Below, one piece after another: positions 1 to 64,000 of a DNA stretch of 64,000 nt; the first letter of the stretch is position 1; every line of letters starts with the position of its first letter. The stretch is from Octopus bimaculoides (Eukaryota). The stretch covers positions 82,123,532 through 82,187,531 of the forward strand of contig NC_068985.1 in assembly GCF_001194135.2 (NCBI RefSeq), written 5' to 3'. Under the pieces are notes generated by a model, which did not search any database, was not told the origin of the DNA, and saw only the letters and a program-made list of their open reading frames with translations. Position numbers and translations under genes: made by a program.

Positions 1-40
<40 letters not shown>

Positions 41-622
41 CATTTATATATATACATATGTATATTCATACATATATGTATACTCACACACATACAAATA
101 TATATATATATATTCATACATGTATTCACATACACACATACATATACGTATACATAGAACTATACATATATATCTATACATACACTCACAATCTATCACC
201 AGTACATAAGCATATTTATATGTACATGCAAAATGGACAGGGAAAGACAAGAATTTAAACTGGAATTGGTTGTTTAGGAGAAAAAGGTATTGAAATATTT
301 CAGGAACACAATTTAGGAAAATATCATACTCCTAATATTATATTCCAAATAAAAGAAATATCATGAATGGGAAGAGAAAGAGAAAGAAAAATAGCTATCT
401 TTTAATAAATTGTGCCCAGAATTGATAACTTAATATATATTTTTTCCCTGGCTTTGTTGCTTCACTTTCAACACTTGAATCAATCACTCAAACACAACCA
501 CATATACAGTAACTGTTTTAAACACCATATGCACATACAATCTCTTATATGTATGCGTATGTGTGTATATGTATATACGTCTTTATACGCATACACACAT
601 ATATATGTAAATATATATCTAT

Positions 623-686
<64 letters not shown>

Positions 687-1444
687 ACACATATCCATTT
701 GTATACACATACACCCACATATATATATACATACACACACACACTTAAGGAATTATGAATTCTCAAAACTATATGGTGTCTAAAACCATACAAGCCATTT
801 ACCATTGAAGCACACAAGAGCATTGAAGAAGAAAAGTATCCATGATAATGAAAACTAATAACGATAACATTTTAATGTCAATGAATCTAATGATAATAAT
901 AATTATTATTATTTATAGTCTGGACAGACTATAGATGAAGAAAAGGTATACTTTATTAGTATAATTTCCTTTTAACTCATTTATGTACTTATATGCAAAA
1001 TATCTATGCTTACATTAACCATTTATGGAAATTCCAATATTACCATGATGATGGACAGAGAGAGAGAAATCAGTGCTATATTCAGGAATTTTCAAGGCAA
1101 AAATGTTTTAAATGCAATGCTTTCAAATTCCTAAAGTTAGCAATTAGGTTGTTGAGTTCTTCAGTGGGTCAGTAAGTATCCACAACCCAAGTTAACTACA
1201 GCCACAGTGCAGTGGAGTCACTGCATGAACTAGTAATAGAATTACCAACAAGTAGGACACCACACAGCTGTTAAAGAATGAGCACCAGAAAGAAAATTAG
1301 TTTGTTTTTCATTTAATTTTTTTTTCAATCATTCTTTAAAATTCTTAAGATGTTGGGAATAATAACAGCAGTAATAATATATTATCACAATAATAATTAT
1401 AATCGGCATTAGTATTACTTCTTTATATTGATAAAAAGTTAGGC

Positions 1445-1545
1445 AAGTAGAGTTAAGTGTCTTGCCCAAGAACACAACACAGTACGTGCAATAGAATATG
1501 AATGTCAAAAGCTCAGGAAATTCAGTACTCTATCTATCCAACCAT
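1445..1545 (-). mobile_element. Old tRNA-derived SINE fragment
   Basis: The reverse complement contains GTTGTGTTCTTGGGCAAGACACTTAACTC, a typical post-B-box SINE segment. Confidence 0.5.
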
Positions 1546-2429
1546 TGTGTCTCTATCTCTCAAAAAATAATGATAATGATTATTATCATTACATTTGTAG
1601 CAGTGATAATAATATTAAATTGTGATACAGTAAAGGAACTTTAAACATTTATGTTTGTGAACTAATTTAATTTTTCATAACAATTAAAGAGATAGATTAG
1701 TTAGGAAATTTTCTATTGAAAATAGTTACCATAGACAGTAGTTAACATGAAAAGACTTCCCAGATTTCTCACTCCAGCATGATAACAGTAATAGTAGCAA
1801 TAATATATACATAATTGTGCTTACTCAGATATGTATCCCTAAACACATTGAAATAAACTAGTATATATTTATATAAATATGCCAACACAAAACAGAGGCT
1901 TATACTTACACACACTCAAACATATGAAACTAACATACATATAGCCAATCACACACAAGTACTCATATGTAAATAGAAGTTATAAAAGCACACTTACAGA
2001 CATAGAGAATTGTAAAATAATAAAGTGCCCATTTTATATTTTTTATATAGAACCAAATCCCATTTGGAATTAAATTTAACAGCAAAATCCACAATGTGCC
2101 AAAATAATTATAAGAAAAAGAGAAATAAATAAAAGCTAAAAAAAAGAAATAATAATAATGGTAATGATGATATGTTAATGAATAAAATAAAAATTAAATT
2201 AAAAAGAACAAAGTTAAATATGAAAGTTATTCTTTAAAGTGGTTTATATATTATGTAGTGGGGGAGGAGGAGGAGGAGGTGAATGAAGAAATGTGGAGTA
2301 ATATATTGTGAAATTTACAACAGAGAAAAAGTTCACAGAATCACCTTTTTTGAAACGAGCACTTAATCAGATTTATATATACAAATGTGTATGCGTTAAT
2401 ATGTGCTTGTATGTGTGTGCATGTGTGTT

Positions 2430-2463
<34 letters not shown>

Positions 2464-3185
2464 AAACTAATATTTTGATCATTAATTATCTAAGACTTTC
2501 CCCATTTTCTCATAACAGTTAAATGCAAAGACATTTTTCTTCTTTTCTTTGGGTTAACTAAATAATGATCATTTTAGTTTGATAGTTTGGATTTGTTACA
2601 TTGTTGAAATATGTTAAACATGATTTTCATTCATGTTTTTTTTTTTTAATTCTCAATAAACTTTAATATCTTTTAAGATTTCATCTGTAAATTATTTTAT
2701 AAGAACAGAAAAAAGACAAAAAAAGTAAAAACATTTTCAAGACACAGACTGAATATACATATTTCATTTTCTGTATAATATTAATTGGTTGTCCACCCAT
2801 TTTGAAGCGTTGTACTCATTTACTTAAATACGCAAGGGGGGAAGTGTCTGTTTACAAATTCAGTGTTTTTATTTTTTGGTTAATGTTATCAATGCTGATA
2901 TACACACACATACATATTCAGCTACGGACGGAGATCTCAAATGTTTTTTTTTAATCCTTTTACAAACTTTTTCCTTCATTTTGGAAAAGGATAATAGATT
3001 AATGCTTCATTTCCAAGATTCACGAAAACAACCCAGTTAATGTGTGCTATACATACACACATACATACATATATATATATGTACATTCATATGCATATGT
3101 ATGTAAACATACATATATGTATGTTTACATACATATATGTATGTATACATACACACATATGTATATATATATATATATGTATGCA

Positions 3186-3257
<72 letters not shown>

Positions 3258-6200
3258 TAAATATATATGTATACATGCACACACAAACACATATATATGA
3301 AATTGTATGTGTATTTATACATATATACTTTAAAGTTGATTTATATAAAGCAAATATAGATATGTATGTATGTATTAACACATACGCACACACACGTTAG
3401 AGAATTTATAATAAAGAAAGAACTACTGTATGGACAAAATGCTGTTATACTTTCAATTTTTATCAATGATATATTGTTTGATGTATGTTAAGTTAGCCGG
3501 CTCAACAGAATTTAGATAATGTAAGCACAGCCTCAACACAAAGAAAGTTGTATGTTTAGTGAGAACTGTGTCTTTGATCATGTAGAGAAGCTAAACTTTT
3601 CTTATAATAAATTGTCTGTTTATAACAAAACCACCACAGCAAAGCACTTGATATCAGTAATAAGAATATTATCATCTCTCAAAAATAGAGACAGACAAAA
3701 TTCAACAGACTCTGTAAAATGATTGACAGTTGCAACCATTTAAAAAAAAAAAGAATCCATATAACTGGCCACTACTCGAGATCATGAGATCTATTTGATA
3801 TTCATAGTAAATAATGAATCAGAATCACAAATAATTGTTTAGTATCACTTATTACAGGTATCTTAATGTGAATAAATGAAAAACACATTCAAGATAAGAT
3901 TTGTAATGGGAGTTTGGTGTTACTTCATTTTTATCTTTAAATAAGGGATTATTTAGAAGGATATTGCAGAGCTTGCTATTGTCAGTAATATATATATATA
4001 TATATATANNNNNNNNNNNNNNNNNNNNNNNNNNNNNNNNNNNNNNNNNNNNNNNNNNNNNNNNNNNNNNNNNNNNNNNNNNNNNNNNNNNNNNNNNNNN
4101 NNNNNNNNNNNNNNNNNNNNNNNNNNNNNNNNNNNNNNNNNNNNNNNNNNNNNNNNNNNNNNNNNNNNNNNNNNNNNNNNNNNNNNNNNNNNNNNNNNNN
4201 NNNNNNNNNNNNNNNNNNNNNNNNNNNNNNNNNNNNNNNNNNNNNNNNNTATTGTGTGTGTGTATGTGTGTGTGTTTGTGTATGTAAATTATGTATTCAT
4301 TGTCTGCTTTACATTTTCATGCAAGCATTCTACATTGAATTATAATGGTAATGAGTGAAAAGAAATAGGAAAAATATCAAATGGAAAATAATATCAAGAG
4401 CAAATAAGTAGGGCCAACAGTGAAGACAATTATGATAAGAAAAGTAGATATATGGAGATACTAAGTATTTTACTCTGTGTTTGTTTAAGTTGGATTTGCA
4501 AGTATAGAGTAACACTTAACAATGTGTCACAATTTATATTTGTATATGATCAGGACAGCTCAAGCATTTATAAACCTGATGCAGCTATGTTTCGTAATGA
4601 AAACTGTTGCGTGTGTGTGTGTGTGTGTGTATACATGTGTCTCTCTGTTTGGGGTGTAGGTAGATGTTCATATATATGTACATGCATATGTGTGTATGTG
4701 TAAGAGTTGATATTAATGTTAATGTAAAAAGGAAAGTAAAAATCCTCAGCTGTATCATAAGAGAATAGCACCAGTTTCTCCTTTGATGGACAGCGGCCGG
4801 TAGAGGATAAGGAAGGAATATCTGGGATTGTTAGCGATTATCAGTATTTCAAATACTGCTGTCAGCAATATAGGAAATGTCTTGGAATAATTCATAGCAC
4901 CAATTGGTAAAATTTATCTCCTTTTTGATGTATTTCTCATGGAAGCACTTGCTATTATTATTATAATATCAGGTCTAACAAACATTGGTCTGACAGGTAT
5001 AACTAGTAATAAAGCATAAGCAATCATTTCAATACAAAAATATTAATTCCCATGGTCACGTTTTCCATATGGTTTCCAAATTTTTAATCTTTTTTTTTGA
5101 TAATTTTTCTTTTTATTTTCTTTTTATTTATTTTTTGAAATTTTATTTTGCAAATAGCATTAATGTAACCTGTGGATGGATCAACCTTCATATTGGCCGC
5201 CCCCTGTCGTCGCCTATGATGTATTTCTTATTGTCGCACAAGAGACAGTCTGAAGGTATTGACGGTTGGCAGGATGATGTCTTTAGCACTTTTCATTTTT
5301 TATATATATATACATATATATATATACATATGTATAGAGAGAGAGAGAGAAAGAGGGGAGAGAGATATAGATATAAATATAGATATAAAAAAGTTTGCAT
5401 CAACAAATAATCAAGTATAGTCATTAATTTTTAAAATTTGTCTTTAACATCCAGATACTAGTTGTGATGAAGGTAACTAAATAATAAACCTTACTCTTTT
5501 AAATAGCCATGTCAATCTGATTTCTTTTTTTTTTTTCTTAAATGGTCTCTTTATTCAGTAACTGGAAATTGTTCTATATTTGAGATAAAGTATACTTCTA
5601 ATGGAATGTTACATGTACTTCAAGATGACAAACAAGAAATACATTTTCAAAAATAACAGTGAAAATGAGACAAACCTTTTGGGAAGTGTGTATGTATAGT
5701 GTCTTTTGATTTTGGCACTAAGCTCAGTTATACTCAGCTTAATGTGACATTAAAACACACACAGAGTGAATTAAAATGTGATAATAAACTGCAAAATAAT
5801 AATTCATTTTTTCAAAAAATGTTCCTTATGACTTTATAGAAAATGCTTATGAATTGCATCATGTTTACCATTTACTTTTATGATTACATTAAAGTCATCA
5901 GTTTAACATTGGTAAACAGTTTCCTATGGAATTAAAATTCATTTTAGGCAAATACAAATTTGTATTTGTTATTCATATTCCGTTTTTGAGACTAACAAGC
6001 AGAGTAGGAACTAAAAATACAACAGCAAGAAATAAACCTTTTGCAAATTTATTTGTTATTTTTTCATAAAAAAAGTCAGTGACAAAAAAAAAAAAGGCTT
6101 AATAAGTTAGCAACATTTAATGAAATTGTCAATGAGGTTGAACTTTCAGACACACCATACAAAACCAAGTTTCTTCTCTTTTGGTCACGATGATATGTAG

Positions 6201-9200
6201 AAGAACAAACCACAGGAATCAACTAATGGATTCATTAGGATTGATTGCAATTGAACAACTCTTAAATGTCAATAATAAGCAGTATGACTTACAATCATTA
6301 GATAATTTAATTCTCATATAGCAGAATAATGTATGTTAGGGAACAAACTGACTCTCCTATATGACTAATTAGTAATTAGGTCAAAGTCTAGATACAGATA
6401 TAACACAATAATGTCTCCGTAAGCATTTATAACCTATCAAATTCAGACTCCAAAACTAGACATGAGTAAAATCAGATCCAATCCATGTTTTCATGGGTAG
6501 GAAGAGACGTCCTTTGATATTTGGAATGTCCTGAGATAAATATAATGGAGTGTGTATCACAAAAGTAAGAGAATGAAAGGCTTTTTTGTTTCTGAAATAT
6601 TTTGGGGGAATATTCACGGAGATCTCATCCTAAACTAGGAACAGGGGAGAACAACAGCCTAAAAATGTTTTGAAAATTTTTTATTTATATATATATAAAT
6701 CACATCAAGTCCCCTGTTCTCATGTAAATAAAATAAATTTTTTCCTGGAATTTAGATTCTACTTTAGTTTACTGGATTAGAATTTGAAAGAAAAAATGTA
6801 AAAAGTGTAATTCTTCATTTTGTGTCATGTCCAGTAACAAACAGTGACTTGAATACTATTTAGCCAAGAGAGAAATAAAACAGAAATACATTGGTAAGAA
6901 TTGATTTATAATTCATATTTGACATGTATGAAAATCTCTCTCATAACAATGCTATGTATACTTTTTAAATAATTCAGTGTATTAACATGAAATTCTACAA
7001 TTCTACCAATATTCTACAAGATTTTGTGGTATTGTTGGGGCTAAGAGCTGTGGAATTAAAACTCATCACACTTTGAATACCACCAATTTTGCTTTAAAAT
7101 CATGACAAATGTAGAAAGGCTGACAGTTTTAATTTCTGTTTTTAAACAGTCTATTCCAAATGTTCCCTCATTCTGCTCTTTATATAACATTTTCCAGTAC
7201 TGACCATTCTGAAATACTCTGATTTTTGACAACAATGATCACTAAAGCTATAAGATAAAAAGTAACTAAGAAAAGTTAATAATTATCAGAATTTTTAGGC
7301 TTACAATGCTAAACAAATAAATGAATATATAGTGACCTTAGACATATTACTTAACATATTACAAGCACGAAGAGAAATCAATGTTATATCACTGCTTATA
7401 CTATTGAGGGTGGAATACATTTTTCATACAAATAGATGATTATGATTGTGATTTTTTGATGTGAAGAGACTGGTGTACTATCAATATAATAATCTGGAAA
7501 TAAGGAAATAAAGTAATAAGGCCTAGAGAGCTGAAGAGTTCTTAGTCCAGCATCATATATTCCATGATTAATGGAAACCCTTCCTGCAACAGCTTTAACC
7601 TTCTCAGCCATTTTTTTTCCTTTCTTTTTGTGGAGGATGCAAATTAGCCAGCAAGATTTGAACTCCATGCTTTCAGGTTTCAAACTTTGGCACTGTTCAC
7701 TCTATTGTTGATTTCAAAGTAAATGGGATATCTACAATGAAATGACAATTAATGTGATCATTCCTTAAAACTGATCCCAGAGAGAAATAAAAAAAAACAT
7801 ACAGAGAATCCATTAAGAATGAATAGATCAAAAGTTAAAAAGAAAAGAACTACTATTAGCTAGTTAGACATAATAAATACAAGCCAGAGCCTGTGTTAAT
7901 CAAAACAAAGGAAAGGAAATGCAATAAATTAAGGTAATGACTGATAGAGTAAGGAAGTAAATCAATACCTTTCAGATTATTTTAGAATCTATTTCCATTA
8001 TTAAAAGGAGAAAAAATCTCAAACTTAACTTACAATAAAACAATTCAGAATTAAATTATTTTACTTATTCATTGCTGCCTAAGACTAGAGACTATATAAT
8101 TCAGTTTCTATTCTAAAGACCCTTTTCAATAGTGTATATTGACTATAATTCAAGGGAGAAGAATAGAAAGATAGGGATTTCTTAGAACAAACTATATAAT
8201 CAAGTCTGATTTTAGTGATGCTATAGCAATAAGGAATAATTTTTGTGAAGCTACTCTTTTACTGGTTCAAAACATTAGCCTCTGGCTATGCTGGGGTATC
8301 ACCATCTAAATATTTTTTTCTTTATTTTCAGTTAAGTGTGACAGTTAACAAGTCAATTCATTTAAAGTACTTTTGTATCACCACTCAATGAATATAGATT
8401 TTCAAGTGATTTATATTGTATATGCCTTGTCAATTCATATTAATTTTTAATTTAATTGAGAGATAACTCTTATTCAAGATAAATGAAAAATTTCATTGTT
8501 ATTTTGCATTTATGCATAACGTATTAAGTTGAGAATCTTTATATTTATTCATTCTACAACTCTGACAGAATCTTCTTTCTTTTTAGAGTATAATTAAAAT
8601 AGATTTCCTTGATGCTAAAGATGTTAATCTGGACAATTTTCTTGAACCCATTCCAGTTTCATTTTATTTAATGATTGATAGGGCTAGGCAGATTACATCA
8701 AGAGTAGGAAATAAATGTTTCTTAAACTAATATGAAAGTTAAAAACAAAATAACAGAAATCAGATTCACATTTACCAAAAGTGTAAGTTGTGCAGGAAAT
8801 TAAAAAATGATAGAATAAGGAGAGTGAAGAAAAAACAAAAACAAAAACAAAAACAAGCAGCAACTATTTTGAAATAAAAAATGTCTTACTGTGTAATGTC
8901 ACAGGCTTTGTAAAATTATTATCATAATTTCATTGGGGAATTTTTTTTGCTTTTGGCAATATCTTATTTTTCTTATACGAAAAAATAGAAACTCTCACAA
9001 GACTGTTTCATATATGATTATGTCATAGTTATAGTGGCTATCAGTGTCGTCATTGTCACCTGTTAATCACCATTACGAAGAATACTAATTCCCTCGTGCA
9101 CTGTAACTATGGCTAAATAGATGGTACATCATCTCTATAACCTGCAAATTTATCAATTTCATGATCGGATCAGTAAAACAAATCAACAATAACAAGCAAT

Positions 9201-9596
9201 GTAAAGGAAAAAAATTGTCTGCAGATCAGATGCAGAAAAAAAAAAGGAAACAAGTAATGCCATTCCTTTTCACTACTATCCAAATAATGAAACATGCACG
9301 ATTATCTCCAGGAGCTCTCCTTCATCCAAAGGTCAATTACCTTACAAGGCAGTCATTTGCAACCAACTGATCACAACTGATCAGAGCTCGAAACATGTCT
9401 AGGTGTATTTCTCAAGTGCACAACTCTCCTTCAGACCTGTCATGATACGAACTCAAGATTATCTTAACGATAAAGGCACTACGGTAGGACTAGCAGCAAT
9501 TTGGCCAATCCGTCTTCTCTGGCCAAAACTATTCAAAGGTGGACAAAATGGAAATCTCACTCTTCTGTGTATATATATACATATATATATACATAC

Positions 9597-9667
<71 letters not shown>

Positions 9668-11545
9668 CATGCATACATATATGTATCTATATACATACAC
9701 ATATATATATATATATTGAGACAAACATACACACACGTCTATATATATATATTCATTCAGATATACATATATATATTCTCATACACACATACATTTATAC
9801 ATATATAAACACATATATACATATTTATAACATATATATGTATGTGTACATATGTATATATTATATATATGTATATAAATATTAAATGTAAGTATGTATG
9901 CATGTGTAACACATATTTCAATATATTTTGTAAGCTTACTTATATATATCTATATGTTTACATGTGTGTATATGTGGATATATATATAAAATTACATATC
10001 ACATGCATACACACACATTACACATATATAAATATATACACACAAATATACACATCAATATATAATTAATTACATAAAAAAAATATTTTCACTTCTTATT
10101 TTTCACCTTTTCTTTTTTACGTATTTTTCTTCAAGGTTAATCAATCACTGATATATTTTCCCTAAAACCTAGGATACTTAGGTTAAGGGGAAAAATTTCC
10201 TTCGTCAAGTCACACAAGGACACAAATGATTTTTCTAAAAGGCCTTACATACAATTAATACATACTGACAAAAAAACAAACAAAAAAAAAAAAAACTTGA
10301 ACTGCTGTGGCTGCCAATATTTGAAACAAAGTAGCACTACACAGAATTACAATCACCATCTCACAATACTACATTGAAATTATATCAGTTATCACCAATC
10401 AATGAATATGTCTCCAACAGAATAGGACAGAGACAATACCGTAAGGATGCTATTATATGATAATTAACATGGGAAAAGAAAAACAATGAAAATCAACTTT
10501 GTCTTCAGCAATTGATCCACTGTAATATTTCCTATGATTTTACTTGTATTTATATCAGGATATAGACTAAAATTTGAGATAAGTTGTCATGTCACAAAGA
10601 GAAGAAAAATCAAACATTTCCAACATGGGCTCATTTAGTTTCTTCATTACAGAGCCCTATCTGATACATTAGATTTTTCCTTCTTCTTACATCACAATAA
10701 CATACTTCACTTCACTCAGTTCTTTTTTTTCTCTCTCTCTCTTTTAGCTTGTTTCTGATTATCTTCATTGAGAAATAGTTAGGGAAAAATATACTAAAAT
10801 ATTGGAAAAAATAAAAAACAAAAAAACGAATATATGAATATATAAGTTTNNNNNNNNNNNNNNNNNNNNNNNNNNNNNNNNNNNNNNNNNNNNNNNNNNN
10901 NNNNNNNNNNNNNNNNNNNNNNNNNNNNNNNNNNNNNNNNNNNNNNNNNNNNNNNNNNNNNNNNNNNNNNNNNNNNNNNNNNNNNNNNNNNNNNNNNNNN
11001 NNNNNNNNNNNNNNNNNNNNNNNNNNNNNNNNNNNNNNNNNNNNNNNNNNNNNNNNNNNNNNNNNNNNNATATATATATATATATATAATTTAATGACCA
11101 TGTAGCCACAGCAGCACAAGTAATTCAAATATTCAGAAATATATGTATATGTATAAAAAAATGTAATAGTAATAATAGAACAGTCGTTCACAAAAGACCT
11201 CTTAAAGCGCTCCCTTTTATGCCGTGCGGTGTTACCACTATAACTGGAGAGGGGGGCGGTCAGAATCATATATAATAATAAATACAGACCATGACCATTT
11301 ATACATACATATATACACATATATAAATAAATAAATATATATGTACACACACACTCAAACATACACAGACACACAGGTATAACAGCAATGTTGACTCCTA
11401 AAACATTGGTATTTTTCTTTATTTGTTGCTAAAAAATAATGTTAAGATTTTTAACTGTACAGTAGACAATAACTGCCAAAAACAAACTGTCTCCTAAACA
11501 AAGAGAGAAATATGTATATATATATATATATATATATACATATAT

Positions 11546-11590
<45 letters not shown>

Positions 11591-11591
11591 T

Positions 11592-11623
<32 letters not shown>

Positions 11624-13140
11624 GTGTAGTTAGAAGAAAGAAACCTAACAGTTATAAACAGATATATTTACATAATTTTTTTTTAATTAGTGTTATTTTT
11701 TTCATGTTTTTACCTAGAAACAAATATAGGAGGGATGGAAGGAAAAAAATGAAGTTTAATCATATTTACTAGTGTGTTTTTTTTTTCTTTTTGCATAAGT
11801 CAGGAAAAAATATTCTAAATACATTTTACAATCCAAAGACTTAGGGTAGGAAGACAGTTCTCGCATTCAACAGTCACTTTAAAAAAAAAAGGAGATTAAA
11901 AAATTTTAAACTGAACAAATTTCTTTGGTTTTATTGTCTTGGTGGGATAGAGATCGAAGGGGGACATCTTTTTATCTCAAAAATTTTGGGTGGTTGGGAT
12001 AGGTGGGATGTGCAATGGTATGAAATAATTATATATGTTCATCCTTTTACTTAAATTATATGCTATGTAAATTGAAGGGCAAGGTTTAGTTTTATGCATG
12101 TTTGTTTGCCTAGGTGGTGATGACTGATGGTGGTAGTAGTGTTGGAGAGAAGAGTATATCAAGGGTGGGTGGATGGGTGGTTTAATAATGAACACTAGCT
12201 AAAAAAAATAAATAAAAATAACCAGTGACAATATCAGCATACACATCACAAATTCAGACAAACATAAAAGAGTAAAAAATAATAGTAATAATAATAATAA
12301 TAAATATTGTATATTGTGGTGATCAAATTTTTCTTTCACTCACTAAAACACTACCAGCCAAGAGCTACAACTAGAACTACCAAAATTGTAAAACATTCAA
12401 CAAATTTTACTCACTAGAAGAGTATCAAGCTATGCTTGAAATATGTTGTCAATCTTGTTGTCTGCAGATGTGGGATGGGGATGGGTGGGTTTGTTGGTAG
12501 TGATAATGGTGGTGTTTGGAGGTTGGTGGGAAAATTGCAATATACAGCAGAAAAAAAATACACTTTCTGAAATAGTGATGAAATTCACAATTAATAATAC
12601 CCAGGGAATTTCAAATGTAAAAATATGTGACCATTGTGATTGAAGATTATTCATTCACAAAGACTGGTTCAACAAAGTCTTTTTTTTTTAAACAGGAAAA
12701 TTCCTCTTTTATTGGTTTGTGTGTTTGTATGTATGCATGTATGTATAGATATATTGTTGTATTTGTTCTGTTAAGAAGTATTGATGAAAATGCATATAAA
12801 ATGCAGCTCATTGACGATCAATTGCAGAGTGCTGAAAGTTCTTGTTTCAACAAAACATGTCAAAGTTTGCTTTAACAATATTACTGCACTCTTTAAGTTT
12901 AAGATTTCTTTCACCATTGCTTCCTTTTATGATTATTTACTATTTTCATTCATTTTTCTTTTTGTTTTACTTTCATTTTGAAAGCTTTTGGTCACTTTAT
13001 TGGAATAGGGGTAAACTTTGTTAAAAACATTTTCCTCAAAGTTTGATTATTAATATTTTTTTTTAATTTCTTGCATCTTTCTCTTTATTTTTTTTTTGGA
13101 AAATGACAGGATCTGTGATTATAAGACAGAGTTCTTTTGA

Positions 13141-13183
<43 letters not shown>

Positions 13184-14344
13184 TTTCATTTCCACTCTTA
13201 TTCATTTATTTATTTGATACTTTATAACTTGTCTTTTTTTTTTTATAACTTTTTAAAATATTGTCAGCAGTAATGTATAAACACATTGTCATTTCAAACT
13301 AGATTGACAAGACCACAACCAGGCAATATTTCACTGTAAAATAACTCAAGCGCATCACACAGTCATAAGAGATGAAATAAATTCAAAATAATGCATTGAA
13401 ACAGCACTGTATACTGAGGCAAATGTAGATGATAATAAAATTGGTGTATAAATAAAATGTAGCTAAAAGTATCAGCAGATAATATTCTAGCTACTAAAAG
13501 ATAACAGTTGCTAAGTCCTTGACTTTGAGTTCAATTCATTTACAGAGAATTGTAAATGAAAAGTAAAGCAAGGTTAGTTAGCCACATGATATAGATCAAC
13601 ATGCTTATTTGGTTTTGTATTTCTTAAATAACACTGAAAGTGACAGTGATAAGTACAATTTTTCTCCATAACTCAAAACTTGGTGTAATTTTTAAGATGG
13701 TTGAAAGAAATATCCATTTTAAGTAAGGGTTATTTATAAAAATAATTTGGAAAAAAGAAAAAAATAGTTCTGAAGAGTTTGCAATAATTTTTGCTTGCCT
13801 CTAAATTCCTCTAACTGAAATACCATACTTAGATGAAACATCACGCATTAAATGCGTAGGAGGAATATATGCATTCTATATATACATGTATATATATATA
13901 TATACATTGATGTATATTTTTGTATAGGAAATTAAACTTTCTCACTATTGTTACTCTGAGTTTCTTGCGAAAATGAATGGTCAATCAATCCATTCTTTAA
14001 TGAGAAATTCAGAATAATAATAGTGAAAAAATATATATTTCGGTCATATCAATATATACATATATATTGCCACAAATATTCAATACTCTTTTACTTCGTT
14101 TGAATATTCTACATCATATTCATTCCCTATACACATACATAATATATGTGTGTGTATGCGTGTGTTTATACATACATGCATTATGTCCAAAACATGTATG
14201 TATACATTTACAGGAGATTTATTAACTGGTCCTTTAAAGTCTGTCATTCCTCAGCTGTATTGCATAACCAATTTACTGCATGTATCTAGGTAAATCAGCA
14301 CATAAAATTTTCACTCTGTATATATACATGTATATATATATCTA

Positions 14345-14389
<45 letters not shown>

Positions 14390-15096
14390 NNNNNNNNNNN
14401 NNNNNNNNNNNNNNNNNNNNNNNNNNNNNNNNNNNNNNNNNNNNNNNNNNNNNNNNNNNNNNNNNNNNNNNNNNNNNNNNNNNNNNNNNNNNNNNNNNNN
14501 NNNNNNNNNNNNNNNNNNNNNNNNNNNNNNNNNNNNNNNNNNNNNNNNNNNNNNNNNNNNNNNNNNNNNNNNNNNNNNNNNNNNNNNNNNNNNNNNNNNN
14601 NNNNNNNNNNNNNNNNNNNNNNNNNNNNNNNNNNNNNNNNNNNNNNNNNNNNNNNNNNNNNNNNNNNNNNNNNNNNNNNNNNNNNNNNNNNNNNNNNNNN
14701 NNNNNNNNNNNNNNNNNNNNNNNNNNNNNNNNNNNNNNNNNNNNNNNNNNNNNNNNNNNNNNNNNNNNNNNNNNNNNNNNNNNNNNNNNNNNNNNNNNNN
14801 NNNNNNNNNNNNNNNNNNNNNNNNNNNNNNNNNNNNNNNNNNNNNNNNNNNNNNNNNNNNNNNNNNNNNNNNNNNNNNNNNNNNNNNNNNNNNNNNNNNN
14901 NNNNNNNNNNNNNNNNNNNNNNNNNNNNNNNNNNNNNNNNNNNNNNNNNNNNNNNNNNNNNNNNNNNNNNNNNNNNNNNNNNNNNNNNNNNNNNNNNNNN
15001 NNNNNNNNNNNNNNNNNNNNNNNNNNNNNNNNNNNNNNNNNNNNNNNNNNNNNNNNNNNNNNNNNNNNNNNNNNNNNNNNNNNNNNNNNNNNNNNN

Positions 15097-15128
<32 letters not shown>

Positions 15129-16499
15129 AAAAAAAACATCATAAAAATAAAGCAACCATAAAATGGCTCTACTAATACATGTAAAATGTCTAGAGGAAAT
15201 GAAACAAAATATGAAAAGTAGAACAATGGTTCACTAGAGTGATTGTCTTTTAATTACATACCAAACAAACATGAATATATATGCACTTGTCTATAAATTT
15301 TAAATAGAAATATTTAAAAAAAAGAAGTAGGTGCAAACCAACCTAAACAAAGAAAAACTGTCAGCAATGGAAATAGAGTTGGTGGAGGCATGGAGAAAAG
15401 CTTGTAAAAGAAATATTTTTTTAAAAATGCTATCTTCTCACCAACTCTTTCATGGACCAATACGTATACATTTTTCAGTGAAATTAACTTATGTATATAT
15501 AAATAGATGTTGGGGTGGGGACTAAAATAATTCAAGTGAAACATGACATAAAGATGATTTTAAACAAAAATGCAAAATGGAGCTAAAATAACAAAATACA
15601 GAGAAAGAAATAAAAAATATTGAAGAAAACAAAAAATTCATTAGAAAGTAAAAATTTTCTAGACATGTTACTTAAATGTTTTTGGGGATTATGATGCACA
15701 AAGGTCTATCTATCTATTTTTCTATCTATCTATCTATCTATCCTACATATCTTTATATATATATTATGAAATATATACACACACCACACACAGATACATA
15801 CATATAAATATATGTGTGTGCATATATATATATAAGTACACACACACATAACTTTACATATACACACACCCTCACACACACACACATATATATACATGCA
15901 TATATATATACATATATACATACACACATACATATATATACATACATATATATACATATATATGTATATACATACATATATATACACATATATATATATA
16001 CATATATATATATATACATATATATATATACATATATATATATATACATATATATACATATATATATATATACATATATATATATACATATATATACATA
16101 TATATATATATACATATATATATATACATATATANNNNNNNNNNNNNNNNNNNNNNNNNNNNNNNNNNNNNNNNNNNNNNNNNNNNNNNNNNNNNNNNNN
16201 NNNNNNNNNNNNNNNNNNNNNNNNNNNNNNNNNNNNNNNNNNNNNNNNNNNNNNNNNNNNNNNNNNNNNNNNNNNNNNNNNNNNNNNNNNNNNNNNNNNN
16301 NNNNNNNNNNNNNNNNNNNNNNNNNNNNNNNNNNNNNNNNNNNNNNNNNNNNNNNNNNNNNNNNNNNNNNNNNNNNNNNNNNNNNTATATATATACACAC
16401 ACATACATATGGTAAAGAGCACAACAATTTAGAATGAGCTATTTGCAATACTACAGTCAGTCAGAGCACTTGTGGCCGGAAATGTGGTGGTGGTTTTAT

Positions 16500-16541
<42 letters not shown>

Positions 16542-16870
16542 ATGTGCATGTGGATGCATGTGCTCATGTACATGTATGTGTGAGACAGATGATAGAGAGG
16601 GTCCGGCCGACCAAAAGGTGGGATGAAGGAGGTTGGTAGATGGGAATAGATGCTGCTGCCCAAGGGGAGAATTATCAACTATGGACATGGATTATTAGAA
16701 ACTTCTGATAGATCCTAAAGGCACACTAGACAGCAAATAGTATATTAGAACCATGGTGTCTGACTGCAGCAGCAAACAACTGAAGCAGGTAATGCTGTGC
16801 AGGCATCTACAGCTAACAGTGTGAAAAGCACCAAGGAAACAAGTGCACATATATATATATAAATGTATAA

Positions 16871-16906
<36 letters not shown>

Positions 16907-17678
16907 AAACACACACATGTATATATATTCTCACATAGATACATGCATATATTTATATATATATATACACTCATATATATATATATGAATAAATGCACAT
17001 ATATATCTATACGCACATACTCACGCACACACACATATACATATACGTTCACCTCACATACATGTTTTATACATACACATATATATATGTACATATTTAC
17101 ATGTGTGTGTATATATATTTCATTTTGAAATCATTTTTTAAACAAATTTTGGGGGAATTTTCGGCAGTGGTGCATGAATTCATGTTAAAGAAAGAAGAAA
17201 GAATTGGCAAAATAAATCACATTTTAGAAAAGTAATATATAAAAAAATTTTCAGAATCACCAAGAGAATTGTGAAGTGTGGGCCTTATACTTTGGTATAT
17301 ATGTATGTGTTTACGAAATATATGGTCCCAACATATAGATACATATATTGGAACCAGTTAGTGATTCAACAACAGGAATCACCAACTGTTTTCCAATAAA
17401 TATAAACTCCACACCATGTTTGTGTGCTCTTTTCTTTCATTTGCAAACATACACACACACCGACTCACATGCATTAAAGACAGACACATTAAGAGATTGC
17501 TAGTTACCATTTGTTTTGAGCATTTTATCAAAGTGTAGCACACCTTTTGATTAAAATTTTACTAATAACTGACTGAATAACCATAAGAATATATAGTAAG
17601 TGTATATCTATATATATGTTCCTAGGTACGAATATGAGTTTATATACATGTATGTATCTGAGTGTGTGCATCTGCATG

Positions 17679-17717
<39 letters not shown>

Positions 17718-18509
17718 ATATGTATGTGTGTGTATATATATGTTTCTATGTGTGTATATATATGTGCGTATACATATACATATATATATGTATTTATGCA
17801 TATATGCATTCAGACACATACATGCATGCATAATAGGATGTTAGCTTTTCCTTTGAAGCTAAGGCTAAATCTTTCAGTACACATTAATATGCATGTAAGT
17901 ACACACACACATATACATATATATATATATATATAAATATATATGTGTGTGTGTGTGTGTGTGTATGTATGGAGGGTAGGTGTAAGCCTATATATTATAT
18001 GCATAAAACACACTATACATGAAAGTGTAATCTCAAAAAGAAGAGAGAAAAAACTAACAAACAAAAAATAATCAGTTGGAACTCATATCCATCAAATTAT
18101 GGTTGACTGCATTTAATCTACTGGTATCTGACCATTTTGGCAGTAAGTGCATTCAACTAGAACCAGAAGATACGAGCATGATCCCACAAAAGGGTTCAAT
18201 TGCTTGTTCTTTTTTTCTTTTGGGTTGGAATGTTTTATATGTAGTGTTTTCCTTTCAAAAACCTGTTCCATAAAATCCGAGCTCAGTAATTATTATTGTT
18301 GTTGTTGTGTAATTGTTGTTACTATTTCTTACATTGAGTCATCGCCATGATATGTAATAGATTACAGTTCATTGAACTCACCCAGTACATGACTGGTACT
18401 TGCCTTATCAACCACGGTAAGCCCTGGGGGTGATTGAACATTGTATGGAGAGTGACAGAATAAATACTTTAAGATATCTCATCTGGTATTCTAACAATTT
18501 TGCCAAAAC

Positions 18510-18550
<41 letters not shown>

Positions 18551-20684
18551 TAATAATATGGGTAATTACTGAATTTATGTGAATTTCTATTTAGGTATCT
18601 ATATAAATAACTATATTCGTATACATGGGGATTGTTACCTTTGTCATATGCTCATATATGCATTATCATATACAGGACTATACTTATTCAACTTATGAGT
18701 TTATGCACATGTTCATAGTATGTTAGTATGATTAATGGAAATTGTTTAACACTCAGTTTTATTTTTCTTTCTTAATGTGCAATGGCCTGAAGATTCCTAA
18801 TATTTTTGGTCATATAACATGTACAACAACAAATTGTGTTATTACGCAATTTTTTTCATTCTTTTTCTTTATTCAACAATATTATTCGGAAGACAATCTA
18901 ATATATACTTGTAGACACACACATGTACACATAAAAGAATGCACATAGATTTATATAACTTTATAACAAATGTGATAATAGCTAAATATGTTGGCATTGA
19001 CAACAGAAAATTTCCAGATAGATTATATTTTCACAACCCAGTTATATAAAAACATCCATCCATCCATATATATATATATATACGTACATATATGTATTCA
19101 CATATACATACATATATGTACGTGTTCGTGTGTGTGTGTGTGTGTTTGTGTATAAAAGAAAGAAAAAAAACCATTGTATTTCTCATATGAAATACAGTGT
19201 AACACTTTTTTATTTAAGTAATAAAACAAAACAATAAGGAAGCCTTGATATCATTAACTGTGCTAAGAAATTACTTCATTCCTCATCTAATTGGAAAATA
19301 TGTCTAAAATAAATAAATGAATGAATATATGAATAAATGAATGAATACTTGAATGAATGAATGAATGACTGCTTGATTATTAAAACTTTGAAACCCCAGA
19401 CCCTGTCAAACAACCATCAACAGATAATCGAAATGAATAATTTGGACATAATTTCAAGTTGTCTCCCTTGAAATTCGATTTGTGTTTTTTTTTTTTCAAT
19501 TTTAAATTTATATATATTTGTTTCTGTGTTTCCTTTTAAATGCCACAGAAATACCATCAAGAGTTGTTTAATTTTTAAAAATTTTCTTTCCACTAAATTT
19601 TATAAAAAAATGGTGATTAAAATGATCGTGGAAAAGCTTATATATATATATTTTTCTATTTATATATATAATTTTATTTTTAAAACCAGAGACCATAGTT
19701 AATTTTAATTAGTTAACTCTCTCACTCTTTTTCCTTCACAGAGGACCATATGTATATATCTTCTCTATTACATTTTTCTATTTTCATCAGAGAACCAAAT
19801 ATCTTGTGAATTATATTTTTCACTTTATTTTTAAGCATTATTTTTTACAATCTTTTGGCTTTGTTTCTTTCTCGTACCTTTTCAGTCTTGTTTTTTCAAT
19901 ATTCGCGAAGGAGGAGGACAGGACATGAATTATATATATCANNNNNNNNNNNNNNNNNNNNNNNNNNNNNNNNNNNNNNNNNNNNNNNNNNNNNNNNNNN
20001 NNNNNNNNNNNNNNNNNNNNNNNNNNNNNNNNNNNNNNNNNNNNNNNNNNNNNNNNNNNNNNNNNNNNNNNNNNNNNNNNNNNNNNNNNNNNNNNNNNNN
20101 NNNNNNNNNNNNNNNNNNNNNNNNNNNNNNNNNNNNNNNNNNNNNNNNNNNNNNNNNNNNNNNNNNNNNNNNNNNNNNNNNNNNNNNNNNNNNNNNNNNN
20201 NNNNNNNNNNNNNNNNNNNNNNNNNNNNNNNNNNNNNNNNNNNNNNNNNNNNNNNNNNNNNNNNNNNNNNNNNNNNNNNNNNNNNNNNNNNNNNNNNNNN
20301 NNNNNNNNNNNNNNNNNNNNNNNNNNNNNNNNNNNNNNNNNNNNNNNNNNNNNNNNNNNNNNNNNNNNNNNNNNNNNNNNNNNNNNNNNNNNNNNNNNNN
20401 NNNNNNNNNNNNNNNNNNNNNNNNNNNNNNNNNNNNNNNNNNNNNNNNNNNNNNNNNNNNNNNNNNNNNNNNNNNNNNNNNNNNNNNNNNNNNNNNNNNN
20501 NNNNNNNNNNNNNNNNNNNNNNNNNNNNNNNNNNNNNNNNNNNNNNNNNNNNNNNNNNNNNNNNNAAAACACATTTTTCTTTTTAAATTTTTTCTTTTGC
20601 CATTAACTACATACAAAATTTGCTGCCAGTTAAAAAGTAATAATAATAATAATAATAAAGGTTGCCATAACAATAATAGTAGTA

Positions 20685-20733
<49 letters not shown>

Positions 20734-21523
20734 AAATCAGATATGATTAAAATCGGAATGTATGAGTTACAGTTATTTTTTCGTTAATTTCCTTTTAGTC
20801 TGGAGAGTGTTTTCTACTTTTTGTTAAGACCTCATCGCCATTCATAAGAAAAATAAAATCAAATAAAGAAAAAGCAAAACTGCCAATAAGAATTTTAAAA
20901 ATAAACATACAAAGGAGGTGATTTTCTTAAAAAAAAAAAAGCACTTGCTTTTTGTTGTTGTTTTTTTTTTTTACATATCTAAGTACACCTGTATTTCTGT
21001 GTTTCTTTTCTTTTAAATGCTATCAAACTATGTTTGTTGCCAGTCAACTAAGTTGTTACTGCTCAAGAAAATTGCAATATAAGTTATTGTATTTCTTTTC
21101 TATTTTTAATTAGTTTTCTGTTTTCCTTTTTACTATGGCTAATGTTAAATATTAATCATTGTTAGAATTATATCATTACATTATTTACTATTGATATTAT
21201 TAGTATATTAGTAATTATCCTTATGAGAAATTTGCTAGCAAGTGTAACCTTTTTGATTACATTCAGTAGACTCTAGTGAAGAGAGAATGTGAAAAATAAA
21301 TCAAGATTAGAGCAATTTTGTAGTACATTCATTCATCAGTGCTTTGTTTCTTGCTAAGATTTTACTCAGCCACCGGGGAGAATATTCAGAAAAGTTGAAA
21401 ATTAATGAACAGACATAGAAATAGATTAAATTATGTTAAATGTTTCTAATTTTTTCTACCCTTATGTTTTGATTTTTACTTTTGTAAAAGGATATAAAGG
21501 TGGGCATAGTTAAAAAGATACAA

Positions 21524-21601
<78 letters not shown>

Positions 21602-21612
21602 GTGTATGTTTG

Positions 21613-21651
<39 letters not shown>

Positions 21652-23646
21652 GTACAACTTGAATTCTTTGATGTAGGAAATTAAGACGGCGAGAAAGAGA
21701 GAGCTAGAGAGACAACAGAGAGAGAATGGAGAGAGAGATATAATGAATACTGTCAACAGATAAAAGAAATAATTTGTAGAAGAAATTTTTTTCAAAAAGA
21801 GAATGAGAATACTCGGAAAGATATTTAAAAAACAAACTTTTTGAAAGAAAATATTTTTCACTTTCTTATTTTACTGAGAAATATGTATAAAAGGAATGGC
21901 AGTTAGTATATCTTTTTTTAACTAACAAAATTAAGTAATTAAATATTTTAAGATAAAAATGGGTTGTTTGAATTAATGGGAAGCCAACCTTTACCTATTG
22001 GCCAAAAGGATCAGCAGTTTCTATCCTGTCAGCAGCATAACAGTGTGTCCTTGGCAAAAAGCCTTTTCTAGTGATGGTTTAGTCCTCTAACTGTTAATAA
22101 GTAGTTACAGGTGATCACTATTAGCATCAGTTATACTATATAAACAGTGCTCCATTAGCCCACAGTTCTGGACTAAAATTTCAATATGGACACAAAGAAA
22201 AAGCACTGAGAAACAAACTCAATGTTTTCCTTCCTATAGCATGAATGTTCCTGCTCCTAATAATCATCCATCCATTGTTAGATAGCTCTTATCAAGAAAA
22301 GTTAAGCAACTGACACTAAAATTACAATGAAAATATGAAGAAAAACACATGATGTTGTAAAACATTTGCAAAAGTATTATTTGCAGCAAATCTTAAGCAC
22401 TCTTTCATTTTGTTCTTCCTCTTTTGCCTTCGGAAAATTAAGTAAAAAGTATTGCAAAAGGATAAAACATAACACCTGCTAGAGGAAAAGGATCTCAACT
22501 TGGGAGGCACAAGTTGTTCTTTATCCATTCAGCCATTGTATGTGAAAATAGTTAGTAACTTGTTTACAACAAAATGATTTCTAGTTCAATGATGGCATAA
22601 ATTCATTAAGATCTGATGATTTCGTAGTTTCTTCACAGAAACAATTATCCAATAGTAATATATATTAATGTAAGAGAGTGTATGAAATAAATGACTAGAA
22701 CACTCTATAAATAGGAAATATGTCAATATTCCTTATGTCATGAAAATTATGTGACGATACATTAACTTCAATACCATGAAGGAAAATCATCCATTAAGAA
22801 AAAATATAACTATAATGGAAATGATAAAGAACAAGAATGACCAGCCTGCCTACTTCCCCATTAAGATCCTTTTTAAATCAGCAGTAATTAAAAGAATAAT
22901 CTTAGAACCCCAAGAAATAAGAAAGTTGTTTTAGAGGACACAAATAAAGCAGATAGTAAACATTGCTTTGAGCTATTCAGCAGTAAAAAAGACAATCAGC
23001 AGTGGAAAAAAAAAAAAAATGAGAGAGAGAAATTTAAAAAGACAGGAGAAAGTGTAATCAATATAGTAAACATCCATCTAAAAACTGATGAAGTTAGTTG
23101 TATAAAGGGTCTGGATATTCCCGTAAATCCAAGTATATATATACACATATATATATTATTTGCTAAATATTTCAGAAAGCAACTCAACAAAGATGCACCA
23201 GTCACAAAAATTGAACAGTACTTTACTCCAAGTAACTCAACAACAGTTCCATCAATGAATTACATAGTTTAATCTAGCAAGCAGCAGTATATTAAAAATA
23301 ACTTTTAAAAGATATTGTTCCAAAGAATATGCAAGCAGTCCCCTAATATTCTAGCTATCATATACTAAACAAAACAAATGTACACATACAAAGATACACA
23401 AATATAAGGTATGATTTACTTAGAATAATAAATAAAAATGAAGAAAAAGAAACATGAGAGAGAAAAACAGTATATAAAAAAAGAAGAAAAAGTACCAACT
23501 GATTGCAAAAAAAAGAATAGAGAAATCAAGAAACTATTTGAAATCTAAATTGATGGATTTAAAATTTCAGTTGTAAAGTGTTATACAGACAGCAGTAGAA
23601 AGTACATCATTGCATTTACTGGAAATGCAAGTATACAATTATCAGA

Positions 23647-23734
23647 ACATCAGCAGAAATTAACTTATTGTCTTTCATGAAGAGTAAAAGACATCAGCAG
23701 AAATTAACTTATTGTCTTTTATGGAGAGTTAAAA
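23647..23734 (+). repeat. 44-bp tandem duplication
   Basis: ACATCAGCAGAAATTAACTTATTGTCTTT... starts at 23647 and 23691. Confidence 0.9.
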
Positions 23735-24571
23735 ACATTAGTAAAATAAACTGACAGGTAAATAGATATATAAGTTACACAGTTAAATAAATGGATGATC
23801 AGCAGGAAGAGTATATGATTTTAAATTTAATGTCATGAGTGAAAGATATCTCAAAATGATTCCTCAAAGAATCCACACAGAAAAGAAAAAGAGAAGAGAA
23901 AACACAGTAAAAATCTTATTGAATAGAAAAGGTAAAAACAAACAGAAACAAATAAAAAAATATCATCAGCAGACTTATTTGCACTTCAAATGAAAGAAAC
24001 ATTAAGTAGGGGATCTTCAAAAACCAGTAAACTTATTGAACTTATTCAGGTTTTTGTAATGTATAGATCTAGTATCGATGCATAAGTGAAAACAGTATTA
24101 GTTTGGTTAGCACTAAAGATAAGTTCCCTTAATCACTCTCACCTTCTCTTTTGTTACATCTCATTAGCTCTACGGTGTTTCATTTCATTTTCATTTGTAT
24201 ACAATGTATTACAATGAATAAATTGGCCATGAATATGTATTTCTTTTTTTAATTGTAAGTTTTATATCCATATCTTTTGATTAATTTCAACAGAAAAATT
24301 GTAATTAAATTTGAGATAGATATATTCCAAATGGACAAAATAAAAATAAACATATATTATGTATAATTCACTCACTAAAATAGATGAAAATTTGGACATT
24401 CAGAAACATGAAGCACTGAGACAAATTGTTTTTAGAATGAATAGAAATAATATAGATTTGGAATTTAGAGAGTTTAAACTACAACTGCTAGATAATATTA
24501 ATATTATATACATGTGAATGTGTGTGTGCATGTGTAGGCATGCATATACACATATTTCTGTATGTGTGTGC

Positions 24572-24651
<80 letters not shown>

Positions 24652-24947
24652 TTACATACACATACATATATGTATTTGTATTTATATCAATATATACATT
24701 TACGCACATATAGACATTTATATACATATATTCATACACATACGTATATGTGTGTATATATGTGTATGTATGTGCACATATGCATATACTTGCATATAAA
24801 TGTACATAGATATATAGATACATGTTAGTCTAATGCTAAATAATGTTAATCATACCGTTAGGTTTTTTTGTGATTTAAGATCGAAAATACCAACTGAAAT
24901 ACTATAAAATACAATGCAACAATAATTCACAAACAGAAAACTAGATT

Positions 24948-25024
<77 letters not shown>

Positions 25025-27197
25025 TACATACATATATATACATCCTACCATTTGTTTCATTCCTTCAAACTTCATAAGAATTCCAGAAATGGAGAAAATT
25101 AAATGGTTTTATTACATATATTTACTAAAAATAGCAGTGATCTGAAATAATAGGCAGAATTTACACTTGAATATAATATATATTTTGATTCTATTCGTGA
25201 TCAACTAATAACAGGTTCACTAATATAACGTAAATGAAAATTAAAATAAATCAATAATATCCATATATATATATATAGTAATAAGAATCTCATAAATTAT
25301 TTTATGGAGAAACCAACAAAAGCTAAACTAAACTAAAAAAACAAAACAAAACAAAAGAAGCTAGTTATCTTAGTACACATAGTAACATAGCGTGCAAATA
25401 TGCAATGTTTAATATCTATAATAAAATTGTAATAAGATGCTAAAGATTGATGGAAAACATCAATGTTCTATAATTATTTGATCAACATAGTTGAAAACAA
25501 TTATAAGTATACTAATTAAATAAATATCTACAAATGATATGTTTCATTTTGAGAAAGTTGACAGGAGAAAAAATAAAACAAAAAAAATGTTAGATTACTT
25601 TATGACTTTTAAAAAGCTATAGAAATAGAAATGTTTAAATGCTATGATTTTAGTCTTGAGCAGTAATTTATATTTAACTGGACTTAACAGAGGATCTTTT
25701 TCTAATATTAACTTTTACATTTATTTTTCTTAAGCAATTGGATGGAAAATATAAACACAGCTGCTGACAACATCTCATAAAAAAAAGAAGCAGCTGGAAT
25801 CTTTATATAAGTAAAATATACTTCAAAAAATAAAATAGGAAAAGAGAATAAAAAGAGGGGGGAAATGCTTAATGAATTTCTTCTCTTTTTTCTTTTTCAT
25901 CAATTGACTGAGAAAATATTGCATGAACAAAAAATAACAAAGCATTATGGGAGAAAATATGAATGAACACAATCAGATTTGGAATGCAAATGACTAGCAA
26001 TATAGATCAACACTCAAGAATGGCGAGAATGAAAAAGCATGTTGTTGGTGTTTTGTGTTTTTCTTCTTTTTCAAAGTAAGGTTTTTTTTCTTTTTTGTTT
26101 TTTGTCATTCAATATAAAAAAAAAAATTAAGCCAGCAAAAAAGTACTTAAACAAAATACTTGTTTCCATTCCCAAAACAGAATGGTGTAAAGTGATGCCA
26201 AGTTGGGGAGTCATTGTTTTTAATTCTTCTTATTCTTCCTTTTTCTTTTTGAATTATTTAATTTTCACTTTATGAAGCCTTTTTTTAAAAATTTTTCAAC
26301 TTTCTTATTCATTATATTTTTACTTAGACTTCTTGCTTTTTCTGCACATATATAATATATATATATTTATTATTATTTCCACAATATTTTGCTAGAGCAA
26401 ACCGGGATTTGGAATGACAAGAAAAAATTTTGATTTGGATGTTATGGCTATGATATTTAAATGAAATTTTCATGATGTGATATGTAAATTTGCACATGTC
26501 TTATTGCACTTTTAGACCCTGTGCTAGGCAATCTCAGCTTATGGAGGAGGAAAATTAAGAAAAGGAACCCATAAAACAATGAAAAATGTTATGTCAGAAA
26601 GAGTTCTCTCCCTTTTAGACTGATATTGCAATTTACCACTTGCATGTAATTGATGTGTGCGTGTGTGTGTGTGTGTATATGTATACATACACACATACAA
26701 ACACACACATACACACATATACATACACTCAGTCTCATTCTAACATACATCATATATATCTATGTGAAGAAACAAATATACTCACGCATAAATATATATG
26801 TGTATGTGTGTGTGTATGTATGTAGAAATGTATGTATATATACATATACATACATTATATATATATATATAACACATAGCAACATATTTACGTATACTTA
26901 TACATAAGTGTACATGTACACACATGCACATATGTGTGTGTTTGTGTATGTATGCATGTTACATAAAGAGAAACAATTTAAAAAAATAATAAACCAGAAA
27001 GGAGAGAGGGAAGAGGAGGGAGAGAAACATTCAAAGATATGGGCTTAAAAGACAATAATATTAGCTTTCTTTGGATTTACCAGAGACATTTCTCATAAAT
27101 AAATAAATAAATAAATTCCCACCCACCCACATTGATATTTTCCTTTTGGTACATTCAATTGCTTCTTTTTTTTTTTTTTCCTGTGTTCCTTTCTCAT

Positions 27198-27203
27198 TTT
27201 ATT
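27198..27203 (-). terminator. Possible proximal polyadenylation signal (AATAAA) of the zinc-finger gene
   Basis: AATAAA lies ~40 nt downstream of the stop. AT-rich DNA produces such hexamers by chance, so support is weak. Confidence 0.2.
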
Positions 27204-27241
27204 TTCTCTACTTCCTCATTACATGTTCTGGTAAATTTTAA

Positions 27242-27996
27242 CTACTCTGGAAGTTCTTCTTCTGGGGAGTTGCTTTCAATGACATCCTGGAGAAGTTCGT
27301 CCACAGAATCTCCCTCTGCACTTATCCCCTTCTCTTCAAAATCCAAGTTCGGAACCAGAATTGCCAGCATACGGACTACATTGCCACGAAGTGTTTTTAA
27401 TTTTTCAGCATGTTTACAGTCATCGAGACCATTTACATCAGAACACTGCTGGTTGTGGCCATTAGCATGACCATGTCCAATACGTGAAGACCGTATGCTA
27501 AGATCCATGGCTTGGTTGGAGCCGTTATCTAAAGGTTCCATCTTCACAGTTCCCCTTGAAGCCTGGTACTGAAGAGGCCCGTGATGGTGTGCTGGCGGAA
27601 ATCCAGGACCCGGTGGGCAATGATTCTGCAGGAGATCAGCGCAGTGGGGTGAAGAGTGGCCGTTCAGGATACTATGTTGCTGTGGACTAGATTTTAGTTG
27701 GTTTAGAGTATTATCAAGAAACGAAGCCTTAAGAGGCTCAGAAAATTTACTTGATAGGTCAAGGCCAGCTGTTAAACTCGCACTGAGAACAGCTGAAGTT
27801 GGTGGTATCTTGAATAGGGGCATATCAGTACCCGGGACTGAAGCAGTCATATAACCTATCCCCCTGTGAGCTCTGTGCCGTTTCTCTTTGATGTAGTAAC
27901 CCATTCTGCCCTCATGCTTATTAGTAATGTGGCTTTTCAAGCTATGGCTCTGGCTGTACTGTACTCCACAAGCACCACAGATATAGGGACGCTCAC
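27242..27996 (-). CDS. Terminal coding exon of a multi-exon C2H2 zinc-finger protein (last finger, linker, MORC3/4-like C-terminal helical tail); upstream exons not identified
   Basis: Minus-strand polypyrimidine tract and acceptor ...ctcttccacAG|GT GAG CGT CCC TAT ATC TGT. The phase-1 start reads [T]GERPYICGACGVQYSQSHSLKSHITNKH (canonical TGE(K/R)PY linker plus C-X2-C-X12-H-X4-H) in frame with ORF 27242..27940, open to the stop at 27242-27244. GC content and complexity are much higher than the flanks. Confidence 0.93.
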
Positions 27997-28040
27997 CTGT
28001 GGAAGAGAAAGAGAGAGAGAAGAAAAAGAAAAAATAGAGT
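27997..28040 (-). other. 3' splice acceptor and polypyrimidine tract of the zinc-finger terminal exon
   Basis: The minus strand reads ...tttttctttttcttctctctctctttctcttccacAG immediately before the GERPY codons. Confidence 0.85.
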
Positions 28041-29454
28041 CGTATTAGTAGTATAAATCAGATGAAAGAGAAATGAAATGAATAAAACATCTAAAACCTA
28101 AGGCAAATTAAAACTCAGGAATTAAAATAATAAATTTGTGATTTCTGTGTAAGTGTGTGTGAACAGGCACAATATGAATGGTTAAGCAATGGTTAAAGAC
28201 CATCAGGTCCTAGGTTTGATCTCACTGACATCTTGTGCCTGAAATTAAAAAGGTGAAGTTTTGTCATACACTATTCTGTGTCATACTGATTCTGTCTGAC
28301 AATTACATTAAGACTACATATGTTTGTGGAATCACTCAACCACTTACAAGTTCAATCAGGTAATTCAATTGATCAAACAACCGAATCCTCATTGTTGAAC
28401 GACAGAGATACAACCATACACCACCACTTACACATACACACACACGCACACATATGATGAGCTACTAGCTTTAAAGAATGTGAATGAAAATATATGCAAA
28501 CAAACAAAAATATAGAAAAATAAGTATAACTGTTGAAGTATTTGTGCTGTGTGTGTATGGGATGCATGTAACCTATGGCTACCTAGGGCTGAAGATTATT
28601 CAAAATGGAGCTGAAATCATGTTCTCTTGGATTTATAAATGTTTTTTCCTTATTGTGCCATTTCAATCACAGTAAGTTTATGGATATTAAAGTATGTGTA
28701 TATATTTATTAAATGTAATGTGTATATGTGCACATGTGTAGCTATATGTTTATCTATATATGTATTAATTATTTATTATGTTGTATAGTATTTTCTATCA
28801 TATAACTTTATGTGAAATAATATAGCATTATTGTTGCTGCAGTTGTTATTAATATTACTATTGTTCTGAAATCATATTGCAAAACAAATCAAATATTGAA
28901 CACAGAAAAAAAAGAAGTAAAGAGAAATAAAATCACATAGATATACTTCTATTACAAACACGTTGTGAATTAAAATTTAATTCATTTGACAAAAGAAAAA
29001 ATATTAACAACAAATGATAACAGAAACCAAAAAGAATAATAAGGAAATAAGTTACAGAAACAGAACAAGCATATAAGCAAACATGAAAAGCAAGCTAGAC
29101 TAAAAGCAACATCTAAATAGACAAAAAGGAGGATATAGAAAGAATTCAAGCATACAACACATTGTGTGGGATAAGTTATAAGAAATGTAAAGAAAATACA
29201 TTATAACATTCAATGAAACGATATAGAGAACTTTGTGTCCCTAGGATAGAATTGAATTTGAGTTGAATTGGTTATACTGAAATTTCATAAAATAATAATA
29301 ATAATAATAGTAGTAGATTATGACAGACAGTGTGAAGTTGGAGTTAGGAACAACATTTGTGATAAATAAGGAGTTTGTTAACCAGCAGAATCTGAAAATG
29401 AAATAGAAGATAACAGAACAACATTGTACAATGTTTTGACTGTGATGCAAAGAA

Positions 29455-29840
29455 AGGATTGACAGAATCATTGCAGTGTTGGACAAAATGCTTTGTGGTA
29501 GTTGGTTACACCTTTCTCAAATCTTGATGTGATTAACTTTGCCTTTTTGTCCTTCAAAGATTGACAAAATAAATACCAGTCCAGTTGTAGGGTTGATTTA
29601 CTTGACTAATCTCATCCCCTATTAGCTTTCTGACCATATGTCTATCCTATCTTAGAAATATTCATCACCATTATTAAGATGATGGATGGGAAAATCAGCA
29701 GAGGATCAGACAAAATACTTTGAAAAATTTTAGCTATATTCTCCCACAGTCTGGGCTTCAATCCTGGTAGAGTTAACTTCATCCTTCTAAGCTCAATAAA
29801 GCATGTGCCAGTTTAATAACAGTGTTGATTTAATCACCTG
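29455..29840 (+). mobile_element. Two adjacent diverged SINE B-like copies
   Basis: GACAAAATGCTT...TTAACTTTGCCTTT...AAATAAATACCAG and GACAAAATACTTTG...GAGTTAACTTCATCCTT...GTGCCAG resemble 49940-50150. Confidence 0.55.
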
Positions 29841-30394
29841 TACCTTTCTCCAATACTAGAAATGATTATTATCATCAACTTTCACTGTTAGTAATATGAA
29901 TCCCTGCTAAAACTATATTTCACTAGCAGTCAAACTTATATAAACACATACCCACACAAGCATTTAGAATTATACTAGTGATATGCCATTAGGACATTAT
30001 TATTGATGACATTAACAATTATTATCTAATCTTGTGTATCACAAATTTTATGACATTTTTATTCTATATATTGTCCAATAAATGATGTTCAAAAAATTTC
30101 CAGCTTCTCTTCTTGTAATTTATTTATCTATTTATTTGTTCCATTAAGAATGAATAAAACAGAAATTACTTTAGATTTTCACTTAAAAAAAATTTTATGG
30201 GGAATTTTTCAATTTTGTTTTTCTGAAACTTACTTTGATTTTAATTAATCACAATTGACTTCAGTAAGTAAAATATTATAGGGGTAAATATGTTTTATCA
30301 TAATTAGCATCCTTGTGGCATATAAAAAAAAAATCATCTTCATACTCCTCCTCATTTATATTATTATTACTACTATTATTGTTGTTGTTGTTAT

Positions 30395-30513
30395 TGTTGT
30401 TGATTAAATAAGAACCAGTTATGCATTGGAGTCAATGTAATCAACTTAATCACTTCCCTCAAATTTGAGGCTGTGCTTCCAGTAGAAAGGATTATTATTA
30501 TTATTATTATTAT

Positions 30514-30579
<66 letters not shown>

Positions 30580-30785
30580 CAGTGAATTAGGAAAATCATT
30601 GGAGCATCGGACAAATGCTTTATGGTACTTGTTATAGCTCTTTACCTCCTGCATTCAAATCTTGCCAAGTTCAAGTCTGCTTTCCATCCTTCTAGAATCA
30701 ATAAATTAAAGAAAGATTCAAAGTGCTCGGGCCAACAATACTGACTAATACCCTTCTCTCAAAATTACTGGCCTTGTGTCTATGT
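30395..30785 (+). mobile_element. Two SINE B-like copies separated by an (ATT)n(AGT)n microsatellite
   Basis: GATTAAATAAGAACCAGTTATGCATTGGAGTCAATGTAATCAACTTAATC (3' part), then (AGT)n at ~30514-30579, then GGACAAATGCTT...CATTCAAATCTTGCC...TTTCCATCCTT. Confidence 0.6.
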
Positions 30786-43720: not shown

Positions 43721-45498
43721 ACTAGTGATTCTATGAGCCCAACTCCCACTCCTCGTATTATTTTATAGAAATGTAATGATACTAACAACAGTCTGATTCC
43801 TACATATATTTTATCACCTTTTAGATTTTAGATACAAATGAAACCAAAACTTTTGTAATAGTATCAATGCAATTTGGAAAGGAATGAACTAAAGAAGAAA
43901 AAAGAATTGACTATAAGTGGAGTTAAAGTTTTAACAAAATTATTTTTTAGATGGTAATTACTTCTGACCACTTTTGATTTTATTCTAGGATATTAATCAT
44001 AGGTAAATCATGGCTTATAAAATTTTTGAAGAAAATAAATTCCTTGCAAGCAATCTTAGAAACGAAATTTTCCTTACCGTAATTTACAAAGAACATTTTG
44101 TTTTTAAGAAATCTTTACAATTTTAATATTAACATTTGTTTTATTCATACTGACAAATTTTGGGTGAGTCTGCAGCACCATATTGCCATATTGTTCAATC
44201 TTGTGTCATCTTGTCTGTGAAGCCCATCAAATTATTACATGCAAATTTTCATGACTCAAAATCATAAATTATTAGGAATGTATTATAGAGTCTCTTTAAT
44301 CTGTCACCCATGGGACAGACAAATGTCGAAAGGCATATATCATTCAGGATTTAAAAAAAAATACCCAACCCACTTACTACAAATATCTAACAAGCTTAAC
44401 TATGGATATTCATGCATACAAGTCACAAGTCTTTAAAATGACGACTATTTTGGCAACAGTGTACAAAACAATTATAATTAGTTGCACCTAAATATCAGAC
44501 TGTCTCAGTTGAGAATGTGTCCCAGTAGATTCTCTTCTAAACTAAACATGCCAAGAAATTAGAATCTTCAAATAACAAATTTAAGTGATCCAGTTGCACT
44601 GAAACTATTTTAAAAACCTAACAGGCTAAATTCTCACTCATTATCCTGATCTATACAGAAAACCACAAAGAATTTAATAGGAGGTTAACACTACTTAAAA
44701 TATTACTCCTAACAATAGAAGATAAATCAACATTTCTATTTCAAAAATACGAATATATAATCCATGTAAATAAGCCAAATAATACTACAATTCTTTATTC
44801 CTGTTAATGCAAGATGTACCATAAATCTCTTGAGTCTCAATTAAGATACAAAATTATAATCCTGTTCTAATATATAATTCTTATTCGAAGATAACCAAGG
44901 TTAAGATGGATGTAAAGCTATTATGAATGTAATTAATAATGGTGTTTTAACATGTTCAAAATTCCGGGAGTGTTAAAGAAAGAAACTATCTTTACACTAG
45001 CTAAGTATTTACAGGTAATTTACTCTTCAATACTATAATGATTATTGATAAAAACAAAAATAAATGAAATAAAATAAAAAAAGAAGAATACATCAGAAGA
45101 TTAATACATCAGTAGGGTCTCTATAAAAGAAAGTAAAAGGCTATTCTCTGAGAAATAATAGTATCTACTGCATAAAGTAGTGCTTTCTCTAATTAGAAAG
45201 AATTCCTAAAAGGACTGACATTATTATCTGTTTTGCTCTGGATGATTTAATCAATTCTTTGAGCTGTTGGAAAGTGGCCAAGCCATGTAAGTCGTCTTTT
45301 TATTTTCTATATGTTTTTATTAATTCTTATTTCTACTTTTTAAAAATTTTGTAACTTTGTTTTTGTTCTTGCTTGATTATTTTTCCCCTTTCACATGTAA
45401 TTCTGATTATAGATAGTTGTGAGTCATTTGTGGTACAGATTCTTTGAAGGTACCATTAATTAATACCATATCATACAATATGAAGTTTCATATGAATA

Positions 45499-45539
<41 letters not shown>

Positions 45540-45540
<1 letters not shown>

Positions 45541-45870
45541 TTCTTGCACTGGCACAAGGTCACCAAATTGGGGGAAGCATATAGTTGATTAAATTGAATC
45601 CAGCATTTGAATGGTGTTTATTTAATTGAACCTGTAAGGAGGAGGGGCAAAACTGACCTCAGAATTTGAACTTGGAATACAATTTGTTTGTATTAGTACT
45701 AGCTCACTTCAAACTTGTAGTGATGTGTATAGTTGATTTCATTGATATCAGTATATGACTGGCACTTATTTTATTGGATCTTGGAAGAATGAAATACAAT
45801 CAACTTCAGTAAGATTTGAGCTCATATCATAAAAGGATAAATTAAATACTCATAAGTATTTCTGCCATTT
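45540..45870 (-). mobile_element. Diverged SINE B-like copies
   Basis: Plus-strand GGCAAAACTGACCTCAGAATTTGAACT and CAACTTCAGTAAGATTTGAGCTCA are reverse complements of the SINE B B-box region. Confidence 0.5.
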
Positions 45871-46261
45871 AAAAAAATTCTATGTAAAGAAAACATTTCT
45901 ATTGAAAAGTGTCAAATATTTTGACCAATTAAATTACAGGACTACAATGTTTCTCCATTTAACTTTTGGGGAGAGAGTTCAATTATAAATACCAGTTAGA
46001 CATTAGGATCAATTCAATTGATTAACATTTAAATACTGAACAGTATATATAAAGGATAAAATCCTTTTAAGAGCAGAAAAATTTGCCGGCAACCAGCAAA
46101 TGTATTGTTCTACAATACATCTTAATGCTTCAAAAACAAACTTATGTTTGTTTACCTATGAGGTAATCAATTGATTAAGTTGCATTCTCTTCATACGTAA
46201 ACAAAGCAAATGACTACCATTGCAATCATCATCATCACCATTATTATTATTATTATTATTT

Positions 46262-46585
46262 AAGATGTTGCACAGTATGCAATATCGTGATGTTGTTGAC
46301 TGAAGATATTCTGTCTACCGGGGGTCAAGTTACAACAAGGACCTTTGACTAACAGTACTTTACACATTATGTGTGCAGCTCCAAGTAATGCCAGTTTTTG
46401 TAATACCCCTAGACTGTAGGGTATTTCTGACACTTCCAGATGTTTCTTCAGGTTGGGTGGTATTGAACCCAATGCTCCGATGACAACAGGGACAACCTTT
46501 ATGCTTGACTCTCGTAGCTTCCACATCTTGGCGATCCCAATTTTCAGGCCTCCATATTTATCAATTTTTTCTCTTTCTTTGATGA
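46262..46585 (-). mobile_element. 5'-truncated R4/Dong-like non-LTR retrotransposon (C-terminal REL endonuclease region plus 3' end)
   Basis: The frame reads IIKEREKIDKYGGLKIGIAKMWKLRESSIKVVPVVIGALGSIPPNLKKHLEVSEIPYSLGVLQKLALLGAAHIMCKVL. This matches the EK..KY..L...W....V.VVPVVIGALG.....LQK.ALLG.A.I..KVL pattern of R4/Dong/NeSL-type REL domains. Confidence 0.8.
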
Positions 46586-47457
46586 TAATTATTATTGTTG
46601 TTGTTGTTGTTGTTGTTATTATATTTTAAAAGGATTGCCATAACTCCTCACGAAGGTAAACTGACAATTGTCTATTATTATTATTATTATTATCATCATC
46701 ATCATCATTATTATTATTTTTATTATTATAATTTATGATTATTCCTATTATCATTATTGTTGTTATTCTTCTTTCTGGTATATCTGAACAATAAACATTC
46801 CTCTCGAATAAAAAGCTCATTACAAGGGAGCAGTAATATCAGCAAAAGATGATGCTTATTGTTTATATATTATTTAGTGTGTTCCAGGTCATATTAACCA
46901 GCAAAGCTGGATCTTGTGTCATTCTGAGTTCCAAACTGCATTATCAGCAGTAAAGTATGCCTGAGAGAACTATAGAATGGTCAAGCAGCTGTAAATAATA
47001 TAGCAAAGCCAATGCACAAATACAGCAGCTAAGTGCAGTAACAGTAGTGATAGGCACAGTAGTAGATTTAGCAGCAGGATGGTGGTGGTGTGTAAGTCTT
47101 GGGGTTGCAGTAGTGTTAGCAATAGTATAAGAAGTATGAGAGTAGTATTTAGTTAGTCAATCAGTCAGTCAAGATTGCCTTTTTGTTCAATGTTTCATAG
47201 ATTACATGTTACAGATTATGATACAGCTGGCTTTTTAATGCTGTAAGACTTGAAGGCAGAAAAGAGATTGTAAAAGCTACACATAGGTGACAAGATCAGC
47301 ACCAGAGGCACACCTGTCTAGAAATTAAACAGCTGTTCTTTTGAAAACTGTTATTTCAAAAGAAAGAAAATTCGAACAAACAAAAGCAAGAGGAAATGGT
47401 TAAATAAATATGCACAAACACATTGAAGAAAGAAAAAGTGAGGAGAGATTATTAATC

Positions 47458-47511
<54 letters not shown>

Positions 47512-48099
47512 CATTATTATTACTTGAGCAATGTAGATGAGTTTTACTTTTTAAGAATGTTAAACACACACACACATATGTGTATAATCTTTAATGTATT
47601 TTACAATTATTATTTAGAGGGGAAAAGATGCAATATTTTTTAGAATTTATCATGAATTTTCAGAATATTTTTTTTTTAAAAAAAAGAGGAATTTGAAATC
47701 AAAATCTATTAAAGATGATGTTTGATGGTTTTGATGGACTGTATGTATTTCATGGTTGTTTTTTACTTCATGTTATTTTTATTATTTAAAAACATTTTTT
47801 TATATTTTATACCATGCAAAATGACATTTTATCAAACTTTTAACATTTTAACATTATTCAATCATTAATGGATGAGAGAATAACTGCAGTTAAACAAAGA
47901 AATAAATAGAGAACAACAAAGAGAAAGAGACATACAGAAAGACAGAGAAAGAAGAGGGAGAGAGCATAAAAGAAAAATGATGAGTAATGATGGTTTCTTA
48001 CATAGACATGAAACCTGCTCTATAAATAAGTAATCTAATGGTACAAAATGCCACAAATTTCTCTTTATGTTTCTCTAAATGTAATACATAGAAAATCTC

Positions 48100-49170
48100 A
48101 TTGTCATCATCATTTTACATCTGTTTGTTCATGTTTGCTTCAGCTGGCCATGTTTTCTCTAGCATTTGTTGTTTTTTTCTTTTTTTTATATCTCTTTTGT
48201 GAGGTTTAGTCTTAGCTTTCATTACTTTTCCCCATGTCTTCCTTGGTCTTCATCTTCTACATGATACAACTGTCATCCTTCATATGCATACCATATCAGT
48301 GCCAGTGTAGACTTCTCTCTTGCATACTGCATTTAATGCTTCTGTTACATAACTTGGTCCATCAATTCCATGCTTCTGTAGAGCATCTCCTTTGCCTTGT
48401 AGCAGTAGTCGATGATACTGCAATAATACTCATTTGGTGTCACATCTACCAATATTATCAGGTAGACTATGTGACTAATGTATGATCACTACCTTGGTGA
48501 TTTTCAGCACCTTGCTGATTATTCCTGATTGTCCTGTTGCTTTACCTGCCCTTATATTCTTAATCATAAATATGACCATATAATTGTCAATTTCAATAGC
48601 AGCTGGTCTCTGTTTGGTTTTCTTGATGCATTCTCCTCCTTCAGCAACCTCCTTTCATAATGGTATTCCCTTCATTTGGCAATCTCTCATAATAAGACTC
48701 CTGTTCACCTTTCGTTTCTGCATCATGTACCATTATCATTCCATATTTCTTGATTTCTTGATTCACACGAACACACTGTTTTATATCTTGTGTCCATGAT
48801 ATCACAGAACTGTTCTTTCAGTTTCTTTTTGGCTACATATATTTATATATTTAACTAACATTATTTTCTACATTCTTCCCACGTTCCCTAGTCTATTGTT
48901 AAATTTTTTGGTTCTATTTACCATGTCACCTGTCATCTCTTCTGTGAAGTTATTTATTCTGAGTTACTGTTCTTTTAGATGGGTTGCCATCATTGTAGTT
49001 TGCAAAGCCACGTATTTTCTTGGTGAAGAATTTCATTCAGAGACACTGCTCTCCTAATTGGTGCAGAATCCTCACTTCCCTTGTTTGCAATTCATTCAGA
49101 GATAATGTTCTTCAACTCTGGTCATCTTGTATAGCACTCACATCTCTCCATAATGCAACTCCAAGAACAG
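48100..49170 (-). mobile_element. Degenerate, internally deleted RTE-clade LINE
   Basis: Minus-strand remnants MIKNIRAGKATGQSGII...PNEYYCSII..CYK(GKGDAL) from the pre-RT region run almost directly into C-terminal remnants SIKCSMQERSLHW...R(G)RPRKTWGKVMKA, followed by a ...GATGTAAAATGATGATGA 3' tail. Many stops and frameshifts; the 5' boundary is approximate. Confidence 0.75.
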
Positions 49171-49799
49171 AAAAATAGAACAATGATTTCTTACATATAA
49201 GTGAAACAAATAGTCAATAAAAACATTTGGTCTCAGTATTTCACTGGTACATATTTTATTGAGCTTGGAAGGATGGAGGTGAATTCAACCTTCACTGGAT
49301 TTGAATTCATATAAGAAAGGAACAGAAATAAATATTGTAATACATATAAAATAGGGCTCCACTATTTCTGGCACTCTAGTATTACCATAGAAATAAAATT
49401 AAAATATTCCAATGGTCAATAGGCCAGATATTTGGAGATAGGAGTATTGGTGATTAAATCAATGTTATATTTGACACAGAAAATGCTAAATGGATCTTTG
49501 GAGGAATTCAACTCAAATGTATTGGAGCTACACTTAAATACTGTACAACATTTATTCTAATATCATTCCTATTTTTTTGTCGTCCCCAGAATATGGCAAC
49601 AATGATCATTTTCTAAATTGACAGAACAGTAAAAAATATTTAGAAGTGAGTTTGAATTATTGTACTGAGACTAGTATATGATTGGTACTTGCTATATTAT
49701 CTCACTAATATACAAAGTAAATTTGACTTTAATTCCATTTAAATGAAACTATGTAACATGCCATGTATATATTTTCAGTTACAAATCTACAATAAAAAA

Positions 49800-50400
49800 G
49801 TGGCTGTGTGGTAAGAAGCTTGCTTCACAACCACATGGCTCAGGGTTCAGTCCCACTGCATGGCACCTTAAGCAAGTGTCTTCTACTATAGAGCTTCAGG
49901 TCAACCAAAGCCTTGTGAGTGGATTTGGTAGACAGAAACGTTAGCACGACGGTTGAAATGCTTAGCTGTATTTTGTCTGCCGTGACGTTCTGAGTTCAAA
50001 TTCCACTGAGGTCGACTTTGCCTTTCATCCTTTCGAGGTCGATTAAATAAGTACCAGTTACGCACTGGGGTCGATGTAATCGACTTAATCCCTTTGTCTG
50101 TCCTTGTTTGTCCCCTCTGTGTGTAGCCCCTTGTGGGCAATAAAGAAATAAGAAACTGAAAGAAGCCTGTTGTGTATATGTGTGTGTGTGTGTCTGTGTT
50201 TGTCCCCCCCCTGCCACCATTGCTTGACAACTGATGTTGGTGTGTTTACATCCCCATAACTTAGCATTTTGGCAAAAGAGACCAATCGAATAAGTACCAA
50301 GCTTACAATGAATGAGTCCTGGGGTCAATTTGCTCGACTTAAGGTGGTGCTCCAGCATAGCTACAGTCAAATGATTGAAACAAGTAAAAGAAAAAGGATA
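49800..50400 (+). mobile_element. tRNA-derived SINE (family A), interrupted by a nested SINE at 49940-50150
   Basis: tRNA-like head GGCTGTGTGGTAAGAAGCTTGC...GGGTTCAGTCCCACTG...GCAAGTGTCTTCTACTATAG, resuming after the insert as (ga)aactgaaagaagcc, with tail GTCAAATGATTGAAACAAGTAAAAG. The same head recurs at 36124, 40545(-), 43525 and 51589. Confidence 0.85.
49940..50150 (+). mobile_element. tRNA-derived SINE (family B) nested in SINE A, with AGAAAC target-site duplication
   Basis: Pol III B-box-like GAGTTCAAATTCC (49992-50004), body GTCGACTTTGCCTTTCATCCTTTCG...GGGGTCGATGTAATCGACTTAA and A-rich end. AGAAAC occurs at 49934-49939 and 50151-50156. Confidence 0.85.
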
Positions 50401-51373
50401 AAATAAAAAAGGAATATGGACAGAAATCTGTGAAGGACACTTGCAGGCTTTATTCTTAGGTACAAGCAAATGATGAAGAGTTAGGAAAGAGTTGGGATTC
50501 TTACAGGAGTCAATGTTGTAGTAGAAACATAGATGACAGATGCTGATTGCTATCAGTAATCAGTATCCTGGGTTCTGATCAAAGTAAGTGTGGTGATGTG
50601 GTAATGATGATGATGATGATGATAAAACAGAAACATAAAATAAGAAAAGAGAAAATACGGGAATAGAAAGATAAAAAGAAAAGGGTCTGAAAAATTTATA
50701 GCCATTATATCAAAGTAATATAAAATTTGATATAAAGATCACAGATTTAATTTAAAGAAAAACCAAAAAAAAATAAATAAATAATGTTAAATAAACACAA
50801 AACTTAAAGTAAGACTAAATTATATTTTATGGTAGCCTATCTGTTATGCCCAATAGTACTCCTACCACTACCACTTTCACCAGCTCCACCTTTCATTTCA
50901 GGATATACTTGAACATTTAGAGATAAAATTTTAGAATTTGAAATAATAATATTCAAAGCCCTAACTTCTACTTTTACCTTACTTTCATTATTTTTTAAAT
51001 CCACCCCCACCAATATCAAGTGAATGAAACTAAAAAGAAAATGTGACAAAAAAAAAAAGAAAAGAAGCAATATTCAGCTATCTTTAAAATGTTGCTTTTC
51101 AGCGTGCTTGCCTGGATAAAACAGGAAGATTTAATCACTAGTAAAAACCTTCTTTTATTATACAAGCCATAGCTCAGGAGATGGCGCAGATGGTCGGTAG
51201 CCAACACAGGTTATTTTGTCATGCATCCCAGCAGAGTTAATAAAGTTTCTGGCTGTTATCTAGTTTAGCGATTAGTGCCTTAGCTGTGCAAGTGAGTTTG
51301 TGTGTAAATGTATTTTATGGCATTAAGCCATAAAACACATTTGCTCGGATACATATACTCTTAAACATATATG

Positions 51374-51422
<49 letters not shown>

Positions 51423-51588
51423 CTGTACCTATCATACATATATGTGAATGTGTTTATATATGTTTGTGCTTGTGTAAGATTTTACTAATTCTAAGTAGCT
51501 AACAGCATTAAAACTGTCCACCACTTAATTTGCTGGAGAGATAGATACTTTGCATTCATAATACCTACTTTATATATAGAGAGAGAGA

Positions 51589-52235
51589 CATGGTTCTGTA
51601 GTTAAGAAGCTTGTTTTACATCCACATGATTTCAAGTTCAGTCCCACTGCACTGTACCTTGGACAAACATCTACTATAGCGCTGGGTTGACCAATAAATT
51701 CAGTAGATTGAACTATGTGGAAGCCAACCCTATATATATATGTATATGTGTATGTCTTTGTGTTTGTGTACATGCTAATCCCACCACTTAACAACTGGTG
51801 TTCATTTGTTTATGTCCCGGTTACTCAGCAGTTTGTTAAAACAGAGCAATGGAGTAATCATGAGATTTTAAAAATAAGTACTAAGGTCGATTTAGTAGTT
51901 GTATGCTGTCAACTTAATGTGACAGTCCCCTGAAGGGAATAATACTACTGTTGGTTAGACCAAGGAAGCTGCACCGCTTCCTGTCGGCCTTGACACATTT
52001 CCTGTGTCCTTATGTTCACAAGGGGGAGACATAAGGACACAGGAAATGTGCCAAGGCCGACAGGAAGCAGCTTCCTAGGTCTAACCAACAGTAGTATTAT
52101 TCTCTTCAGTGGACTGTCACATTAAGCTGACAGCATACAACTACTTCATCGTATCACTACTGTATAAATCTTTCTCAGAGATTTAGAAATGTATTATTTC
52201 TAAGGTCGATTTGTTTAACTAAATTCTTGACAGTG
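51589..52235 (+). mobile_element. Diverged SINE A copy carrying a 306-bp foreign insertion
   Basis: Head ...AAGAAGCTTG...GTTCAGTCCCACTGC...CTACTATAG. The body ...AAATAAGTACTAAGGTCGATTT is interrupted at 51894 and resumes at 52200. Confidence 0.7.
51894..52145. repeat. 252-bp near-perfect inverted repeat (hairpin) inside a 306-bp insertion with a 13-bp TSD
   Basis: Left arm 51894-52015 pairs with right arm 52029-52145 (5 substitutions plus one 5-nt indel) around a 13-nt loop. CTAAGGTCGATTT is duplicated at 51881-51893 and 52200-52212. Confidence 0.95.
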
Positions 52236-52894
52236 TGTATGTATACACACCCACACCCACACACACACACACACACCCACACCTACACACATGCATATCC
52301 ATTATTTATAAAGCTTTGAATGCCATACCTGATATATATATATATATATATATATAATCTCTACACACACACACACAGATATATGTATATATGTAGCTAG
52401 TAGTGGGTATATTATTTTAGTATNNNNNNNNNNNNNNNNNNNNNNNNNNNNNNNNNNNNNNNNNNNNNNNNNNNNNNNNNNNNNNNNNNNNNNNNNNNNN
52501 NNNNNNNNNNNNNNNNNNNNNNNNNNNNNNNNNNNNNNNNNNNNNNNNNNNNNNNNNNNNNNNNNNNNNNNNNNNNNNNNNNNNNNNNNNNNNNNNNNNN
52601 NNNNNNNNNNNNNNNNNNNNNNNNNNNNNNNNNNNNNNNNNNNNNNNNNNNNNNNNNNNNNNNNNNNNNNNNNNNNNNNNNNNNNNNNNNNNNNNNNNNN
52701 NNNNNNNNNNNNNNNNNNNNNNNNNNNNNNNNNNNNNNNNNNNNNNNNNNNNNNNNNNNNNNNNNNNNNNNNNNNNNNNNNNNNNNNNNNNNNNNNNNNN
52801 NNNNNNNNNNNNNNNNNNNNNNNNNNNNNNNNNNNNNNNNNNNNNNNNNNNNNNNNNNNNNNNNNNNNNNNNNNNNNNNNNNNNNNNNNNNNNN

Positions 52895-53023
52895 GAAGAA
52901 GAAGAAGAAGAAGAAGAAGAAGAAGAAGAAGAAGAAGAAGAAGAAGAAGAAGAAGAAGAAGAAGAAGAAGAAGAAGGAGAAGAACAAGAAGAAGAAGAAG
53001 AAGAAGAAGAAGAAGAAGAAGAA
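52895..53023 (+). repeat. (GAA)n microsatellite adjacent to an assembly gap
   Basis: Read directly. Confidence 0.95.
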
Positions 53024-53414
53024 AATCAACAACAGCAACAAAAATATGTGAAAGCAAAGAATGAGTAGAAGTTGTGTGGTACAAACTTGAGAATTCAGAA
53101 TCAAGTAAAATTTAAGTAAAAAGGTGTAGGGGATGTTTTTAAAAAAATCAAATAAATGAATAAATATATCATTAAACAAATAAACAAAACCCTTCTTACA
53201 AAAACAAATACTAAATAAAAAGTAACAAACTAACAAAATATTCCAGTATTGCTAATGAAGAAAATGAGAAAAGTCATGTTGAATTCTTTAATAGGAACTG
53301 TAAGTAGATAGTGGTAGTTAAAATGTAAGTTAAGTGCAGCACACTGAGTTGAATACTGATCCCATACACCACCACATCACACTTAATTGAATGCTTCAAC
53401 TTAAGGGAAATCAG

Positions 53415-54290
53415 GCAGAGAAATATAGAGAGAGGGGTGGAGAGAAAAGGAGGAGGATAAGTGAAACAGTAGGGAAAAGGAAGATAGATATAGGGAGGAG
53501 AAAGAGGTAGAGGGTGAGAGTGTAATTGCAGTCAGTTTTAAGGTAGATGATAAGAGGGAGAAAGGAAGAGCAAGTGAGAATGAGATAGAGAGTAAGTGTG
53601 GTGTTGAAGACTAGGGAGAAAGGAGAGAGAGAAAGGGAGAGTGAGAAATAGACAGTGATAGGTATAGATAGATAGAGAAGAGGAGAAACAAAGAGAATAA
53701 TAGAAAGTGTTAGAGAGTAAGACAAAATAGTGGCTGTTAGTTTTGCTGATGGGAGGAAATGGGGATAGGTGAGCATCACAGTAGTAGTGTTGAATATGAG
53801 AGAGACAGAGGCATGGGGAATAGTGTTAGCATTGAAGAAGAGATGACTACAAGAATAGCAGTGTTAAAGAGAGAAAAAAAGGGAGAATATTGGCAGTGTT
53901 GAAGAGGAGAGAGGGATGGGGAAGAGGGAGTGTATTGGCAGTGTTTAAAAGTGAAAGGAAAATGCTCCCTCTCTACACACACACTATTGGCAATGTTAAA
54001 GATGAGAGGGAAAAAAGAGAGAGGGAGAGAGAGAATTGGCAGTATTACAGGTAGGAGAGAGATGCACATAGAAATGCAGTGAGTGACAATGTTGAAAAGA
54101 AAATGAGAGAGAAAGGTAGCAGTGTTGAAGATGGAAAAGATAGTAAAGGCAGTGTTAAAGGTGAGAGAGAGAGAGTGGTACATACACATACGCACACACA
54201 CAATAATAGCAGCCGGGAAGAAGAGAGAAAGAGAAATTAATGAAGATGATAGAGAGAGAAGTGGTGAATGGTGGTAGTGTTGAAAATCAC
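53415..54290 (+). repeat. Purine-rich degenerate minisatellite (units built on GGCAGTGTTRAAGA followed by GA-rich spacers)
   Basis: About a dozen variants of (G/A)GCAGTGTT(G/A)AAGA recur at irregular ~30-50 bp spacing (e.g. near 53858, 53891, 53935, 53987, 54036, 54117, 54147) in a strand-asymmetric G/A-rich tract. Confidence 0.65.
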
Positions 54291-55120
54291 ACACACACAC
54301 ATGTACATAAACAGAAGCTCAGGACAGAAGCAGTCAAGAAGATGTTGGTACTCGCCAATTTAGATAAAAGGCCCGAACTTGGATATAGGATAGTATGGAT
54401 TTTAAAGAAAACCAATTTTTGTAAAGGAAAAAATTATACTTTTAATTTTATTACACTGTGGCCACTTTTATATTTTTATACAGTTTGCATTTTAATACCA
54501 TACACACACACACATGTGCACATGCAGATACATGCCCCAAACACACATGCCTAGATATGCATACATGCATATGTACAGCTAGCCCATGAAACATTTATGG
54601 CAATTACAGAAACTGAATAAAAACTTTCCTTCTTTTTTCTTTTAAGTATTATGCTATGTTTATCTCCCCAAAGACATCGGCCCACCCCAGTACTATCTCC
54701 ACTACTACCATAACCATTATTATCATTATCAATCAAAATCACGATCCCAATTTTGATCATCATAATCAGATCATCATCATTAACATCATCAATATCATCC
54801 TCATCATCCTCATTCATTCATCCATTCATTGCCAGTAAATGTCAATATTGGATTCTAACAAGCAGTCATACTGGATCCAGAATCATAAAAAAATAAATTG
54901 CTAAAACAGATAAATTACTATAAAAAAGAATTTTTTAAATGCAGTTAAAAGATATGAAAACTTAAAAAATAAAAAAGAAATCCATCAAAATCAACAGAAT
55001 GTGAAATGAGGAAATTTGACTGCTTGTATGATAAAGGATTAAAATCGATTCTAACTTACTTGAGTGCGTTAAGCAAAAATAAATAAATAAATTTATTTAG
55101 AATATTAAATATATAAATTA

Positions 55121-55152
<32 letters not shown>

Positions 55153-55166
55153 TTATAATAATAATG

Positions 55167-55206
<40 letters not shown>

Positions 55207-56802
55207 TGATAATAATAATAATAATAATGATAAATGTATGAGTGAATGAAATAAACAAACATTATGACAGAATGTATAAGGTTTAACTAAGTTACTGAGA
55301 CATGATTTGAGTGAAACAAGTTCATGTGTAGGAAATGAGGAGAAAGTTTAATTAATGAATCAGTTCTGATAATGTTATTTTGGCCACAAAGGCACAAAGC
55401 TTTATGTTAAACCTTATGTTAAGAAATATGAAAAGACAGATATAATATTTTCGTTTTGTGCTTTATTGAGAAAATAATTAAAAATAGCATTGAGTAATAT
55501 TGAAATTCACTTAAAAGAAATAGAATATACCTAAAAAGCAGGAGAGAGGGAGGGAGAGAGAGAGAGAAATGAGGAGAGTGAAAGAAAGGGTGACAGGGAG
55601 TAAGATTAATGACTTTACTTGATAAGCTGAATAAAAATGGATAATTTTGTATAGAAGATACAATGGCTGAGTGAGTTATTCAGCTCAAGTGCATCTGTCA
55701 TGAATTAACACTGTGGCCAGAGGTATTCTACAGTGTCTGTAGATCATTCTGAGGGCAGCATAGGTGTTGTATATTTAAAAGCCTCAAGAAACACATCTTC
55801 AAAACACTTAAGAAATAAGGATTGATCATTTGAAATGTGTATTTATTTATAACTAATCCCAAGGTAATTCTAAAATATATAAAGGCTGAATTTTGTTGTT
55901 TAAAACCAGTGGAAAATATAGATATAAGAAAAGACCTGAAATTAATATGAACTGGAGATAGTTCCAGTTTTGCAAGCATGTAAACAACTGCTTTAATCTT
56001 GATGCCACATTAAACAAAACTAGACCCTCTCAGTATTTGGCTGCAGGTAGGGCATCCACTTGAGATATAATGTAATTGAAGTAACTGCCAACTGCATCAA
56101 TGAAACTTCTGTATGTCATACAACAGGTAAGAGTGATAGTATTGATATAGGATTGTTGTGAATGAAAAACTTGCATAGCGGGCCCATCTAAAATCAGCAT
56201 GGGAAATGGATGTAAAAATTGATACTGATGAAAGTGAATTCATTTACCTACTTATGCAGTTTATTTGGTATCTGTGGCAATAGAAGAACAATTATGGCAA
56301 TTGAGAGTCAATTAGCTTGAACTATTTCTTTTATATATATTATCAGTATTTTTATTTTTATTTTAATTATTAACTTATTTTATTTAGTAATTTGCTAAAC
56401 AAGTTTTTCAACTCACTATATTACATATGTGAGACCCTACAGTATTTGCAGTGCAGAACACTCCTCTGAAGTGTTTTCGCCTAGCCATATTGTTGATATT
56501 CATGTTCCCATACATATTTTAATCACTCTTAGACTTGCCAAGTAGAATATTCTTCTGCTAAGAGAAAAATATGAACACTACTACCACTAGCTGACTTAAA
56601 AATCACCCCCTGCTCCAATTTGCATTGTTTATATTGTCCTAAATTTCAATGAACTGATCCTAGCAGATCCTAAGAACCTTGAGAGAGAGGTTTTAAACAA
56701 CCAACTATTTGGATAAACTCAGTTGAAATTTTTCAGTTCACTAGACTCACCTCTCTCTCTCTCTCCAGAATGACTGCAGTCAAATGACTGAAACAAGTAA
56801 AA

Positions 56803-56844
<42 letters not shown>

Positions 56845-58029
56845 TATGTATTATTCTATGTATTATTGACTGTTTTTACTCTCGCTAGGCCACTGGTGGT
56901 AAATAAAATTTCTAAAATTTTCTTTGCCACCCTATAATTTATTAATAATNNNNNNNNNNNNNNNNNNNNNNNNNNNNNNNNNNNNNNNNNNNNNNNNNNN
57001 NNNNNNNNNNNNNNNNNNNNNNNNNNNNNNNNNNNNNNNNNNNNNNNNNNNNNNNNNNNNNNNNNNNNNNNNNNNNNNNNNNNNNNNNNNNNNNNNNNNN
57101 NNNNNNNNNNNNNNNNNNNNNNNNNNNNNNNNNNNNNNNNNNNNNNNNNNNNNNNNNGTTTTCCAACTAAGTAGAATATACTTCAATGAAGAAGTCTAAT
57201 AAAACCAAAACATGCCCCTTGGTTTTGCTAGCTAATCTAAAGATAAAATCCATTCTGTCCTGTAGAGTCTCTGTTTTCCAAAACTTCCAATCATTTGATG
57301 TTACTGGATTTATCTTTCTTGCTTATTTTTATATTTTAAACACTCCTTGTATAATCTCTGTTGAATAAAGTTTTTCACTTCACTACATATATGCAGCCCT
57401 ACTATACTTGTATCTGATCTGTAGAACACTCTCTTGGGAATATTCTGTCAGGTTTGTGAGAAAATTTTTGATTGAGCCTTGATTCCAAACAGAGCATTAT
57501 CCACTTCGGCTACCACAGAAATAATAAAAATTCCTGATTTCTATCTTATGTAAATGTGAAATCTTAAAAATATTAAACTCAATTTTTTTTCTCAATCAAA
57601 ATATTTAATTCCTGTAGCTATAAATTTTTTTTATAAATCAAACCTATTCACAAAAGAAGAATATCTGTTAGAATTAAAATATTCCAGTTGTGGTAGCAAT
57701 AGTATTGTATGTCCCCTATTTAATTTTCTTTACAGTTGCTTATAGAGTCAGTAATATAGGCACTGCTTTAACTAAAATGAAAATCAGGTTCATTTAGCTT
57801 ATTTCTTTTTATTTCAGTTACCAATATCTGCATCCACTTTTTCTGTTTTTTGATATTTTTCAGAAGATATCACAATTGAACATTCTCTGGTAGATTGTTT
57901 TTATGTAACTTTTTTCCAGTACCTCTAAATTTTGTGATTGACTTAAAGAAGATAAAAGCATTCAAATTTTAAAATTTGTAAAATAATCATTTTATAATTG
58001 CATGGAGGAAAGATATAGCCAATCAGATA

Positions 58030-58170
58030 TAAATCTAAGGACATGACAGGTAATTATTCTGTTTGATCCTGGGGGATACAATAAAAATGATGTTGACCCC
58101 AGTAGGATTTGAACTCAGAATGTAGAAGAATGAAATTAGTTCCTTTGAAATTTAATACAATGTATTATTG
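58030..58170 (-). mobile_element. Diverged SINE B-like fragment
   Basis: GTTGACCCCAGTAGGATTTGAACTCAGAATGT is the reverse complement of the B-box region. Confidence 0.5.
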
Positions 58171-59926
58171 TTTCTATCAAACAGCCCGAGGATGCATTCA
58201 TACACATGCATGTGTGCGTAAACGATTTAAAAACATGGCACATAAAAATGACTGGAAAATATACCAGTTGAAATATAGTGTACATAAAACCTCCAAAGAC
58301 ATGGTAAATCAAAGTATATATTACTCAAATAAAAAAGAATTAAATAATATAGAAATAAAATCAAGGTAACCCTCAGATAATCAATTTAATTTCTAGTTTC
58401 TCTATTATGAAATTCCAATCAAACATCACATGATCAGACATTGGTATATGTGACAATCAAAAGCCTCTTAAAATTACAAAGTTTATCAAGCTATGGCATC
58501 AATCTTCGCCTATATCCTAAATTTGTAATATTTGATCACAAGGAAATAAATATCAAAACACATACATTGACCGATAACCACTTGAACACACAAGAAATGC
58601 TTTGCTTTTGAACAACATATTTAAAGAACTATGAAAGTCAAACGTTACTATTCATCTTTTCATCTAATTAGAAACTTAAAGTACGGCCTAATTAGTTCAA
58701 CATCATACTGGTGCAGAGAAAGCAAGTTTGACTATCTAGCTTTTAATTAACAAGCTAAATTAGGAACAATATAAACTTTATTCTAGCTGAGCATGCTTTG
58801 GGCTTCAGGTTGGCAGAATATTTCAAAGAGTTTTAGGTACATCCAGCCTCAAGAGTAGAATTTCTTATGAGAAAAACTTACAGGAGGTGTTAACTTTAAC
58901 TTCTGTTATAAAATATTCAAACTGTGAGTGATAGAAGAAAGTAAGGAGGGGCAAAAAAGAACTATTAAGATTATCATGGTTAGAATTAATATGGTTTAAT
59001 GCTTTCCATATAACTTTCATCTACCTCCACCATGCTAGTAGTTATAATTGGACAAGAAAAATCACAAACAGAATCATGAAGAAAATTAAGAATATAAAAT
59101 AACAAAAATATTACTTTAGAGCTTTAACTTTTAATAATGAAGTTCATTTAATGCCTTTTGCTGATGTTGTTGTTGTTTGTGCTGCTGCAACTGCTGTTGT
59201 TGTGATGATGTTGAAGAAAGTGGAGTGTCAGAAATGGAAGAAATGCAGGACTAAATGCCTTGCAGTGCTTAATTATGCCAAAACCTAATTTCTGAATTCA
59301 AATTCTATCAAGGACAGTTTATTCTTCATTCTCCCTGAGAGATAGTTAAATATGTACCAGTAATTCCATTGAATATACTCTTCCCTTACAAATCTATGGC
59401 ATTATAAAAAAAGACAGCTATTCTTCTTCTTATTCTTCTCATTATTATTATTATTATTATTATTAAAGTAAGTTTTTCCTGTAATTGATGGGTGTCATTT
59501 TACAACCATCTCTTAGTTATTTGAGAATTTAATTCTTAATTAGAATTAAGTTAGGGGCTCTAAAGGAGAGACAGCAGCAAATAAATAAAATCTATTTGCT
59601 ACAGATATAAAATGTCATCTTCAAAATGTTGAGTATATACTTTTATGTGTTTAGTATTTCTCAATATAATCAGAATAAACATTAAATATTAGTTTTTTTG
59701 TTGTTTTTTTTTTCAATGCAACCCTGAGGGAGAACAGAAAGTACAAGAAGACTAAACTTATAATAAGAGATTACATAAAGGCATCTAGGAGCTTTTGGCT
59801 TACATATTATTTTTCTTCAGATTTTTCTGAGAGCTTTTTAGATTATGGGGTGAGGGGTTTAAATTATACATAAAATTTTTTTATAAACATGAAAAGTTTC
59901 TTCCCTTAAGAAAAAATATATTTATA

Positions 59927-61193
59927 CAAGGACTGAACAAAATAATGGAAACACCTAGCATCATAGCATCATAATTTTGAAATATCTATAAAACCATCAA
60001 AAGCTTGTTTATATTTGTTTTTTGATTTATTATTAGTGTTGCTTAATATGTTTGGCTAAATTTACTGTTTCTTTTCAGATATCATCAGAAATTGGTAATT
60101 AAAATTCATTAGAATGACAGATTTATCGGACTTTCAAAGAAGTCAAATTATTGGTGCTCGTATGGCAGGTGCTAACATAACAAAAACAGCCAAAATGTTT
60201 GGTGTATCAAGAAGTACTATCTCAAAAGTAATGACAGCCTTTAAGAAAGAGGGAAAAACTTCCTCGTTGAAACAAAACTCCGAAAGAAAACCAAAACTTT
60301 CAAATAGAGACTGTCGGATTCTTACATGAATTGTTAGAAAGGATCACAAAAGTGCAGCTCCCAAAATTACTGCAGAGCTTAATGGCCACCTTGAGAATCT
60401 AGTTCCCACAAAAAATGTTCACTGGGAACTGCAAAAAGCCAGATTTCATGGGAGGGTTGCAATCAGAAAACCACTACCTACAAAAACAAATGCTGCAAAG
60501 CATTTTGAGTGGAGTAAAATGCTACAGAATTGGTCCCTAGAGCAGTGGAAGAATGTTATTTTCTCATCCTTTACCTTATTTCTGACCACTAACTGAGTAT
60601 ATGTGTGGAGACAGCCAAAAGAAGCATTTGACCAAGACTGCCTTCTTCCAACTGTTAAACATGGAGGATGATCTGTGATGATCGGTGGGTGGGGACTGTA
60701 TCTTGGAAATCCGTCGGCCTAATGTTTTCCCTTCATGGCAGAATTAATAGTTAAGACTATTTAAGCATTTTATCTGATCAAATTCATCTTATGGTTGCAG
60801 AACTGTTTCTGGAGGGAAACACAATATTTCAGGATGATAATGCACCAACTCACACAACTAAACTTGTTACTGAATGGTACAAGGAACATTTTAGGGAAGT
60901 TGAATATCTTATCTGGCCATGGCAGCCCCCTGATCTCAATATTATTGAACATTTATGGTGCATTTTAGAAAAACAATTAAGGAGTCGATATCCTCCACTA
61001 TCGTCACTACAAGAACTAGAGACTGTTTTAGCTGAAAAATGGACAAAAATTCCTTTGGAAACAATTGAAACTTTGTATGAGTCCATACCTCATAAAATTC
61101 AAGCTGTAATTACTGCCAAAGGTGGTCCTACCCCATATTAAAATAAATTTGTTTGAAATTTTAAGGTGTTTCCATTATTTTGTCCAACCCCTG
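59927..61193 (+). mobile_element. Full-length (1267 bp) degenerate Tc1/mariner DNA transposon with DD36E spacing
   Basis: 30-bp TIRs: 59927-59956 CAAGGACTGAACAAAATAATGGAAACACCT versus the reverse complement of 61164-61193 CAGGGGTTGGACAAAATAATGGAAACACCT (26/30 identical). TA dinucleotides flank both ends (59925-6, 61194-5), and a transposase pseudogene lies inside. Confidence 0.95.
60114..61141 (+). pseudogene. Tc1-like transposase pseudogene (HTH DNA-binding domain plus DDE domain)
   Basis: N-terminal MTDLSDFQRSQIIGARMAG...GVSRSTISKV HTH, then WKNVIFS-SFTLF, TVKHGG*SVM, FQDDNAPTH and WPWQPPDLNIIEHLW motifs. Contains several in-frame stops, a frameshift near 60690, and loss of the first catalytic Asp. 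Confidence 0.92.
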
Positions 61194-61797
61194 TATGTGC
61201 AATAAAAGAATAATGCAGTTTTTAGTCAAGCATGCTGATGCTATTTATATAAAAAGTAAAGAAAATTATGAAGATGTGTTAACTTTGCCTTTTTTACCCC
61301 ATGGATATTAACAAGGTGAGTAAAAAACAAAAAAAAAAGTATGAAGACTAAAAATAACAGGAACAATAATAGTCAGGAATTCTTTTCTAGGCACTTTGAT
61401 CAGTTTTTGAAGGAAAGTGTGTTCAAAGATTGAATAGAAACCATTATATTACTGGTTCCTGATACTTTATGGCACTTCATACTTGATGTCTCTTATTTCT
61501 GTGTTCAAATCCTACAAAATTTTCTAAAACACCTGTCCTCATTCAAGTACATATTGGTCAAACAATGTAAAACAAGTGGAAATATTCCAGCCACTCTATT
61601 TTTCTATGCTTCATAGTATTAAGTGCTCAAGAGAATTGGTCTATTACAGACAGATTTCCCCATTTGGCCCTTCCTGTCAATGAATTTGTAAACAATCCCA
61701 CTGAGTTACAATTATTGAATTATATCACCTACCATATAAAGTGAAGGTCTACATTTCCACTCAAACTACAAGGGAAAATAAGCCTTTCATATAATGT

Positions 61798-61842
<45 letters not shown>

Positions 61843-62108
61843 TGTTTACATCTGCAACTCACATCTTTCAAGTGCTTTTGCCTATTTGACTAATAATTAA
61901 GTGAAAAAGTTGTAAGACATTATAAGACACAAGTAATTCACAAGAAGCGAATATAATAGTATTTTTGGAGTGTTTTATTTCCTTGTATTCATTAGACAAC
62001 CATATGCCAACAAAATGTTTTTGTGTGCATTTGTGAGTGAGTTCATATTTACCCTAATCTTCCTGTGTTTGCTGATTGTAAACTATATCCTCACTGTTTG
62101 TGCATTGT

Positions 62109-62246
62109 GTGGACAGTGTAATATTCATGCAGTTTACTACAAAAGTATGTCCAGGTTAACATATCTTGACGTGTTGCGTGGACAGTGTAATATTCATGCA
62201 GTTTACTACAAAAGTATGTCCAGGTTAACATATCTTGACATGTTGC
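62109..62246 (+). repeat. 69-bp tandem duplication (2 copies, 1 mismatch)
   Basis: 62109-62177 versus 62178-62246 differ only at GACGTG/GACATG. Confidence 0.95.
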
Positions 62247-62269
62247 ATGATCTTTGTAAACAGGTGGAA

Positions 62270-62370
62270 ACAAGTGAAGGTTGGTGTCAGGAAGGGTGTC
62301 TGTCTGCAAAAACTCTGCCCCAACTTACTCTTGTCTGACCCACTCAAGCCTTGGAAACAAGGCATTGAAA
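62270..62370 (+). mobile_element. Short RTE-3'-related repeat fragment
   Basis: GTTGGTGTCAGGAAGGGTGTCTGTCTGCAAAAACTCTGCC...CCCACTCAAGCCTTGGAAAC. Similar pieces occur near 39440-39640(-) and 56040-56230. Confidence 0.45.
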
Positions 62371-63218
62371 GAAGCTGGAAAAGTGATTTTAGGTACATCA
62401 ACCTTGAGAGTAGAATTTCTACTGGAAAAACTTACTTTAACTCTCATTATAAAATAATCAAATTGTGAGTGTCAGAAAAAAGTGGGGAGAATTGAAATGA
62501 AATATCTACCAAAGACAAGGCTGAATTCCAAAATCAGCTTGCCAAAAGCCTACCTCAACTATGTGACATTTACCAAATACTGAAAATATTACTTAATGTA
62601 TTAGCTACAGAAGAAATATGATTTCAAAAATTTTAAACTTTAGCTTTTTCAAGGCAGCTAATATATTTTACTCAAAATATTTTCTTTGTATTGTTGTGAA
62701 AGAAAAAAAACTGCTTTTGTTCCATCAACTTGTTGCCAGTAGGTTGTTGGATATGCATAATCAATTAGCCAAAGAAAGCTGGTTAACTGGAATTTCAATG
62801 GCATAAATGAATCCTAAAAGTTGGAGACAAACTGCACAAATATGCAACCACACAAACAATGTAGTGAAAGCTTATAATAGTGACATTAGGTCTTCAACTG
62901 ACTTTATCATTTGGTCAAATTCATAAATGACATAATCAGTAAAATATATTTATAATTTCAAAATCTTGAAATGAGAAAATGGGGAACAGAAATGAAGACA
63001 GACAGCGCAAGAAAACATTGAAATTTCACATATCATTATTCCAAGTTTCTCATTACTGATATATGTCCAAAGACTGATGTCAAGGAACTAAAAGTAAAGG
63101 TTTATCAAGTTTCACCTTCTAGTAAATTAGAGTGCTCAACACTTAGTATTGGATACTTTTTACATAGTTTTTATTTACACAAACATGTATATATGCCTAC
63201 ATATGTATTGTGTATGCA

Positions 63219-63265
<47 letters not shown>

Positions 63266-63812
63266 NNNNNNNNNNNNNNNNNNNNNNNNNNNNNNNNNNN
63301 NNNNNNNNNNNNNNNNNNNNNNNNNNNNNNNNNNNNNNNNNNNNNNNNNNNNNNNNNNNNNNNNNNNNNNNNNNNNNNNNNNNNNNNNNNNNNNNNNNNN
63401 NNNNNNNNNNNNNNNNNNNNNNNNNNNNNNNNNNNNNNNNNNNNNNNNNNNNNNNNNNNNNNNNNNNNNNNNNNNNNNNNNNNNNNNNNNNNNNNNNNNN
63501 NNNNNNNNNNNNNNNNNNNNNNNNNNNNNNNNNNNNNNNNNNNNNNNNNNNNNNNNNNNNNNNNNNNNNNNNNNNNNNNNNNNNNNNNNNNNNNNNNNNN
63601 NNNNNNNNNNNNNNNNNNNNNNNNNNNNNNNNNNNNNNNNNNNNNNNNNNNNNNNNNNNNNNNNNNNNNNNNNNNNNNNNNNNNNNNNNNNNNNNNNNNN
63701 NNNNNNNNNNNNNNNNNNNNNNNNNNNNNNNNNNNNNNNNNNNNNNNNNNNNNNNNNNNNNNNNNNNNNNNNNNNNNNNNNNNNNNNNNNNNNNNNNNNN
63801 NNNNNNNNNNNN

Positions 63813-63851
<39 letters not shown>

Positions 63852-63852
63852 T

Positions 63853-63854
<2 letters not shown>

Positions 63855-63884
<30 letters not shown>

Positions 63885-63910
63885 GTAGATAGATAGATAG
63901 ATAGATAGAT
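63855..63910 (+). repeat. (GATA)n tetranucleotide microsatellite
   Basis: Read directly. Confidence 0.95.
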
Positions 63911-64000
63911 AAAATCATTTGTGATGAAATTAGGGTTGTAAAAGAAAGGCTACAACCAATCTCTAAATTTACTGCCAGTTTGCAAATATTTTATGAAAAA

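What the first reader, a model, noticed from the sequence alone, without database searches (positions are those of the whole stretch)
27275..27403. C2H2 zinc-finger protein ending in a MORC3/MORC4-like C-terminal dimerisation tail: candidate sequence-specific MORC-recruiting adaptor
Seen: one exon carries a linker-preceded C2H2 finger and ends in KLKTLRGNVVRMLAILVPNLDFEEKGISAEGDSVDELLQDVIESNS-stop. Recalled knowledge, to be verified: the extreme C-terminus of human MORC3 reads approximately [44 protein letters not shown]. By eye, 12/22 residues are identical in the first block (KL..LR.NV...LA..VP.LD) and 7/12 in the second (D.VDE.L..V.E), at the same terminal position with a 2-residue gap. MORC GHKL ATPases silence transposons and compact chromatin, use C-terminal coiled-coil regions to dimerise, and carry CW rather than C2H2 fingers. 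Inference: this protein either homo-oligomerises through a MORC-type tail or heterodimerises with MORC, giving MORC DNA-sequence specificity. That would be a KRAB/SCAN/ZAD-analogous effector module in a KRAB-less invertebrate lineage. A MORC-ZF fusion gene is an alternative, since the upstream exons are unseen. I know of no described C2H2-ZF plus MORC-tail family, but I could not search.
Basis: partly seen in the sequence, partly recalled or inferred. Interest (0 to 1): 0.88.

Follow-up and report, generated by a model that had tools for sequence, protein, structure and literature searches.

The report
Zinc-finger protein with MORC3-type tail
The last exon of a conserved mollusc three-finger DNA-binding protein ends in a ~47-residue helical module that is truly homologous to the extreme C-terminus of MORC3/MORC4 chromatin ATPases, a shared module that seems undescribed and may let the protein pair with itself or with MORC.

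Summary
Window 27245-27996 (minus strand) is the last coding exon of a 757-aa three-finger C2H2 protein of an Argonauta genome. It carries finger 3, a poorly conserved linker and the tail KLKTLRGNVVRMLAILVPNLDFEEKGISAEGDSVDELLQDVIESN. One error: seven more residues (PEEELPE) precede the stop.

The homology is statistically solid:
- A profile built only from zinc-finger tails hits MORC3/4 C-termini at up to 60 bits.
- A MORC-only profile scores this exon 48.7 bits.
- hhalign gives probability 98.9%, E 3e-17.
- Genome-wide searches of the host genome in both directions link this exon with MORC tails.

The gene has no GHKL, S5 or CW domain, so it is not a MORC fusion. It is the only tail-bearing zinc-finger locus detected in the genome, and its fingers are nearly invariant across molluscs. 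It is therefore not a KRAB-like expanding family. Named relatives occur only in molluscs, annelids and a brachiopod.

The tail has no Pfam family and no solved structure. AlphaFold2 predicts a helix-loop-helix. What it does is not shown. My best inference is a self-association module captured once from a MORC gene. Pairing with MORC remains possible, but the host MORC tail has diverged strongly.

The parts
27245..27996 (-). Last coding exon (residues about 507-757 of a 757-aa protein): finger 3, a conserved post-finger segment, a poorly conserved linker and the MORC3/4-type tail
   Evidence: Open frame 27242-28057. tblastn of P0003 (Argonauta hians 'myoneurin-like X2') residues 506-757 maps to 28000-27245 at 98.4% identity. 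The exon begins at 27996, after AG at 27998-27997.
27997..28040 (-). Splice acceptor: polypyrimidine tract ending in cacAG. The intron upstream is about 56 kb, and the preceding exon lies outside the window.
   Evidence: Sequence read. The upstream exon is at G000:C5:82207472-82208950, minus strand. No other part of P0003 matches the window.
27914..27996 (-). (T)GERP linker plus the third C2H2 finger, YICGACGVQYSQSHSLKSHITNKH
   Evidence: The pattern scan finds a single complete finger in the window at 27914-27979. Pfam zf-C2H2 matches weakly on the exon alone and at E 3.7e-10 with three fingers in the full protein. This region is 80-100% identical across 20 mollusc orthologues.
27848..27913 (-). 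Conserved post-finger segment EGRMGYYIKEKRHRAHRGIGYM
   Evidence: 62-80% column identity among mollusc orthologues. A similar segment (GNMEFYNLDKKSDSTRGRKSLD) follows finger 3 in the annelid-type relatives. No known family.
27416..27847 (-). Poorly conserved, low-complexity linker (residues about 557-700)
   Evidence: 15-36% identity among mollusc orthologues. No Pfam match.
27266..27412 (-). MORC3/4-type C-terminal tail module (residues 702-750): HAEKLKTLRGNVVRMLAILVPNLDFEEKGISAEGDSVDELLQDVIESNS
   Evidence: hhalign aligns these 49 residues with MORC3/4 tails over 47 columns, probability 98.9%, E 3.1e-17. A MORC-only profile scores 48.7 bits. An amphioxus MORC tail searched against the host genome hits only here, E 4.7e-8. 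70-87% identity among mollusc orthologues.
27356..27415 (-). Predicted helix 1 of the tail (residues 701-720, KHAEKLKTLRGNVVRMLAIL). It carries the invariant L..LR.N core and is preceded by an invariant Cys (residue 700) that MORC tails lack.
   Evidence: AlphaFold2 on alignment A1: helix at residues 5-24 of the 55-aa query, mean pLDDT 83.6. Invariant columns C4, L10, L13, R14 and L21.
27308..27355 (-). Turn and loop (residues 721-736, VPNLDFEEKGISAEGD) with an invariant Pro and a short helix
   Evidence: AlphaFold2: break at 25-29, short helix 30-33, loop 34-40. P26 is invariant in the zinc-finger tails and in the MORC tails.
27269..27307 (-). Predicted helix 2 of the tail (residues 737-749, SVDELLQDVIESN)
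   Evidence: AlphaFold2: helix 41-53. Invariant D43 and L46, matching the MORC block D.[VI]D[ED][IL]L.QV.
27242..27268 (-). Acidic end SPEEELPE followed by the stop codon TAG (27244-27242)

Best explanation
Shown. The feature is the terminal exon of a single-copy, two-coding-exon gene. It encodes a 757-aa nuclear-type C2H2 protein with three nearly invariant fingers, found in molluscs, annelids and brachiopods. Its last ~47 residues are homologous to the extreme C-terminal module of MORC3/MORC4-type GHKL ATPases. MORCs of cnidarians, hemichordates, amphioxus, vertebrates and molluscs all carry that module.

Inferred, history. The MORC module is much more widespread than the zinc-finger architecture, and all zinc-finger tails form one group. 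So the module was most likely copied once from a MORC3-like gene onto a three-finger protein in a lophotrochozoan ancestor.

Inferred, mechanism. The module folds as a small amphipathic helix-loop-helix. It probably works as a self-association unit, with two hairpins packing into a helical bundle, as the 'constitutive C-terminal dimerisation' end of MORCs is thought to do. In the zinc-finger protein this would make a dimer with 2 x 3 fingers reading a fixed DNA motif. The same surface could in principle also pair with a MORC3-like tail.
For: Gene model and architecture:
- The terminal exon is in the window and the single upstream exon lies 56 kb away.
- The product has three C2H2 fingers and no other Pfam domain.

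Homology of the tail:
- phmmer E 1.9e-4 to a bona fide amphioxus MORC with HATPase_c_3, Morc6_S5 and zf-CW.
- The zinc-finger-only profile hits 109 of 121 MORC3/4 within 15 residues of the C-terminus, 27-60 bits, against at most 6.4 bits for 726 scrambled controls.
- The MORC-only profile scores all 72 zinc-finger proteins 29-52 bits.
- hhalign gives probability 98.9%, E 3e-17.

Independent genome-wide cross-checks:
- The only open-frame non-self hit of the tail in the 2.3-Gb host genome is the terminal exon of the host MORC3-like gene. It lies downstream of that gene's GHKL/S5 and CW exons on the same strand.
- The amphioxus MORC tail hits only the window exon.

Other support:
- Purifying selection: tail windows are 70-87% identical among 20 mollusc orthologues, against 10-30% in flanking regions.
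- Single origin: the zinc-finger tails form one group with 99/98 support.
- Fold: helix 5-24, turn, helix 41-53, mean pLDDT 83.6.
- Literature: MORCs dimerise constitutively through their C-terminal coiled-coil region (PMC10952291). All MORCs have a predicted C-terminal dimerisation domain, which for MORC3/4 has never been studied in full-length protein (PMC11879086). MORC3 homodimerises through its ATPase and coiled-coil domains (PMC8627505, PMC4870562, citing Mimura 2010).
Against: - No dimerisation was predicted or measured here.
- The papers I could read do not show which element of the MORC3 C-terminal region carries its constitutive dimerisation. It could be the long coiled coil upstream, with the tail doing something else.
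- The natural tandem-tail protein P0080 gave an uninformative model, pLDDT 40.
- The single-capture scenario rests on a 56-column tree with long branches.
- It also rests on named taxa only. Most relatives come from unnamed metagenome or transcriptome records.
Confidence: 0.5

Rival explanations
1. MORC adaptor. The zinc-finger tail pairs with the tail of the host MORC3-like ATPase and brings it to a specific DNA motif.
For: - The two tails are homologous, and both sit at the extreme C-terminus.
- The host genome has a MORC3-like gene that keeps a tail.
- The Argonauta zinc-finger and MORC tails share VPN(L/I)DF.E, whereas deuterostome and cnidarian MORCs have VP[DE]L.L.
- From my own knowledge, not checked here: MORCs are recruited by other factors, such as HUSH for MORC2 and ApiAP2 factors in Toxoplasma. 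PMC11879086 states that MORCs are localised by associated complexes.
Against: - In molluscs the MORC tail has diverged strongly and lost about 7 residues of the loop and second block. It scores 21.7 bits against the zinc-finger profile, versus 60 bits for amphioxus MORC, and has a branch length of 4.64.
- The Pomacea and Batillaria MORC tails are equally divergent.
- Meanwhile the zinc-finger tail stayed nearly invariant. Partners that pair like-with-like should co-vary.
- The shared VPN.DF motif is absent from the Pomacea and Batillaria MORC tails.
- No interaction data exist.
Confidence: 0.25
2. Shared docking motif. MORC3/4-type ATPases and the zinc-finger protein both use the tail to bind the same third partner, such as a conserved chromatin, SUMO-pathway or nuclear-body component, rather than each other.
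For: - The zinc-finger tail is extremely conserved while the host MORC tail is relaxed. That fits a constraint imposed by a partner other than MORC.
- The MORC terminal exons carry classical SUMO-interaction-like motifs just upstream of the tail: VGVIDLTDDDD in Argonauta and DDDCIIIDDS in amphioxus. This places the region in a protein-interaction context.
- The tail is a compact autonomous unit.
Against: - No candidate partner is known.
- A 47-residue amphipathic hairpin with a broad hydrophobic face is more typical of self-association.
- Nothing in the readable literature assigns a ligand to the MORC3 tail.
Confidence: 0.2
3. Chance or convergent resemblance of two amphipathic helices, with no common origin.
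For: The region is short (about 47 residues) and helical. Such segments can converge.
Against: - Reciprocal profile scores of 29-60 bits against at most 6.4 bits for scrambled controls.
- hhalign E 3e-17.
- The same order of motifs, the same invariant Pro turn and the same terminal position.
- Reciprocal genome-wide hits.
Confidence: 0.03
4. MORC-ZF fusion gene: unseen upstream exons encode GHKL and CW domains.
For: None after testing. The upstream exons were simply not visible in the window.
Against: - The one upstream coding exon, at G000:C5:82207472-82208950, covers residues 13-505.
- The full 757-aa product and its orthologues have only C2H2 domains.
- The MORC domains of this genome map to other contigs, C24 and C1.
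Confidence: 0.01

Closest known systems
C-terminal end of MORC3/MORC4 (NXP-2/ZCWCC3 and ZCWCC2) GHKL ATPases
   Same: The last ~47 residues are homologous. They share the motif order L..LR.N[VI]..[LM]L....P.L[DN]. ... D.[VI]D[ED][LI]L..V[ILV], an invariant Pro turn and the same position at the very end of the protein.
   Different: The protein has no GHKL ATPase, S5 or CW domain and no long coiled coil. It has three C2H2 fingers instead. An invariant Cys, usually as C.H, precedes helix 1 in the zinc-finger tails only.
C2H2 zinc-finger proteins with a dedicated protein-interaction domain (KRAB, SCAN, BTB/POZ, ZAD)
   Same: A DNA-reading finger array is combined with a separate, conserved protein-protein interaction module. 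SCAN, BTB and ZAD are dimerisation domains (established knowledge).
   Different: The module is C-terminal, unrelated in sequence and only about 47 residues long. Only one tail-bearing locus was detected in the genome, and its fingers are nearly invariant, so it is not a lineage-expanded, fast-evolving family. No Pfam KRAB, SCAN, BTB or ZAD hit.
MORC2 C-terminal coiled coil 3 dimerisation domain (residues 900-1032)
   Same: It sits at the C-terminal end of a MORC and is reported to form a constitutive second dimer interface (PMC11879086). It is the functional model for what the MORC3/4 tail may do.
   Different: Homology to the MORC3/4 tail was not tested, because I held no MORC2 sequence. It is much longer. 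The MORC3/4-tail profile finds nothing in PDB sequences.

Membership tests
MORC family (GHKL ATPases) | N-terminal GHKL ATPase domain (HATPase_c_3) | tested here: not met
   Pfam scan of the full-length orthologue P0003 and of P0005 finds only C2H2 families. The two coding exons account for residues 13-757 of the 757-aa protein.
MORC family (GHKL ATPases) | S5-fold domain (Morc6_S5) and CW zinc finger | tested here: not met
   No hit in P0003. In the host genome these domains map to C24, C1, C26 and C3, not to the C5 locus.
MORC3/4-type C-terminal tail module (unnamed; no Pfam family) | Significant profile match to MORC3/4 C-termini | tested here: met
   MORC-only HMM: 48.7 bits, E 4.9e-8 at Z = 1.84e9. 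hhalign probability 98.9%, E 3.1e-17.
MORC3/4-type C-terminal tail module (unnamed; no Pfam family) | Location at the extreme C-terminus | tested here: met
   The module ends 7 residues before the stop. In 109 of 121 MORC3/4 proteins the match ends within 15 residues of the C-terminus.
MORC3/4-type C-terminal tail module (unnamed; no Pfam family) | Helix - Pro turn/loop - helix secondary structure | tested here: met
   AlphaFold2 with 29 zinc-finger tails: H5-24, H30-33, H41-53, mean pLDDT 83.6. The MORC tails themselves were not modelled.
MORC3/4-type C-terminal tail module (unnamed; no Pfam family) | Mediates dimerisation (homo- or heterotypic) | not testable with these tools
   No multimer prediction or experiment is available. 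The tandem-tail protein P0080 gave pLDDT 40. The literature speaks only of 'coiled-coil' or 'predicted C-terminal' dimerisation (PMC10952291, PMC11879086).
C2H2 zinc-finger proteins | C-x2-C-x12-H-x3-5-H fingers with TGE[KR]P linkers | tested here: met
   One finger lies in the window. The full protein has three, Pfam zf-C2H2 E 3.7e-10.
KRAB/SCAN/BTB/ZAD-type zinc-finger families | N-terminal effector or dimerisation domain of that type | tested here: not met
   No such Pfam hit in P0003 or P0005.
KRAB/SCAN/BTB/ZAD-type zinc-finger families | Lineage-specific gene expansion with diversifying fingers | tested here: not met
   Only one tail-bearing zinc-finger locus was found in the 2.3-Gb genome. 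Fingers are 93-100% identical among 20 mollusc orthologues.

The most novel reading that the evidence does not exclude
The tail is a portable MORC3/4 pairing module. Through it, a sequence-specific three-finger protein docks onto the C-terminal end of the host MORC3-like ATPase, or forms mixed assemblies with it. This would give a DNA-clamping silencer a fixed DNA address. It would be the first recruitment of a MORC through a transcription factor's mimicry of the MORC's own dimerisation end, and the first function assigned to the MORC3/4 tail.
Probability: 0.25. Interest if true: 0.85.

Novelty: new variant of a known kind. Interest (0 to 1): 0.64.

Why it matters
MORC3 and MORC4 silence viral DNA and endogenous retroviruses. 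Yet their long C-terminal regions have been little studied, and biochemical and structural work on MORC3/4 has used N-terminal fragments (PMC11879086).

This finding shows that the last ~47 residues of MORC3/4 are an ancient, autonomous module. It runs from cnidarians to humans, and evolution has moved it onto a different kind of protein, a DNA-sequence-reading zinc-finger factor.

That has three uses:
- It defines a new conserved module to add to domain databases.
- It gives a compact, testable candidate for the second interface of MORC3/4, whether that is dimerisation or partner docking.
- It gives a concrete hypothesis for how a MORC-type assembly might gain DNA sequence specificity in lophotrochozoans.

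Even if the tail only homodimerises, it tells MORC researchers which residues to mutate: L..LR.N, the Pro turn and D.VDELL.

Tried and rejected
X-padding the query worked after two mis-sized regions.
- Pfam on the exon and on full-length proteins gives nothing for the tail.
- PDB sequence searches with the exon and with the MORC-tail profile find only generic zinc fingers or noise.
- Foldseek of the tail model against PDB gives no match, best E 8.
- Searching it with the Capitella relative was swamped by generic zinc fingers and said nothing about a second paralogue.
- The weak own-genome hit on C4 (E 0.49, with a stop inside) was taken as chance.
- The second MORC locus, on C1, shows no tail in the 30 kb downstream of its CW exon. 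It may be a MORC1/2-type gene, or its end may lie further away.
- AlphaFold2 of the natural tandem-tail protein P0080, meant as a stand-in for a dimer, gave pLDDT 40 and is uninformative.
- Mimura et al. 2010, the primary paper on MORC3 dimerisation, is not held. Literature searches found no paper linking C2H2 proteins to the MORC tail.

Full report
WHAT IS IN THE WINDOW

The finding lies on the minus strand. Frame 27242-28057 is open. It translates to ...STGERPYICGACGVQYSQSHSLKSHITNKHEG...CKHAEKLKTLRGNVVRMLAILVPNLDFEEKGISAEGDSVDELLQDVIESNSPEEELPE-stop. A polypyrimidine tract ending in cacAG (AG at 27998-27997) marks the acceptor, so coding sequence runs 27996-27245 and the stop is TAG at 27244-27242. 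A pattern scan finds only this one complete C2H2 finger in all six frames of the window.

WHICH GENE IT IS

A length-padded search with the exon peptide found a 757-aa protein, 'myoneurin-like isoform X2 [Argonauta hians]' (P0003). It also found orthologues in many gastropods and bivalves under arbitrary automatic names. P0003 residues 506-757 map to window 28000-27245 at 98.4% identity, and nothing else of the protein maps to the window. A search of the host genome places residues 13-505 in a single exon at G000:C5:82207472-82208950, minus strand. That is about 56 kb upstream of the terminal exon and about 20 kb beyond the window's right edge. The genome is therefore an Argonauta, or a very close relative.

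The protein has three C2H2 fingers and no other Pfam domain.

Across 20 mollusc orthologues, per-window identity to the Argonauta protein falls into three classes:
- fingers: 93-100%
- tail (windows 701-720 and 721-740): 70% and 87%
- most other windows: 10-30%

IS THE TAIL REALLY MORC-LIKE?

Yes, on five independent lines.

(i) phmmer with the last 75 residues against 1.84 billion cluster representatives gave 59 hits at E < 1e-3. Most are zinc-finger proteins with the same tail. One hit, P0072 (E 1.9e-4), is an amphioxus protein. Its 90%-identity cluster mate P0082 (1112 aa) carries HATPase_c_3, Morc6_S5 and zf-CW, and ends ...KLKMLRRNVSRLIGVLVPELSLEDNDIDMESDSVDELLRQVLEANKNQ.

(ii) Using P0082 I fetched 120 named MORC3/MORC4 proteins. 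The motif is also present in MORC3/4 of sharks, bony fish, amphibians and reptiles, and in MORC3-like proteins of hemichordates and cnidarians.

(iii) An HMM built from 66 zinc-finger tails only matches 109 of 121 MORCs within 15 residues of the C-terminus. Scores are 60.4 bits for amphioxus (E 1.4e-11 even at Z = 1.84e9), 48-50 for hemichordates, 35-43 for cnidarians, 39 for shark MORC4 and 33 for human MORC3. The best of 726 reversed or shuffled controls scores 6.4 bits. Conversely, an HMM of 18 MORC tails scores all 72 zinc-finger proteins 29-52 bits and the window exon 48.7 bits.

(iv) Profile-profile comparison of the two alignments (A1 and A2) gives probability 98.9%, E 3.1e-17 over 47 columns.

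(v) Genome-wide cross-checks in the 2.3-Gb host genome:
- The zinc-finger tail finds itself, a weak hit that contains a stop codon, and one open frame on contig C24.
- That frame is a terminal exon ending ...KKRLNELRENVKRLIEIIVPNIDFGEHKIDDVVVEMIRINSQVNS-stop.
- It lies 4-12 kb downstream, on the same strand, of exons matching Morc6_S5 and zf-CW.
- Those exons are collinear with human MORC3 residues 16-440. In short, it is the last exon of the host's MORC3-like gene.
- In the other direction, the amphioxus MORC tail finds only one place in the genome: the window exon, E 4.7e-8, 51% identity.

WHAT THE MODULE LOOKS LIKE

Both families share the order L..LR.N[VI]..[LM]L....P.L[DN]., a short loop, then D.[VI]D[ED][LI]L..V[ILV]. 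AlphaFold2 on the zinc-finger tail alignment predicts helix 5-24, a Pro turn with a short helix, and helix 41-53, with mean pLDDT 83.6 and pTM 0.63. That is a compact amphipathic helix-loop-helix.

There is no Pfam family for it, no PDB sequence match and no structural neighbour. The zinc-finger tails differ from the MORC tails by an invariant Cys, usually as C.H and in molluscs often as C..C.H, just before helix 1.

DISTRIBUTION AND HISTORY

Named zinc-finger-plus-tail proteins come from:
- many molluscs
- annelids (Capitella, Paralvinella, Dimorphilus)
- the brachiopod Lingula

The rest are unnamed environmental or transcriptome records. The annelid-type proteins have the same layout but diverged sequence: three fingers, a basic segment after finger 3, a long linker and the tail.

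MORC tails occur from cnidarians to mammals. In a tree of 48 tails, the zinc-finger tails form one group (99/98 support). The amphioxus, hemichordate and octocoral MORC tails have short branches, and the Argonauta MORC tail has a very long one. The tree has few columns and long branches, so it only shows that a single origin is compatible with the data.

The parsimonious reading is one capture of a MORC3-type tail by a three-finger protein in a lophotrochozoan ancestor. After that the zinc-finger tail stayed close to the ancestral form, while mollusc MORC tails drifted.

HOW IT MOST LIKELY WORKS

This part is inferred, not shown. The literature states the following:
- MORCs dimerise ATP-dependently through the GHKL domain and constitutively through the C-terminal coiled-coil region (PMC10952291).
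- All MORCs have a predicted C-terminal dimerisation domain. For MORC3/4 it has never been studied in full-length protein (PMC11879086).
- MORC3 homodimerises through its ATPase and coiled-coil domains (PMC8627505 and PMC4870562, citing Mimura 2010, which I could not read).

The tail is the only strongly conserved element at the end of the otherwise disordered MORC3 C-terminal region (PMC6614601 describes that region as mostly disordered). A 47-residue amphipathic hairpin is unlikely to be stable alone.

I therefore favour a self-association module, probability about 0.5. In the zinc-finger protein this would give a dimer with six fingers and a fixed DNA specificity.

It is weakened by the strong divergence of the host MORC tail against the near-invariance of the zinc-finger tail.

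That same asymmetry fits a third reading, about 0.2: both proteins use the tail to bind a common conserved partner. The classical SUMO-interaction-like motifs just upstream of the MORC tails (VGVIDLTDDDD in Argonauta, DDDCIIIDDS in amphioxus) show that the region is an interaction hub.

COMPARISON WITH THE KNOWN

The protein is not a MORC, since the GHKL, S5 and CW tests all fail. It is a C2H2 protein. Functionally it resembles zinc-finger proteins with a dedicated interaction domain (SCAN, BTB, ZAD, KRAB). It fails the features of those families: a different, C-terminal module, only one tail-bearing locus detected, and invariant fingers. So the KRAB-analogous effector family idea is not supported.

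I found no paper linking C2H2 proteins to the MORC tail. Given the limits of the library, absence of a description is not proven.

VERDICT

The function (dimerisation, MORC pairing or partner docking) is open and directly testable. I rate it a new variant of a known kind, with moderately high interest.

Noticed in passing
window 60099-61141 (+): Decayed Tc1/mariner-type transposon. Three consecutive open frames in different phases match HTH_23/HTH_SB, HTH_Tnp_Tc3_2 and DDE_3, so the transposase is broken by frameshifts.
   Followed up: partly
L003 811-1647 (G000:C24:871340-872176, +), with exons at C24:856077-861365 and 867529-867660: The host's MORC3-like gene. Its terminal exon carries a classical SUMO-interaction-like motif (VGVIDLTDDDD) upstream of a shortened, fast-evolving tail. 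The amphioxus MORC has DDDCIIIDDS in the same position.
   Followed up: partly
G000:C1:97106020-97111054 (+); L011-L013: A second MORC locus (S5 and CW exons) with no recognisable tail in the 30 kb downstream. It may be a MORC1/2-type paralogue.
   Followed up: partly
L017 199-2552 (JGI metagenome 3300002579 contig); proteins P0237 and P0080: A eukaryotic contig of unknown organism. It encodes a C2H2 finger resembling finger 3, then a long disordered region, then two tandem copies of the tail. The gene caller split it into two genes at an ambiguous XX. This is a variant architecture with a duplicated tail.
   Followed up: partly
window 27413-27442 (-), residues about 692-701: An invariant Cys, usually followed by His at +2 and in many molluscs written C..C.H, directly precedes helix 1 in all zinc-finger tails and is absent from MORC tails. 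It could be a metal site, possibly shared between two chains. This is pure speculation.
   Followed up: no
P0003 residues about 245-260 and 300-316 (upstream exon, outside the window): Two conserved N-terminal motifs in the family: RSRRK(P/R)(T/S)LEDI(V/I) and an acidic Ser/Glu run followed by L.IDM, which looks like a phospho-SIM. Function unknown.
   Followed up: no
window 46260-46625 (-): An open frame ending ...VVPVVIGALGSIPPNLKKHLEVSEIPYSLGVLQKLALLGAAHIMCKVL. From memory it resembles the C-terminal end of retroelement ORF2 proteins of marine invertebrates. It has no Pfam hit.
   Followed up: partly
whole window: 5228 N bases in many assembly gaps, and very abundant TA/CA microsatellites and homopolymer-codon runs. 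This is typical of cephalopod genomes, and most long ORFs in the list are artefacts of these repeats.
   Followed up: no
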